Assembly: GCA_947492885.1 (NCBI GenBank)
Contig: CANLPK010000005.1
Location: forward strand, 41 to 64,040
Length of the DNA: 64,000 nt
Direction of reading: 5' to 3'
From: Bacteroidota bacterium
Lineage (GTDB): Bacteria > Bacteroidota > Bacteroidia > UKL13-3
Part shown: one piece after another, positions 1 to 64,000 of the stretch
Layout of the letters: every line of letters starts with the position of its first letter
Numbering within the stretch: the stretch's first letter is position 1
Notes under the pieces: model-generated
The model's input: only the letters and a program-made list of their open reading frames with translations
Databases searched by the model: none
What the model was told of the DNA's origin: nothing
Program-made: the position numbers and the translations under genes

Positions 1-1
1 C

Positions 2-1171
2 TTGGTTTCTAATTTCCTAAAAGCACAATCCGTTGCAGCCTATCCAAATAATTCACATGGCGAGCCATCGGCAGCTATAGAAATCCCTAAAAAGGATAAG
101 CATTTCAAAGTTGGTTTGTTTATGCCATTTTTCAAGGAGGGTACGGATACAACCCCTGTGATGCATGCCTTTGCCTTATCGAGCCTCGATTATTTGGCGG
201 GTGTAAAAGCCGCAATTGATTCGATAGAAAAAACCGGAAATGTAAAAATCGATTTCTTTGTTGAGGATACGGAGCTCGACAGTAGTATTGTAGAATCGCT
301 ACTTTATAAAGAAGAATACCGCGATTTAGATGTACTCATTGGACCTGTATTTCAAAGTGGTGTTGAAATGGCTACACCAATTATTCAAAAGAGAAACACC
401 ATCATGTATCTGCCTTTTGAAAAGGATTATAATGCGGAGAAACTATCCAATATTATTTCATCTCAAAAAAACATGACGGCCTACGCGGCTTATTTCTCTA
501 GCTATTTCGAACGTCAGTTTGCAAACCAGAACAAGCAATACATTTTCTTGTACAACTCCAAGGAGGGCAAGTTTGGGAGGGAAGCACGCGCCATGGACAG
601 TATCATTAAACTTGATTTGAATGCCAATATCGATACTTCAAAAATGATGATTTTCGATTTGGGCAAAAAGGAGAATGGACCCTTGACTTCTAAGCTGGTA
701 AAGGGGAATCAGTATGTGTTTTTTGTCAATTGCAAAAACAGTTATTTTGTTAATGAAGCACTGAGTCAGATAAAGACAATCGTTTCCTCGGCACCCGAAG
801 TATTCTGTTATTTTGAAGTGCTCGAATCGGAAGTGCCCGCTTACGAAATTTGGGACACCTTGAAAGTGAAATTCTTCTCCCGTTTCTTCGTGAATTTTGA
901 AGATGGCCCAACAGGAACCCTTCGAAAGAAAATTATCGAAAGCTATAATCAAGACCCGGTAGAATTTACCTACAAAGGATATAATGATATTTTGTTTTTA
1001 TCACAAGCATTTGCAGATGGGAAAGATTGGTTAAACAATTGTTTGAATAAAGACTATGTGAATGAAGTCGCAGGATTTTATTATCATCAGGATCCCAGCA
1101 ATGGCGGTATTTTTAATGGGTATCATGCCGTATGGAGATATGAGAAGCTAAAACTTTACCGACAATACTGA
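2..1171 (+). CDS. Hypothetical protein, 5'-truncated at the window edge; possibly a periplasmic-binding-protein-like domain
   Basis: The frame is open from base 2 with no start codon. The TGA stop overlaps the next ATG (TGATG). No diagnostic motif recognised; the fold guess is weak. Confidence 0.35.
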   Translation: MVSNFLKAQSVAAYPNNSHGEPSAAIEIPKKDKHFKVGLFMPFFKEGTDTTPVMHAFALSSLDYLAGVKAAIDSIEKTGNVKIDFFVEDTELDSSIVESLLYKEEYRDLDVLIGPVFQSGVEMATPIIQKRNTIMYLPFEKDYNAEKLSNIISSQKNMTAYAAYFSSYFERQFANQNKQYIFLYNSKEGKFGREARAMDSIIKLDLNANIDTSKMMIFDLGKKENGPLTSKLVKGNQYVFFVNCKNSYFVNEALSQIKTIVSSAPEVFCYFEVLESEVPAYEIWDTLKVKFFSRFFVNFEDGPTGTLRKKIIESYNQDPVEFTYKGYNDILFLSQAFADGKDWLNNCLNKDYVNEVAGFYYHQDPSNGGIFNGYHAVWRYEKLKLYRQY

Positions 1172-2358
1172 TGCGTGAAATCATTCAGTTAGATATTATA
1201 AAGGAGTTACTTACATCCTATCCTGATGACGCCCCATTACATCATTTTACTAAAGAATTTTATCGCAAACACCGACAGTTAGGATCTCGCGATCGCAGGT
1301 TTTATAGCGATACCATCTATAAATATTTTCGTTGCAAGACACTCTTCAGTAAACTTAGTTTTGAAGAGAAGCTTTGTTATAGTGGCTTTATAACAAGCAC
1401 CGAACCCAATAATTTTCATCGATTCCTGCTATCGATTATTAATTGCCCGTTGGATTTAATTAACTCCTGGGCTTTGAGTATAGATGAGAAGCTTTCACTT
1501 TTAGAATCTGCTGGAATTATTTCATGGGCTTCTTATTTTCCTGGGAAATCCTTTGTTGATAGGGATTTGGATATGAATACTTTCCTAATGTCCCATTTAC
1601 ATCAGCCTGCATTTTATATTCGCGTTTCGAAAAGCGAAACGCCAACAATTGCAAAAATCTTAAATGAGCAAGCAGTAAAATTTACGCAGTCAAAAAACAC
1701 TTTCGCTTTTGAGGCGGCTCTCGACATTTCAAAATACCTGCCCGAAGGTAGCTATGAGGTTCAGGATTTATCGTCGCAGGCTACAGTGGCACTCATGAAC
1801 CCAGCGCCTGGAGCATCTGTATGGGATTGTTGCAGTGGGGCAGGAGGTAAGAGCATGATGTTGCTCGACGCACATCCCAATATTCAACTCTATTGCAGCG
1901 ATAAGCGCAATACGATTTTGGAAAATTTAAAAGTACGATTGCAGCATGCAGGATTGAAAGCGGCAGGCGTTAGTGAATTTGATGCCGTAAATAAAAGTGG
2001 TGATTTGAAATTCAATCAAAAAATAATTCCAGAAGGTTTCTTCGATATGATCATTGCTGATGTTCCATGCACCGGAAGTGGCACCTGGGGTCGCACTCCC
2101 GAAAGGCTCTATCAGTTTAAGGAGGAGGAAATAAAAGTATATGCAGCCTTGCAAAAATCAATCATCCGAAATATAATCCCATACCTAAAACCCAACGGCC
2201 AACTGGTTTATATCACTTGTTCGGTATATGCTACCGAAAATACAGATCAACTTAATGAGATTGAAAAGCTTGGATTTAAAATTGTGAGCAAGCAATATTT
2301 TATAGGATACGACAAGCAAGCAGATACCCTTTTTGGAGCCGTATTACAGAAAATTTAA
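1171..2358 (+). CDS. RsmB/NOP2 (Sun) family RNA m5C methyltransferase
   Basis: SAM-binding motif CSGAGGKS; catalytic motifs DVPCTGSGTWGRTPE and YITCSV, typical of m5C RNA methyltransferases. Confidence 0.8.
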   Translation: MREIIQLDIIKELLTSYPDDAPLHHFTKEFYRKHRQLGSRDRRFYSDTIYKYFRCKTLFSKLSFEEKLCYSGFITSTEPNNFHRFLLSIINCPLDLINSWALSIDEKLSLLESAGIISWASYFPGKSFVDRDLDMNTFLMSHLHQPAFYIRVSKSETPTIAKILNEQAVKFTQSKNTFAFEAALDISKYLPEGSYEVQDLSSQATVALMNPAPGASVWDCCSGAGGKSMMLLDAHPNIQLYCSDKRNTILENLKVRLQHAGLKAAGVSEFDAVNKSGDLKFNQKIIPEGFFDMIIADVPCTGSGTWGRTPERLYQFKEEEIKVYAALQKSIIRNIIPYLKPNGQLVYITCSVYATENTDQLNEIEKLGFKIVSKQYFIGYDKQADTLFGAVLQKI

Positions 2359-2385
2359 AACGAGATTAAGAGAAAAAACAATCAG

Positions 2386-3369
2386 TTAGTAAGCCGGAAG
2401 TACTGGTTTGTTTTGCAAGATACCATCAATCTTTTCCATGATTTCGGAGGTCAATAGGGTGTACTTGTCAATGGCGCTAAGGTTTTCTTCGAGTTGTTTG
2501 GTTTTCGTAGCACCAAGTATTACCGTACTCACATTATTATTTTTCAAGCACCATGAAAGGGCCATAACAGGCAAGCTGAGTCCAAGTTCGTTGGCTAATA
2601 CCTGAAGGCTATTTACTTTTGCAATACGATCTTCATTCAAGGTACTATCTTTCAACCAAGCCAAATTTTCATCACCCAATCGGGTATCGGTAGCAACTCC
2701 ATTAGAATATTTACCGCTTAAGAGCCCCGATGCCAATGGGCTCCAGATGGTAGTGCCAAGGCCTTTATGTTTGAACAAGTGTAAGTATTCATTTTCTAAT
2801 TTGTTGCGCACAAACATATTATAATGCGGTTGCTCCATGATGGGTTTGATCAAATGGTGCTGTTCGCAAATAAGATGTGCTTCCATAATTTCACTTGCAC
2901 TCCATTCGCTAGTTCCCCAATATAAAATGAGGCCTTTTTGAATCAGCAAATGCATGGCCCATACAGTTTCTTCAATAGGAACGGTTTTGTCGGGGCGATG
3001 ACAGAACATCAAATCAATATAATCGAGTTGAAGGCTTTTCAATGATTTATGCGTTGCTTCAAAAATATGTTTGCGGCTGAGTCCTTTCTGGTTGGGTTTG
3101 CCTTCTTCGCTTCCCCAAAATATTTTACTCGATACGAGGTAGCTGCTTCTACTCCATGTTTTTTGTTTGAGTATTGCACCCATCACAATTTCGCTTTTGC
3201 CTGCCTGGTAGCTTTCGGCATTGTCAAAAAAATTGATGCCAGCATCATAACTAATGCTCATGAGTGAGTCGGCTGTTGCGTCGTCGATATGGCCACCAAA
3301 GGTAAGCCACGAACCGAGGGATAGCGCTGAAATTTGTATCCCCGAATTTCCTAATCTTCTGTATTCCAT
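2386..3369 (-). CDS. Aldo/keto reductase (Kv-beta-subunit-like subfamily)
   Basis: N-terminus MEYRRLGNSGIQISALSLGSWLTFGG; internal DNAESY, DLMFCHRPD and WGTSEW segments characteristic of AKR proteins. Confidence 0.85.
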   Translation of the reverse strand: MEYRRLGNSGIQISALSLGSWLTFGGHIDDATADSLMSISYDAGINFFDNAESYQAGKSEIVMGAILKQKTWSRSSYLVSSKIFWGSEEGKPNQKGLSRKHIFEATHKSLKSLQLDYIDLMFCHRPDKTVPIEETVWAMHLLIQKGLILYWGTSEWSASEIMEAHLICEQHHLIKPIMEQPHYNMFVRNKLENEYLHLFKHKGLGTTIWSPLASGLLSGKYSNGVATDTRLGDENLAWLKDSTLNEDRIAKVNSLQVLANELGLSLPVMALSWCLKNNNVSTVILGATKTKQLEENLSAIDKYTLLTSEIMEKIDGILQNKPVLPAY

Positions 3370-3487
3370 GATATGGCAAAGGTATTGTATTTTCAGAATT
3401 GATGTTTTAATTATTCCTTACATAATTAAACTATTGAGGTGTTTATGCATCCTACCCTTCGATTTATAACCACTTAATCTTTATATC

Positions 3488-3931
3488 ATGAAAATAATTA
3501 AAATCTTGATGCTGCTCTTATTTATTGGAGTTGGCATTAGTTCTCAAGCTCGCGCTCAAAAACTAACCTCTGAAGAAAAAGCTTTGGTGCTCACCTTTCG
3601 AATGAGTAAATATTTACAGCTTACGGAGGTGCAGAAAACAGCCATTATGAAAATTCATCAACAAGCAATTGAGCAGATGGAAGCCGCCAATCACACCTAT
3701 TGTGACAATAAGCAAGCTTTGAGGAATGCAAAAAAGGAAATCATGACCCAACGTAATATCGAATTGCAGAAGGTATTGAGTGCCGATCAGTTTGCATTAT
3801 ATCAACAAAAGCAAAAGGAAGCAAAAGCTCAGATGCAGAAGGATCGGGAAGCGGCTCGCAATCGCAAGGCAGCCCAACAACCGCTGCCCGCGAAGACACC
3901 TGGAGAGGTGATGCCGCAACCTCAGAAGTAA
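3488..3931 (+). CDS. Secreted hypothetical protein (signal peptide; helical, Lys/Gln-rich)
   Basis: Hydrophobic N-terminus MKIIKILMLLLFIGVGISSQARA. No catalytic motif. Followed by a strong terminator. Confidence 0.5.
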   Translation: MKIIKILMLLLFIGVGISSQARAQKLTSEEKALVLTFRMSKYLQLTEVQKTAIMKIHQQAIEQMEAANHTYCDNKQALRNAKKEIMTQRNIELQKVLSADQFALYQQKQKEAKAQMQKDREAARNRKAAQQPLPAKTPGEVMPQPQK

Positions 3932-3954
3932 TAAGATAGATTTGATTTGGAATA

Positions 3955-4010
3955 GGCCGTTCGCTATTTTAGGAGGTACAAACCTAAAATAGCGACGGCC
4001 TTTTTATTTT
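3955..4010 (+). terminator. Rho-independent terminator
   Basis: Stem of about 19 bp, ggccgttcgctattttagg / cctaaaatagcgacggcc (one bulged T), followed by tttttatttt. Confidence 0.8.
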
Positions 4011-4057
4011 AGAGCGCCTATTTAGTATATTCGCACTTTAATTTAAAAATTCACAAT

Positions 4058-4621
4058 ATGCAAGAACAATCAAAAGCCCTGCACGATGATACCAAAATAA
4101 AAATGGATCATGCATACAGCCATGCTACCGATTTAATCGCGAAAGTTCGCGCCGGTAAAGCTACTCCGGGAATGCTCGATGTAGTTATGGTTGATTACTA
4201 TGGTAATCTTACACCACTAAGTCAGGTTGCCAACGTCACCACACCCGATGCTCGTACATTGCAAATTCAACCTTGGGAAGCGAGTTTGATCTCCGAAATT
4301 GAAAAGGGAATTTCGAAAGCAAATTTGGGTTTAAATCCTCAAAATGATGGAAAAATAGTAAGAATAACGGTTCCACCGCTTACTGAAGAACGTAGAAAAG
4401 ACCTCGTGAAGCAAGCTAAGAACGAAGCGGAGAATGGTAAGATTGCTATTCGTAATATTCGTAAAGATGCAATGGAGAAATCGAAAGGATTGGTTAAGGC
4501 TGGTTTACCTCAAGATGATGGTAAAAAACTAGATGAGCAAATTCAAAAATTGACTGATGCTCATATCGATCAATTAGATAAATCATTGGAGCAAAAGGAA
4601 AAAGAAATTATGACTGTTTGA
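4058..4621 (+). CDS. frr: Ribosome recycling factor
   Basis: 187 aa; VRAGKATPGMLDVVMVDYYGNLTPLSQVANVTTPDARTLQIQPWE and ITVPPLTEERRKDLVK are classic RRF segments. Confidence 0.95.
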   Translation: MQEQSKALHDDTKIKMDHAYSHATDLIAKVRAGKATPGMLDVVMVDYYGNLTPLSQVANVTTPDARTLQIQPWEASLISEIEKGISKANLGLNPQNDGKIVRITVPPLTEERRKDLVKQAKNEAENGKIAIRNIRKDAMEKSKGLVKAGLPQDDGKKLDEQIQKLTDAHIDQLDKSLEQKEKEIMTV

Positions 4622-4658
4622 GTTTTCAAAACGAATCATTGTAATTATACTTACATAA

Positions 4659-4693
4659 AAAAACCTCTCAGAATTATCGGAGAGGTTTTTTTT
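4659..4693. terminator. Bidirectional Rho-independent terminator between convergent genes
   Basis: aaaaaacctctc-agaattatcg-gagaggtttttttt: a GC-containing stem flanked by an A-run and a T-run. Confidence 0.75.
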
Positions 4694-4714
4694 ATGTATT
4701 AAAAACAGGTTGAA

Positions 4715-5257
4715 TTAAACTGTTTTGCGATTGATTGCTGTTTTAGCTGCACTGCTTTTTCCTTTGGTATCAATCTTTATTGCAGGTTGATTCTTGATCA
4801 TCGTGTTTTTCACTTCATGATGCTCAATCTTTGTATCATCCTTATCTTCATTATCCTTCGCTTGACGCATTGCTTCGAAATCGAGGTCGCCATTCAAGAG
4901 GCTATACCATTGTACCAAACGCTTGATATCTGAAAGATGCACACGTTCTTTGTCGTAGGTAGGTAATACCTTTTCAAAAAATGTTTTCAATTCAGCATCC
5001 GTACCTTTTGCAGTAGGAGTTGCTGTTCCTGCAACAACGATATCGTTGAGCTTCACCAATACCTCACGTAACTTGATATCATCTTCCGTAGTAAACATTG
5101 AGATGTCTTCTAAGATTGAAAATCTTTGTGATACAGACACTGATGTACGTGTTTTCGCAGCATCAATACTTTCAACTACTAAATTGGTTTTGCCATGGGC
5201 TACAATTTTGAATAAGCCCGGCTTTCCTGAAATATGAACAATATCTTTTAACTCCAT
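4715..5257 (-). CDS. DUF5606-like conserved Bacteroidota protein
   Basis: Likely start is MELKDIVHISGKPGLFKIV (ATG at 5257); the longer ORF beginning at 5299 adds a hydrophobic artefact. Assignment is by recalled similarity to the DUF5606 family. Confidence 0.55.
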   Translation of the reverse strand: MELKDIVHISGKPGLFKIVAHGKTNLVVESIDAAKTRTSVSVSQRFSILEDISMFTTEDDIKLREVLVKLNDIVVAGTATPTAKGTDAELKTFFEKVLPTYDKERVHLSDIKRLVQWYSLLNGDLDFEAMRQAKDNEDKDDTKIEHHEVKNTMIKNQPAIKIDTKGKSSAAKTAINRKTV

Positions 5258-5422
5258 AATTATTATGATTTTTTGCGTCGGTAAAAATATAAAAAACAAA
5301 ACAAAGATGGGCTATGAGAATATTCACAAATAGGGGTATTTACACGAAATTTACATTTTCAACTACATTGAATTACTTGATGGAAGGTTTTAATTATGAA
5401 TTATCTACTAACTTTGCCATCA

Positions 5423-6343
5423 ATGAAGAGGAAAATACTCATTACAGGAAGCAATGGCTTACTAGGTCAGAAATTGTTGGAGCAATTAGCGAATCATCCC
5501 CAATTCGAATTAATAGCGACAGCAAAAGGTGCGAACCGTGCATCGGAAACCGAAGGATATAGCTACGAGTCAATGGACATCGCCGATTCGAAGCAGGTTA
5601 GCGAAATCATTCAGAAACATAAGCCGCATTTTATTATCAATGGTGCCGCCATGACCAATGTAGATGCATGTGAGTCGGAGCGAGAGTTATGCCTGGCACT
5701 CAATGTTAATGCCGTGAAATATTTGGTAGATGCCGCCAACGCCGTTGGAGCGCATTTTATTCAGCTGAGTACCGATTTTATTTTTGATGGAACGCTCGCT
5801 GGTGGCATGTATGATGAAGAGGCCAAAGCCAACCCCATCAGCTTTTATGCCGATAGTAAGCTCATGGGTGAACAGGTAGTACAAACCTTTGCTCACCGTT
5901 GGTCGATTGCACGTACCATCATCGTTTATGGTGTGGTTTCGGATATGAGCCGTAGCAATGTTATTTTATGGGTGAAGAAAAATTTGGAAGAAGGTAAAAA
6001 GATCAATGTGGTGAATGATCAGTTTCGCACGCCCACTTTGGCCGACGACCTTGCCAAAGGCTGCATCCTAATTGCAGAGAAGGAAGCGACAGGAATTTTT
6101 AACCTTGCGGGTAAGGATTATATGAGCATTTATGAATTGGCGCTACATGTAGCGGCCTATTGGAAACTCGATGCATCATTAATTTCCCCATCTCAAAGCG
6201 ACTCCTTGAAACAAGCAGCCAAACGCCCTCCAGTAACAGGATTGAAAATCGATAAAGCACGAAATATTTTAGGATATAATCCGGTAAGTTTTGAAGAAGG
6301 ACTTGCCGCTGTTGAGCAACAACTCATTCGTTTTTCAAAATAA
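5423..6343 (+). CDS. NAD(P)-dependent SDR, dTDP-4-dehydrorhamnose reductase (RmlD)-like
   Basis: Rossmann motif KILITGSNGLLGQ immediately after the internal start MKRK; YADSK catalytic motif; length and layout match RmlD substrate-binding-domain proteins. Confidence 0.7.
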   Translation: MKRKILITGSNGLLGQKLLEQLANHPQFELIATAKGANRASETEGYSYESMDIADSKQVSEIIQKHKPHFIINGAAMTNVDACESERELCLALNVNAVKYLVDAANAVGAHFIQLSTDFIFDGTLAGGMYDEEAKANPISFYADSKLMGEQVVQTFAHRWSIARTIIVYGVVSDMSRSNVILWVKKNLEEGKKINVVNDQFRTPTLADDLAKGCILIAEKEATGIFNLAGKDYMSIYELALHVAAYWKLDASLISPSQSDSLKQAAKRPPVTGLKIDKARNILGYNPVSFEEGLAAVEQQLIRFSK

Positions 6344-6360
6344 AAGCAAAGAAAAATTTA

Positions 6361-7410
6361 TTATTTAGCAGCGGTAGCCGTGTTTGGAATCTCAATATCC
6401 AAGGTTCTTCCAACTACATGTGCAATGGGTTTGATTTTCTCCAGCATCGTAACAAACTGATCGGGGTATAGAGATTGTGGTCCATCGCTCAATGCTTGCT
6501 CAGGGTTGTTATGAACTTCAATCATGAGTCCATCGGCGCCAGCCGCAATTGAAGCTAAGGCCATAGGAGTTACACGATGGCGCAATCCGGTACCATGACT
6601 GGGGTCGCTAAATACAGGGAGGTGACTCAATTCTTTTATGATTGGGAAGGCCGCAACATCAAGGGTATTTCTTACACTACTATCGAAGGTACGAATACCT
6701 CTTTCACACAAAATCACCTTTTCGTTACCACCACTTAAAACATATTCAGCGCTCATCAACCATTCGGTGATTTTGCTGCTCATACCTCGTTTCAACATCA
6801 CGGGCTTATCGATATTTCCTAATTCAGTAAGCATGTAAAAGTTCATCATATTACGAGTCCCTACTTGTAATATGTCAGCATATTCATAAACCTCGTCGAG
6901 TACACTTAAATCGATGATTTCGGTAACCACTCTTAGGTTGTATTGATCGGCCGCCTGGCGCAGGAGTTTCAGTCCTTCAACAGCCATCCCTTGAAATGTA
7001 TAAGGAGATGTTCTTGGTTTATAAGCACCACCTCTAATAAACTTCACTCCATTTTGATGCAACATTTTTGCAATAGAGAAAATCTGTTCTTCACTCTCCA
7101 CAGCACACGGTCCTGCGATGGTATTAATCATATTACCACCAATGGTAATGCCTTTCACATCGAAAGTGGTAGGTTCTTTTTTCCAAGTACGGCTGGCCAA
7201 TTTATATGGTTCACGTACCTCAAACACATCTTGAACGCCATCAAGTCATTTGATGCGACGAATGTCAAAGTCGTGAGGAAATTCACTGATTGCAACAATA
7301 TTTCTGTCGTTCAGCGTCGCATTATGAATTTCGAGATTTAAATCGGAAAGCTGACGAAGCACTTCGCCTACCTGTTTTTTAGAGAGATTCTCTTTTAGTA
7401 TTACAATCAC
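6361..7410 (-). pseudogene. aroF: Type I-beta 3-deoxy-7-phosphoheptulonate (DAHP) synthase with an N-terminal ferredoxin-like regulatory domain, interrupted by one in-frame TGA at 7246-7248
   Basis: One minus-strand frame is open from GTG 7410 to TAA 6361, except for TGA at 7246-7248. The first 54 codons (VIVILKENLSKKQVGEVLRQLSDLNLEIHNATLNDRNIVAISEFPHDFDIRRIK) resemble the regulatory domain of Thermotoga-type DAHP synthase. The ORF-track product 6361..7227 (GTG start) carries GPCAVES, RGGAYKPRTSPYTFQG, LKRG, CERGIRTF and DPSH. Confidence 0.8.
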
Positions 7411-7416
7411 CGTAAG

Positions 7417-8811
7417 TTAATTTTGAGTGGTGTAGTATAATTTAAGTTTAATGCCGGGTCCTTTTCTTGTATCCATCACCAAATGACTCGCCGCAATAGG
7501 GTTGTCGGTAGGAATGATTAGATAGAGTCCACGGTTTTTATCTGTATTGCCAGTGGCCTTATAGTCGTTGATTAACTCTTGCAGATGCAAGGTAAAATTG
7601 AAACGGTATTCGCCAGAGGTGGTATTATAATAGCCACCATAATATGGATTTAATGGAGAACTGCCTGCATAAAAAATGTCTTTAATGAAGTCATTTCTGC
7701 CAGTGGTAGCATTGGGTTGTAATAATCGCAAACTAGTAGGTGCGTAGAAATCGGCATTCAACCAGCTTCCGTAAGGTTTTATAATGAGCTCTGCACTATT
7801 AATAGCGATGTTCTTATACTTCTTCACCAACTCATAAAGATAAGGAATTTGAATTCTCATCTTATACTTACCCATCGACTGAATAAAGCAAGTATCGGCA
7901 TTATAATGTGTGCCAGGATAGGCATAGTCTTGTGGTAAAGACGTAAGTGGAGGAGTAGGGAGGGTATGATTATAGGTAGTAATACGACGAGATGTTGTTC
8001 CCACAGTGAATGAAACAGAGAGGGAATCATTATAATATACTACCAAGGCAGCACCCGTAGGAGCATTTGACTTATTAGTTGTTCTTAAATTCACATATAC
8101 AAAACCTCCACTACCTGAAAGCACGCCTTCACTAGTAATGGATAAACCTTTAAAGTAATTTAAGAAATCGGTATTGGTTGAGAACGCGGTACCTGGAGCA
8201 TTAAATAATTTACTCTTGGCCCAGGTATCATCAAGCTTGAAGCGCAATGCTGGTGGCATTTTAGAAGATTTGCTTCCCAATACAATGGAAATACTATCGC
8301 GTAGATTCAGAATTCCATTCGATGACCCCAACGAAACCGGACTGTAATTAATAAAGCTATTGCTATAATAAGAACGTGTGGCGTCCAATCCACTGCTTAG
8401 CTCGTGAACACTGAATCGTTGTGCGGTACTGATATCGCCAAAGCTTCTGTTTCCTTCGCTATTGTCGGCGGCTAAAAATCCTACGTATAATACTGCGGAG
8501 TCGAACTTGGTAGCGCCTCCAAAAGTAAAATTATCGCGTGGGAGCAGGTATTGCGCCGAAACGGTGGCATGGGTAAGGTTAAAAGTGCTATTGTCACTTG
8601 TGCCGAGTACATTGTACGACAGTTCGGAGGTGATTATCGAATCCTCCAAAACAGTACGGGTAAGCATGGTAAGCGTATCGGTGTAAATGATATTGCTATT
8701 GGTTGCTTCAGGTACAAGGCCATTACCCACATTATCTTTGCGCTTACATGAAACGACAAAGAGAGATACTAAAATTAAAATTCCGGCGAAACTCAGTTTA
8801 TTTTCCATCAA
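7417..8811 (-). CDS. DUF4270-like lipoprotein
   Basis: Lipoprotein signal ...LILVSLFVVSCKR. Sits downstream of the short glycogen-synthase-like gene with a 14-nt overlap, a pairing I recall as conserved in Bacteroidota. Confidence 0.55.
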   Translation of the reverse strand: MMENKLSFAGILILVSLFVVSCKRKDNVGNGLVPEATNSNIIYTDTLTMLTRTVLEDSIITSELSYNVLGTSDNSTFNLTHATVSAQYLLPRDNFTFGGATKFDSAVLYVGFLAADNSEGNRSFGDISTAQRFSVHELSSGLDATRSYYSNSFINYSPVSLGSSNGILNLRDSISIVLGSKSSKMPPALRFKLDDTWAKSKLFNAPGTAFSTNTDFLNYFKGLSITSEGVLSGSGGFVYVNLRTTNKSNAPTGAALVVYYNDSLSVSFTVGTTSRRITTYNHTLPTPPLTSLPQDYAYPGTHYNADTCFIQSMGKYKMRIQIPYLYELVKKYKNIAINSAELIIKPYGSWLNADFYAPTSLRLLQPNATTGRNDFIKDIFYAGSSPLNPYYGGYYNTTSGEYRFNFTLHLQELINDYKATGNTDKNRGLYLIIPTDNPIAASHLVMDTRKGPGIKLKLYYTTQN

Positions 8812-9619
8812 TCACTTTGTGATAAAACTCTTCGTAAATGTCAATCAAATTTTCGGATTCGCCCTGTGGGGACTCTAATATTAATTTCTTTTTTTGAGTA
8901 TCGATAAACTTATCGACCTTGCTATTTATATTATCTGATGCACGAATAATTCCATCGGAATGTGCAATAGCGCCCATATACATGCTGGCACATTCTCCAT
9001 TTTCGTATGGAGCAGTGTGTTCTTGTTTTACATGTTGTAAAGAAGCTTTGCGGATGAATTCCTTTCCAAGGGAGCTATTGTACTGATTTTCAAAAACCGA
9101 ATACACTACTTTGGATTTACGGAAAATAGGATCGTCTTTATAAGTTGACTTCAAATACATAGGGATCAAACTGGTCATCCAGCCTTGGCAATGAATTAAG
9201 TCAGGAGGCCATCCTAATTTTTTACATGTTTCGAGTACTCCTTTGCAAAAAAAGATAGTTCTTTCATCATTATCCTTGAAAAACTTATCGTTTTCGTCGT
9301 TAAAAATGAATTTTCTGTGGAAATAGTCTTCATTATCTAAAAAATAGACTTGCAATTTGGCTTGAGGCAAAGAGGCTACTTTAATCGTCAATGGATAATC
9401 GGTATCATCAATATTGATATTAATTCCCGACAAACGAACTACTTCATGCAACTTGTTTCTGCGCTCGTTAATAACTCCAAAACGTGGGATAAACACACGA
9501 ATTTCAGTGTTTCTCTCTTGAATGTGCTTTGGAAGACGGAGCGCTAAGTTTGCAATACCTGAAGTTTCTAAGAAAGGGCTCATTTCTGAGGAAACGAACA
9601 TTATTCTTTTCTTCTGCAT
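8798..9619 (-). CDS. Short glycogen/starch-synthase-like protein (GT5 N-terminal domain only)
   Basis: MFVSSEMSPFLETSGIANLALRLPK resembles the GlgA N-terminal K-x-G-G-L region. At 273 aa it has no C-terminal GT-B half. Confidence 0.7.
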   Translation of the reverse strand: MQKKRIMFVSSEMSPFLETSGIANLALRLPKHIQERNTEIRVFIPRFGVINERRNKLHEVVRLSGININIDDTDYPLTIKVASLPQAKLQVYFLDNEDYFHRKFIFNDENDKFFKDNDERTIFFCKGVLETCKKLGWPPDLIHCQGWMTSLIPMYLKSTYKDDPIFRKSKVVYSVFENQYNSSLGKEFIRKASLQHVKQEHTAPYENGECASMYMGAIAHSDGIIRASDNINSKVDKFIDTQKKKLILESPQGESENLIDIYEEFYHKVIDGK

Positions 9620-9755
9620 ATTGAAATTGATTTAAACTTTTAATAGAACTGTTCAGCAAATTTAAGCATAAATACCCAAAAAAGCTATACGGGACAAGGT
9701 TTGGACTAAAATAAAGATTTGTTTGTATGGATTATTTTTTGTAATGATAGGGAGT

Positions 9756-10397
9756 TTAGAGCATTAAACTCTTAACCTCTCCTTTGCCTTCCCGAACCAA
9801 AAATGGCATTTCTTCGGTACAGTCAATTATCGTAGATGGCTGATTATTACCGTATCCATCACTTAACATGCAATCTATTTGCTTCTCATAGGTTCCAAAA
9901 ATCTCATACGGGTCGGTGATATAGTCCTCGATTTCATTCGTACTATGAATTGATTTCGAAACCATCGGATTCCCTAGCTCCTGAATGAGCATTCGGGCCA
10001 CATTATTGTCGGGAACACGAATTCCCACCGTTTTTTTCTTGTTATGGAAAATCTTGGTGACATTGCTGTTGGCCTTTAAAATGAATGTATAAGGTCCTGG
10101 AAGCGTTTGTTTCATGAGCTTGAATACAGGAGTGTCAAAAGGCGTGGTGAAGTCGGAGATATGCTTTAAATCGTCGCAAATCAATGCCAAGCTTGAGGTT
10201 TCGGGCTTGGAATTGAATATTTTGCAAAGCTTCTCGATGGCTTTATAATTCATCAAGTCGCATCCAATAGCATAGATGGTATCAGTAGGGAAAATAATGA
10301 TTCCTCCTTCTTTCAAGTGTTTCACTGCTTGTTTTATATGCAGCGAATTGGGATTCTTATCATTGACCTCTAAAAACATCGGCGCAAAGTTACGCAA
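9756..10397 (-). CDS. tsaC: L-threonylcarbamoyladenylate synthase (TsaC/YrdC family)
   Basis: GGIIIFPTDTIYAIGCD and LPGPYTFIL motifs of the YrdC/Sua5 family. Confidence 0.85.
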   Translation of the reverse strand: MRNFAPMFLEVNDKNPNSLHIKQAVKHLKEGGIIIFPTDTIYAIGCDLMNYKAIEKLCKIFNSKPETSSLALICDDLKHISDFTTPFDTPVFKLMKQTLPGPYTFILKANSNVTKIFHNKKKTVGIRVPDNNVARMLIQELGNPMVSKSIHSTNEIEDYITDPYEIFGTYEKQIDCMLSDGYGNNQPSTIIDCTEEMPFLVREGKGEVKSLML

Positions 10398-10445
10398 TAA
10401 TGCCCGTTGCCAAGGATGATTGTGATTAGTTTAGAAAGGCAATAA

Positions 10446-11183
10446 TTAAAGTCGGGCAAGCACCCTTTCGAGGTCTTCCGGACTGTCAACCGAGATGTTT
10501 TCGAAATGCGTGAGTGCGGTTTGAATTTCATATCCATTTTCAATCCAGCGCAATTGTTCGAGGCATTCGGCCTTTTCAAGGGTCGACATGGGAAGCTGGG
10601 TAAGGGCTTTCAAAACATTAGGCTTGAATCCATACATCCCAACATGACGGTAAAACTCTTTTCTAGTGGTTGCCGACTCATTGCGATGAAATGGGATGAG
10701 ATACCTTGAAAAGTAGATGGCTTTGAGTGATGTATTCACCACACATTTTACGGTATTCGGCGAATCGAGGCCGGCATGGTATTCCTCCGGTTTGATAAGG
10801 GTGGCAATTTGAGTATCTGGATTTGCAAAGCAGTCGATGAGTTGCACAATCTGTTCGGGATGAATGAGTGGCTCATCGCCTTGCACATTAATCACCACAT
10901 CGAAATTTTGAGTCAATTGAGTAACAACCTCGGCCACGCGGTCGGTGCCACTCTCATGATTATTAGCGGTCATGAGTGTAAGTGTGAAGTTGCTTGCATG
11001 TTCCAAGATGCGCTGATCGTCGGTTGCAACAACCACAGTAATTTGATGTGAGGTAATGGCTTGTACTTTCTGGCATTGTTCCACCACACGCTGGATCATG
11101 GTTTTTCCATGAATATTGGTAAGTGGCTTGCCTTCAAAACGGGAACTACCATAACGAGCCGGAATGGCGAGTAATACATTCAT
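10446..11183 (-). CDS. kdsB: 3-deoxy-manno-octulosonate cytidylyltransferase
   Basis: MNVLLAIPARYGSSRFEGKPL, NVQGDEPLI and LEQLRWIENGY motifs. Confidence 0.92.
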   Translation of the reverse strand: MNVLLAIPARYGSSRFEGKPLTNIHGKTMIQRVVEQCQKVQAITSHQITVVVATDDQRILEHASNFTLTLMTANNHESGTDRVAEVVTQLTQNFDVVINVQGDEPLIHPEQIVQLIDCFANPDTQIATLIKPEEYHAGLDSPNTVKCVVNTSLKAIYFSRYLIPFHRNESATTRKEFYRHVGMYGFKPNVLKALTQLPMSTLEKAECLEQLRWIENGYEIQTALTHFENISVDSPEDLERVLARL

Positions 11184-11271
11184 CTTGCGAAAGTAGGAAA
11201 TTTGAAATGTAAATTGATGTATCGGGAGGATATCAGTTTTCTTACCTATTTAATTATTATTTTCGCCCCCC

Positions 11272-11853
11272 ATGTTTTTAGAGCCTAAAAAAGCCGGCCC
11301 CAAGGGTTGGATTGAAGTCATCTGCGGATCGATGTTTTCTGGTAAAACAGAAGAGTTGATTCGTCGACTCAAACGGGCTCAGTATGCAAACTTGAAAGTG
11401 GAGATTTTTAAACCTGCAATTGATGTGCGATATGATGAGGAACAAATTGTTTCTCATGATTCCAATAGTATCAAATCAACCCCAATTAACTCCTCATCCA
11501 ATCTGCTCCTCATCTCTGCCAATGTTGATATTGTAGGGATAGATGAAGCACAGTTTTTTGATGAAGGGTTGCCAGAAGTATGCGAAGTGCTAGCTAAAAA
11601 AGGGGTAAGAGTAATTGTGGCTGGTTTAGATATGGACTTCACCGGAAAGCCATTTGGTCCCATCCCGGCCCTAATGGCTAAGGCCGAATTTGTTACGAAG
11701 GTTCATGCCATTTGTATGCGCTGTGGCGATTTTGCTACACACTCCTTCCGTTTGGTGGAAAGCGATAGCACCTTGCTATTAGGTGAAAAAGAAAGTTACG
11801 AGCCTCGTTGTAGAAGTTGTTTCAATGAAGGCATGCTTCTTCGCAATAGCTAA
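11272..11853 (+). CDS. tdk: Thymidine kinase
   Basis: P-loop [22 protein letters not shown], and a C-terminal zinc ribbon C..CG...CRSC. Confidence 0.93.
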
Positions 11854-11999
11854 AACTAAATAGCGCGCTTTATAGATTAGAGCAATTGCACCAATCACTA
11901 ATCTGCTAACCGAAAACAATAAAACGATTGACCTTTAAATTCGAAAATTAGGAATCGGAGGAAGGGCTTATTTTGAATCAATTTATGGTCATTATCTTT

Positions 12000-12007
12000 T
12001 ACATTTG
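12000..12007 (+). promoter_or_regulatory. Candidate Bacteroidota -7 promoter box (TAnnTTTG)
   Basis: TACATTTG lies 36 nt upstream of the ATG at 12043. Confidence 0.4.
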
Positions 12008-12042
12008 CATTAATAGCAAATTTTAAAGTATTCTAAGTATTC

Positions 12043-12522
12043 ATGCATCAGAACAAAAAGTTCACTCTATTGTTTCAATACCTATGTTTAGGGCTTGTGC
12101 TATTGTACTGCACGCAAGTCAAGGCGAGTGTGCTTACTCAGTCGATTGGTAGAACGAGTTTATTGGATAGTGTTTTTGTTTACATGGAAAAAATTGGGGT
12201 TAAACATTCGGATATTGTTATAAGGCAGGTGATCGTAGAAACAGGTTGGCTGAAATCGAATTTCTTGATGAATAAAAACAATTTGTTTGGGTTTCAAAAC
12301 AGAAGAGGTTATTTGAATTTTCCGAATTGGAAGAGCTCAGTCGATTTTTATAAGAACTGGCAATCGAGATATTATCTTGACAATAGCGAAGACTATTACG
12401 ATTTTTTACTGCGTGTCAAATATGCTTCAGCTAAAAAATATGTGGAATATCTTAAGAAAATAGATATCCCTGAAAAATACGCACACCCGAACCCGTTTGT
12501 GAATTATACCCCTCCCGACTAG
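12043..12522 (+). CDS. Secreted glucosaminidase-domain protein (peptidoglycan N-acetylglucosaminidase family)
   Basis: Signal peptide. VIRQVIVETGWLKSNFLMNKNNLFGF matches the E-x-G-W ... NNLFG core of the glucosaminidase domain. Confidence 0.7.
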   Translation: MHQNKKFTLLFQYLCLGLVLLYCTQVKASVLTQSIGRTSLLDSVFVYMEKIGVKHSDIVIRQVIVETGWLKSNFLMNKNNLFGFQNRRGYLNFPNWKSSVDFYKNWQSRYYLDNSEDYYDFLLRVKYASAKKYVEYLKKIDIPEKYAHPNPFVNYTPPD

Positions 12523-12602
12523 TGCGCCAAACAGTTTTTCGGATGTAGCTATTCTACTACGTAATGAATACATTGGCTTCTGAATTGTTTAAAAGTAGAA
12601 TT

Positions 12603-12610
12603 TACTTTTG
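12603..12610 (+). promoter_or_regulatory. Candidate -7 promoter box for the dlt-like operon
   Basis: TACTTTTG lies about 140 nt upstream of the ATG at 12753, implying a long leader. Confidence 0.35.
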
Positions 12611-12752
12611 TTTCAAGGCTCCACTCTTTTCAGTTACTTTGTTGCATAATACGTTGGCTTAATTTAGAGTTTCATATTTTCCAAAATACTTTTTGAGTAG
12701 TTTGAAATAAAGCACGAATACCTACGTTCAATACACCAATATAATTCAATCA

Positions 12753-14234
12753 ATGGTTTCAGCGTTAGAGCAGAGTTTGGTCACCTATCGTGATAAGAAT
12801 GCTTTTTATATCAGAGAACAATACTATTCTTACGGGGCTTTGCAAGAGCGTGCGCAAGCCATTTCTAGTTATTTGAATTTGCATAATACATCACGATTGC
12901 CTGTGGGTGTTATTGGCTACGATGCCTTTGAAACCTATGCAGCAATTATTGGTATCATGCTATCGGGGGCGGCATATGTACCTATTCATCCTGCCAATCC
13001 CATGGATCGCAACACGAGTATCATTGAACAATCGGAGTTGTGCTTTGTATTTGCACCCAATACTTCTTATTCTTTTGATCACCTCATCGATATTTCCAAA
13101 ACGAAGGTTATAACTGTTGCTGATTTATCATCCGCATCTTTTGAAAGAAATCATATTATTTCTCCAAACGATATCGCTTATATTTTGTTCACCTCGGGAA
13201 GTACCGGTGTGCCTAAGGGTGTACCCATCACTCATCATAACTTGGAATCATTTATCGATTCATTTTTTGCGCTGGGTTATGAACTCAATTCCAATGATCG
13301 ATTTCTTCAAATGTTTGATATCACCTTCGACTTATCCGTGATGTCGTATTTGGTTCCTTTGCTTAAAGGCGCTTGTGCTTATACTGTACCCTTTGATTCG
13401 GTGAAGTATATGTTTATTTATGAGCTCCTCGAAAATCATAAACTAACTTTCACCTTGATGGTGCCATCCATACTTTCCTACTTGCGCCCCTATTTCTCAG
13501 AGATTGAATTGCCCGAATTGAAGTATTCATTATTTTGCGGAGAAGCACTCTATGCCGATATAACGCAAGAATGGAAGCGATGTATTCCGAATGCAAAAGT
13601 GCAAAATGTATATGGCCCTACAGAGGCAACCATCTTTTGTATGACCTACGATTGTAGCAATGTACTCAAAGAAAATAATGGGATGGTATGCATTGGGAAT
13701 CCCGTGAAAAACTGCGATATCCTTATTGTAGATGAGGAGAGCAAGCCAACAAATGCTAAAGGAGAATTGTGTTTGGGAGGCCCACAAGTAACACAAGGGT
13801 ATTTGAAAAATGAAGAGAAAAATGCTTCATCCTTCTTTATGTATAACGAAGCTCGCTACTATCGTACCGGCGATTTAGCGTATGCCGATAAGGATGGTGA
13901 GATATTATATGCTGGCAGAAAGGATTATCAGGTAAAAGTAATGGGCGGATTTAGAGTAGAGTTAAGCGAAATTGAACATCACGTTCGAGTGTATACATCA
14001 ATCAGTGGCGTGGCTGCTGTGGCAGTGCCGAACGCCATGGGTATATCTCAAATATTTTTATTTGTGGAGCAATTAAATAAGGAAGTAAGTGAGGTGATTG
14101 ATTATTTAAAAACTCAAATGCCAGAATATATGATTCCTGCAGCAATCCATTCATTGGTAGCTTTTCCGTTGAACAGCAATGGGAAAACCGATCGTAAGGA
14201 GTTAGAAAAAATGATACAGCATGCAGCCAAGTAA
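12753..14234 (+). CDS. Stand-alone amino-acid adenylation enzyme, D-alanine--carrier-protein ligase (DltA)-like
   Basis: ANL core motifs YILFTSGSTGVPKGV, NVYGPTEAT, YRTGDLAY, GRKDYQVKVMGGFRVELSEIE and NGKTDRK. The pocket segment FDITFDLSVMSY closely mirrors the DltA segment FSFDLSVMD. Confidence 0.85.
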   Translation: MVSALEQSLVTYRDKNAFYIREQYYSYGALQERAQAISSYLNLHNTSRLPVGVIGYDAFETYAAIIGIMLSGAAYVPIHPANPMDRNTSIIEQSELCFVFAPNTSYSFDHLIDISKTKVITVADLSSASFERNHIISPNDIAYILFTSGSTGVPKGVPITHHNLESFIDSFFALGYELNSNDRFLQMFDITFDLSVMSYLVPLLKGACAYTVPFDSVKYMFIYELLENHKLTFTLMVPSILSYLRPYFSEIELPELKYSLFCGEALYADITQEWKRCIPNAKVQNVYGPTEATIFCMTYDCSNVLKENNGMVCIGNPVKNCDILIVDEESKPTNAKGELCLGGPQVTQGYLKNEEKNASSFFMYNEARYYRTGDLAYADKDGEILYAGRKDYQVKVMGGFRVELSEIEHHVRVYTSISGVAAVAVPNAMGISQIFLFVEQLNKEVSEVIDYLKTQMPEYMIPAAIHSLVAFPLNSNGKTDRKELEKMIQHAAK

Positions 14235-14886
14235 CGAAGCAATGGAAATAAAGAAAGCTACAGAAAATGATATTCCGTTTTTAGTGGAAACTATTGTTGC
14301 TGCTGAGAAAAGTGGCACCTCGGTATTTAGTTATGCAACACTTTTCGAGGTGAATGAAAACAAGGTGAAGGAGGTTCTAACAGAAATTTTATCAGAAGAT
14401 ATTGTAGGACAGGAGTTATGTGTAAGTGATTTTTTAATAGCATATGTTGATGGCATTCCGGCTGGTGCTGTTTGTGGCTGGATAGAAGGAGCAGAAGGTC
14501 CAAGCAACATTCTTAAATCGAATGTATTGATGTTTGGATTTGGGAAAGAGCATTTTGGAAAGGTGCTAAGTAAGGCACATTTAATGGAGCCTTTAACTAT
14601 TAGCAGAGAAGAAGGGAGCCTTCAACTGGAATCTATTTATGTATCCGAAAAATTTAGAGGTATGGGTATTGTCAAGGCCTTAATTGATGCCCATTTAGCA
14701 AGTCAAAAAGGGAAGAACCCAGAAGTATCTAAGGCGCAAATTATACTCGCCAAGGATAACGATTCAGCTTTAAGAGCATATGAAAAAGCTGGATTTAATA
14801 TGGTGTTGGAAAAATTTCAGCCGAATGCCGAAATTCTAAAATACCTTCCCACACAGCATAAGATACTGATGGAGAAACAATTTTAA
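14221..14886 (+). CDS. GNAT-family N-acyltransferase
   Basis: QLESIYVSEKFRGMGIVKALI matches the acetyl-CoA-binding motif (R/Q-x-x-G-x-G/A). An alternative start at 14242 (MEIKKATENDIPFL) is possible. Confidence 0.75.
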   Translation: MQPSNEAMEIKKATENDIPFLVETIVAAEKSGTSVFSYATLFEVNENKVKEVLTEILSEDIVGQELCVSDFLIAYVDGIPAGAVCGWIEGAEGPSNILKSNVLMFGFGKEHFGKVLSKAHLMEPLTISREEGSLQLESIYVSEKFRGMGIVKALIDAHLASQKGKNPEVSKAQIILAKDNDSALRAYEKAGFNMVLEKFQPNAEILKYLPTQHKILMEKQF

Positions 14887-14910
14887 AAAAGAAATTAATT
14901 TAATACAGAT

Positions 14911-15153
14911 ATGAGTCCCGAAGAAATTAGAGAAAAAGCAAATTCAGTTTTTCAAGAAGTATTTAAAGACGCGAACTTACAAATACAGGATGCCATGAGT
15001 GCCAAGGATGTAGAGAAATGGGATTCATTAAATCATTTGGTGATGATTTCATCCATTGAAGAAGCATTTGGAATAAAAATTAAGTTGAAGGAATTGATTG
15101 CTATGAAAAATGTGGGCGATTTACTTAAAACGATTGCAACAAAAGTATCTTGA
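14911..15153 (+). CDS. Acyl/aminoacyl carrier protein (DltC/ACP-like)
   Basis: 80 aa. Phosphopantetheine-attachment motif W-D-S-L at Ser39, followed by a helix (NHLVMISSIEEAFGI). Confidence 0.85.
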   Translation: MSPEEIREKANSVFQEVFKDANLQIQDAMSAKDVEKWDSLNHLVMISSIEEAFGIKIKLKELIAMKNVGDLLKTIATKVS

Positions 15154-16622
15154 GAAAATATGCTATTCAAGCAATAGTGATTCTATTGCTATTAGAAACT
15201 GCATTTATTGCAATGGCAGTATGGAACCCTAAAATCCGACTTTGGGGCAACAATGAACATCCCATCGATTTTCATTTTTGTAGCCTTGGAGATTTATTTG
15301 CAAATGATACAATCACAGGATCGGTAGCCTCGGTAAAAGTGGATAGCATTACCGAGCACCTCATCAAGAGTGATACCTTAGTTATTTATGCCCTAAGCAA
15401 AACGGCATTGCTCGATTCGGCCTTCTTACCCAATACTTCAGAGGTGTCTCTAGATACCAATTTCAATAGTATCCTTAACCCTTCTAAGGAAGGGGTGTTG
15501 GCACTCGATAATTTTTTCAAATCGTTAATCGAAGAACGTGATTCGAAATTGATTCGCATCGCACATTATGGCGACTCACAATTGGAGGGCGACCGAATTA
15601 CATGTGAAATACGTCGCAACTTGCAAGCGAAGTTTGGTGGTGCAGGTATTGGCTACCTGCCTTTCGACGATGTAACAAGCTGTGCCTCCTACACCCGCGA
15701 AACGAATGGATCTCTTACACGATATAATGTATTTAATAATCGATTTAAGAAAGGTGCTGATTACGGTTTGAGTGGAAACACATTTCAGTTTGGAATCGCT
15801 GACTCCGCCAATACCGATTCGATCAAGGCATCAGTGTCATTCACTTTAAATCACGGGGTAAGTTATCAGCGCATGACTTTGTTATATGGCAGGTCGCCGA
15901 AAGGCTTCACAGTAAAGGTTTTTCGTCAGTCGGATAACGAACTGCTATGTGTTAAAGATATTGAAGCAACCAATGCCAGTGGCATCACCACCTTGGAATT
16001 GGCGTCCATTTCGAGTTCCTTCCGACTGGAGTTTACCTCCATTGGTATGGTCGATTTATTTGGCTTGCAGCTAGATAGCGATCATGGTGTAACCGTTGAT
16101 AATTATGCCATTCGCGGGCACTCTGGCGATGGACTCATGCTCATCAACCAACAATACTTAAGCAAATGCTTATCGAGCTCAAATACACACTTGGTAATAT
16201 TTGAGTATGGAAATAATATGGTTCCATATATCAAATCGGATGAGCAATGCGCTAAAACACAGGAGTTGTTTTATCGCTTGTTTATGAAGTATAAGGAAGC
16301 TGCACCCGAGGCAAGCATACTCGTTATTGGCAATGGTGATATGGCCTATAAAAGTGGGGGCGTAGCGCAATCATATAAATATGTGCGTGGTTTGAATGAT
16401 GCCTTGAAGGCAGCTGCAATACAAGCCAATTGCGGGTTTTGGAATTTGCTTGATAATATGGGAGGAGAGAATTCAATTCTTATATGGAATGAGAAAGGAC
16501 TCGCTACGCTCGAAGGTCATCTAACTCCAAAAGGGCAAAAGATCATGGCCAATCTTATTTTCAAGGCCATCATGGTGGAGTATAATAATTTTGTAATTAG
16601 AAATTTTTATGCAAAGAAATAA
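15150..16622 (+). CDS. Membrane-anchored SGNH/GDSL-fold protein (DltD/AlgJ-like role)
   Basis: TTG start overlaps the carrier gene stop by 4 nt. N-terminal TM helix. Block I IAHYGDSQLEGD; block III-like FEYGNNM. The region expected to hold block V reads LEGHLTPKG, with no canonical DxxH. Confidence 0.65.
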   Translation: MRKYAIQAIVILLLLETAFIAMAVWNPKIRLWGNNEHPIDFHFCSLGDLFANDTITGSVASVKVDSITEHLIKSDTLVIYALSKTALLDSAFLPNTSEVSLDTNFNSILNPSKEGVLALDNFFKSLIEERDSKLIRIAHYGDSQLEGDRITCEIRRNLQAKFGGAGIGYLPFDDVTSCASYTRETNGSLTRYNVFNNRFKKGADYGLSGNTFQFGIADSANTDSIKASVSFTLNHGVSYQRMTLLYGRSPKGFTVKVFRQSDNELLCVKDIEATNASGITTLELASISSSFRLEFTSIGMVDLFGLQLDSDHGVTVDNYAIRGHSGDGLMLINQQYLSKCLSSSNTHLVIFEYGNNMVPYIKSDEQCAKTQELFYRLFMKYKEAAPEASILVIGNGDMAYKSGGVAQSYKYVRGLNDALKAAAIQANCGFWNLLDNMGGENSILIWNEKGLATLEGHLTPKGQKIMANLIFKAIMVEYNNFVIRNFYAKK

Positions 16623-18357
16623 CCTCCTGAAATATAGTATAGTCGGGATGGTGACACTGTTGGTGGCATTGACGTTCTCATTTTCTTCGCCCCGATTTAT
16701 AGAAGATTCAAATCCTGCCGACTCATTATATATCGGTGGTAAAATTCATTATGATCGTTACTACCCTTTCATTAAATACAAGAATAATTTTGTTGAATGG
16801 ACCAATGTTCAAGCCGTTTCACATTTTTATGAAGCACTTAAAAATTCAAATCATAAAAAGGTAAGGGTATTGCATATTGGCGACTCCCATGTTCAAGCAG
16901 ATATCTTCACTGGATACATTCGTGAACACATGCAGGATATTTTTGGAGCCGGTGGGCGTGGATTTATTTTCCCTTATGCTGCGGCGGGTACGCATTCGGC
17001 CTACGATTATCGCTCGTATTATACCGGAGCATGGAATGGGATTCGCAATATCCAAAACAATGAATTACACGATATGGGCCTTACTGGCGCCACCGTTTGG
17101 ACTTCCGATCCCAATGCTACTTTACGATTTACATTTCAATATGAAACATTGCGGCCATCATTTCGCAAGGTGAAAATTTGGTGTAAAAAAGGAATACAAT
17201 CCTTTGACATGAAAATCAAATACAATTTATTGGATGATGAGATCTTCGTTAAAACAAACAGTGATTCTTCTTGCTCGTATGTGAGTTGTATCATTCCCGC
17301 TGCTTCCGAGAATTTCGAGATTTCGATGTTTGCATCCGATTCATTACAAACGGGCTTTGAATGCTATGGAGTTGAGTTTGAAACAGAGGAAAATAAAGGG
17401 GTTGAATACAGTAGTGTTGGAATCAATGGAGCTGGATTTAATCATCTATTACATGAAAATTTATTTGAACAGCAGTTGCGCGATTATCAACCGGATTTAG
17501 TAATTGTTGATATGGGTGCTAACGATTATTATCTGGGAGGTTTGAATTGGAATGATTTTGAAAATAACCTGTTACGTATAGTCGATAATATCAAAGAAGC
17601 CTGCCCCGAAACATCCATCATCCTATCATGCTCTCAGGATATATACCGAAGAGGAATGAATGTAATAGGCACGCAGAACCATGCTCAAATTATAAAGAAG
17701 GTGGCGGGTGATAGGAACTGCGCCTACTATAATTATTTTAAGGTGGCTGGAGGGCAATACTCCATGTATCAATGGCGTAAGTACGGCTTAGCCAATCGCG
17801 ACTTTGTACATTTAAGTGCAGCAGGTTATTATGTGAAAGGGTCCTTAATCGTCAATGGGATTCTCAATTCCTATCTTAGATATCTTGGTTCGAATAACAC
17901 CAATATTGATACTGAGAAAGACATGATTTCCAACTTACCCGATTCGATTTTTTCATTAAAAGATTCTATTCTGGTGGAGACATATTCGATTGAGAATGAT
18001 ACCACCAAATTGAAATTATATTACAAAGTGAAATCGGGCGAGTCGGTATCATCGATAGCGAAAAAATACAATGTGACAGTATTTGATATTAAAGACTGGA
18101 ATGATTTAAGCAGTAATTATTTAAAGATTGGACAGCTTCTGGTGCTGTATGTAAATAAGCCCAAGCCCGCTCCATTAAATAAGAAGGCGGCTACTACAAA
18201 GACGGCACCCGGCATCATAAAATATAAAGTCAAATATGGAGATACGATGTGGGGAATTGCCACAAAATACGGTGTCACCATGACACAAATCAGAACCTGG
18301 AACAACATGAAGAACAATAATATTGCTCCTGGAAAAATTCTCATCATTAAAAAATAA
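16609..18357 (+). CDS. SGNH hydrolase-fold protein with two C-terminal LysM domains
   Basis: Block I VLHIGDSHVQAD, block III DMGANDYY, block V RDFVHLS. Two LysM repeats: YYKVKSGESVSSIAKKYNVTVFDIKDWNDL and YKVKYGDTMWGIATKYGVTMTQIRTWNNM. Confidence 0.8.
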   Translation: MQRNNLLKYSIVGMVTLLVALTFSFSSPRFIEDSNPADSLYIGGKIHYDRYYPFIKYKNNFVEWTNVQAVSHFYEALKNSNHKKVRVLHIGDSHVQADIFTGYIREHMQDIFGAGGRGFIFPYAAAGTHSAYDYRSYYTGAWNGIRNIQNNELHDMGLTGATVWTSDPNATLRFTFQYETLRPSFRKVKIWCKKGIQSFDMKIKYNLLDDEIFVKTNSDSSCSYVSCIIPAASENFEISMFASDSLQTGFECYGVEFETEENKGVEYSSVGINGAGFNHLLHENLFEQQLRDYQPDLVIVDMGANDYYLGGLNWNDFENNLLRIVDNIKEACPETSIILSCSQDIYRRGMNVIGTQNHAQIIKKVAGDRNCAYYNYFKVAGGQYSMYQWRKYGLANRDFVHLSAAGYYVKGSLIVNGILNSYLRYLGSNNTNIDTEKDMISNLPDSIFSLKDSILVETYSIENDTTKLKLYYKVKSGESVSSIAKKYNVTVFDIKDWNDLSSNYLKIGQLLVLYVNKPKPAPLNKKAATTKTAPGIIKYKVKYGDTMWGIATKYGVTMTQIRTWNNMKNNNIAPGKILIIKK

Positions 18358-18389
18358 ACGCTGTAAATATTAAGCATTCCGAATTCTCA

Positions 18390-19871
18390 ATGAATCGCAT
18401 CCTCGAAATAATTAAATACTCTTCTAGCCATATCATGGTTTTTAATTCGGTTTTATTCATCGGATTGTTCACTGCGTTTTATTTGATATATATTCTAATC
18501 TCAAATAAAATTACTGCCCGAAATATCGCACTCTTAATATTTAGCTTGTTCTTTTATTATAAATTGAGTGGGCTCTATATTATTTTGATGTGTGTGATTG
18601 CAGCCTCCGATTTTATTATAGGCAAAGCCATACTGGCAACTTCCAAAGAGAATAGGAAATTTAGTTTGCTACTCTTTTCATTGACATTGAATATTGGGAG
18701 TTTACTGTATTTCAAGTACACTGTTTTCTTCACCGGCCTTTTCAATACTGCTTTTGGTACCCAGCTTCATGCCCCCGTACTCTCTCTTTTAATGCCAATT
18801 GGCATTTCGTTTTACGTGTTTAAAAGCTTGTCGTATATCTTCGATTGTTATAACGAAATGATTGAAGAGCCGGAGAAAAATTATTTCGATTACTTATTAT
18901 ACGTATCGTTTTTTCCTAATATCATAGCGGGTCCCATCGTTAGGGCTCGCGATTTACTTCCTGCATTAAAGCTCGAATCAATATTTACTAGAGAAAGAAT
19001 GAGTCGTGCATTCTTTTTGTTGATGCTTGGAGTACTTAAAAAATATTTAGTTGCCGATTTCCTTTGGAATAATTTTGTTGAACGGGTATTTAACACACCT
19101 ACCTTGTTTACTGGATTGGAGAATTTGATTGCAGTTTATATGGGTGCGGTACAATTTTACTACGATTTTTCGGGCTATACCGATATGATGATGGGAATAT
19201 CATTGCTACTTGGTTTTGATATTGCCAATAATTTCAATCGTCCCTTCATGGCACAAAATATTACCGATTTATGGAGGAGATGGCATATCACACTCTCCAC
19301 TTGGTTGAGCGAATATGTATTCACTCCCTTGAATTATTCGTTACGTAAATTTAAAAAGGGGGGTGTGGTATTTGCAAGTATCCTCACATTTATTATTTCC
19401 GGAATATGGCATGGCCCGCGTTTAACCTATATTTTATGGGGTGCCATGCATGGATTGGCTATTGGGTGGGATGTAGCATCTCAGGATTTACGGCGTGGAT
19501 GGAAATCAAAATTATCACCGAATGGGTATCGTTTCATAAGTATTTTTTTAACGTTTCATTTTGTTGTTTTTACCATTGTAATTTTCGATGCTCCCGATTT
19601 ATTTTATGCGGGTGATATGTATCGCATGATTTTCACACAAACCAATTTTAGTTTGTTTGGGCAATGGATATCAATATACTGGGGCGTATTTGTGATATTT
19701 TTTATTGCACTCTTTTTGCAGTTCACGCCACCAATCTGGAAGCAGCATCTAATCAAGGGGTTTGATTCATTGCATTTTCTGCTCAAAGTGATTGTTGTTT
19801 TCTTAGTTATATTGTTTGTGATTCAGTTTTATAATTCGGAAGCACAGAATTTCATCTATTTGAAATTCTAA
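18390..19871 (+). CDS. MBOAT-family membrane O-acyltransferase (DltB/AlgI/PatA-like)
   Basis: Polytopic membrane protein of 493 aa. Conserved His region ISGIWHGPRLTYILWGAMHG and WRRWHITLSTWL, typical of bacterial MBOATs. Confidence 0.88.
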   Translation: MNRILEIIKYSSSHIMVFNSVLFIGLFTAFYLIYILISNKITARNIALLIFSLFFYYKLSGLYIILMCVIAASDFIIGKAILATSKENRKFSLLLFSLTLNIGSLLYFKYTVFFTGLFNTAFGTQLHAPVLSLLMPIGISFYVFKSLSYIFDCYNEMIEEPEKNYFDYLLYVSFFPNIIAGPIVRARDLLPALKLESIFTRERMSRAFFLLMLGVLKKYLVADFLWNNFVERVFNTPTLFTGLENLIAVYMGAVQFYYDFSGYTDMMMGISLLLGFDIANNFNRPFMAQNITDLWRRWHITLSTWLSEYVFTPLNYSLRKFKKGGVVFASILTFIISGIWHGPRLTYILWGAMHGLAIGWDVASQDLRRGWKSKLSPNGYRFISIFLTFHFVVFTIVIFDAPDLFYAGDMYRMIFTQTNFSLFGQWISIYWGVFVIFFIALFLQFTPPIWKQHLIKGFDSLHFLLKVIVVFLVILFVIQFYNSEAQNFIYLKF

Positions 19872-19883
19872 TACCGTATTTTC

Positions 19884-20636
19884 TTGTTGTCACAATTCCA
19901 ATTTGTTTTATCTTCGTACCCAAAGGTGAAATCAATAATCATTGCAATCGACGGTTATTCTGGATGCGGTAAAAGCACCTTAGCGAAGGCATTGGCGGCC
20001 AGTCTCAATTATCGATATATTGATACAGGCGCTATGTACAGGGCTGTTACACTCTATATCCTTGAGAACAATATTGAGATCGAAAATGCTCAAGAGGTGG
20101 CATCAGCCCTCGAAAATATCAATATCTCATTTCATGTAAATCCAAGCAATAACCAAACAGATACTTTTCTAAATGGGGAAGATCGGGAGGTGGCCATTAG
20201 AACTTTACGTGTTGCTAATTTTGTGAGCCCCGTGAGCGCAATTAGTGCGGTGCGTATGTTTTTGGTGAAGCAGCAACAGCTCATGGGCGACCATCGTGCT
20301 TTGGTAATGGATGGCAGAGATATTGGTACTGTTGTATTTCCCGATGCTGAATTGAAAATATTCATGACTGCGAATGATGAGGTGCGAATTCAGCGCCGAC
20401 TCGATGAGATGCAATCGAAAGGGCAATTGGGTAATTACGACGACGTGGCAGCCAATTTAAAAACCCGCGATTTGATTGATACAACGCGAATTGACAGCCC
20501 ACTGATGAAAGCAGCGGATGCCATTGAGATTGACAACTCTGAACTAACTCGGGACGAACAATTTGAATTGGTTTATAATATGGCCATGGAGAAAATTAAA
20601 AATGGAGGAGCCCCTCAAAAAACGTCTTCTTACTAA
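19884..20636 (+). CDS. cmk: Cytidylate kinase
   Basis: IIIAIDGYSGCGKSTLAKALA and YIDTGAMYRAVT motifs. The true start is probably GTG at 19926, giving MKSIIIAIDG. Confidence 0.9.
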   Translation: MLSQFQFVLSSYPKVKSIIIAIDGYSGCGKSTLAKALAASLNYRYIDTGAMYRAVTLYILENNIEIENAQEVASALENINISFHVNPSNNQTDTFLNGEDREVAIRTLRVANFVSPVSAISAVRMFLVKQQQLMGDHRALVMDGRDIGTVVFPDAELKIFMTANDEVRIQRRLDEMQSKGQLGNYDDVAANLKTRDLIDTTRIDSPLMKAADAIEIDNSELTRDEQFELVYNMAMEKIKNGGAPQKTSSY

Positions 20637-20677
20637 AAATCATATAGTAGCACTCAGTTCTTCAAGCACAATTTTCC

Positions 20678-22051
20678 ATGAAATATTTATTATTGCTGCT
20701 ACTGCTTTCTGTTTTACATACCAGTGCAGAAATAACAATCATCGTAAATAAATACCCCAAAGGATCTACAGAAATTTTTGTTGCAGGTTCATTTAATCAA
20801 TGGAATCCTTCAATGATAGAATACCAGATGATAAAATCAAATGGTATTTATTATCTAAAAATAAATCAGAAGTCAGCCTTTGAATTTAAGTTTACCCAAG
20901 GGAGCTGGGTCCAGTGTGAAGTGAATGCCGATGGTTCGCAAAAGGCCAATCGTGTTTTTCAACCAACTAATTTAATTGATACGATTTGGTTAAGCATCGA
21001 GAAGTGGTCGAAAGGGTCAATTCAACTGCCACTTAAACCAACAGCGCAAAAAAATGTACGCGTGTGGGAGGATTTCTACATGCCTCAACTCCAACGAAAT
21101 CGAACCATCCGAATTTTATTGCCTTTAGATTATTCGAAAAGCAAGAAGCGATACCCAGTAATTTATTTGCAAGATGGTCAGAATGTTTTCGACCAGACTA
21201 CCGCTGCCAATGGCAACGAATGGGGAGTTGATGAAACGATGAACGCAATGCAAAAGCATGGAGGTTTTGGATGCATCGTTGTCGCCATCGATCATGGGGG
21301 AGCCTTAAGATCGAAGGAGTATATTCCGTTTAATACCAAAAGGTTTGGTGAGAGTCAAGGAAAAGCCTATGCCGAATTTGTTGCTATGACATTGAAACCG
21401 GCAATTGATAGTGCTTTCCGAACTTTGTCATCTCCACTTTTTAATGGAATAGGAGGGAGTAGTCTTGGCGCCAATATTTCACAATACATTGCATTTAAAT
21501 ACCCCGATAAATTTGGAAAGGTACTCTTACTCTCTCCCGCATATTGGGTTTCTGATAGCAGTTATCTAATGATTCCAGAAAGCAATCCACCCCGACTCAT
21601 GCGCCTGGTGATGCGATGTGCAGCCTTCGAAGGAGGCGATTCGGAAACGGGTGTCAATATGCTTCGAATGCGTGATACCTTGTTCCATCATGGATTTTAT
21701 AAAGGTGATATTTCCGACTCAGTTGTCGCCGATGGAGCGCATAATGAGTGGTTTTGGAAACGTGAATTTCAAAGTGCATTTATTGCACTATATGATCAAT
21801 GGATTCCGTTAGGGAAGTTGAAAAGGGATTTGAGTATTGTTCCGAATTATCGAGTAAATAAAACGATGGACTTATCTTACTCAAATGTGATTATCGAACC
21901 GATGCATCTAAGAGGGTTTCTTTATCAAAAAGGCAAACAGAATAATCTTTGGATCTCGGGATACTATCAGGGCGATATTCAAATTTTGATATTGAGTAAG
22001 GAGGTGGTTTATTATAAAACAATAAAATATAATTCTCTTCCATCCGAATAG
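20678..22051 (+). CDS. Secreted esterase-family alpha/beta hydrolase with an N-terminal CBM48/E-set-like domain
   Basis: Signal peptide. VAGSFNQWNP (glycogen-binding-module-like), YPVIYLQDGQNVFD, and nucleophile elbow GGSSLGA (GxSxG). Confidence 0.65.
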   Translation: MKYLLLLLLLSVLHTSAEITIIVNKYPKGSTEIFVAGSFNQWNPSMIEYQMIKSNGIYYLKINQKSAFEFKFTQGSWVQCEVNADGSQKANRVFQPTNLIDTIWLSIEKWSKGSIQLPLKPTAQKNVRVWEDFYMPQLQRNRTIRILLPLDYSKSKKRYPVIYLQDGQNVFDQTTAANGNEWGVDETMNAMQKHGGFGCIVVAIDHGGALRSKEYIPFNTKRFGESQGKAYAEFVAMTLKPAIDSAFRTLSSPLFNGIGGSSLGANISQYIAFKYPDKFGKVLLLSPAYWVSDSSYLMIPESNPPRLMRLVMRCAAFEGGDSETGVNMLRMRDTLFHHGFYKGDISDSVVADGAHNEWFWKREFQSAFIALYDQWIPLGKLKRDLSIVPNYRVNKTMDLSYSNVIIEPMHLRGFLYQKGKQNNLWISGYYQGDIQILILSKEVVYYKTIKYNSLPSE

Positions 22052-22125
22052 CCTGTCAGAACACAGTTCTTGCAAGTTTTAATATTCCATTCGCATCTTC
22101 CTTCTTGTTTCAGTATTTTTGCGCC

Positions 22126-23163
22126 ATGTTTGAAAATAATTCACGTACTGAAATCAGTGAGCTCGGAGAATTTGGTTTGATAAAACGACTCACCGAAGGA
22201 AATCAATTAAAGAAAGAATCTTCACTGATGGGAGTAGGCGACGATTGTGCCGTAATTGATGCTGGCGCAGGAATGAGTAAGGTAGTTACTACCGACATGC
22301 TTGTAGAAGGTGTTCATTTCGATTTGAGCTATACTCCCTTAAAGCATTTGGGTTATAAATCGGTTGTAGCGAGCTTAAGCGATGTATATGCCATGAATGC
22401 TACTCCTGAGCAAATTACAGTAAGTGTTGCCATGAGTAATCGTTTCAGTGTGGAAGCAATGGAAGAATTGTATGAAGGAATTTATTTAGCCTGTGATAAA
22501 TATGGAGTGGATTTAGTTGGTGGCGATACAAGCAATAACAAACAAGGCTTAATGATTAGCGTTACTGCTATTGGTACTGCCAAGACAGAAGACATTATTT
22601 ATCGTAATGGAGCCCAAGAAAACGATTTGATTTGTGTTACAGGCGACCTAGGAGCCGCTTATATGGGATTGCAAATTCTAGAAAGAGAGAAGCGAATTTT
22701 CCTCGAAAATCCTAATGTTCAGCCCGATATTCAGAATTATGATTTCATTGTAGGTCGTCAGCTAAAACCTGAATGTGCTAATAAAGAATTGGCTGCTTTA
22801 AATATTGCAGGCATCAAACCTACGAGCATGATTGATATTAGTGATGGTCTTGCCTCAGAGTTATTTCATATTGCAGAGAAATCGGGAATAGGTGTGGTGA
22901 TTTATGAGGAAAAACTTCCTATCGATCAGCAAACATTTGATACTGCCATCGAATTAAACCTAAATCCTCCAACAGTGGCATTTAGTGGCGGTGAAGATTA
23001 TGAATTATTATTCACCATCAAGCAAGCCGATTTCGAAAAAATAAAAGGTATCAAGGATGTTCATGTGATAGGCTATTGTGCTCCTGCTATCGAAGGAATG
23101 TATAGCTTCACAAAAAGTGGCACGAAGCTTAGCCTCGAAAAACAAGGCTATAAAGCATTCTAA
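22126..23163 (+). CDS. thiL: Thiamine-monophosphate kinase
   Basis: ISELGEFGLIKRL, GDDCAVI, LVEGVHF, GGDT and SGGEDYELLFT motifs of the AIR-synthase-related family. Confidence 0.88.
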   Translation: MFENNSRTEISELGEFGLIKRLTEGNQLKKESSLMGVGDDCAVIDAGAGMSKVVTTDMLVEGVHFDLSYTPLKHLGYKSVVASLSDVYAMNATPEQITVSVAMSNRFSVEAMEELYEGIYLACDKYGVDLVGGDTSNNKQGLMISVTAIGTAKTEDIIYRNGAQENDLICVTGDLGAAYMGLQILEREKRIFLENPNVQPDIQNYDFIVGRQLKPECANKELAALNIAGIKPTSMIDISDGLASELFHIAEKSGIGVVIYEEKLPIDQQTFDTAIELNLNPPTVAFSGGEDYELLFTIKQADFEKIKGIKDVHVIGYCAPAIEGMYSFTKSGTKLSLEKQGYKAF

Positions 23164-24437
23164 TTTAGATTTTCAAAATCGATATCACATTGAAGTGCTT
23201 TTCGCATGGTTCGCGATTTCAATAAGCATTCATGATATTCCTGCTCTGCATCGGCATCATAGGTGATGGCACTGCCAACATGCAATGACATATATTTCAA
23301 TAGCTCATTGTAAACGATACTTCTGATGACCACATTGAAATCGAAGTCTTTATTGGGTGCAATATAACCTACACTACCACTAAAAATTCCTCTCGCCGAT
23401 TGTTCTAGTTCATCAATCATATGCATCACTTCTCGTTTTGGAGCCCCTGTCATACTTCCCATTGGAAAGGTGTTTTTCAGTATTTCGTCAAATGAAATAT
23501 CTGATACAAGGGATGCACTTACTGTTGAAATTAATTGGTGTACGGTTGCAAAAGTATATAAGCCAAGGAGCTCTTCTGCTTTAACAGAGCCTGTTTCAGC
23601 GCATCTTGCCAAATCGTTGCGCATCAAATCAACAATCATAATATTCTCTGCACGCTCTTTTTCGCTTTGTAGTAATCGTGTTTTTAAGTGCTCGTCCTCG
23701 CTGGGGTCGGTGCTTCTTCTGATGGTTCCTTTTATGGGTTGTGCTATTATTTGTTGAGCGGTGCGTTTTAAAAATCTTTCAGGGCTTGCACTCAATAAAT
23801 ATTTTTTGTCATGCTTTACATACGCAGCAAAGGGAGTAGGTGATATTTGATTGAGACGTTGAAACACATGAGGGGGTGATATTTGCGAATCAAGGGAGAA
23901 GAAGTCCATACAAAAGTTGATCTCATAAAAATCACCAGCTACAATTTTATCTTTTATCTTTTCAATATTCTGGATATAATGCTCTTTCGAAATACGAGGT
24001 TGTAACGCTTTTATTGATGGTGTTTCATTGGGGATATTAAACGCTAGTATATCATTCAAAATAGATGCATTGCCTCCAATAATTTCTAAATCAAGGCTAT
24101 TGCGTTTTACATAAAATAAAATCTGAGGCTCGAAGAAGAAGCATCCAGAAAAGCCTGTGGGCGTGCCTTTCAGAATATCAATGCCATGCAAATTATGTTT
24201 GTATTCATAGGTGAGATACCCCAATTTCCAATATTCATTTTGGTCAATATTCTCTGTGCTGGTGTATTCCTTCGTTCCATGATTGGCAAATCCAGCAATA
24301 AATTCATAGGTATCGTAATGGCATGCCGACTCGCATTGATTGGATTTTAAGATGCATGCATAATCGTACCGACTGCCCCAAAATGGAAGCAGATCTTGCA
24401 GCTGTTGGAGTTGCTCGTATGTAATTGAAACAATCAA
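23160..24437 (-). CDS. pabB: Aminodeoxychorismate synthase component I (chorismate-binding enzyme)
   Basis: PIKGTIRRS (the Lys-containing PIKGT form typical of PabB), ENIMIVDLMRNDL and PMGSMTGAPK motifs. Confidence 0.78.
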   Translation of the reverse strand: MIVSITYEQLQQLQDLLPFWGSRYDYACILKSNQCESACHYDTYEFIAGFANHGTKEYTSTENIDQNEYWKLGYLTYEYKHNLHGIDILKGTPTGFSGCFFFEPQILFYVKRNSLDLEIIGGNASILNDILAFNIPNETPSIKALQPRISKEHYIQNIEKIKDKIVAGDFYEINFCMDFFSLDSQISPPHVFQRLNQISPTPFAAYVKHDKKYLLSASPERFLKRTAQQIIAQPIKGTIRRSTDPSEDEHLKTRLLQSEKERAENIMIVDLMRNDLARCAETGSVKAEELLGLYTFATVHQLISTVSASLVSDISFDEILKNTFPMGSMTGAPKREVMHMIDELEQSARGIFSGSVGYIAPNKDFDFNVVIRSIVYNELLKYMSLHVGSAITYDADAEQEYHECLLKSRTMRKALQCDIDFENLN

Positions 24438-25651
24438 TGCGTGCGTCGTTGAAGCTCTTGCTTGATGAGTCCAAGCTCACGACCCACCTGCCCTTTAACA
24501 CTACTGTTTTCCTGAGCCCGACGAGAGAGATATGGAAGCACAGCCAGCACAGGGCCATAAGGCACATACTTCGCTACATTATAACCCGAGGCCGCCAAAT
24601 TAAAACTAATATGATCGCTCATGCCCAGGAGCTGTGCGAAGAAAATGCGAGGGTCGTCTTTGGCAATATTTTTTTCTTGCATCCACTGTGTGAGTTTTAA
24701 GCTACTGTCTTCGTTATGTGTGCCAGCACAAATAGAGATGCGATTGTTGCCCAAACAGAAATACACAGCATCATTGAAATCCTTATCGCTGCTTTCCTTA
24801 TCGGGCTGTATTGGCGAAGGGTAACCCATTTGAAGGGCGCGTTCGCGTTCCTTTTCCATATAGGCACCACGCACAATTTTTAATCCTATTTGAAATTGAT
24901 TTGATTCTGCAATCGACAAGAGTCGCTTGGTATATGAAACACGATCGTGGCGATACATTTGAATGGTATTAAAAATGAAAGCTTTGTCTTTGTTGAGTTG
25001 AAGCATCATTCCTTCTACCCAGGCATCAATGGTATCCTGAATCCAGGTTTCTTCAGCATCAACAAATAAACGAATGCCAGCGCTGGCTGCTTTCTCACAT
25101 ATGGCTTTAAAACGCTCGAAGGCTTTCTGAATTTCTTCCATCTCTGCTGGAGTCAATGAGGCTTTCAAGTCGTCGATTGCAAGAAATTGCCCAGCTTCTA
25201 GAGCTCTATGGTAAACGGGATTGGCTTTTTCAAGTAAAGAAAAACGTGCAATTCCAGTGGTTTTGAACACACTAAATGCAATGGCAGGATTCGATTTTGC
25301 CGCTTCAATGGTGCGAATTATTTCGTCGCGGGTATAGTTGAAGTTCTCTTCATTCTCTTCCCCTTCCACGCTATAATCTAAAATTGCTTTTACTTTCGAT
25401 TCATCTAAGGAAGCCACCACCTCCATTGATTCGGTAATATTTTCGCCACCGCAAAACTGACTAAAAATAGTGTTCTTTACAATGCTTCGAACCAACGGGA
25501 AATGCCAACGCAGGGCATTGGCCGCAAGTAACGGTCCTTGTTGCACTACCCATGGGTAATTAAAACTCTTAAACAACCACGACGCTTTTTTTAATGAACG
25601 ACTGCTTTTGTTTCTGAATGCTATTTCGGTATCTGAAAAATTCAATGACAT
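24434..25651 (-). CDS. Monofunctional proline dehydrogenase
   Basis: Start taken at MSLNFSDTEIAF. FVDAEETWIQD, QMYRHD and VPYGP segments match the PutA PRODH barrel. Confidence 0.78.
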   Translation of the reverse strand: MSLNFSDTEIAFRNKSSRSLKKASWLFKSFNYPWVVQQGPLLAANALRWHFPLVRSIVKNTIFSQFCGGENITESMEVVASLDESKVKAILDYSVEGEENEENFNYTRDEIIRTIEAAKSNPAIAFSVFKTTGIARFSLLEKANPVYHRALEAGQFLAIDDLKASLTPAEMEEIQKAFERFKAICEKAASAGIRLFVDAEETWIQDTIDAWVEGMMLQLNKDKAFIFNTIQMYRHDRVSYTKRLLSIAESNQFQIGLKIVRGAYMEKERERALQMGYPSPIQPDKESSDKDFNDAVYFCLGNNRISICAGTHNEDSSLKLTQWMQEKNIAKDDPRIFFAQLLGMSDHISFNLAASGYNVAKYVPYGPVLAVLPYLSRRAQENSSVKGQVGRELGLIKQELQRRTH

Positions 25652-25740
25652 AGTGATGAAATGGGTACAAAAGTAAATTAAATATGTTTTTAAATCCAAC
25701 CTCTTTTTTTCTTTAATTTCGTTGCTTAATTATACATCAA

Positions 25741-26769
25741 ATGCAAATAAAATACGGACTCAATTCCTTGCCATCTTTACTCAAGTCAACTGGGGCTACA
25801 AGCGTATTTGTATTGGTTGATGAGCATACCGCGAAGCATTGTTTGCCACTCATTAAGAAACATATACCAGTATTTACTAAAATAAGTATCAAGAGTGGTG
25901 AGTCGAATAAGAATTTGCAAACCTGTGAAAAGGTATGGCAGACTTTAATTCAGAAAAATGCCGACCGTCATTCGTTACTCATCAATTTAGGAGGTGGTGT
26001 CGTTACCGATTTGGGCTCCTTTTGTGCTTCGGTATATATGCGTGGAATTCGATTTATCAATATTCCTACCACCCTGCTTGCCATGGTTGATGCATCAATA
26101 GGCGGTAAAACTGGAATTGATTATCTCGCTTATAAAAATATGATTGGCTCATTCGCCAATCCAGAAGCTATCTGTATTGATACTATATTTTTGAAAACAT
26201 TGCCTGCTCCTCAACTGCTATCGGCATCAGCAGAAATATTTAAGCATGCCATACTTCAAGGCCGCAATGAAACGAAGATTCATCTTGAGAAAAAATTCAG
26301 CACCTTTTCGGATGAAAATATTCTCTCATGTATTAAGAAGTCGGTGAAGTATAAACTGAGTATTGTTGCTAGCGATCCCAAAGAAGCTGGCGATCGAAAA
26401 AAACTCAACTTGGGTCATACAATAGGTCATGCATTAGAAAGTTATATGATGTTGTATCATAAGCCCATGCTGCATGGTGAAGCAATAGCCTTGGGATTGT
26501 TGGCGGAAGCTTTTATTGCCCATAGCGACTTCGATTTAGATTATAATGAATTTTTAAAGACCGTATTTTGGTACGATCTGAACTTCAAAAAGCCATCGCT
26601 TGAAAGCGTGAATCTGAATACTCTCATTAAGCTTATGCGAAAAGATAAGAAGAACCGAGGTGCTACTATACGCATGGTGCTTCCCGTTGGAAGTGGTAAG
26701 GTACGCACCGATATTGAGGTTGCAGAGAAACAAATTATGGATGGACTGAAATTTGTAATGGCATTTTAA
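25741..26769 (+). CDS. aroB: 3-dehydroquinate synthase
   Basis: LGGGVVTDLGSF, DASIGGKTGID and GHTIGHALE metal/NAD motifs. Confidence 0.9.
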   Translation: MQIKYGLNSLPSLLKSTGATSVFVLVDEHTAKHCLPLIKKHIPVFTKISIKSGESNKNLQTCEKVWQTLIQKNADRHSLLINLGGGVVTDLGSFCASVYMRGIRFINIPTTLLAMVDASIGGKTGIDYLAYKNMIGSFANPEAICIDTIFLKTLPAPQLLSASAEIFKHAILQGRNETKIHLEKKFSTFSDENILSCIKKSVKYKLSIVASDPKEAGDRKKLNLGHTIGHALESYMMLYHKPMLHGEAIALGLLAEAFIAHSDFDLDYNEFLKTVFWYDLNFKKPSLESVNLNTLIKLMRKDKKNRGATIRMVLPVGSGKVRTDIEVAEKQIMDGLKFVMAF

Positions 26770-26771
26770 AA

Positions 26772-27965
26772 ATGTATTCAGTTCAATTACCTAAAAGCAA
26801 AAGCATTTTAAATCGCTGTTTGATTTTGTCGGCACTTACCAAATATGCTCCGGTTTACTTGCCTCCCGACAATGAATTGCCCAACGATGTGTTGGTGATG
26901 AAGCGATTATTGTTTGATAATTTAACGAATGAATTTAATGTTGAAGATGCTGGTACAGTGTTCCGATTTTTGACTGCCTATCTTAGTATTATAGAAGGCA
27001 CCCATCGAATTTATGGTACCCAAAAATTAAATGAACGCCCAATACAACCATTGGTAAAAGCATTGCTAGCCTTGGGTGGTAGTATAGAAAATGAAAATAT
27101 CGATGGTAATGCGCCACTAATTATTCGTGGTGCATCGATTCAGGGTGGTGATATTTCTCTAGACGCGGGAATGAGTAGTCAGTTTTTAAGCGCCTTGATG
27201 CTCATTGCTCCAATGCTTTCTAATGGATTGCGAATTCATCTCGAAAAATTAACCTCTTCTCCATATATTAATATTACCGCTGAATGCCTCAGATGGTTTG
27301 GTGCTCGAGTTTCACAGCGAGCCCATGTTATCGAAATTCAAACTGGTTGTCCTGATACTGCAAAAGCGCTCAGTATCGACGATATAGAATCTGACTGGAG
27401 TAGTGCGGCATTCTGGTATTCGTTGAGTGCCGTTACAGGTAAAGCTTTTGAACTTCACGGACTAAAAGAAGAAAGTGTTCAAGGTGATAAGGCCTGTATT
27501 CATTTATTCAAAAGCTTGGGAGTTGTTACCCAATTTACAGCAACAGGAATTATCATTAACAAAACTGAAGCTGCTCATATTGCACCTGAATTTAATTTAG
27601 TGGATTGCCCAGATATTGCTCCTGCACTCGTTGTGGCCTGTGCATTGCTTAAAATGGATGCAAAATTCAATGGCCTGAGATCCTTGGCTTATAAAGAGTC
27701 GAACCGATTGCTTTCATTAGAGGTGGAACTTAAAAAGTTGGGTGTTCATTTCTTGAATGCTAATGAAACATGGGAATTGAAAACGGAAAGCCTTCAATTG
27801 AAACCCTTGCAATTAAATACCTATCTCGATCATCGTATGGCCATGGCCTTTGCAAGTGCTCAAGCGGTATATCCGGAGATTACAATAGAAAACCCCGATT
27901 GTGTTTCTAAATCATATCCAATGTTCTGGCTAGAATTTAACCGCATCTTTAGAAATGGAAAATAG
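26772..27965 (+). CDS. aroA: 3-phosphoshikimate 1-carboxyvinyltransferase (EPSP synthase)
   Basis: LPKSKSILNR, AGTVFRFL, ESNR and DHRMAMAF motifs. Lies 2 nt after aroB. Confidence 0.9.
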   Translation: MYSVQLPKSKSILNRCLILSALTKYAPVYLPPDNELPNDVLVMKRLLFDNLTNEFNVEDAGTVFRFLTAYLSIIEGTHRIYGTQKLNERPIQPLVKALLALGGSIENENIDGNAPLIIRGASIQGGDISLDAGMSSQFLSALMLIAPMLSNGLRIHLEKLTSSPYINITAECLRWFGARVSQRAHVIEIQTGCPDTAKALSIDDIESDWSSAAFWYSLSAVTGKAFELHGLKEESVQGDKACIHLFKSLGVVTQFTATGIIINKTEAAHIAPEFNLVDCPDIAPALVVACALLKMDAKFNGLRSLAYKESNRLLSLEVELKKLGVHFLNANETWELKTESLQLKPLQLNTYLDHRMAMAFASAQAVYPEITIENPDCVSKSYPMFWLEFNRIFRNGK

Positions 27966-28023
27966 TGCAGGCTTCCAGGTTTATCCCCTTGTGATCCAAT
28001 TCAAATACTCTTAATTTGCAAGT

Positions 28024-29103
28024 ATGTCATTCAATAGCATAGGCGAGATATTTACAGTCACTACTTTTGGTGAAAGTCATGGAGAAGCTGTGGGCGCAGT
28101 CATTGATGGTTGCCCGTCGAATTTCCTACTCGATTTGGAAGCGATCCAATACCAATTAAATCGCCGCCGTCCAGGCGCAACGGCTGGCAGCACTACCCGA
28201 AAGGAAACCGATGAGTTTAAAATTATAAGTGGGGTATTTGAAGGGAAAACTACCGGAGCACCTATCACCATCATCATCGAAAATAAGGATGCTAAGAGTG
28301 AAGACTATTCAGAAATTAAGAAATTCTATCGCCCGTCGCATGCCGATTTTGTATACGATAAAAAGTATGGGCACTATGATTATAGAGGGGGAGGACGCAG
28401 CAGCGCGAGAACCACAGCCCCATTGGTGGCTGCAGGCGCTATCGCACAGCAACTTTTGGATACTCAAAATATTACAATAGCAAGTTATGTATCGGCAGTA
28501 GGAGAAGTGCGAATCCCCGAAGGTTATGAATTGGATCTAACGCAAATTGATAGCAATAGCGTACGTTGTCCTGATTTAAAAACAGCTAACGAAATGCTTG
28601 CACTTATCGAGAATATTAGAAAAGAAGGAGATACTATTGGAGGGATTATTCGTTGCTCGGCAACAGGTGTTCCTGTTGGTTTGGGTGAACCTCTTTTCGA
28701 AAAATTAAACGCCAATATTGCCAAGGCCATGTTTAGTATTAATGCGGTTAAAGGTGTTGCATTTGGTGATGGATTTGATGGTGCCCGAAGTTTGGGGTCG
28801 AAGCAAAATGATGCATTCGAAAAAACAGAAGCCGGTTGGCATACTACCTCAAACCATAGTGGTGGTATTCAAGGAGGTATAAGCAATGGGATGGAAATCG
28901 TATTCGATGTGGCTTTCAAGCCGGTATCAACTATTATGCAACCCCAAACTACGGCCAATCGAAGTGGGGTGCAGGATATATTGCAGCCAGCGGGCCGTCA
29001 TGACGCCTGTGTGGTACCGAGGGCTGTGCCCATTGTGGATGCCTGCACCGCAATTATTATATTAAATCATTTGTTAATGCGCCGTGCAACGCTATCGTTT
29101 TAA
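28024..29103 (+). CDS. aroC: Chorismate synthase
   Basis: TTFGESHG, RRRPG, RPSHAD, GGGRSSARTT and GRHDACVVPRAVPI signatures. Confidence 0.95.
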   Translation: MSFNSIGEIFTVTTFGESHGEAVGAVIDGCPSNFLLDLEAIQYQLNRRRPGATAGSTTRKETDEFKIISGVFEGKTTGAPITIIIENKDAKSEDYSEIKKFYRPSHADFVYDKKYGHYDYRGGGRSSARTTAPLVAAGAIAQQLLDTQNITIASYVSAVGEVRIPEGYELDLTQIDSNSVRCPDLKTANEMLALIENIRKEGDTIGGIIRCSATGVPVGLGEPLFEKLNANIAKAMFSINAVKGVAFGDGFDGARSLGSKQNDAFEKTEAGWHTTSNHSGGIQGGISNGMEIVFDVAFKPVSTIMQPQTTANRSGVQDILQPAGRHDACVVPRAVPIVDACTAIIILNHLLMRRATLSF

Positions 29104-29116
29104 TTTTCGATTTGAG

Positions 29117-29124
29117 TATATTTG
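29117..29124 (+). promoter_or_regulatory. Candidate -7 promoter box (TAnnTTTG)
   Basis: TATATTTG lies 59 nt upstream of the ATG at 29183. Confidence 0.4.
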
Positions 29125-29182
29125 CATATACATTTAAATTAAGCAACCGAATAGGGTTGAAGTCGTCTATTCAAGTATTCAT

Positions 29183-31282
29183 ATGAAGTATTTTTTCATC
29201 ACCGTTACCTTACTTTTTAGTTCCATTCTAGGGATATCACAAAAATGTGTAAGCGATTATTATTTCGAGCAATATAACAAAGCACATCCTGAGCTTCAAG
29301 CCGAATACAATAAACTAGTATATCAACAAAGCAATGTGTCATTAAACAAAACCAATGGCACGGTACGAATTATTCCCGTGGTGTTTCACGTTATTCATGA
29401 ATACGGGCCTGAGAATATTAGTAAAGCTCAAATTGAAGATGCTATCAGAATTCTAAATGAAGATTTTCGTAAGCTAAATCCGGATACTTCTGATACGCGT
29501 GCTATCTTTAAACCCTATGCTACCGATGCATCTATTGAGTTCCGATTGGCAAAAATTGACCCGAATGGAAACTGCACTGAAGGGATTGAGCGAATTTATA
29601 GTTCACTTACCAACGATGCAGGTAATGCCGTGAAAGCCTTATCCGATTGGGACAATACCAAATATATGAATATCTGGGTAGTGAAAACAATTGCTTCTTC
29701 AGGTGGTACAGGAACAATTCTAGGATATTCTCAATTTCCTGGCCCTTCGGGTGGCGCAGCTGCCACTGATGGTATTGTAATTCGTCATGATTGTGTTGGT
29801 AGAATTGGCACACAGCCTACAAACCCTGGATTTGGTGAGTACGGACGTACCTTAACACATGAAATGGGGCATTCAATGGGGTTATTTCATACCTTTCAAA
29901 GTGGTTGCAATGGTGGTGACCAGGTAAATGATACTCCGCCAGCATCTACAGCAAATTATGGTTGCGTAATCACTACCAACTCATGCGCGAATTTTACCTC
30001 ACCTTATATTTCCGATGTTCCAGATATGTTAGAGAATTATATGGATTATACCAATGGTACTTGTCAGAGTATGTTTAGTGCAGGGCAAAAAGCCAGAATG
30101 GATAATGCACTTTCAAATTATAGAAGCAATTTATACTCGGCCAACAACCTAGCTGCTACCGGTGTTGATGGCAATGGACCAACGAACTGCGCTCCATTGG
30201 CCGATTTTATTATCAATAAAACCTCTGGTTGCACGGGTACCGCATTCTCAGTCACCGATTTAAGTTATAATGGTCCTATCTCTAATTGGAATTGGACATT
30301 CACAGGAGCTGCAACACCAAATAGCACCATACAAAACCCAACGAATGTGATTTGGAATACGCCAGGAACTTATACCATTTCACTTACCGTTTCAAATGCT
30401 AATGGTAGCAATACACAAACTCGCACCAGCTATGTAGTTATTTCTCCACTTCAGGCTGTTGATCCAGTTCCAGTATTTCAAGGATTCGAAAGTGCCTCAC
30501 TTGCCAATGATGGATGGGTACTGGATAATGGAGGAAATAGTACTACATGGCAACGTATTACCTCATCGAAAAGAAGTGGTGCAGCATGTTTCTATATCAA
30601 ACATTATAATGCAACGGGTACATCAAGTGGCGATATCGATGCATTCTATAGCAAAGCGTATAATTTCACTAATGTTACCAAGCCGGTTATTACCTTTTAT
30701 TCGGCCTACGCACAGCGGGTCACTGGTGTGAACGATGTTTTGAAAATGTATATCTCAACCGATTGCGGGCAAAGCTGGCAAGTGAAAATTTCTAAAGCTG
30801 GAAACAGTTTGGCAGGTGGTGTTGCAATGAATGCAAATAGCTATGTGCCAGCAGCATCCGATTGGTTCTTACAGACCTACGATTTAATTTCATTTGCAGG
30901 ATTGCCTAACATACGTTTCCGCTTTGAAACAGTAAGTAAGGAGGGAAATAATATCTATATCGACGATATCAATATAAAGGATTTAGCCAACGGAATAAGT
31001 TTAAAGCCAGAGGCTTCTAATATTGGATTGAAAGTAATTCCGAATCCATTTGCCAACAGTACTAGTTTGCAGTTTGTGTTAAACAATCAAGCGGCAGTGA
31101 GTGTGAAAATTATTGATGTACTCGGCAACGAAGTTGTTTGCAGCGATAATAAAATTTATGAAGCTGGGAATATTTCACTTCCGGTGTCAGCATCACAACT
31201 CGAGAACTTGTCGGGCAGCGTTTACTATGTGCAAGTTACCATCGATGGTATTCCATACACACGTAAGTTTGTGAAACTCTAA
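29183..31282 (+). CDS. Secreted M43-type zinc metalloprotease with a PKD-like domain and a T9SS C-terminal sorting domain
   Basis: Signal peptide. Zinc motif HEMGHSMGLFHTF. PKD-like segment WNWTFTGAATPN...GTYTISLTVSNANG. C-terminal tail LKVIPNPFANSTSLQF...YYVQVTIDG, typical of a T9SS CTD. Confidence 0.8.
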   Translation: MKYFFITVTLLFSSILGISQKCVSDYYFEQYNKAHPELQAEYNKLVYQQSNVSLNKTNGTVRIIPVVFHVIHEYGPENISKAQIEDAIRILNEDFRKLNPDTSDTRAIFKPYATDASIEFRLAKIDPNGNCTEGIERIYSSLTNDAGNAVKALSDWDNTKYMNIWVVKTIASSGGTGTILGYSQFPGPSGGAAATDGIVIRHDCVGRIGTQPTNPGFGEYGRTLTHEMGHSMGLFHTFQSGCNGGDQVNDTPPASTANYGCVITTNSCANFTSPYISDVPDMLENYMDYTNGTCQSMFSAGQKARMDNALSNYRSNLYSANNLAATGVDGNGPTNCAPLADFIINKTSGCTGTAFSVTDLSYNGPISNWNWTFTGAATPNSTIQNPTNVIWNTPGTYTISLTVSNANGSNTQTRTSYVVISPLQAVDPVPVFQGFESASLANDGWVLDNGGNSTTWQRITSSKRSGAACFYIKHYNATGTSSGDIDAFYSKAYNFTNVTKPVITFYSAYAQRVTGVNDVLKMYISTDCGQSWQVKISKAGNSLAGGVAMNANSYVPAASDWFLQTYDLISFAGLPNIRFRFETVSKEGNNIYIDDINIKDLANGISLKPEASNIGLKVIPNPFANSTSLQFVLNNQAAVSVKIIDVLGNEVVCSDNKIYEAGNISLPVSASQLENLSGSVYYVQVTIDGIPYTRKFVKL

Positions 31283-31292
31283 GAGAATTCTC

Positions 31293-32087
31293 TTAACTTA
31301 TTTTTCCTGATAATTTCAAGGCTTCGGCTCTTGCTTTTTCCGCAAAATCTTCACCTGAAGAGGCATACAAAATTTGTCGTGAAGAGTTTACCAAGAGTCC
31401 TGTTTGTCCGGGAATACCGCCATATTTAAGCACCTCATCAATATCTCCTCCTTGGGCACCTACCCCAGGAATTAAAAGAAAATGTTCGGGTACAATGGCT
31501 CTGATTTGAGCTAATGAAGGAGCTTTGGTTGCCCCCACTACATACATCATATTATCGGGAGTGCCCCATTCTTTAGATGTTTTTAGTACCTTCTCATAAA
31601 CAAATTCGTCTCCAGTTTTTAGCTGTTCAAAATCGATACTTCCGGCATTGCTGGTAAGTGCCAGTATTATGGTTGTTTTGTCTTTGTATTCAAGAAAAGG
31701 TTTCACACTATCGCTTCCCATATAAGGTGAAACGGTGATCGCATCGAATGATAAAGTTTCGAAGAATGCTTTTGCATACATGGTGCTGGTATTCCCAATA
31801 TCACCTCGTTTTGCATCGGCAATGGTGAATATATTTTTTGGGATATATGCCAAGGTGGCTTCCATCAAATCCCATCCTTTCGCTCCAAGGCATTCGTAAA
31901 ATGCGGTATTGATTTTATAGGAAACGCAGCAATCGGCGGTGGCATCAATGATGGCCTTGTTAAATTCAAGAATTGCATTCGGACGGCCTTTTAAATGAGT
32001 TGGTATTTTTGCTAAGTCGGTATCCAATCCTACACAAAGGCATGTTCTTTTTTCTTGGATATCGGCTATCAGTTTATTTCTAGACAT
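31293..32087 (-). CDS. pyrF: Orotidine-5'-phosphate decarboxylase (type 2)
   Basis: LCVGLDTD, FTIADAKRGDIGNT and PGVGAQGG motifs. Confidence 0.9.
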   Translation of the reverse strand: MSRNKLIADIQEKRTCLCVGLDTDLAKIPTHLKGRPNAILEFNKAIIDATADCCVSYKINTAFYECLGAKGWDLMEATLAYIPKNIFTIADAKRGDIGNTSTMYAKAFFETLSFDAITVSPYMGSDSVKPFLEYKDKTTIILALTSNAGSIDFEQLKTGDEFVYEKVLKTSKEWGTPDNMMYVVGATKAPSLAQIRAIVPEHFLLIPGVGAQGGDIDEVLKYGGIPGQTGLLVNSSRQILYASSGEDFAEKARAEALKLSGKIS

Positions 32088-32105
32088 TGTAAATTGGGGC
32101 TATTT

Positions 32106-33986
32106 TTAGCTTACAAAGCTTTGTTCATACATTTTATCAATCTCCGTATTGTAGCGTTGTTCAACTACTTTTCGTTTCACTTTTAGGGTAAGGGTATATT
32201 CACCCGACTCAATGGTGAAAGGAGTGCGTTTGATGAGGAAATTCTTTATACGCTCAAACTTGGCAAGTTCATTACTTAATTTATGAATATCATCGGCCAT
32301 CCATTTATGAATTTCTTCATCTTCAATAAATATTTCATCTTGTTCGAAAAATGCTTCCGTTTTTCCAAACTTTTCTTTCAATTCTTCTTTGTTGGGTACA
32401 ATAATGGCGGTAGTATATTCTCTTTTATCACCAATGATAAAAATTTGTTCCACCTTAGTGCTCTTGCTATAGCAGGCTTCTAAAGGGGTTGGGTAAATAT
32501 TTTTGCCAAGGCTATTTACGAGCATGTTTTTTATACGGTCGGTAATTTTTAAATAGCCTTTATAAAATTGCCCAATATCACCGGTATGAAACCATCCATC
32601 GGCATCCATCACTTCCTTGGTTGCCTCAGGCTTATTCCAATAGCCTTTCATAATATTGGGGCCTTTAATTAATATCTCACCTTCTACACAACTAAACTTT
32701 GGATCGAAGCTGTCGTAAGTTTGAATAGTAATTATCTCCTTGGTATCAGGGTTTTGGATGGCACATTGTTGTTCGATCGCGATTCGTCCTACAGTACCAT
32801 ATACTTGCCTTTCGAATTCATTGATTGAACAAAATGGAGAAGTCTCGGTAAGTCCGTATCCTTCCATCACGGTAACATCCAAATTCTTAAAGAAGATACC
32901 TATATGTGGTTGCATGGCGGCACCACCACTCACCACTAAGCGCATCTTACCACCCATTTTTGCCTGGATTTTTTGAAATACCAAAGCATCAGCAATTTTT
33001 AATTTCAATGATAACCAAGGTCCTGGCTTCAATCCATCTTCATTAAGTAGTCGCTTTCTATTCCCTTGTCTGAATGCCCAGTAAAATATTTTTGTTTTGA
33101 TGCCACCACTTTCAGTAGCCGTTTTGTGAACCTTGTCGTGAATTTTTTCCAATAGCCTTGGAACCGATGCCATAATGGTAGGCTGTACTTCCATAATGTT
33201 TTTGGCAATTGTTTCAATACCTTGTGCAAATGCAATGGTGCTACCTATATAGGTGCTTAGGTAGTAGGTAGCCAATCGTTCATATACATGGCAAAGGGGC
33301 AAGAAAGAGAGGAATACATCATCTTTGCCAATGGCATTTACTACCATTTTAGCTGCCACACAATTACTCATGAAATTCATGTGACTCAGCATTACCCCCT
33401 TTGGAACGCCTGTAGTACCTGAGGTGTAAATCAAAGTAGCTAAATCATCGGGCTGAATACTCTCTAATATTTCTTGAATTCTTGATTTCTGATTTGCATA
33501 CGATTCACTTCCTTGTTTCAATACAGCATCAAGAGAAATTACCTTCGGATTTTGATCTGTTGGTTCAAAAGTGGTTATGATTTTAATCAGGTCAGTGCCT
33601 TTTGCGTCAATTTTCAGAATTCGTTTTAAGAGAAAAGGGGTGCCAGCGATAATTGCTTTACTACCACTATCTTTTAAAATATACTCTACTTCCGACTCTG
33701 TAAGTGTTGGGTAAATGGAAGCATTAATTAAGCCCAATTGCATGCAGGCCTGATCCACAAAAATATATTCTGGAGAGTTTTCAATGATAAATGCAACCCT
33801 GTCGCCCTTTTGCAGCCCCGCATCGAGAAAGTAACTGCTTATGGCATTTATTTTTTCCGTAGCGTCAGCATAGCTGATATCTACATAAGTATTGCCAACT
33901 TTGTGTTTTAAAAATGTGGCAGCTGGTGTCCGAATATTATTTGCCGAATTCAGATAAAAATGATGCAGTGACTTTAGATCCGTCAT
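32106..33986 (-). CDS. Long-chain-fatty-acid--CoA ligase (ANL superfamily)
   Basis: LIYTSGTTGVPKGVMLSH, EGYGLTETS, WFHTGDIG and TLKVKRK motifs. 626 aa. Confidence 0.85.
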   Translation of the reverse strand: MTDLKSLHHFYLNSANNIRTPAATFLKHKVGNTYVDISYADATEKINAISSYFLDAGLQKGDRVAFIIENSPEYIFVDQACMQLGLINASIYPTLTESEVEYILKDSGSKAIIAGTPFLLKRILKIDAKGTDLIKIITTFEPTDQNPKVISLDAVLKQGSESYANQKSRIQEILESIQPDDLATLIYTSGTTGVPKGVMLSHMNFMSNCVAAKMVVNAIGKDDVFLSFLPLCHVYERLATYYLSTYIGSTIAFAQGIETIAKNIMEVQPTIMASVPRLLEKIHDKVHKTATESGGIKTKIFYWAFRQGNRKRLLNEDGLKPGPWLSLKLKIADALVFQKIQAKMGGKMRLVVSGGAAMQPHIGIFFKNLDVTVMEGYGLTETSPFCSINEFERQVYGTVGRIAIEQQCAIQNPDTKEIITIQTYDSFDPKFSCVEGEILIKGPNIMKGYWNKPEATKEVMDADGWFHTGDIGQFYKGYLKITDRIKNMLVNSLGKNIYPTPLEACYSKSTKVEQIFIIGDKREYTTAIIVPNKEELKEKFGKTEAFFEQDEIFIEDEEIHKWMADDIHKLSNELAKFERIKNFLIKRTPFTIESGEYTLTLKVKRKVVEQRYNTEIDKMYEQSFVS

Positions 33987-34069
33987 AAAAAATAAATTAA
34001 TGCTGCAAATAGAAAAAGATTTGTGACATACGCAAAACTCTTTTATGCATACTTTTCCTCTATTTTTCT

Positions 34070-34077
34070 TACTTTTG
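34070..34077 (+). promoter_or_regulatory. Candidate -7 promoter box (TAnnTTTG)
   Basis: TACTTTTG lies 23 nt upstream of the ATG at 34100. Confidence 0.5.
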
Positions 34078-34099
34078 CAAAAAAATACAACATATTATT

Positions 34100-35356
34100 A
34101 TGGCTGATTTATTTGACAAAATTTTAAAGAATATGGGCCCGATTGGAGAGCACGCCAAAGAAAGCCATGGTTATTTCACATTTCCAAAATTGGAAGGTGA
34201 AATCAATACCCACATGGGTTTCAGAGGCACAGAGATGCTTAATTGGAGTTTGAATAATTATTTAGGACTAGCCAATCACCCGGAAGTGCGAAAAGCAGAT
34301 GCGGATGCGGCTATAAAATACGGACTAGCGTTGCCAATGGGTGCGCGTATGATGAGTGGTAACAGTGATAACCATGAGGCTTTAGAAAATGAATTGAGCA
34401 AATTCATCAATAAAGAGGCCACCTTCTTATTAAACTTTGGATATCAAGGTGTGCTAAGTGCCATTGATGCATTGGTTGATCGTCGTGATGTGATTGTATA
34501 TGATGCTGAAAGTCACGCATGTATCATCGACGGTGTGCGTTTACACCAAGGAAAGCGCTTTGTGTTTACTCACAATGATATGGCTTCACTCGAAAAGCAA
34601 TTACAGCGTGCTACAAAACTGGTAGCGGAAACTGATGGTGCTATTATGGTAATTACCGAAGGGGTATTTGGAATGAGAGGCGATTTGGGTGCATTGGATC
34701 AAATTGTTGCAATGAAGAGCAAATATCAATTCAGATTATTCGTAGATGATGCACACGGTTTTGGTACCATGGGTAAAACAGGAGCTGGTACTGGTGAGCA
34801 TTTCGGTGTTCAAGATGGTATCGATATCTACTTCTCAACCTTCGCTAAATCAATGGCAGGAATTGGAGCATTCATCAGCAGTCAAAAAGAAATTATCACC
34901 TTCTTGCAATATAATATGCGCTCACAGATTTTCGCAAAATCACTTCCAATGCCATTGGTAGTTGGAATGCGTAAGCGCCTCGACCTCATTAAAAGCATGC
35001 CTGAACTGAAGGAAAATCTTTGGAAGATTGTAAGAGCATTGCAAGGCGGATTGAAAGAATACGGTCTGGAAATTGGTCCTACAGCTTCTCCTGTTACTCC
35101 AGTTTATTTGAGCGGAAGTATTCCGGAAGCAACCCATATGGTTTACGATTTACGCGAAAACTATGGTATCTTTTGTTCAATGGTAACCTACCCAGTAATT
35201 CCAAAAGGGATGATAATCCTTCGTTTGATTCCTACGGCTGCGCATACCTTAGAAGATGTACAAAAAACATTGGAAGCATTTAAAAAGGTTGCAGTAAAAT
35301 TGAAAGATGGTGAATATGCAAAACATGATAAAATTGTTGAAGGTGTGGCGCAATAA
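34100..35356 (+). CDS. PLP-dependent alpha-oxoamine synthase (serine palmitoyltransferase / cysteate-acyltransferase / Kbl-BioF family)
   Basis: YFTFPKLEGE...NWSLNNYLGLANHP, DDAHGFG, and the PLP-lysine motif STFAKSMAG. Confidence 0.8.
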   Translation: MADLFDKILKNMGPIGEHAKESHGYFTFPKLEGEINTHMGFRGTEMLNWSLNNYLGLANHPEVRKADADAAIKYGLALPMGARMMSGNSDNHEALENELSKFINKEATFLLNFGYQGVLSAIDALVDRRDVIVYDAESHACIIDGVRLHQGKRFVFTHNDMASLEKQLQRATKLVAETDGAIMVITEGVFGMRGDLGALDQIVAMKSKYQFRLFVDDAHGFGTMGKTGAGTGEHFGVQDGIDIYFSTFAKSMAGIGAFISSQKEIITFLQYNMRSQIFAKSLPMPLVVGMRKRLDLIKSMPELKENLWKIVRALQGGLKEYGLEIGPTASPVTPVYLSGSIPEATHMVYDLRENYGIFCSMVTYPVIPKGMIILRLIPTAAHTLEDVQKTLEAFKKVAVKLKDGEYAKHDKIVEGVAQ

Positions 35357-35375
35357 TGAAAATTAAAATACCGAA

Positions 35376-35407
35376 AGCCTCAGAATTTAATTCTGGGGCT
35401 TTTTTTG
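35376..35407 (+). terminator. Rho-independent terminator
   Basis: agcctcagaa-tttaa-ttctggggct followed by tttttt. Confidence 0.75.
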
Positions 35408-35485
35408 TTTTTATAATTTTCATTTTGATTGGTTTTCAATGTGAATTAATTTAAAAAAAGGTTATTTTCGTACTCGTAAATTTTT

Positions 35486-36088
35486 ATGGCTATCTATCGT
35501 TTTAAATGCTCTATTGAAGAATACGACGACCTTTTTAGGTTCGTTGAAGTGAAGTCGGGCAGCACCTTTGCTTCCTTCCGTGATATTATCCTTCAGTCGT
35601 TTGGCTTCGATAACCATCTCGATTGCTCTTTCTTTATGAGCGATGATAAATGGAGAATGAACGATGAAATTACCAGCGGCAAAAAAACTTTGAAAGGTAA
35701 GCCTTCAGAGAATATTGCTGCAGATTCTAAATTATCGAAATTTATTTTTGATCCTCACCAAAAAATCCTCATGATCTATGACTATTCTAAAGAATGGGTT
35801 TTTAGACTGGAGATGGTGAATATTAGCCCGAATGCCAAGGACGGCGTAACCTACCCTTTCATATTTAAGAGTGTTGGTATTGCCCCTAAACAATACCAAA
35901 CCATTGGGGTGCCTAATGCCAAAGCAGAAGAAGAGGATGAATTTGAGTTTATAAAAAATCAAATACTCGTTGCCGATGAAGGGGAAGTAGATGAAGATGG
36001 TTTTAAGGAAACCAACGAAGACGGCGAAGAGGAGGAATCGGACGACGATGCAGCAGGCGACGATATCGTTGCTGATGACGATTTATAA
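35486..36088 (+). CDS. pRiA4b-ORF3-like domain protein with a strongly acidic C-terminal tail
   Basis: The N-terminus MAIYRFKCSIEEYDDLFRFVEV... resembles the PRiA4_ORF3 family as I recall it. The tail is EEEDEFEF...EDGEEEESDDDAAGDDIVADDDL. Confidence 0.5.
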   Translation: MAIYRFKCSIEEYDDLFRFVEVKSGSTFASFRDIILQSFGFDNHLDCSFFMSDDKWRMNDEITSGKKTLKGKPSENIAADSKLSKFIFDPHQKILMIYDYSKEWVFRLEMVNISPNAKDGVTYPFIFKSVGIAPKQYQTIGVPNAKAEEEDEFEFIKNQILVADEGEVDEDGFKETNEDGEEEESDDDAAGDDIVADDDL

Positions 36089-36089
36089 A

Positions 36090-36995
36090 ATGAGTACCAC
36101 GAAGACACTTCTCTGTGTTGTGGGTGCTACTGCTTCCGGCAAAACATCATTGGCAATTTCTTTGGCAAATCAATTTCATGCCGAAATAATTTCTGCCGAT
36201 TCCAGACAATTTTATAAAGAACTTTCAATAGGTACCGCAAAGCCTACAACTGAAGAGCTTTCACAAGCCTCCCATCATTTTGTTGGGAATAAAAGCATTC
36301 AAGAAACATACAGCGCTGGCGATTTTGAAAAGGATGCATTGCGAAAATTGGATGAATTGTTCTTGGAAAAAGATATCGTAGTCATGGTAGGAGGAAGTGG
36401 TATGTATATCGACGCCGTATGTAAAGGCTTCGACCCCTTGCCAAAGGCCACCGAAGCATTACGGCAAACTATCATTGAGCGATATCAGGAAGAAGGGATT
36501 TCTTATTTGCAAGAAAAAATAAAAGTACTCGATCCCATTTTGTACTCGAGTGTTGATATTCAAAACCCACAGCGATTGATGCGTGCACTGGAAGTAATTG
36601 AAACTACAGGTAAACCCTTCTCTGAATTTCATAAGCAGGAGGTAAAGCCACGTAATTTTCGAATTGTAACCATTGGTATCGATTTACCTCGTGAATTTCT
36701 CTATCAACGAATCAATCAAAGGGTTGACGATATGATTCAATTGGGCTTGGAAGATGAAGTGCGACAATTTGCAGATCAAAAAAATGCTTATGCCTTAAGA
36801 ACTGTTGGATATTCAGAATTCTTCGATTATTTTGAAGGCAAACAATCCCTGCCAATGACCATTGAATTAATAAAACAACATACCCGAAACTTCGCCAAAA
36901 GACAACTCACCTGGTTTAGAAGAAACACAGAAATAATTTGGGTTGACCCCAAAAATGAATTAGCGATATTTGCAAAAATAAAAGAACAACTATAG
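36090..36995 (+). CDS. miaA: tRNA dimethylallyltransferase
   Basis: Start at MSTTKTLLCVVGATASGKTSL (P-loop). SADSRQFYKELSIGTAKP and QRLMRALEV motifs. The ATG follows the upstream TAA stop by one base (TAAAATG). Confidence 0.92.
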   Translation: MSTTKTLLCVVGATASGKTSLAISLANQFHAEIISADSRQFYKELSIGTAKPTTEELSQASHHFVGNKSIQETYSAGDFEKDALRKLDELFLEKDIVVMVGGSGMYIDAVCKGFDPLPKATEALRQTIIERYQEEGISYLQEKIKVLDPILYSSVDIQNPQRLMRALEVIETTGKPFSEFHKQEVKPRNFRIVTIGIDLPREFLYQRINQRVDDMIQLGLEDEVRQFADQKNAYALRTVGYSEFFDYFEGKQSLPMTIELIKQHTRNFAKRQLTWFRRNTEIIWVDPKNELAIFAKIKEQL

Positions 36996-36999
36996 ACCA

Positions 37000-37734
37000 A
37001 TGGATTTATCTGGCTTTACCAATATTTTTACCACCACCGGTGGATGGATTAGTTTGATTACCCTCACTTTTATGGAGGTGATTTTGGGAATTGATAATAT
37101 CATTTTCGTTTCCATTATTACCAATAGGGCCGAAAAGATTCACCAGAAAAGGGCCCGAACCATTGGGCTTTTGCTTGCATTACTAATTCGTATTGCACTA
37201 TTATTCATTATTCAACTTATCCTACAATCGGAGCATTATACGCTCTTCGAAGCGGGTGGACACCAAATTTCAATAAAGGATCTCATCCTTATTTTAGGAG
37301 GACTATTCCTCATTTATAAAAGCACTACCGAAATACATCATAAGTTTGATGTTGATGAAAACGTAGAGAATGAAGAGAAAACAAAAATGGGTTTTGCGAA
37401 TGTGATTGTGCAAATCATGATTATCAATTTAGTATTCTCTCTCGACTCTATAATCACTGCAATTGGACTTACCCAAAGTATTCCGGTAATGATGATTGCT
37501 GTTATTGTTTCTATGCTAATTATGATTGCCGTAACAGGATTCATTAGCGAATTTATTGAAAAACATCCTACCATTAAGATGCTTGCCTTATCCTTCCTAT
37601 TGATGATTGGTTGCTTATTGGTGGTTGAGGCCCTCGATGTGCATGTAGAAAAGAACTATATCTATTTTACAATGGCCTTCTCTTTGGGTGTTGAAATGCT
37701 CAATATCCGATTGCGTAAGAAACTCAAACGCTAA
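37000..37734 (+). CDS. TerC-family integral membrane protein
   Basis: Multi-TM protein. GIDNIIFVSII and SLDSIITAIG are the paired TerC-family motifs. Confidence 0.8.
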   Translation: MDLSGFTNIFTTTGGWISLITLTFMEVILGIDNIIFVSIITNRAEKIHQKRARTIGLLLALLIRIALLFIIQLILQSEHYTLFEAGGHQISIKDLILILGGLFLIYKSTTEIHHKFDVDENVENEEKTKMGFANVIVQIMIINLVFSLDSIITAIGLTQSIPVMMIAVIVSMLIMIAVTGFISEFIEKHPTIKMLALSFLLMIGCLLVVEALDVHVEKNYIYFTMAFSLGVEMLNIRLRKKLKR

Positions 37735-37748
37735 TTAGGTGTTTTGAG

Positions 37749-37770
37749 AGGTCAAGCTGACCTTATTTTT
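37749..37770 (+). terminator. Possible short terminator hairpin
   Basis: aggtca-agc-tgacct followed by tattttt. The stem is short and the loop minimal. Confidence 0.4.
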
Positions 37771-37910
37771 CATCTCTCATTTTCAGGCATTTGCATTTTC
37801 ATTGATATGATTTATGGAATTGTTGCGTTTACTTCATCTATAACAAAAATGGATGCAACCATTTACCTTTTATATCCGATTATCATTAAAAGTACTAACC
37901 CTGCATAATC

Positions 37911-39377
37911 ATGAAAAAATTTCAATTACTTGCCTTGGCCATGCTTTCTGTTTTCGCGTTGAACGCGGGAATTAATCAACAAACTCCTAATTATAATATA
38001 GAAGATAAAATCCATAAGGAGACTACAGAAGCCGTTATCCAGGGCGATAAAGTAGATTCGAAAACAATGGAGGCTATTGCATCTCCGCTTGCAATCAATG
38101 AATTAAACACCCCTAGTGAAGCTCAATCTTATCCTTGGATAAGCAATGATGGTCTTAGTTTATATTATACCCACGATCGTTCGATTTATGTTGCCACCCG
38201 AACTAAGGATGAGGAACACTTTGGGAAGGGGATTACAATCTTCCCTAATTTCAAGGAAACAGCGATCTCTGGATGGCTTACCTCCGATGAGCTCACCATT
38301 TACGTGGCTTCTCAGAATAGCAAATTGTACAAAGCAATCCGCAAATCAAAAACTGAAAACTTCGATCAAATGGAGGAAATAACACTGGTGAATGCTCCCG
38401 CAGGTAGTTTGTTCGATGCTAGCTTTACACCCGATATGACCGAGTTGTATCTATATAATAATGATAACCGGGAGCGTATTGTTAAGTTCGTTCTATCAGG
38501 AAATAACCAATATACTTTTGATAATGAACTAAATGTTCTTTCGGATAAGACGCCTACTGGAGGGCAGCTCTCCAAAGATGGCCTGCGATTCTATGTCCCG
38601 TTAAAGGGTACTACCGAAACTGGTGACGATTTTCGTGTTGTGTATTATTTATCACGCCCATCATTAAATGAAAACTTTAATGCCATCACCATGGTGAAGA
38701 CCGAAGTGCCTGTTGATGTTACAGCCTATCAGCCATGCGTTACCTCCGATGGAACCAAAATGGTTTTTGTTACTGGCGCTGATAATTTATGGGATCATAA
38801 CGATTTATGCATGGTGAATTTAGTTGAAGAAATGCCTCAAGTTGTTTGTGTAATTGTACCTGCTGAACCTGTTGAAACCCTTGTACAAAAAGAATATACG
38901 TCATTCTATGTTGAAGAAATAGGCGATGTAAATTCGGGTAATACTGCAGTGTTTATTTCGAGCACCAATAATTCAACCATATACGATTATACTGGTAACA
39001 CCACGCCTCCTGATGGATATGTGTTGATTAGCCAATCGACCACCACAGTAGCGCCAGTAAATAATCCGGTAGTTGTTGAGAATACTAATAGTACTCGTGT
39101 AGGATTAGTGATGCCTGAAATGCGTATCGCTCCCAATCCTTTTAGTGAAGCAACACAAATAGAAATAGTGGCTCCCGAAGGTGGATACATGACAGTGGGT
39201 GTTTATACTATGGATGGACAATTGGCAGCAGTGCTCTATGATGGGCAAGCGGAAAAAGGAATCAATATTATAAAATGGGTGAAGAATGGCTTGAGTGGAG
39301 GTGTATATACCGTGAAGGCGGTTATCGGATCGAGAGTCATTACCAAAAAAGTAATTACTTGTGATGGAACTAATTAG
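37911..39377 (+). CDS. Secreted protein with PD40/TolB-like beta-propeller repeats and a T9SS C-terminal sorting domain
   Basis: Signal peptide. Repeated S.DG..LYY / T.DM.ELYL / S.DGLRFYV / TSDGTKMVFV motifs. C-terminal tail RIAPNPFSEATQIEI...GGVYTVKAVIG. Confidence 0.65.
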   Translation: MKKFQLLALAMLSVFALNAGINQQTPNYNIEDKIHKETTEAVIQGDKVDSKTMEAIASPLAINELNTPSEAQSYPWISNDGLSLYYTHDRSIYVATRTKDEEHFGKGITIFPNFKETAISGWLTSDELTIYVASQNSKLYKAIRKSKTENFDQMEEITLVNAPAGSLFDASFTPDMTELYLYNNDNRERIVKFVLSGNNQYTFDNELNVLSDKTPTGGQLSKDGLRFYVPLKGTTETGDDFRVVYYLSRPSLNENFNAITMVKTEVPVDVTAYQPCVTSDGTKMVFVTGADNLWDHNDLCMVNLVEEMPQVVCVIVPAEPVETLVQKEYTSFYVEEIGDVNSGNTAVFISSTNNSTIYDYTGNTTPPDGYVLISQSTTTVAPVNNPVVVENTNSTRVGLVMPEMRIAPNPFSEATQIEIVAPEGGYMTVGVYTMDGQLAAVLYDGQAEKGINIIKWVKNGLSGGVYTVKAVIGSRVITKKVITCDGTN

Positions 39378-39400
39378 GGTTTATTTAGGTTAGTATTTCA

Positions 39401-39438
39401 AAAGCCCTGTTACAGATAATGTAACAGGGCTTTTTTTG
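39401..39438 (+). terminator. Rho-independent terminator
   Basis: aaagccctgttac-agataat-gtaacagggcttt followed by ttttt. Confidence 0.85.
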
Positions 39439-39537
39439 CGCTGATATTTTAATTTCTCTTAAAAATTGGGCAGAAAAACTTTTTTAGCTTTTCAATTACA
39501 AACGATTATCTTGCCCCAAATTAACTCATCCTAGGAT

Positions 39538-42042
39538 ATGAAAAAATTAATCATCATTGTTAGTCTATTAGCAATTTTCGCTATTTCAATTCAGGCACAA
39601 TCACCCATACAAACAGTTAAAGGCAGGGTAATAGAGAAGGAATCGAAAGCGCCCATCATCGGTGCAGTGGTAGTGGTTCTGCAAAATGGTATTCCAAGCG
39701 CTTTGGGTTGCATCACCGATATGGATGGCTATTTTAAAATTTTAAAAGTGCCAGTCGGCAAACATGATATCTTGGTTAAGCTGCTCGGTTTTGAAACTAT
39801 ATCACTTCATGATATCGTGGTAGGTAGTGGGAAGGAAGTGATTTTGAATGTAGAGATGGAAGAGAGCGTTAATAAAATTGAGGAGGTGGAAGTAAAAGGA
39901 TCGACCCAAGGTGTAGTAAGAAATGAGCTCGCCACCGTGAGTGCTCGAACATTTGATATTGCCGAAACCGAAAGATATGCGGGGAGCAGGCAAGACCCGG
40001 CACGTATGGCTTCGAACTTTGCTGGTGCCCAAGGCACCAATGATACCCGTAACGATATCGTGATTCGTGGCAATTCGCCTTTGGGTGTGGTTTGGCGGTT
40101 GGATGATGCCACCATCCCGAATCCCAATCATTTCGCCATTGCAGGAACTACTGGAGGTCCGGTGAGTATCTTGAATAATAAAACTATTGGCAATTCCGAT
40201 TTCCTTACTGGAGCATTTCCTGCGGAATACGGAAATGGCATCGCTGCTGTTTTTGATTTGAAAATGCGCAATGGGAATCAAGAAAAATATGAAGGCACTT
40301 TTCAACTCGGATTTTTAGGAACAGAGATGGCGCTAGAAGGCCCCATTAATAAGATGAAAAGATCATCATTCGCAGCCACCTATCGCTATTCGACATTGAA
40401 ACTTTTTGAAGGATTTAATATTAAACTAGGAACCGATGCCATCCCAAGTTACCAGGATTATTCGTTTCGATTGAACTTCCCATTGAATAAAAAAAGTAGT
40501 ATTGCATTTTGGGGAATAGGAGGATCAAGCAATATAGATATTGTTTTCAGTAATATTTTAAACACGGCAGAGAAGAATAGCGATAAATACGGATTGAATG
40601 ATCGTGACCAATTATTTAGAACCGACATGAACACATTCGCTTCTTCATTTAGTCACACGATTAATTCACATACATTTCTGAAGTTGGTTGTATCGTATTC
40701 CACTCAAAAGAATTCGGCAATTCATCTGCTTACGCTGCGCGATAGCGCTACCAATAAATTGGCCGATTATACTTCATTGGGGTATCGTTTCATAACGAGT
40801 ATTGCTGGCTTTAATGGTTTTGTAAATCACAAATTCTCTACACGCTTTTCAATGAAGGCGGGGTTCACATTCGATTATTTTAGCTATGATATGCTCGATA
40901 CAAGTATCAATGAACAGAAGTTAAAGAGCACCTTTTACCCCGTATTACCCAATGGCAGGTATAATTTAGGAGGCCCATTTAATTATCAGCCCGACATCGA
41001 ATACAATTTGAAATACAATACCAAAACAAGTGCATTCCTTATTCAGCCATATGCGCAATTGAAATATAAATTCACCGACGATTTCTTTGTCACCGGAGGC
41101 TTGCATCTGCAATACTATTCACTCAATGGAGATTTTGCTATTGAACCACGTGCCGGACTTTCTTATAAAACAGGTAAGAATAGTAACTTGAGCTTTGGTA
41201 CAGGAATGCATAGTCAAACACTTCCGTACTATATGTTTTTCTATCGATTACCTGGGTCGCCCAATGAAGAGAAGTTTACAAAGGTGGGTAATATCAGAAG
41301 TTTTCAAAATGTAATTGGATATGATCAATCACTAGGAAGTCATACACGATTAAAAATAGAAACCTATTATCAATATCTCTACAATGTTCCTGTATTAGTT
41401 ACTCCTTCAAGCTTTTCGATGGTTAATCAAGGAAGTGGTTTCTCTCGTATTTTTCCTGATACCACCATGAAAAACACAGGCACTGGAGCGAATAAGGGTA
41501 TAGAACTCACACTGGAACGTTTCTTCTTTCGCAATTATTATGTGATGAGTACACTTTCATTATACGATAGCAAATACAAAGGAAGTGATGGTAAAACATA
41601 CAACAGTGATTTCAATGGCAACTATGCATTTAATTTATTGGGAGGCTATGAACTATTGTTGAATCCGAATAAAGCAGGCAATAAACAAACCCTAGTTTTG
41701 GGTGGTAAATTTACTTATGGAGGTGGTAAGAGATACTCTCCAGCCGATACGCTGCTCACCATACAGAGAGCGGAGTATACTCCTGCCAATGAAGGCCGAA
41801 ACACCTTGCAGTTCAAGCCTTATTTGCGATTCGATTTGAAATTAGGATATAAAATAAATACTAAAAAGGTAACGCATGAAATTGCTATTGATTTGGTAAA
41901 TGTGTTGAATATTCAAAACTATTTAACCATGAGTTATAGCATGGATCCTAAAACAAGTGATCTGATTTTATTCCCACAAACGCAATTGGGCCGACTCACC
42001 TTATTCTATTACAAGATTGAATTTGGTTTTGTGAAAAAATAG
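39538..42042 (+). CDS. TonB-dependent receptor-like outer-membrane protein with an N-terminal carboxypeptidase-regulatory-like domain
   Basis: Signal peptide. CarbopepD_reg-like segment VKGRVIEKESKAPIIGAVVVV...TDMDGYFKI. Plug-like segment RNDIVIRGNSPLGVVWRLDD. Long beta-rich barrel ending in an aromatic-rich C-terminus. Confidence 0.75.
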   Translation: MKKLIIIVSLLAIFAISIQAQSPIQTVKGRVIEKESKAPIIGAVVVVLQNGIPSALGCITDMDGYFKILKVPVGKHDILVKLLGFETISLHDIVVGSGKEVILNVEMEESVNKIEEVEVKGSTQGVVRNELATVSARTFDIAETERYAGSRQDPARMASNFAGAQGTNDTRNDIVIRGNSPLGVVWRLDDATIPNPNHFAIAGTTGGPVSILNNKTIGNSDFLTGAFPAEYGNGIAAVFDLKMRNGNQEKYEGTFQLGFLGTEMALEGPINKMKRSSFAATYRYSTLKLFEGFNIKLGTDAIPSYQDYSFRLNFPLNKKSSIAFWGIGGSSNIDIVFSNILNTAEKNSDKYGLNDRDQLFRTDMNTFASSFSHTINSHTFLKLVVSYSTQKNSAIHLLTLRDSATNKLADYTSLGYRFITSIAGFNGFVNHKFSTRFSMKAGFTFDYFSYDMLDTSINEQKLKSTFYPVLPNGRYNLGGPFNYQPDIEYNLKYNTKTSAFLIQPYAQLKYKFTDDFFVTGGLHLQYYSLNGDFAIEPRAGLSYKTGKNSNLSFGTGMHSQTLPYYMFFYRLPGSPNEEKFTKVGNIRSFQNVIGYDQSLGSHTRLKIETYYQYLYNVPVLVTPSSFSMVNQGSGFSRIFPDTTMKNTGTGANKGIELTLERFFFRNYYVMSTLSLYDSKYKGSDGKTYNSDFNGNYAFNLLGGYELLLNPNKAGNKQTLVLGGKFTYGGGKRYSPADTLLTIQRAEYTPANEGRNTLQFKPYLRFDLKLGYKINTKKVTHEIAIDLVNVLNIQNYLTMSYSMDPKTSDLILFPQTQLGRLTLFYYKIEFGFVKK

Positions 42043-42046
42043 AGTG

Positions 42047-42520
42047 CTAATTATAGTACTCCGAATGATGTTTGTGAGAATCAATAATTAGCTTCTCACT
42101 CCATAAATTATTGGAGAGCTCGAACACCGCAACATCAGAGGGTTTTAGTTCGATTAGTTTATGGCTAAGATAGGTAGCCAAATTGGAAACGGCTGGATTA
42201 TGCCCTACCACCATCAATACTTTTGTGCGAGGCTTTGCTTGGTGAATATGGCTTAATAATGCATTCGCGTCGGCATGATAGAGTGCTTCATCGAGTAGCA
42301 ACTCGCCACCACAAATTTCTTTCACTAAAGTTGCGGTATGTACTGTACGCTTAGCGGCACTGCATAGAATTTCATCAACCACCGAATATTTTTTACGGAG
42401 CCATAAACCCATGGCAGCAGCATCTTTCAAGCCTTTATAAATGAGTTCGCGGTCGTAGTCGCGCTGATTTGCTTTGCCTTCCTCTGTTTTGGCATGACGC
42501 ATGATGATGAGTGTCTTCAT
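42047..42520 (-). CDS. Histidine-phosphatase-family protein (SixA-like)
   Basis: MKTLIIMRHAKTE (RHA catalytic motif) and VVGHNP motif. The start overlaps the upstream stop (ATGA). Confidence 0.8.
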   Translation of the reverse strand: MKTLIIMRHAKTEEGKANQRDYDRELIYKGLKDAAAMGLWLRKKYSVVDEILCSAAKRTVHTATLVKEICGGELLLDEALYHADANALLSHIHQAKPRTKVLMVVGHNPAVSNLATYLSHKLIELKPSDVAVFELSNNLWSEKLIIDSHKHHSEYYN

Positions 42521-42918
42521 TTTTTCCAAGTATGATAAGCAAATAAAACCCAAGCACTAATTAATGAAGCGCCACCTAAAGGAGTGATGGCTCCAAGCCA
42601 TTTCAAAGGATTATTGGCCTGCATACTACCTATAACGATGCCGTATAAGGTAAGTGTAAAAATGCTAATGCCAATAAGGAATAGTGTATAAATATATTTT
42701 GGCAATGGCTTGTGCTGGATGGTTAACCCCAAGAGAATGAATGCGATGGCATGGTACATTTGATACCTCACAGCGGTTTCAAAAACTTCCATATAATGAA
42801 CCTCTAGGAGCGGGCGAAGCATATGTGTTCCGAAAGCACCTAAGGCCACCGAAAGCGCACCAAGAATGGCTCCTGTGACAATGCTTAATTGTGTGTATGA
42901 ATTCATAATAATAGACAA
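42517..42918 (-). CDS. DUF423-family small membrane protein
   Basis: Four-TM protein with GAFGTH and YQMYHA motifs. Confidence 0.7.
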   Translation of the reverse strand: MSIIMNSYTQLSIVTGAILGALSVALGAFGTHMLRPLLEVHYMEVFETAVRYQMYHAIAFILLGLTIQHKPLPKYIYTLFLIGISIFTLTLYGIVIGSMQANNPLKWLGAITPLGGASLISAWVLFAYHTWKK

Positions 42919-42994
42919 CTAGCGTTAACGTGATTGAAGGTGTGAATTAACTATAAAATTCGGTTTTAATAATCAAGTATTTTTGTTTTTCTTT

Positions 42995-45496
42995 ATGAAG
43001 ATCAATAAAAAGCTGGTTTTGATTGGCATCGGTATCCTGATCCTGCTGACAGGTGCTGTTATAGGCTTTCGTTGGTACAAATTCCATAATGCCATTAAAT
43101 ACGCTATTGCCCAAGGCGCTATTGTGGCAATTACAGGCAATGATTATGAAACAACCTTAAAAAAACTACATAATCTACCTTTGGTTGATGCTATTGAAAA
43201 TGATGGCGAGATTGCCTTACTAGCCGATAATGATATTCTAAAACTGGAAATCACCCATTCGCCAATATTCAAAAGTTTAATAAAAAACAAGCGTCATATT
43301 TTAAGTTTTAGGGCGGGGGCAAATTCGCAATTACAGTCGCTGCTAGCGGTTGAAGCAAGAAATGATACTTACGACAGCCTATTGCAGCAGGTTTTTGATG
43401 AAGGCTATTCAAAGGCCAATTACAACTCACCCTCAGGAGAGATCATTGAAATATACAATGCATCGAAACAAAAGGAGTTGGTGGTAAGCTATGCCCTTGG
43501 CGTCTTGGTGATTTCCAACGAAGCATTATTTGCTGAAGAAACATTAAAGAATATACGTAGTCATTCAAAAGTTTTCGAACAGGCCAGCCTAAATTTCAAT
43601 GAGAATATCCTGTATGTGAAACAAGTGAATATGCAGCAATGGGTTGAGAATTTCACTACCAACCATACTTCCGAATTCTATCAATGGTTTGAGAATATTG
43701 ATGAATGTGAAGTGAAATTGAATGATGAAGGTTCGTTGGCCGACATGCATTTTTATTATTCGAAAAATGCAATGACATTTAAGCCAGCCAAAGTGATGTC
43801 GCCCTTTAACTATGAAACTTGGCTTCAAAATATCACCCCTAATTTTATTGCCTTTCATCCCGATACGAGCAATTCGGAAGTGAAGCTGAAAGAACTCTAT
43901 CGTTGTTATGCCAATATGCAGGACGAGAATATTTCCGACAATACCTTTATCATCGGGAATACCCTAGTTGACTCTACAACGTTACTATCGATCTTTTCAA
44001 AGCACTCTTTAGAGCAGTCGTATGTTTTAAATAAACACAAGGTATTTAAGTTTGGAAAATATCCATTCTTCCGAAACTTTTGTAATGCCGCCACCCCCGA
44101 TTTGCCTGAAAGCTATATTTCTTTAATTGGTCCGAATCTTTTTGTAGTTACGTCTTCAGTTTCATCAATGATACCGCTATTACAAAAAATGGATGCGTAT
44201 CCTTCAGAAATGAAAGAATCGACTTCCGCAATTTTTGTGATGCAAATTCAACCTCAGTATTTGCTTCCTTACTTTAGTCGTATTGTCAAAGACCAATATC
44301 GTGAGCGGGTTTTGCATAGTTCTTTTCTTCAAAACCTCGACTTTGTTCAATTGCGTTTTGATAGCCTGGGGCAGCATGTTGGCGTGGGCACCTTGCTTTT
44401 CTCCAAAAATGCAACCACCAATGCAAGCACCTCCGAGTTAATTTGGAGCAAAACATTAGATCAAGAAACGCATGAGATCACGCTTCTTCAAAATGTGAAA
44501 TCAAACACGAAATTCATATTTTATCAAGACGAGAAAAATGTATTACACTGTTTGGATTTTGGAGCACGCGAAGTATGGCAGAAATTTATTCTGGGTAAAA
44601 TTCAAAGTAAGATTTCGGTTATTGATATTTATCATGATGGAGGCACTCAGTACTTTTTCAATACACCCAATCAGATATATGCCTTGAATGAGAAAGGCGA
44701 TGATATTAAAAACTTCCCAAAGCAAATTAATACAGAAGGAATTGAAGGCATGTATTTGTTTGATATGGGCGATACCTATGAATACTTCATGGTGCAGGGC
44801 CGCTTAATTTATGGCTTTGAAGCTGCAGGAGCTTCGCTTGAAGACTGGAGGCCCAGAGAGTCGCCAATTAATATCGACTTTGAATTACTGCATTTTAAGA
44901 AACGAAACAAAAATTATATCGTAGGGATAAGTAATAGCGGAGAGGTGATTTTATGGAATCGATTTGGAAAACGTGTAGAACGTGATATTGATTTTAAAAA
45001 GGAAATAAGTACTAATTTTTTCATTACTGCCGAGCTCAATAAAAAATATCACCCCGAATTAATAAGTGTTGATACCAGTGGGTTGATATTTAGTTTTACC
45101 CTCGACTCACTTAAGAGAAAGGAATATAAAAAACGCTTAGTATCTAATAATACCGGGCATTTCATTGTCCAAACCACCGATACTAATTTTCAGAAAATCA
45201 TTTATCAGCACAAAGATAAATTGCTCTTCTTCGATCGCTATTCTCAAATGACCGATACCCTTTCGATGACGAAAAATTCTGAACTGCAAAATGTATTCGA
45301 TGTAAATGAGAAACATACCTTCATCGTTATTAGCGATGGAACTACAAGCAAGGTGATGGCTTCATCTCGCAAAATTGTAGCCGATAAAATTGAGGGGAAT
45401 ATCATCGGAATCGTGTCGGATGAAATCCCCAATCGTTACTTCATTATTACTTTTGATGAGTTAAAAAGGGTGAATTTATACAAGTTTTCAATGTGA
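42995..45496 (+). CDS. Large N-terminally anchored hypothetical protein (about 830 aa)
   Basis: Single N-terminal TM helix (KLVLIGIGILILLTGAVIGF). No catalytic motif recognised. The C-terminal half looks beta-rich and repeat-like. Confidence 0.5.
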   Translation: MKINKKLVLIGIGILILLTGAVIGFRWYKFHNAIKYAIAQGAIVAITGNDYETTLKKLHNLPLVDAIENDGEIALLADNDILKLEITHSPIFKSLIKNKRHILSFRAGANSQLQSLLAVEARNDTYDSLLQQVFDEGYSKANYNSPSGEIIEIYNASKQKELVVSYALGVLVISNEALFAEETLKNIRSHSKVFEQASLNFNENILYVKQVNMQQWVENFTTNHTSEFYQWFENIDECEVKLNDEGSLADMHFYYSKNAMTFKPAKVMSPFNYETWLQNITPNFIAFHPDTSNSEVKLKELYRCYANMQDENISDNTFIIGNTLVDSTTLLSIFSKHSLEQSYVLNKHKVFKFGKYPFFRNFCNAATPDLPESYISLIGPNLFVVTSSVSSMIPLLQKMDAYPSEMKESTSAIFVMQIQPQYLLPYFSRIVKDQYRERVLHSSFLQNLDFVQLRFDSLGQHVGVGTLLFSKNATTNASTSELIWSKTLDQETHEITLLQNVKSNTKFIFYQDEKNVLHCLDFGAREVWQKFILGKIQSKISVIDIYHDGGTQYFFNTPNQIYALNEKGDDIKNFPKQINTEGIEGMYLFDMGDTYEYFMVQGRLIYGFEAAGASLEDWRPRESPINIDFELLHFKKRNKNYIVGISNSGEVILWNRFGKRVERDIDFKKEISTNFFITAELNKKYHPELISVDTSGLIFSFTLDSLKRKEYKKRLVSNNTGHFIVQTTDTNFQKIIYQHKDKLLFFDRYSQMTDTLSMTKNSELQNVFDVNEKHTFIVISDGTTSKVMASSRKIVADKIEGNIIGIVSDEIPNRYFIITFDELKRVNLYKFSM

Positions 45497-45559
45497 TATT
45501 TGTTTTCCCACATCAATGCAGTTAAATTCGCTATTCCTACGTTTTAATTCAAAAAATTC

Positions 45560-47206
45560 ATGACGACCTTCAAAAAAATTGCAATCATCGCATCGGGTGT
45601 AATTATCGGACTGAGTGGCTCGGCTTTCATTGCCGACCAGTACTTTGAAATCAGCAAGAACCTGGATATTTTTTCAACTGCATATAAGGAAGTCAATACC
45701 TACTATGTAGACGAGGTTGAACCTGGAAAACTAATTCGTAGTGGAATTGATGGGATGTTGAATTCGCTTGACCCTTACACCAATTTTTATAGTGAAGCAG
45801 AGATTGAAGACGCCCGTTTCTTAACTACTGGCGAGTATGGCGGCATTGGAGCATCCGTTGCACAACATGGCGAATATGTGATGATCACAGAGCCCTATGA
45901 TGGCTCTCCTGCGCAACGTGAGGATTTGAGAAGCGGGGATATTATTTTGGAAGTGGATGGCAAGAGCACTCGTAACAAAGTGAGTGCAGATATCAGTAAG
46001 ATGTTGAAGGGACAAGCCGGAACAGAGATAACATTGAAGATTAAACGCGATGATGAAATCATCATTAAGAAATTAAAACGCGATGATATCAAATTGAAGA
46101 ATGTGCCGTTTTATGGAATGATAGGCGACGATATTGCTTATATCAAACAAACAGGATTTACTAACGATGCTGGAAAGGAAGTGCATGATGCCCTTGAAGA
46201 ATTAAAGAAAACCGGGAAAGTGAAAGGAATCATTTTGGATTTAAGAGGAAACCCCGGTGGCTTATTGCATGAGGCTGTAAATATTGTAAACTGCTTTGTT
46301 GATCGAGGTCAGCTGGTGGTGAATACAAGAGGTAAAGTGAAAGAATGGGATAAAGAATATCGCACTTTAAATGCTGGTCTCGACCTCGACTTGCCCTTGG
46401 CAGTGCTCACCAATAGAGGATCGGCTTCGGCTTCGGAGATTGTTGCGGGTACCATACAGGATCTGGATCGTGGGGTGATTATAGGGCAAAGAAGTTTTGG
46501 TAAAGGGCTTGTTCAAAATACCCGACCACTTACATACAATACCCAAATGAAAATTACCATCGCCAAATATTACACCCCGAGTGGGCGTTGTATTCAGGCA
46601 CTCGATTATACCCACCGTAACGAAGATGGTAGTGTAGGGAAGGTGCCCGACTCCTTAACTCATGAATTTAGAACCAAAGGCGGAAGGATTGTAAAAGATG
46701 GTGGCGGTATTAAGCCCGATGTGGAAGTAGATGCTCAGAAGTTGAGTACCATTGCTAAAAGTTTATACGATAAGAACATCATATTTGAGTATGCCAATAA
46801 ATACAGAAATACACACGCCACAATAGTTCCTACTGCCCAGTTTAAATTAACTGAAACAGATTGGCAGGATTTCATGAAATTCATAGCCAATAAGGATTAT
46901 CAATATACTACAGAGACAGAGCAAGAACTTGAGAAATTAAAAGCCAAGGCAGAGCAAGAGAAGTATTTTGATGCCATCAAAACGGATTATGATGACTTGA
47001 AGAAGAAACTATCTCACGACAAGAAAACTGACTTAGAAAGAGCCAAAGTAGAAATCAAAGAATTACTTGAATTGGAAATTACCAAAAGATATTATTTCCA
47101 GAAAGCATCTGTTGAGAGTACCTTCGACGACGATACCGATTTGAAAGCAGCCATAATCATCTTGCATGATGAAGCAAGATATAAGTCGCTTCTAAATGTG
47201 AAATAA
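45560..47206 (+). CDS. S41-family C-terminal processing peptidase
   Basis: PDZ region (GDIILEVDG), DLRGNPGG, RGSASASEIVAG (catalytic Ser) and SFGKGLVQ (catalytic Lys) motifs. Confidence 0.9.
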   Translation: MTTFKKIAIIASGVIIGLSGSAFIADQYFEISKNLDIFSTAYKEVNTYYVDEVEPGKLIRSGIDGMLNSLDPYTNFYSEAEIEDARFLTTGEYGGIGASVAQHGEYVMITEPYDGSPAQREDLRSGDIILEVDGKSTRNKVSADISKMLKGQAGTEITLKIKRDDEIIIKKLKRDDIKLKNVPFYGMIGDDIAYIKQTGFTNDAGKEVHDALEELKKTGKVKGIILDLRGNPGGLLHEAVNIVNCFVDRGQLVVNTRGKVKEWDKEYRTLNAGLDLDLPLAVLTNRGSASASEIVAGTIQDLDRGVIIGQRSFGKGLVQNTRPLTYNTQMKITIAKYYTPSGRCIQALDYTHRNEDGSVGKVPDSLTHEFRTKGGRIVKDGGGIKPDVEVDAQKLSTIAKSLYDKNIIFEYANKYRNTHATIVPTAQFKLTETDWQDFMKFIANKDYQYTTETEQELEKLKAKAEQEKYFDAIKTDYDDLKKKLSHDKKTDLERAKVEIKELLELEITKRYYFQKASVESTFDDDTDLKAAIIILHDEARYKSLLNVK

Positions 47207-47209
47207 ATA

Positions 47210-47246
47210 AAAAGCCCCGAAGGAAAATCCTTCGGGGCTTTTTTAT
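47210..47246. terminator. Bidirectional Rho-independent terminator
   Basis: aaaaagccccgaagga-aaa-tccttcggggctttttt lies between convergent genes. Confidence 0.85.
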
Positions 47247-47264
47247 AAGGTTGAATTTTCTGAA

Positions 47265-47789
47265 TTACTTGGCAATAGAAAACTGAGGGAAGCGAACTCT
47301 GATTTGTTCGAAGGCAGTGAAGAACAAAGCGCTATATCCTAAATCGCTAACTAATGATGTTCTGAAATAAGGAAGTGCTCCAACATAATTTGCAGTGAAT
47401 CCGCCTAAATCTTGAGTATAATATGGGCTTCCATACCAGCAAAAGAAATTGGTAACTACATAAAACAATACAGACGCTCCAAGGCTTGTAGCTAATACAC
47501 GCAATGGTTTTACATTATTGTTAAGTGCAAAACCCAACAAGATGATGAGCGCGTAAGCAAAATAAACGCTGATTAATTCTTTACCTCCACCGATAAAAAT
47601 ATCGCTCAAGGCCAGCACTGCAGTAGGAATAATGAATGCCATCCATTTGCGACTGAAATAAGCGCTACCTAGTAAACAAAGCGCTGTAACCGGGGCGAAA
47701 TTGGGTGGAAATACTTGTGCGACGCGCAAAGCAGCCACTAATACAATGATTCCAATGATGGAGAGAGATGCGTAATTTAATTTTTTCAT
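47265..47789 (-). CDS. DUF6580-like multi-TM putative transporter component
   Basis: Start at MKKLNYASL. About 5 TM helices. Family assignment is by recalled similarity. Confidence 0.5.
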   Translation of the reverse strand: MKKLNYASLSIIGIIVLVAALRVAQVFPPNFAPVTALCLLGSAYFSRKWMAFIIPTAVLALSDIFIGGGKELISVYFAYALIILLGFALNNNVKPLRVLATSLGASVLFYVVTNFFCWYGSPYYTQDLGGFTANYVGALPYFRTSLVSDLGYSALFFTAFEQIRVRFPQFSIAK

Positions 47790-47847
47790 ATACAGAGAGC
47801 GAAAATAATTGTTTGGGACGATAAAATAAAAAAGAATTGTGAAAAGC

Positions 47848-48765
47848 TTATACACCACTCATTTTAAAGAGGGCCCCTTCTTTAAGGGAATAGTCGGAGG
47901 CAAAGAGCTTCTCAATATGGAAAGCACGGAGTACATATTCGATAAGCATGAAACTCATTACAATCATCTCTCCACGGTAAGGTATGAGTCCTTTGAAATT
48001 CATGCGGTCGGCATGGGTCGACTTTAAAATGAGCTCATGAATCTTGTGATAATCGTCGATTGAAACGGGGCAACTGGTAGTAAAATGAAGCTTTTTATTG
48101 AAATTTTGTTCTATCATCTCCACCAAGCTTTCAAATGACCCAGCCGAGCCAATTAAGGTCTTCACCGGGAATTCATGAATGGCATTCTTTAAAGGAAGTA
48201 ACTCAAAATCAAGGTATTTGATTAGCGCCGATTGTTCCTCTTTTGAGATGGGGTCGGTGGTATGATACAGCTCCAGCAGGCGGGCTGCACCGAGTAAGAA
48301 GCTATGTTTCCAAAATATCTCCTCGTTATTGGCGATAATAAACTCAACACTACCTCCACCGATATCCATTACAAGCACCTTTTCGTTGGTGAGGGTTACA
48401 GTATGCTTCACTCCATAGAAAATGAGGTCGGCTTCTTCTTCACCAGTGATTACATTGATTTCAATGCCAGTTTGTTTTTTTACTTCGGCCACAAAATCAG
48501 GTCCGTTATCGGCGCCTCTTATTGCGGAAGTTGCGAAGGCAAAGACCTTTGAAATTTTATATTCGGTGATGACCTCCTGAAACTGTTGAAGCGCTTTCAA
48601 GCCCCTTTCAAAAGCCGGAGCGGTGATGGTTTTATTATTAATACCTCCTTCGCCCAGCTTAACAGGGATTTGGAGTTTGAAAACCTCTTGCACTTCCTTT
48701 GTACCGACAACTTTTGCCAGTAACAAATGAAAGGTGTTTGTTCCGAGATCTATTACGGCGTGCAA
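47848..48765 (-). CDS. Ppx/GppA-family phosphatase
   Basis: AVIDLGTNTFHLLLA and VMDIGGGSVEFI are the ASKHA phosphate-binding motifs. TTG start. Confidence 0.82.
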   Translation of the reverse strand: MHAVIDLGTNTFHLLLAKVVGTKEVQEVFKLQIPVKLGEGGINNKTITAPAFERGLKALQQFQEVITEYKISKVFAFATSAIRGADNGPDFVAEVKKQTGIEINVITGEEEADLIFYGVKHTVTLTNEKVLVMDIGGGSVEFIIANNEEIFWKHSFLLGAARLLELYHTTDPISKEEQSALIKYLDFELLPLKNAIHEFPVKTLIGSAGSFESLVEMIEQNFNKKLHFTTSCPVSIDDYHKIHELILKSTHADRMNFKGLIPYRGEMIVMSFMLIEYVLRAFHIEKLFASDYSLKEGALFKMSGV

Positions 48766-48854
48766 GGGCTATCGATTTTAAAGATGATGGTTGGTTACCA
48801 TAGATTAAGATCATTGCAAATGCAATAACCTTTGTCATGGGAAAAAGAAGCTAC

Positions 48855-49511
48855 TTACTGGTTCCCTTTTTTATAATCGGCTAAGAATTTCTCTAAACCA
48901 ATATCGGTAAGAGGATGTTTTAGAAGCGCAAGTATTGAATCGAGTGGGCTTGTTATCACATCGGCACCTGCTTCTGCACATTTTACAATATGAACAGGGT
49001 TGCGAATAGAAGCTGCAAGTACTTGCGTTTCGTAAGCTTGAATATTATAGATATGAACAATTTGATTGATTAGCTCAATACCATCATAGCTGATATCATC
49101 CAATCGTCCTAAGAATGGTGAGATATAGGTGGCACCTGCCTTGGCAGCTAAAATAGCTTGTCCGGCACTGAATACCAACGTGCAATTGGTTTTGATTCCT
49201 TTGCTGCTAAAATATTTGATGGCTTTGATACCATCTTTTATCATTGGCACTTTTACAACAATATTTTTATGCAAAGCAGCCAGCATTTCGCCCTCTCTAA
49301 CAATGCCTTCGAAGTCGGTACTGATTACCTCAGCACTTACATCTCCATCAACCATATTACAAATTGTAACATAGTGATTGATGATATTCTCAGCACCAGT
49401 AATGCCTTCCTTAGCCATCAAGCTTGGGTTGGTGGTTACTCCATCCAAGATTCCAAGATCATTGGCTTCTTTAATCTGATTTAGATTTGCGGTATCAATA
49501 AAAAACTTCAT
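48855..49511 (-). CDS. fsa: Fructose-6-phosphate aldolase / short transaldolase (class 3B)
   Basis: [13 protein letters not shown]...[17 protein letters not shown] and [10 protein letters not shown] (Schiff-base Lys context) motifs. Confidence 0.9.
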
Positions 49512-49651
49512 AGCGTATAGGGTTTGAAATACGCGGCGAAATTGCCTTATTTATGGCGTTTACAGATAACAAGTTATTCACAGGATTCATTTTCGAAGCC
49601 AAGGTAAAATTGAAATCAGGCAAGAAATGCCGAAAAACGGGGAAAGGGGCA

Positions 49652-49688
49652 TCAACAAAAAGTCCCGAAGCGAGCGCTTCAGGACTTT
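49652..49688 (-). terminator. Probable Rho-independent terminator for the response-regulator gene
   Basis: The minus strand reads aaagtcctgaagc-gctc-gcttcgggact followed by ttttgtt. Confidence 0.55.
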
Positions 49689-49779
49689 AAGATTCAATTC
49701 AATAAGTATTTATTCACTAACGAGTGATTTTATGCTTACGAATAAATGGTTATTTAGAATAGTAATTTGGTGTTTTTTT

Positions 49780-49830
49780 GAATTCGCTCGGGATATTGAT
49801 GAATTCGCTAGGAATTACTTTGAATTCGTT
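49780..49830. repeat. Three 9-bp direct repeats (GAATTCGCT, GAATTCGCT, GAATTCGTT), each pair separated by exactly 12 bp (21-bp period)
   Basis: Read directly at 49780-49788, 49801-49809 and 49822-49830. The third copy abuts the stop codon (49831-49833) of the LytTR regulator gene. Confidence 0.9.
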
Positions 49831-50568
49831 TTAGATTTTAGCAACAAACTGAAGAAATTCGTCCTTCTTGCGAGTAGAAACTGGAAGTTCATCGCCATTG
49901 GTGATTAAAATGGAGCAAGTATGTTTATTGAACTTGCGGATGCAACGGGCATTCACCAAAAACGACTGATGGATGCGGAAAAATCCATGACGTTCAAGCA
50001 TTTCGGTAGTTTCACGCAATCCGCGGCATACCAGGATGGCCTTGCCGTTACTTAAAATATACTTGGTATAGCTATTATCACTTCGGCAATACAAGATTTC
50101 CGATATCTCAATGAATGAAAAACCATCGGGCGTAGGTAATGCCAGGTTCGTATTCATGTTATTATTTGGAATAACGGGGGTTACCACCCTTGGTGTTGTA
50201 GAATTTTTAAGTTTTGCGGCTACGGCACTCACCTCTTCATGATCAATAGGTTTTAAAATAAAATCGAAGGCTGCATATTTAATTGCTTGTAAGGCATATT
50301 CGCTGAAGGCGGTAGTAAATACAACTTTGAAAGGGATAGAGGTAAATCGGTTTAAGAAGTCGAAGCCATTTAAAACGGGCATCTTAATATCCAGAAAAAC
50401 AATATCGGGCTTAAGTTCCTGAACAATTCCTACTGCCTCTTCTGGAAACTGACATCGCGCAACGACCAGGATATCGGGGCAGAAATGAGAAATGATTTTG
50501 TCTAAGGTGTCCAGATTGGGAACTTCGTCATCAATAATGACAGCCTTAATTCGTGTGTTAGAGATCAT
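49831..50568 (-). CDS. LytR/AlgR-family response regulator (REC + LytTR DNA-binding domain)
   Basis: Start at MISNTRIKAVIIDDE. Phospho-acceptor context DIVFLDIKMP. C-terminal LytTR-like segment FFRIHQSFLVN. No histidine kinase adjacent. Confidence 0.85.
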   Translation of the reverse strand: MISNTRIKAVIIDDEVPNLDTLDKIISHFCPDILVVARCQFPEEAVGIVQELKPDIVFLDIKMPVLNGFDFLNRFTSIPFKVVFTTAFSEYALQAIKYAAFDFILKPIDHEEVSAVAAKLKNSTTPRVVTPVIPNNNMNTNLALPTPDGFSFIEISEILYCRSDNSYTKYILSNGKAILVCRGLRETTEMLERHGFFRIHQSFLVNARCIRKFNKHTCSILITNGDELPVSTRKKDEFLQFVAKI

Positions 50569-50894
50569 AAGTAAATTTTTTTCGTTATTAATTTTATTAG
50601 AAAATAGGGGCCCTAAATTAGCGGTAATAATACAAATAAATTTCAAAATTTTGAATTTTAGGACGATAATTTGACACGTAGGATTGAAAAAGTCAATAGT
50701 AATTCGTAAAAAGTAAATCGTGAAATGATATTTTCGAAGATGAGAAATTTCGTGTTTTAAAGGGAAAGTGAGTTATAATACTTTTCCTTCTAAATTTTGA
50801 TTTTCTCGACAATTAAAATTGGTGATATTTTAAAGCATTAATTTAAAAATGCCAGTTAAATAGGAGATATCTAAAAATAAATTATTTTTGAAAA

Positions 50895-51614
50895 ATGATC
50901 ATTCCCCGATATAGTAAGTTGCCCGCGAAAATTAAAGGAATATTTTTCTTTCTTAAACTTCATCTTTTATTCAATAGGTTTTCTAATACCTGGATTTTTT
51001 TAGGAAATATTTCACGCCTTTCTAAATGGATATCCGACAACAAGCAAAAGGGTTATAGCACCTTCTATAGTTTTAAGTTTAATTATGATGATCGCTTTAA
51101 GTTACACGAACATATCATCAACTCAGAAACCCTAACCGAAATAAACTACCTCGAATTTGGGGTATTTGATGGTGGTTCATTCTTATGGTGGGCCGACAAA
51201 ATCAAAAATCAAAACTCTCGATTCTTCGGCTTCGATACTTTTGAAGGCTTACCCGAAAATTGGGGTGCCTTTAAAGCTGGTGAAATGGAAAGTGGTATTC
51301 CGAAAACGGATGATGCAAGGACCACCTTCGTAAAAGGTTTATTTCAAGATACCTTGCCAGGCTTTCTTAAAACTTTTGACAATTCAAAAAGATTGGTTGT
51401 GCATATGGATGCGGATTTGTTTTCATCAACACTATTCGTGCTTACGAGCCTCGCCCCCTATTTGAAAGAAGGCGATATTATTATGTTTGATGAGTTTAAT
51501 GTACCCAATCATGAGTTCTTCGCATTCGATATGTTCGTTAAATCGTACTATATAAAATATGAGGTTTTAGGAGGCGTAAACAATTACTACCAAACTGCGG
51601 TGAAAATATTATAG
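50895..51614 (+). CDS. TylF/MycF-like class I SAM-dependent methyltransferase
   Basis: YLEFGVFDGGS, FGFDTFEGLPENW and VHMDADLFSSTLFVL...GDIIMFDEF follow the macrocin-O-methyltransferase-family motif order. Confidence 0.6.
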   Translation: MIIPRYSKLPAKIKGIFFFLKLHLLFNRFSNTWIFLGNISRLSKWISDNKQKGYSTFYSFKFNYDDRFKLHEHIINSETLTEINYLEFGVFDGGSFLWWADKIKNQNSRFFGFDTFEGLPENWGAFKAGEMESGIPKTDDARTTFVKGLFQDTLPGFLKTFDNSKRLVVHMDADLFSSTLFVLTSLAPYLKEGDIIMFDEFNVPNHEFFAFDMFVKSYYIKYEVLGGVNNYYQTAVKIL

Positions 51615-51647
51615 TCGCTAGGGCATGGAACATCAACTCCAATTCCT

Positions 51648-51655
51648 TATTTTTG
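51648..51655 (+). promoter_or_regulatory. Candidate -7 promoter box (TAnnTTTG)
   Basis: TATTTTTG lies upstream of paaA. Confidence 0.4.
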
Positions 51656-51764
51656 CCTAACTGTCCTTTCAAACAAAGGTAAAATCACTTTTCAATACTT
51701 TATTTATTTTGGGCAATACGATTCATTTTTGCACCCCAATATTGAATATTATAACAAACTAACC

Positions 51765-52754
51765 ATGTACGGAAACGCATATATCGACCCCAACGACAAA
51801 TCGGCATCAATCATTGCTGATGAAAATCCAAAACTGCTTGAGGAATTTGAAGCCCGAATTGCACGTGGCGAAAAGGTAGAGCCTCGCGATTGGATGCCCA
51901 AAGAGTACCGCAAACAATTAATTCGAATGATTGAGCAGCACGCACATAGCGAAGTGATTGGTGCATTGCCCGAAGGTACTTGGATTACGCGTGCTCCAGG
52001 CTTTCGCAGGAAACTAGCGTTGATGGCCAAAGTTCAAGATGAGATGGGGCATGCACAACTTCTTTATAGTGCTGCCGAAACATTGGGGAAAACCAGAGAG
52101 GCCATGATTAACGACCTTATCAGCGGTAAAAGTAAATACAGTAATGTGTTTAACTATCCAGCAAAAACCTGGGCTGATACTGCTGTTATTGCATGGCTTA
52201 TTGATGCAGGTGCTATTGTAAATCAGTTGGCGAATGCTAAAGGAAGTTATGGCCCGTATTGCCGTGCACTGGAGCGCATTTGTACAGAAGAAAGTTTTCA
52301 CTTAAAATATGGTCACGATGCCGTGGTGTATTTAGCTACGGGCACTCCAATTCAAAGAGCCATGGTGCAAGAAGCCCTCACACGTTGGTGGCCACCCATC
52401 ATGCATTTCTTTGGTCCGAGCGATAAAATATCGAGCCATACCGAAATATTGATGCGCTGGAAAGTGAAGATGGCATCCAATGACGATATGCGTCAGCAAT
52501 TTTTGAATATGTATGTTCCTAAGATTTTTGATTTGGGATTAACACTCCCTGATGAAAATTTGAAAAAGAATTTAACCACAGGAAAATGGGAATATACCGA
52601 ACCCGATTGGGACGAATTTAAACGTGTAATTAATGGAGGTGGCCCATGCAATGCAGAGCGCTTAGAAGTACGTCGGTCGGCAGAGGAGAACGCCAAATGG
52701 ATTAAACGCGCCTTGCTTCGTGAAGATGCTCGTTACGTTCTGCCATTGGCATAA
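51765..52754 (+). CDS. paaA: 1,2-phenylacetyl-CoA epoxidase catalytic subunit PaaA-like di-iron protein
   Basis: [50 protein letters not shown] and EESFHLKYG (di-iron ExxH motifs). The longest ORF starts at TTG 51729. Confidence 0.82.
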
Positions 52755-52784
52755 AAAAAGCAGATAAAAATTATCTGCTTTTCT
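52754..52784. terminator. Bidirectional terminator
   Basis: aaaaaaagcagata-aaaat-tatctgctttt lies between convergent genes. Confidence 0.7.
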
Positions 52785-52797
52785 AATTATCGTTTCT

Positions 52798-53559
52798 TTA
52801 TTTATCCAGGAAGGTGCTAAAAGTATCACCACGCAATCCAAGTCTTAGTGTTTCTAGTGGGATCAATTCATTCGGAGCAATATTCCCAAGGTTAACATTG
52901 CTTCCCATCTCTTTTATGAACCATACTTGCTGGCTTTTTTGAGGGGCTTCCCAAATTACTTTGTCTTTTGGAATGAAATGAGCAATTTCGTGTACCAATC
53001 CTTCGCGGGCTTCGCCATTACCACGAAACACCCCTACGTTGCCACTTTCGCGTGCTTCGGCAATAAGCTTCCAAGCGCCTGCTTCACTCTCTTTCTGCAT
53101 GAACTGTACCCATTCGTAAGGAGCAAATATTTTCTCAGCATCCTTACTTCCAACTTCACTTAATACCGTAGCATACTTGCAAAGACGGCGGATATACTCA
53201 CATTTTTCATCATGAGGCATCTCCAAACTTCCATCACTCATTTCTACGTGGGTGATTTTATATTTTTCGATAAGCTTTAAATAATCTTCGAAACGATTCC
53301 TAACAATGAATGCTTCCAATAAAGTTCCTCCAAAATAAACGGGGATACCGGCACTTTGATAGACATCAATCTTTTCTTGTAAGTGGGGAGTTACATAAGA
53401 GGTCCCAAATCCAAGTTTTAATAAATCGGTGTAAACTGAAGAGGAGCTTAAGAAATCTTCCACTTCCCTTACACTAAGCCCTTTATCCATTACCATGGTT
53501 AGCCCTTCATTTCTAGGCTTTTCGGCTCTAAACGGTATTTGATCTAACTCGAAATTCAT
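52798..53559 (-). CDS. comA: Phosphosulfolactate synthase (ComA family)
   Basis: PFRAEKPRNEGLTMVMDKG at the N-terminus, VEMSDGS, and a TIM-barrel-type pattern as in the (2R)-phospho-3-sulfolactate synthase family. Confidence 0.72.
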   Translation of the reverse strand: MNFELDQIPFRAEKPRNEGLTMVMDKGLSVREVEDFLSSSSVYTDLLKLGFGTSYVTPHLQEKIDVYQSAGIPVYFGGTLLEAFIVRNRFEDYLKLIEKYKITHVEMSDGSLEMPHDEKCEYIRRLCKYATVLSEVGSKDAEKIFAPYEWVQFMQKESEAGAWKLIAEARESGNVGVFRGNGEAREGLVHEIAHFIPKDKVIWEAPQKSQQVWFIKEMGSNVNLGNIAPNELIPLETLRLGLRGDTFSTFLDK

Positions 53560-53762
53560 ACGCATTAAAATTAAATGAGTTGCGAAAATACGCATTCTCC
53601 TTTTTTAAAAGGGTGAAATCTTTTTATGAGTCATATCACTTTTTCGGGTTTTTTTATTTAATTTGTATTATTCCAATTCAACAAAAAACAAAACAATCGA
53701 AGTTTACAACATTAGCAAGTGCTCAGGTTGTGGCTTCCCTAACTATTTATAACACCACGCAT

Positions 53763-55859
53763 ATGATGAAATTCCTAGTATTCATATCCTTTTTCATAAT
53801 CCTGTTATCGGCGTCGGCACAGTCGCCAATAAGGCTTTGGGACAAACGTTTTGCCGGCGATTCAACCGATAATTTAAACGCCATCAAGCGGGCTTCGAAT
53901 GGAAGTTTGTTCTTGGCTGGAAGAAGCAATTCCAAAAATAGCGGTGAGAAATCTTTAACAAGCAAAGGTGGTTACGACTACTGGGTAGTGAAAACCGATA
54001 GCAATGGCAATAAACTCTGGGATGCAACCATTGGAACAACCAGCAATGAAGACTTGTATTCGGTGGTGCCAACTGCCGATGGGGGATGCTTGGTGGGTGG
54101 ATTTACCAACGGTGGTAAAACAGGAGATAGAAATCAGGTATCCTTTGGATCAAGCGATTTCTGGATTGTGAAACTCAATGCCTCGGGTGTAAAGCAATGG
54201 GATAGCGCTTATGGTGGTAATAGTTATGATGAACTTCATTATGTCGAACCTACCACTGATAAAGGTTATTTATTAATAGGCTTATCGTATTCGGGCAAAA
54301 CAGGAAATAAAAAAAGTCCGAATAAAGGAGATGCTGATATTTGGGTGGTGAAGATTGATAGCGTGGGCCGGATGCTATGGGATAGCTCATATGGTGGTAA
54401 GGGTTATGATAATTGTTGGGAAGGGCATCAAACAAAAGATGGAGGATATATGCTTGCTGCTTGGTCCAAATCACCTATTAGCGGTAATAAAACAAAAGAT
54501 ACGATTGGGAATAGCGATTTATGGCTTGTGAAAATAAATGCCAATGGTGTATTTCAGTGGGATAAGGTTTATGGAGGAACCAATCTTGAAGAAATCAATA
54601 CCTTCATGGAATTGAAAGATGGCGGATTTTTATTTCCTACCTATTCCAATTCGGGTAAAAGTGGAAATAAGCTATCAGAAAATAAAGCATATTTGGATAT
54701 TTGGCTTATAAGAACGGATGCCAACGGCAATAAATTATGGGAACGTGAAATTGGCGGCAATTCTGACGAGCGTTGTTTTGCCATCGCACAAACCATGGAC
54801 AATGGCTTTATGATGGGCGGATACTCTTATTCAAGTATTGGCGATCGCAGCAAATTTAATTATGGAGGACTCGATTATTGGGTGATAAAAATTGATTCGG
54901 GTGGTCGCCCAATTTGGGATGAACATTTGGGTGGAAAGAAAGATGATTATATGCAAGATATGGTGCTCACACCAGGCGATAATATCGTAATGGCAGGCTA
55001 TTCAAAATCAGGGAAGGAATTTGATCGCACGGCTGATACCTTGAATGGCGCTTATGATTATTGGATTACGAAAGCCAAACAGCCTAATTTTTATATCACC
55101 AAACACGATACACTCTTGTGTCCGAACGATATGGATTATGTATCGTATAAAACCACCAATACCTTCGCCGACACCAATAAAATTTTCTTGCAGTTAAGCG
55201 ATGGTGGTAGCAATTTTACGAATCCCACCAATGTAGGATTTAAGATTGGAACCAAACTTAAAGTGGATAGTATTCTTGCATTAATTCCTGGAAATGCATA
55301 CGCATCACCATATTATAAATATCGTTTTATTAGCACCGGGCCAAAAGATACCAGCCTTTGGAGCTTTTCGGTGAAGATATTGGCACTGCCGAAAAAGCCA
55401 GTAATCACACATTATTTAGATACCATCATATGCAGTAATAGCAACGGTGTAACCTATCAATGGCTTAAAAATAATGTGCCGATTTCGGGAGCAACACAAC
55501 GCAAATATGTTCCTACGGTAGCCGCTTATTATAGAGTGCAAGTTGATAGTGCTGGATCGTGCCCAGCGTTTTCCGATCCTTTAGCCATTAATAATATTGG
55601 TATTCTTAGTAATGGTGGCATGTTAGAAATTATTGCTTTGCCCAATCCATTCGTCAATTCCATTTCCATATCCTTGGCAAATTTGAATGCCGGTAAAATG
55701 GAAATCGATATTTTTAGTATCGATGGAAAATTAATGTATCATGAAACGCTAAACGAACAAACGACAGTGATCCCAACCCAACATTTTGTTTCAGGAATTT
55801 ATATTGTGAAAGTGGTTGGAATCGAAGGAATTGGTACAGTAAAAATGATAAAGGAATAA
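53763..55859 (+). CDS. Secreted protein with seven tandem repeats of about 55 aa (probable beta-propeller) and a T9SS C-terminal sorting domain
   Basis: Start at MMKFLVFISFFIILLSASAQS. Seven repeats fit the pattern W(D/E)..(Y)GG...D......T.DGG....G.S.S..SG.K......G..D.W.VK.D..G. C-terminal tail ALPNPFVNSISISL...GIYIVKVVG. Confidence 0.7.
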   Translation: MMKFLVFISFFIILLSASAQSPIRLWDKRFAGDSTDNLNAIKRASNGSLFLAGRSNSKNSGEKSLTSKGGYDYWVVKTDSNGNKLWDATIGTTSNEDLYSVVPTADGGCLVGGFTNGGKTGDRNQVSFGSSDFWIVKLNASGVKQWDSAYGGNSYDELHYVEPTTDKGYLLIGLSYSGKTGNKKSPNKGDADIWVVKIDSVGRMLWDSSYGGKGYDNCWEGHQTKDGGYMLAAWSKSPISGNKTKDTIGNSDLWLVKINANGVFQWDKVYGGTNLEEINTFMELKDGGFLFPTYSNSGKSGNKLSENKAYLDIWLIRTDANGNKLWEREIGGNSDERCFAIAQTMDNGFMMGGYSYSSIGDRSKFNYGGLDYWVIKIDSGGRPIWDEHLGGKKDDYMQDMVLTPGDNIVMAGYSKSGKEFDRTADTLNGAYDYWITKAKQPNFYITKHDTLLCPNDMDYVSYKTTNTFADTNKIFLQLSDGGSNFTNPTNVGFKIGTKLKVDSILALIPGNAYASPYYKYRFISTGPKDTSLWSFSVKILALPKKPVITHYLDTIICSNSNGVTYQWLKNNVPISGATQRKYVPTVAAYYRVQVDSAGSCPAFSDPLAINNIGILSNGGMLEIIALPNPFVNSISISLANLNAGKMEIDIFSIDGKLMYHETLNEQTTVIPTQHFVSGIYIVKVVGIEGIGTVKMIKE

Positions 55860-55865
55860 ATCAAT

Positions 55866-56633
55866 TTATCGAACCACTCGAATCACAAGATTAGGAGTCA
55901 ATACAATATTGCTGCTTCGCCCGCTGGCAAATAGTTCCAGCTTGATGCGCATTCGCAATGCAGACCATACCATTTTACGAATTATTTCTTTTATAGGATT
56001 CTGAATGAAGATACGTGAAGACAATACTTCCGTTTCACTAAATCCACAATTACGCATCACTTGCTTTGCCGATGAAGAATTCAAATAGTTCTCATGAGTG
56101 AAATCACCATTCGCAAATATGGTTGCATAAGGCGCATCCATATTGGGTGTGCGGAAAATGGCGATACCACCCGGAGTCAATGATTCGCGAATGCCCGTTA
56201 ATAATTGTACAAGTTCATCTTTTGTAAAATGCTCGATAATATCGATGCCTGTGATGACATCAAAAATGTTTTTATTTTGCGCTAAGAACTGGGTTACATC
56301 GGCTTGCTGTACCGATTGAATTCCTAAGGTATGCGCTACTTTTACCATCTCTTCACTCACATCCACTCCTATAGTTTGAGAATAACCTGCATCAGTCAAT
56401 GATTTTACCAGGGCACCAATACCACATCCCAAATCAACGATCTTGAGGTTTTTATTGCCTGGAATCAATGGTAAAATTTCTTTGCTGAGCTGCACTGTTT
56501 CTTTATCAAGATTCTTTTGATAGTTCGTTTCGGCACGGCCCAGCTGACTGCTAAAGTATTGCTTATAGAAAATGTCTCGGTATTGAAGCATGGGGCGAAT
56601 TACGAATAAATTTATTGGATTTGAAAGGGGCAT
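55866..56633 (-). CDS. Class I SAM-dependent methyltransferase
   Basis: Motif I IVDLGCGIGALV and post-I DVSEEM. Confidence 0.72.
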   Translation of the reverse strand: MPLSNPINLFVIRPMLQYRDIFYKQYFSSQLGRAETNYQKNLDKETVQLSKEILPLIPGNKNLKIVDLGCGIGALVKSLTDAGYSQTIGVDVSEEMVKVAHTLGIQSVQQADVTQFLAQNKNIFDVITGIDIIEHFTKDELVQLLTGIRESLTPGGIAIFRTPNMDAPYATIFANGDFTHENYLNSSSAKQVMRNCGFSETEVLSSRIFIQNPIKEIIRKMVWSALRMRIKLELFASGRSSNIVLTPNLVIRVVR

Positions 56634-56700
56634 ACGCTATCAAGGGATGTAAATCGGTTCGTATTATAGGTTTTATGTAATATTGTGCTGCAAATCGCAC

Positions 56701-57300
56701 ATGTTAAAAAGGACCTTTCAAAATAAGCTCGTTGAAGCTGGCATCGATGAAGCAGGGCGTGGATGCCTCGCTGGCCCCGTATTTGCGGCCGCAGTAATCT
56801 TGCCCAAAAATTTCAAGAACAAAATCTTGAACGATAGCAAACAGCTCAATGAAAAGCAAAGAATGGAATTGAGGGCGGTGATTGAAAAAGAAGCAGTAGC
56901 CTACTCGGTAGGGCAAATCAACGAAACAGAAATCGATAAAATAAATATCCTCAAGGCGAGCATCAAAGCCATGCATCTGGCTTTGGATGGATTAAATACA
57001 GTTCCGCAGTTATTGGTTATTGATGGGAATCGCTTTTATCCCTACCAGCAAATAAAACATCAGTGCATCATTAAAGGCGATGGATTGTACATGAATATCG
57101 CCGCGGCAAGTATCCTAGCTAAAACGTACCGCGACGATTTTATGCAGGAGGCCCATTTGCAATATCCTCAATATGGATGGGATAAAAACAAAGGCTATGG
57201 CACGCTATTGCATGTGGAAGCCATCAAGCAATATGGTTATTCGCCCTTACATCGAAAAACATTTGTAGTGAAATCGCTGCAACAACTCAATTTGTTTTAA
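56701..57300 (+). CDS. rnhB: Ribonuclease HII
   Basis: GIDEAGRGCLAGPV, DSKQL and the C-terminal HRKTF motif. Confidence 0.92.
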   Translation: MLKRTFQNKLVEAGIDEAGRGCLAGPVFAAAVILPKNFKNKILNDSKQLNEKQRMELRAVIEKEAVAYSVGQINETEIDKINILKASIKAMHLALDGLNTVPQLLVIDGNRFYPYQQIKHQCIIKGDGLYMNIAAASILAKTYRDDFMQEAHLQYPQYGWDKNKGYGTLLHVEAIKQYGYSPLHRKTFVVKSLQQLNLF

Positions 57301-57386
57301 TGTGATTGGAGGGATGTATAATTCATCTCATTTTTTTCAATCAATTATATTTAGGAATTTAGCACTTTTAAAATTGCAATCATAAC

Positions 57387-58076
57387 TTGAATATATTAAT
57401 CAGCGGAACGAGCAAAGGCATTGGTCAGTATCTGGCGCATCATTACCTGGAAGCAGGCCATCAGGTGTTTGGCTGCAGTCGTACCCCAGCCAGTATTTCT
57501 CATTCGAATTACCGCCATTTTTTATTGGATGTATCCGAAGAAAAGGATGTACTGAATATGTTTCAGGAAATTCAGGCATTGGGTGGCGTGGATGTTTTAA
57601 TTAATAATGCAGGGATTGCTTCCATGAATCACTTGCTCACCACCCCTTATCAAAGCGTGAAGGATATTTTTGATGTGAATGTATTTGGTGCTTTTTTATT
57701 GATGCGTGAAGGCGCCAAACAAATGATTGCCAAGCGCCAGGGCCGTATTGTGAATATGCTCAGTGTGGCCACCCCACTGCATTTGGAGGGAGAGGCCGTA
57801 TATGGTGCATCCAAGGCTGCCCTCGAGCATTTAACATATGCAGCCGCTCGTGAACTGGCAAGTTATGGTATCACAGTGAATGGGCTTGGTTGTACTCCAT
57901 TGCAAACCGATTTAATTAAAAGTGTGCCCGAAGCTAAAATGAAAAAACTCCTTCAAAGGCAAGCCATTCCTCGCTTTGCACAGTTGGAAGAAGTGAGCAA
58001 CGTGATCGATTTCTTCATCAAACCCGAAAGTAATTTCATTACCTCACAAGTAATTTATTTGGGAGGAGTGAACTAA
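57387..58076 (+). CDS. Short-chain dehydrogenase/reductase (FabG-like)
   Basis: TTG start. ILISGTSKGIGQ, NNAGI and YGASKAAL (YxxxK) motifs. Confidence 0.82.
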   Translation: MNILISGTSKGIGQYLAHHYLEAGHQVFGCSRTPASISHSNYRHFLLDVSEEKDVLNMFQEIQALGGVDVLINNAGIASMNHLLTTPYQSVKDIFDVNVFGAFLLMREGAKQMIAKRQGRIVNMLSVATPLHLEGEAVYGASKAALEHLTYAAARELASYGITVNGLGCTPLQTDLIKSVPEAKMKKLLQRQAIPRFAQLEEVSNVIDFFIKPESNFITSQVIYLGGVN

Positions 58077-58089
58077 ATACCCAGGCATC

Positions 58090-59316
58090 ATGTTTGAAAA
58101 ACTTCCACCAGCTCATGTTTTATTCATTGCTAAAACCAATGACGCATCGGGTGAGATGAGTGCCGTAACCGTGGCGGAATTTGTTGAAATGACTGCAGTA
58201 TGCACACCTCCAACGCAAGTGCTGATGTTGCCTGTGATGAATTCAAATATCTTCTCTTTGGCACAACTTTTCAAATTGCTTCAATACAAAAATCCCATAC
58301 TGCTTTGTTCGCAAGAGCAAGTAAATGATGCCGAAGAAATTATTGAGAACGCTCCTTTGGATGCGCTACAAGACAAGCCAATGCTGGGTTTCTTTACCTC
58401 TGCTACAACGGGAAAATCCAGAGCGGTGTTTCATGATTTTACTTTATTCATGAAACGTTACCAGCGCACAGCACATCCCATCAAGAGTTTGTGTTTTTAT
58501 AAACCCGACCATATTGCCTTTATTGATGTGTTGCTAAGTACCATGGCTACAGGTGGTACGATGGTATTGCAGAATCATTTCAATCCGGAGCAAGCCATAC
58601 TCGATATTCAAAAACACGAGGTCACACACCTCTTCGCAAGTCCTTCGTTTCTGGCTCTCTTTTGTTTGCATTTGAATGATGATATCGCACTTCCATCACT
58701 GCAACAAATTGCGTATGGAAGTGAGTTGATGCCCGAGTATGTGATAGGTAAATTAAAAAAACAATTGCCACACGTGAAGCTCAAGGATGTATATGCCACT
58801 ACCCAAGGACTTCGCAGGAAGAAAATTCTTGATGCAACCAATGAAGAATTTTGCAGATGGGGTGAAGAGGGAATTGATTTTAAAATTGAGAATGATGAAT
58901 TGTTTTTGCATGCTCCCGAATCGTTGCAATACATCATCAAAGATAATAAAGTACTCAATGCCCCCGAATGGATTGCTACCGGCGACCTCGTAGAACGCAA
59001 TGCCAGCGGGTACTACAAGCTCATTGGTAGAAGTTCGGAACTCATTAATACAGGAGGGGAGAAGCTCTCACCTCGATTGATGGAAACTGCCTTGCGCGCT
59101 TTGCCTCAAATAAAAGACATTAAAATTTATGCAGAGAAGAGTTTGATTTTGGGAGAATTGGTATGTGCCGATGTGGTAAAAAGTGATGGCTATACCAATG
59201 ATGAGGTGAAGCAGTATATTCGTAATTATGCGAGAGAGAAATTAAGACCCATGGAAGTGCCAGTAAAAATTAATTTTGTAGAAGAAATAAAATTAACTCC
59301 ACGAATGAAGCGATGA
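58090..59316 (+). CDS. Short ANL-superfamily acyl-AMP ligase
   Basis: FFTSATTGKSRAV (A3-like motif), WIATGDLVERNASGYYKLIGRSSELINTGGEKLSP (A7/A8) and a terminal PRMKR. At 408 aa its N-terminal region is unusually short. Confidence 0.75.
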   Translation: MFEKLPPAHVLFIAKTNDASGEMSAVTVAEFVEMTAVCTPPTQVLMLPVMNSNIFSLAQLFKLLQYKNPILLCSQEQVNDAEEIIENAPLDALQDKPMLGFFTSATTGKSRAVFHDFTLFMKRYQRTAHPIKSLCFYKPDHIAFIDVLLSTMATGGTMVLQNHFNPEQAILDIQKHEVTHLFASPSFLALFCLHLNDDIALPSLQQIAYGSELMPEYVIGKLKKQLPHVKLKDVYATTQGLRRKKILDATNEEFCRWGEEGIDFKIENDELFLHAPESLQYIIKDNKVLNAPEWIATGDLVERNASGYYKLIGRSSELINTGGEKLSPRLMETALRALPQIKDIKIYAEKSLILGELVCADVVKSDGYTNDEVKQYIRNYAREKLRPMEVPVKINFVEEIKLTPRMKR

Positions 59317-59537
59317 ATATTGATGAATTAATTGCAGCGTTTAAAAATTTAATACAAACCAATGAAGTGGTAAGTGCCGATACGCCTTTGCAACAAATCA
59401 AAGCGTACGATTCATTATCAAAACTTATTTTAATGTCGTGGCTACATGAGGAATTTGCCATTAAAATTACGGCCCGCGAACTGGGCACCCTTAATAACCT
59501 AAACGATTTACTTAAACGTATTCAGCATGCTGCGTAA
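59313..59537 (+). CDS. Acyl carrier protein
   Basis: 74 aa. Y-D-S-L attachment motif at Ser34. The start overlaps the ligase stop by 4 nt. Confidence 0.8.
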   Translation: MNIDELIAAFKNLIQTNEVVSADTPLQQIKAYDSLSKLILMSWLHEEFAIKITARELGTLNNLNDLLKRIQHAA

Positions 59538-60093
59538 ACTCATCCGACGTATTTTAGGCATCAGCGATAAGCCGAGGATGTATTATCATGCCGCCTTCAA
59601 CGGCAGTAAAATTAGCTATAGCAGTACCACGCATTTTTATCATAAGGAAAATATGAAGATGGGGAATATGATTCATATCTGGCATTATACCATTATTGAT
59701 GGAACTGGCCCCTTAACCATTGGCGATGGCTGTCAGATTGGTGCATGGGTAGGTATCTTCACCCATAGCAGCCATCAAGCCATTCGATTGTATGGATATC
59801 ATTTTAATGAATTCACCGATCATCAGAAGAAAGCCTACCTCATAGAAGCAGTGAATATTGGGGCTTTCACAGCCATTGGTCCGCACTCGGTGATATTGCC
59901 AGGAGCCAGCATTGGTAAGGGATGTATATTAAAGCCACATACGATTATTCCAATGGGGGCTACCATCCCCGATTTCTCTATCGTTGAAGGAGAAGGGAAA
60001 ATTACTGGAGATACGCGTACCCTGGATAAATATTTTTTGGATACCGATCCAAATTTAAAAAAGTGGTATGAGGAGTGGATTGCGAAGAACTAA
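59527..60093 (+). CDS. Left-handed beta-helix (hexapeptide-repeat) acyltransferase
   Basis: Hexapeptide repeats IGDGCQIGAWVGIFT and VNIGAFTAIGPHSVILPGASIGKGCIL. Overlaps the ACP gene by 11 nt. Confidence 0.8.
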   Translation: MLRKLIRRILGISDKPRMYYHAAFNGSKISYSSTTHFYHKENMKMGNMIHIWHYTIIDGTGPLTIGDGCQIGAWVGIFTHSSHQAIRLYGYHFNEFTDHQKKAYLIEAVNIGAFTAIGPHSVILPGASIGKGCILKPHTIIPMGATIPDFSIVEGEGKITGDTRTLDKYFLDTDPNLKKWYEEWIAKN

Positions 60094-60789
60094 CTAGGAT
60101 TGGAGTAACATCTCCTTACCATCGTGTTCAATCCGTCCATCTTTAAGTCGAACAACACGCTTCGCAAATTTTGCAATATCTTCTTCGTGTGTAACTAAAA
60201 TAATGGTATTGCCTTTCGAATGTAAATCATCAAAAAGCTGCATGATTTCTAATGATGTTTTAGAGTCGAGATTCCCTGTAGGTTCATCCGCCAATAGGAT
60301 GGCTGGATTATTTACCAGTGCACGAGCTACGGCCACACGCTGCCTTTGTCCTCCCGAGAGTTCATTGGGCTTATGAGTCATCCGGTCGGCCAATCCTACA
60401 CCTGATAATGCCTTCTTTGATAATTCCTCACGCTGTGCTTTTTTGATACCTGCGTAAATCAATGGCAACGCTACATTATCGAGGGCAGTTTGGCGGGGCA
60501 TGAGGTTGAAGGTTTGAAATACAAATCCAATTTCTTTATTACGTATTTCGGCGAGCTCATTATCGGTCATGCCACTCACATCCTGATTGTTTAATATATA
60601 GGTTCCAGAGGTGGGAGAGTCGAGGCACCCAATCATATTCATGAGGGTACTTTTGCCCGAGCCTGAGGGGCCCATGAGCGCTACGTATTCGCCTTTCTCA
60701 ATAGTGAGGTCGATGCCTTTAAGCACCTGCAACACTTCTTTGCCCATCACATAATTTTTTGTGATTCCTTTTAAAGATATTAAAGACAT
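60094..60789 (-). CDS. ABC transporter ATP-binding protein (LolD/MacB/FtsE-type)
   Basis: Walker [10 protein letters not shown], signature LSGGQRQR, Walker B ILLADEPT. No permease gene adjacent. Confidence 0.9.
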
Positions 60790-60837
60790 AATAATATTGA
60801 GAATGACGAACGAGAAGAAATAGTCGAATTGATGGAA

Positions 60838-61863
60838 TTAATCAACCATCCAGGTTTCTTTTCCTTTGAGCAACTTATCCAAATCGCCTTTGCCTTTTAA
60901 CTGGGCTGCTTCAATTTGTGCAGTAACACCATCTTCGTAAGTAGGACGGTCTTCCATATAGAAGATACCAAACGGACGAGGTAAATGGTTTTCCATGCTT
61001 GGGCTATCAAAGAAACGAGTAAGGATAGTAGCTTTCACGCGATCGGTTTCATCATGAATCCAAAGGTCGTTGGCACTGGCACCTCCAGAGATATCAACTA
61101 CCACTGGTTTAAATCCATCCAAACGAATTCCTTTCTCACCATTATCACCAAAGATTAATGGTTTGCCGTGTTCCATCAATAATGTCTCTTGTTTCTTCGA
61201 ACCTTTCTCTGTGAAAATTTCGAAGGCACCATCATTAAACACATTACAGTTTTGATAGATTTCTACCATGCTTGTTCCTTTGTGTTCGTAGGCGCGTTTC
61301 AAAACGTATTGTAAGTGTTTTGGGTCGCGGTCCATACTACGTGCAACGAACGTGCTATCGGCTCCCATGCATAATGCTGCAGGGTTAAATGGATGATCCA
61401 CCGAACCCATGGGGCTCGATTTGGTTACTTTTCCTGCTTCAGATGTTGGAGAATATTGTCCTTTCGTCAAACCATAAATTTGGTTATTGAAAAGCATTAT
61501 ATTGATATCTAAATTACGACGGAGCAAGTGAATGAAGTGACCTGCACCAATACTTAGTGAATCGCCATCACCAGTAACCATCCATACGCTTAGGTCGGGA
61601 CGGCTAATTTTCAAGCCTGAAGCTACAGCGGTAGCTCTTCCGTGAATGGTATGCATTCCGTAGGTTTCCATATAGTATGGGAAACGTGACGAACACCCGA
61701 TTCCACTTACAAAAACGAACTCTTCTTTCGGGCGTCCGAAATCGGGAAGTACGGTTTGTACTTGCTTTAAAATACTATAATCACCGCATCCTGGGCACCA
61801 ACGCACCTCTTGATCGGTTACTAAATCTTTTGATGTAAAAAGTTTTTCTGCAACTTCAGCCAT
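60838..61863 (-). CDS. korB: 2-oxoacid:ferredoxin oxidoreductase beta subunit (TPP-binding)
   Basis: RWCPGCGDYSIL, GIGCSSR and TGDGDSLSIGAGHF (TPP GDG motif). Confidence 0.88.
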   Translation of the reverse strand: MAEVAEKLFTSKDLVTDQEVRWCPGCGDYSILKQVQTVLPDFGRPKEEFVFVSGIGCSSRFPYYMETYGMHTIHGRATAVASGLKISRPDLSVWMVTGDGDSLSIGAGHFIHLLRRNLDINIMLFNNQIYGLTKGQYSPTSEAGKVTKSSPMGSVDHPFNPAALCMGADSTFVARSMDRDPKHLQYVLKRAYEHKGTSMVEIYQNCNVFNDGAFEIFTEKGSKKQETLLMEHGKPLIFGDNGEKGIRLDGFKPVVVDISGGASANDLWIHDETDRVKATILTRFFDSPSMENHLPRPFGIFYMEDRPTYEDGVTAQIEAAQLKGKGDLDKLLKGKETWMVD

Positions 61864-61894
61864 GATTTAAAATTTATAAGGTATTGAAACTCCA

Positions 61895-61902
61895 CAAAAG
61901 TA
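61895..61902 (-). promoter_or_regulatory. Candidate -7 promoter box for korB
   Basis: The minus strand reads TACTTTTG, 32 nt upstream of the ATG at 61863. Confidence 0.45.
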
Positions 61903-61987
61903 AATAATTGTTGGTTAAGATTTAAAAGAAATTTATGATATTGATTAGCTAATTTTTAGAATGGATTTATAAGGCATCCATAGCTTG

Positions 61988-62590
61988 CTAATGTTGTCGT
62001 TCGAAGGTTTTAACCCCCGCTCTCACCGCCGTTTGCAGGGTGTTTTCTTCGGGTACCAAAGGGCAGCTCCAGTTATCGCTATAGGCGCAGTTGGGATTAT
62101 AAGTCAAGTTAAAATCGAGGTTAGCAGTATTGCCTACAGGCATTTCCATATCTAAATAACGCCCACCGCCGTAAGTCTCCATGCCGTTAGAGGCATCTTT
62201 GAAAGGAATGAAGAGCATATTGGTTTTTGATTCTTTTTCGGCAGTGAGGTAGATGGTAAGTTTGCACGAATCGTTGAGCAGTTTGAAATGTGCCACACCC
62301 CATACAATGAAAGGATACGTGCGGTTCAGCGTATGTTTCAGTTCGAGGTAGCGCACCGAATCATATTTCTCAATTCGGGCATTGACGCTGAAATTTTTAT
62401 CGATGGGGAAATACTCCAATCCTTTAAAGGCAGCGCGGTCGATATCATTGAGTGGAGAGGCTTTCTCATTGGAGAAGAGCGCATCAATATTGCTACGATG
62501 TTCTTCTACATTGGCCAAATAACTATCGGTAGTAAGTTTACAACCCCAGCAGCAAAGCAATAGTAAAAGGTATTTCAATGTTTGCTTCAT
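61988..62590 (-). CDS. DUF1684-domain protein
   Basis: Signal/lipoprotein-like N-terminus. YGGGRYL and NPNCAYSDNWSCPLVPEEN are typical DUF1684 segments. Confidence 0.72.
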   Translation of the reverse strand: MKQTLKYLLLLLCCWGCKLTTDSYLANVEEHRSNIDALFSNEKASPLNDIDRAAFKGLEYFPIDKNFSVNARIEKYDSVRYLELKHTLNRTYPFIVWGVAHFKLLNDSCKLTIYLTAEKESKTNMLFIPFKDASNGMETYGGGRYLDMEMPVGNTANLDFNLTYNPNCAYSDNWSCPLVPEENTLQTAVRAGVKTFERQH

Positions 62591-62605
62591 GCGGTTTCAA
62601 CGTGT

Positions 62606-63490
62606 TTAGAGGATTTTCTTTTCAGCACAATGCATTGCTTCAATGCGCGAACTGCTCTTATGCAAAACAGCTACGATATTACAATCGTTCACGTTCCATC
62701 CAGCAGGTAAATTGTATTTGAACACACGCACAATCACTTGCTTCGATTGGAGCGTGATGGTTGGGGAATTCAATCGCAATCCACTTTTCGGTGTAAGCCC
62801 TTCTCTGAAAATATGATTGTGTTCGTAATTTTGTATGGTATCTGTTGGTCCTTTTTGTGTGCCTAAGATGCCATTCTCGGTGATGCCTACCGTTAAGTAC
62901 ATGGTATCTGTTACATCTTGGGTACATTCCATTTTTACTACTGCTGTTACCTCTCTCGTACTTGAGTTGTAAGAATTGGTAATATCGAGATTCATGGGTG
63001 TAGGCAAGACCAATTCGGAATTTACATAGCCACTCCATTTTGAATAGGGGATGTATCTATACGATTCGCTGGTGAAAAATTTACGATTGATTGCTCCTTG
63101 AGGTAAAGCAGTAGGGTTACCTAGAAGCTGTGTGATGATATACTCGGCTGATGAATCTCTAAATTCGGGATATCCAAAACCTGAAGAAATTAATGGATCG
63201 GTGAATACCGGATTGCTAAACCCGTGTAGTGCCAAGATGACGATGCGTCCAGGATTGGCATTGCTGATGGCTTTGGCAGCATCATGCGATTGTGGGCAGT
63301 TCGGACAACGTACGCCTGTGATATCTTCCAAGAGCACATTGCGTTGTTGTGGAGTAGCTGCTACACTAGCGAAATAAGCAGTATCACCCTGTTGTGGTCC
63401 TTTGGTGGGGGTGAAGTCGATATATGGGCCGTCTTCCTTACAAGCGTTGAGCAGGGTTGCCATCACCAGGATGAACAAATATTTTTTCAT
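62606..63490 (-). CDS. Omp28-related outer-membrane lipoprotein (thioredoxin-like CxxC)
   Basis: Lipobox LLNAC. EDITGVRCPNCP motif. Confidence 0.6.
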   Translation of the reverse strand: MKKYLFILVMATLLNACKEDGPYIDFTPTKGPQQGDTAYFASVAATPQQRNVLLEDITGVRCPNCPQSHDAAKAISNANPGRIVILALHGFSNPVFTDPLISSGFGYPEFRDSSAEYIITQLLGNPTALPQGAINRKFFTSESYRYIPYSKWSGYVNSELVLPTPMNLDITNSYNSSTREVTAVVKMECTQDVTDTMYLTVGITENGILGTQKGPTDTIQNYEHNHIFREGLTPKSGLRLNSPTITLQSKQVIVRVFKYNLPAGWNVNDCNIVAVLHKSSSRIEAMHCAEKKIL

Positions 63491-63501
63491 GATAAATAAA
63501 T

Positions 63502-64000
63502 TTAGAAGGTACTTGATAAGGTTAGTTTAACACCATTAAAGGCAGGTTCATATCGGCAGATTCCACCATTACAATTGAAACCAGCAAGCTGTTTTACATA
63601 GGCCAAGGCAATACGTGAAGGTCCTTCGGTATAGGCTGCAAATAGGGTATAGTAATTAATTTTATCGGTGCCTGAGTTAGGAATTATATTAATCATATCG
63701 CCCGCCGAGAAGCTCCAGTGTGGTGCTACATTAAAATCGACAAGCACATTGACGAAGCTGCCCGAATCCTGCTTGGTACTTAGGTATTGCGCTTCAATAC
63801 GTAAGGAGCGTTTGGAGTCGATATCGTAATTTATTTCGGTGAATGGAGTGATGGTATATACATCTTTCGCTCCTGCTTCTCCTTGCAAAATCGATTGGTT
63901 GAACATTACCGATTGAATACCATAAAGCATTTTGAATTTATCATTGAACTGGTGTAGCCAGTCGAAATATAGTTCGTGAAACAACTCCACATTATTATAA
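63502..64000 (-). CDS. DUF6029-like outer-membrane beta-barrel protein; the 5' end lies beyond the window
   Basis: The frame is open to the window edge. The C-terminus GGICRYEPAFNGVKLTLSSTF ends in Phe, as in OM beta-barrels. The pairing with the Omp28-related gene is one I recall as conserved. Confidence 0.5.
   Translation of the reverse strand, partial: YNNVELFHELYFDWLHQFNDKFKMLYGIQSVMFNQSILQGEAGAKDVYTITPFTEINYDIDSKRSLRIEAQYLSTKQDSGSFVNVLVDFNVAPHWSFSAGDMINIIPNSGTDKINYYTLFAAYTEGPSRIALAYVKQLAGFNCNGGICRYEPAFNGVKLTLSSTF

Follow-up and report, generated by a model that had tools for sequence, protein, structure and literature searches.

A probable young strain-level nonsense allele within the regulatory domain of a Bacteroidota DAHP synthase gene

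Both the shikimate pathway and aromatic amino acid synthesis begin with the reaction of DAHP synthase. In the Thermotoga enzyme, Phe/Tyr are bound by a ferredoxin-like domain, which also serves as a gate to the active site (PMC5526877; PMC5493349). Barrel-only forms of the type I-beta enzyme are also described: 3PG8, a crystallised truncated Thermotoga maritima enzyme of 272 residues that begins at about residue 67, is purpose-built, and the naturally unregulated enzymes of A. pernix (1VS1) and P. furiosus (1ZCO) have their own start signals. A truncated Thermotoga DAHP synthase is reportedly active without its regulatory domain and insensitive to feedback. Loss of an N-terminal domain through an early stop is familiar from the restart proteins of lacI and T4 rIIB, where an in-frame GUG within about 20 nt of the stop gives a product that lacks the N-terminal domain only.

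The window, by which we mean the whole 64,000-nucleotide stretch of Bacteroidota DNA that was analysed, contains a minus-strand frame of 350 codons that runs from a GTG at 7410–7408 to a TAA at 6363–6361 and is interrupted by one internal stop only, a TGA at 7248–7246 (codon 55). The base after TGA55 is C (stop context TGAC). Sequence and frame confirm what an earlier note had claimed of this DNA, namely that a single TGA splits a DAHP synthase frame, that an in-frame GTG lies seven codons beyond it (at 7227, codon 62), and that the downstream shikimate genes are intact. The ORF listing for the window reports the two pieces separately, as 54 aa (7246–7410) and 288 aa (6361–7227). The features are as follows.

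6361–7410, minus strand: interrupted type I-beta DAHP synthase gene with N-terminal FXD/ACT domain, 350 codons with both stops counted, TGA inside and TAA at the end (NF006421, PF18152, PF00793 and alignment to 1RZM)
7246–7248, minus strand: premature stop TGA, codon 55; the mutated base is 7247, a minus-strand G where all relatives and conspecific assemblies have T
7249–7410, minus strand: N-terminal 54-codon fragment; of the regulatory domain it has strands 1 to 3 and both helices, but not the last strand
7225–7227, minus strand: GTG codon 62 (conserved Val62), candidate restart, 18 nt past the TGA
6361–7227, minus strand: 288-codon ORF that starts within the last FXD strand and continues through the linker and the complete catalytic barrel (PF00793, 246.5 bits)
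7411–7419, minus strand: TAA of the upstream BamH/DUF4270 gene (7417–7419) and the 6-nt spacer to the native GTG, a stop-proximal GTG start
25741–29103, plus strand: aroB, aroA and aroC, intact shikimate genes (context)

The gene lies in an odd three-gene operon, in which the BamH/DUF4270 gene overlaps the preceding gene by 14 nt, an arrangement conserved in the conspecific contigs; that preceding gene (8798–9619) encodes a half-length glycogen-synthase-like GT5 protein. Among the shikimate genes, aroA (EPSP synthase, 26772–27965) scores 256.5 against an NCBIfam equivalog cut-off of 287.25, the model being matched from position 66 only; its N-terminus is short or divergent, and this is conserved in the sister species G003.

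When the frame is read through the TGA, the resulting protein matches DAHP_snth_FXD (PF18152) over residues 1–67 with 33.1 bits (cut-off 27) and DAHP_synth_1 (PF00793) over residues 87–326 with 245.7 bits (cut-off 25.5). It also exceeds the thresholds of NF006421 (3-deoxy-7-phosphoheptulonate synthase; 451.9 bits, cut-off 335) and TIGR01361 (368.8 bits, cut-off 267.75), and aligns without a gap to residues 1–334 of the T. maritima DAHP synthase 1RZM (E 6e-95). The 54-codon fragment alone matches PF18152 positions 1–40 with 28.4 bits. Because the stop is spanned by a Pfam domain and also by an alignment of 334 residues without gaps, we regard the two pieces as one interrupted gene and not as a chance pair of ORFs. 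The assignment to the Thermotoga-type I-beta enzymes with their two-domain architecture, proposed in the earlier note from the letters alone, is thus borne out by Pfam, NCBIfam and the 1RZM alignment, and its alignment of the stop with Ser55 of the Thermotoga enzyme proves correct.

The same note had placed the stop exactly at the junction of the two domains, and here the comparison with the fold leads to a different position. An AlphaFold2 model built from 27 homologues (mean pLDDT 88.8) has a strand at 2–5, a helix at 11–23, strands at 28–33 and 36–41, a short helix at 51–54 and a strand at 59–63, followed by a linker, a hairpin at 82–91 and then the barrel. The stop, position 55 of the 67-residue FXD model, falls between helix 2 (51–54) and the last strand (59–63), and so lies inside the regulatory domain, from which it cuts off the last β-strand. 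GTG62 is located within that same strand.

The metal, PEP and E4P motifs are all present in the window frame (Cys102, KPRTS 131–135, GARN 184–187, KRG 207–209, His272, Glu298 and Asp309) and are invariant or nearly so in a 27-sequence alignment. The T. maritima enzyme (1RZM, 3PG9) has the same metal and substrate residues. It differs in having Ser at position 55, where there is a stop here and a Leu in close relatives. All catalytic residues are retained in the 288-aa ORF, among them the invariant C102, K131, P132, R133, S135, R186, K207, E298 and D309. This ORF spans the region of 3PG8, and the barrel-only enzymes align to it from residue 69 (1VS1) and 81 (1ZCO); since the three alignments begin at 69, 69 and 81, a product started at codon 62 would contain all of these regions. 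In contrast to the dedicated starts of those enzymes, the candidate start here is an accidental internal Val codon. At codon 62 relatives likewise have Val, written GTG or GTT, and judged by this comparison the GTG at 7227 is a conserved Val codon and not an evolved start. The window gene accordingly falls outside the naturally unregulated I-beta type: its GTG is an internal Val62, and the short ORF occurs in one haplotype only.

We then consider the gene in its relatives. The family surveyed comprises 119 genomes, the whole order, and the orthologue was found in 113 of them; a six-frame search recovered it in all 30 relatives searched. In 111 of the 113 genomes with the gene the frame is open over 335–390 codons, or the match is truncated where a contig ends. 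Broken copies were limited in this survey to the window genome and G002, which represents a different species of the genus; the copies of five congeners and 106 other genomes are not broken. Apparent internal stops in G006, G004 and G001 were rejected, as they are the genes' own terminal stops, past which the search had continued to read. A single polypeptide joining both domains is encoded in the conspecific and related genomes and not by the TGA allele, and across this survey the fused two-domain architecture is the family norm. Since five congeners, a further 106 genomes from the family and no fewer than five conspecific assemblies have one open frame, a conserved split gene is ruled out, and the comparison of orthologues thereby supports the earlier suggestion of a lesion rather than an established split gene.

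All five congeners whose gene is intact have Leu at codon 55, encoded by TTA in three of them and by TTG and CTT in one each, and the codon is TTA in every conspecific assembly except the records of the TGA haplotype. More distant genera have Met or Glu at this position, and T. maritima has Ser. By codon alignment the change is TTA to TGA, a single T to G transversion (plus-strand A to C at 7247). The one-base origin proposed for the stop therefore stands, but the proposed route from a Ser codon, TCA to TGA, does not, because the alignment gives Leu TTA as the ancestor.

The intact allele of the window species is represented by the protein P0127, whose 349 residues equal the window read-through with Leu55. 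P0127 is encoded in NCBI assembly GCA_947505015.1, in the Logan runs ERR12084944, ERR12084952 and ERR12084954 and in ENA ERZ27280296; the contigs that carry it, from at least five other samples, match the window at 99.7–99.9% identity across stretches of up to 7 kb and have TTA without exception. The 288-aa and 54-aa products are recorded from two contigs only, the window's own and k141_1550956 of ENA ERZ27280213. These two TGA records have in common a second private SNP, at window position 9506, and differ at five clustered sites (9188–9320), where each of the two records matches a different conspecific haplotype. From the shared private SNP and the clustered differences we regard them as two assemblies of one haplotype, and they may derive from overlapping read sets. 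Judged by these records, the intact allele is the common one within the species, and the TGA is private to one haplotype.

The SNPs among conspecific assemblies lie in tight blocks (window 8939–9044, 9188–9320 and 9732–9822), with each assembly's partner changing from block to block. This pattern points to mosaic haplotypes or to assembler path switching in a strain mixture.

Comparison with the sister species G003, which has 94.8% nucleotide identity in the gene, indicates how little else has changed. The 50 differing codons consist of 47 synonymous changes, two conservative replacements (V224I and Y315F) and the stop, and the first 54 codons contain seven differences and no amino-acid change. 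In pairwise comparisons across the genus, where it could be computed, dN/dS is ∼0.02–0.04 in the regulatory part and the barrel alike. On these figures the remainder of the gene is under strong purifying selection. No relaxation is visible, and we therefore take the stop to be very recent.

Our main reading, to which we assign a probability of roughly 0.7, is that the window carries a very young strain-level nonsense allele, Leu55 TTA to TGA, of the gene for a Tyr/Phe-type, feedback-regulated DAHP synthase in one species of an uncultured genus, and that this allele is probably a hypomorph that has lost its regulation and is tolerated for the time being, not an evolved arrangement. It shares with known segregating nonsense polymorphisms and strain-level pseudogenes a private one-base stop, an intact conspecific allele and the absence of secondary decay. 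By these features TGA55 belongs to the segregating strain-level nonsense polymorphisms and is an ordinary lesion, representing no new gene arrangement.

On the reading of a recent nonsense allele, translation would terminate at UGA55, and the resulting peptide of 54 residues, without the last regulatory strand, is probably useless. Residual enzyme could then come from two sources. The first would be re-initiation at GUG62, 18 nt downstream of UGA55. The native start is likewise a GUG, 6 nt after the stop of the upstream gene; because this position relative to the BamH/DUF4270 TAA is conserved, stop-proximal GUG initiation appears to be normal for this mRNA. There is no recognisable upstream signal at GTG62, and no Bacteroidota-type TAnnTTTG promoter box was seen by eye between 7228 and 7410. 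Translation initiation in Bacteroidota proceeds largely without Shine-Dalgarno pairing. The second source would be low-level read-through at UGA-C, a stop context rarer in this genome than any other.

The restart product would be a 288-residue catalytic core, expected, by analogy with the truncated enzymes, to be active and feedback-insensitive. In the Thermotoga enzyme the ferredoxin-like domain both binds the inhibitor and acts as the gate, and this product is therefore predicted to be blind to Tyr/Phe. In stop–GUG spacing and in the predicted N-terminal loss the putative restart at GUG62 resembles those of lacI and T4 rIIB. The outcome suggested in the earlier note, deregulated rather than dead, may apply to this allele.

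Among the other explanations, plain loss of function remains a tentative candidate, though we consider it distinctly less probable than a hypomorph. The lesion would then be tolerated by virtue of another enzyme or of the environment, the strain being on its way towards aromatic auxotrophy or backed by a paralogue. The seven genomes of the genus contain no type II (PF01474) or type I-alpha (TIGR00034) DAHP synthase, a finding that counts in favour of this explanation. Two more type I-beta homologues were found in the window's assembly, on contigs C125 and C18. The gene on C125 (L003 1366–3592), a contig of 7.2 kb, is a DAHP synthase–chorismate mutase fusion that adjoins a second aroB. No other gene of this kind occurs in the order, the adjoining aroB shares 41% identity with that of the window, and an identical protein is found in other samples on a 79-kb contig with its own aroB-aroA-aroC. 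On these three grounds we rejected it as a backup enzyme; the contig is probably mis-binned from another Bacteroidota.

The C18 paralogue is the more serious candidate for a backup. It has 332 aa, an FXD-like N-terminus and 48% identity to the window gene, and it scores above the NCBI DAHP synthase cut-offs. Within the family it is confined to the genus, six of whose seven genomes have it (G002 does not), and it is only in the genus that has this paralogue that lesions in the window gene are seen; both points favour a tolerated loss. Against this stands its context. The paralogue lies on the minus strand (L002 241–3516) between an RPE-like barrel/CBS fusion (339 aa) and a KdsC-family phosphatase (155 aa), and the six genomes that have it are exactly those without canonical KdsA; G002 has KdsA and no paralogue. 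All seven genus genomes are without canonical KdsD/KpsF, yet KdsB is present. In addition, the paralogue has GAKA for GARN, that is, Lys-Ala in place of the Arg186-Asn187 that is invariant in 27 aligned DAHP synthases. We suggest that it may serve Kdo-type sugar synthesis rather than aromatic synthesis, and that the cluster is a candidate for a non-orthologous route to Kdo-8-phosphate. Redundancy for the interrupted gene is uncertain. The intact aroB, aroA and aroC also argue against plain loss, and chorismate is required for folate and quinones as well, so that a complete null should be costly.

An assembly or consensus artefact, in which the true DNA reads TTA and the G at 7247 is a systematic error or a rare variant picked by the assembler, is unlikely; we consider the stop very probably to be real DNA. 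The genome is a metagenome-type assembly of 183 contigs, 89% complete, the mosaic SNP blocks indicate that strain mixtures are present, and the allele is limited to two records that apparently come from one study, all of which would fit an artefact. The same base, however, occurs together with the second private SNP at 9506 in two non-identical assemblies, and short-read assemblers place a base only on several concordant reads. Every ORF of at least 100 codons was compared with the syntenic 77 kb of G003. With shadow ORFs and a single upstream extension set aside, the only one of ∼58 genes to have an in-frame stop was that for DAHP synthase, and no frameshift was found in the genes of the 64-kb window relative to G003. 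The absence of any other such lesion across the window argues against a generally error-prone sequence.

A third explanation is adaptive deregulation, in which loss of the feedback domain is selected in the genus and truncating lesions within codons 1–64 recur because the catalytic core thereby escapes inhibition by Tyr/Phe. It draws on two further lesions. In G002 a 71-nt deletion removes codons ∼27–50 and shifts the frame (L009, G002:C66, ∼1430–1510). A further lineage of the genus, represented by the 1-kb JGI contig 3300049830, has GAA to TAA at codon 64 (L041 224–226), and this copy also carries a 21-nt in-frame deletion of seven residues after the KRG motif (L041 ∼655). With TGA55, three independent lesions thus fall in codons 27–64, the catalytic frame is still open in all three, and in the survey the lesions are confined to the genus, being found in two of its seven genomes and in none of the 106 others (Fisher p = 0.003, calculated by hand). 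When the window genome, which was pre-selected, is left out, the comparison becomes 1/6 versus 0/106 (p = 0.05, likewise by hand).

Several observations nevertheless make selection for deregulation a doubtful explanation. All three lesions are strain-level, with intact alleles of the same species in P0127 for the window and P0009 for G002. Beyond the lesion, translation in G002 and in the JGI contig could next start in frame at the GTG of codon 84, inside the N-terminal barrel hairpin; this, and the seven-residue loss in the latter, look like decay, and by their sequence both lesions look like plain inactivation. The regulatory domain is conserved as strongly as the barrel. The JGI case, moreover, came from a length-filtered search that is biased towards N-terminal lesions. 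A bolder form of the idea, in which populations of the genus repeatedly yield alleles that cut the feedback domain of their sole dedicated DAHP synthase, are kept rare by a conditional advantage, and make a feedback-blind enzyme by restart at GUG62, we regard as a long shot.

Recoding of the UGA (as selenocysteine, Trp or Gly, or by programmed read-through), or an established split into two genes, can be dismissed, as the homologous position is Leu, Met, Glu or Ser and never Cys or Trp, no tRNA-Sec or UCA-anticodon tRNA is among the 27 tRNAs detected (an incomplete set), TGA ends 99 long ORFs with no other in-frame TGA in the window genes, and no relative has the same split; in its favour stands only the rarity of UGA-C, the least used of the twelve four-base stop signals in the genome (6/1223). 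UGA-C is a weak terminator in E. coli. An alternative genetic code is ruled out on the same counts, since TGA terminates 99 of 1223 long ORFs genome-wide (8%; TAA 888, TAG 236). tRNA-Trp is absent among the 27 tRNA genes, in line with the 89% completeness of the assembly.

For annotation, the 54-aa and 288-aa ORFs are best treated as a single interrupted gene, and the capacity of this assembly for aromatic synthesis should be scored with care. The C18 paralogue in its Kdo-like cluster, in genomes without canonical KdsA and KdsD, may be a more interesting lead than the stop itself. In production strains, it is usually through engineering that feedback control of the first shikimate step is abolished. 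Should the restart product be made, the TGA55 allele would be a natural experiment in the removal of allosteric control at this step, and the recurrent N-terminal lesions in the genus would deserve a population-genetic look; were domain-cutting alleles truly recurrent, they would parallel, in nature, the feedback-resistant DAHP synthases obtained by engineering.
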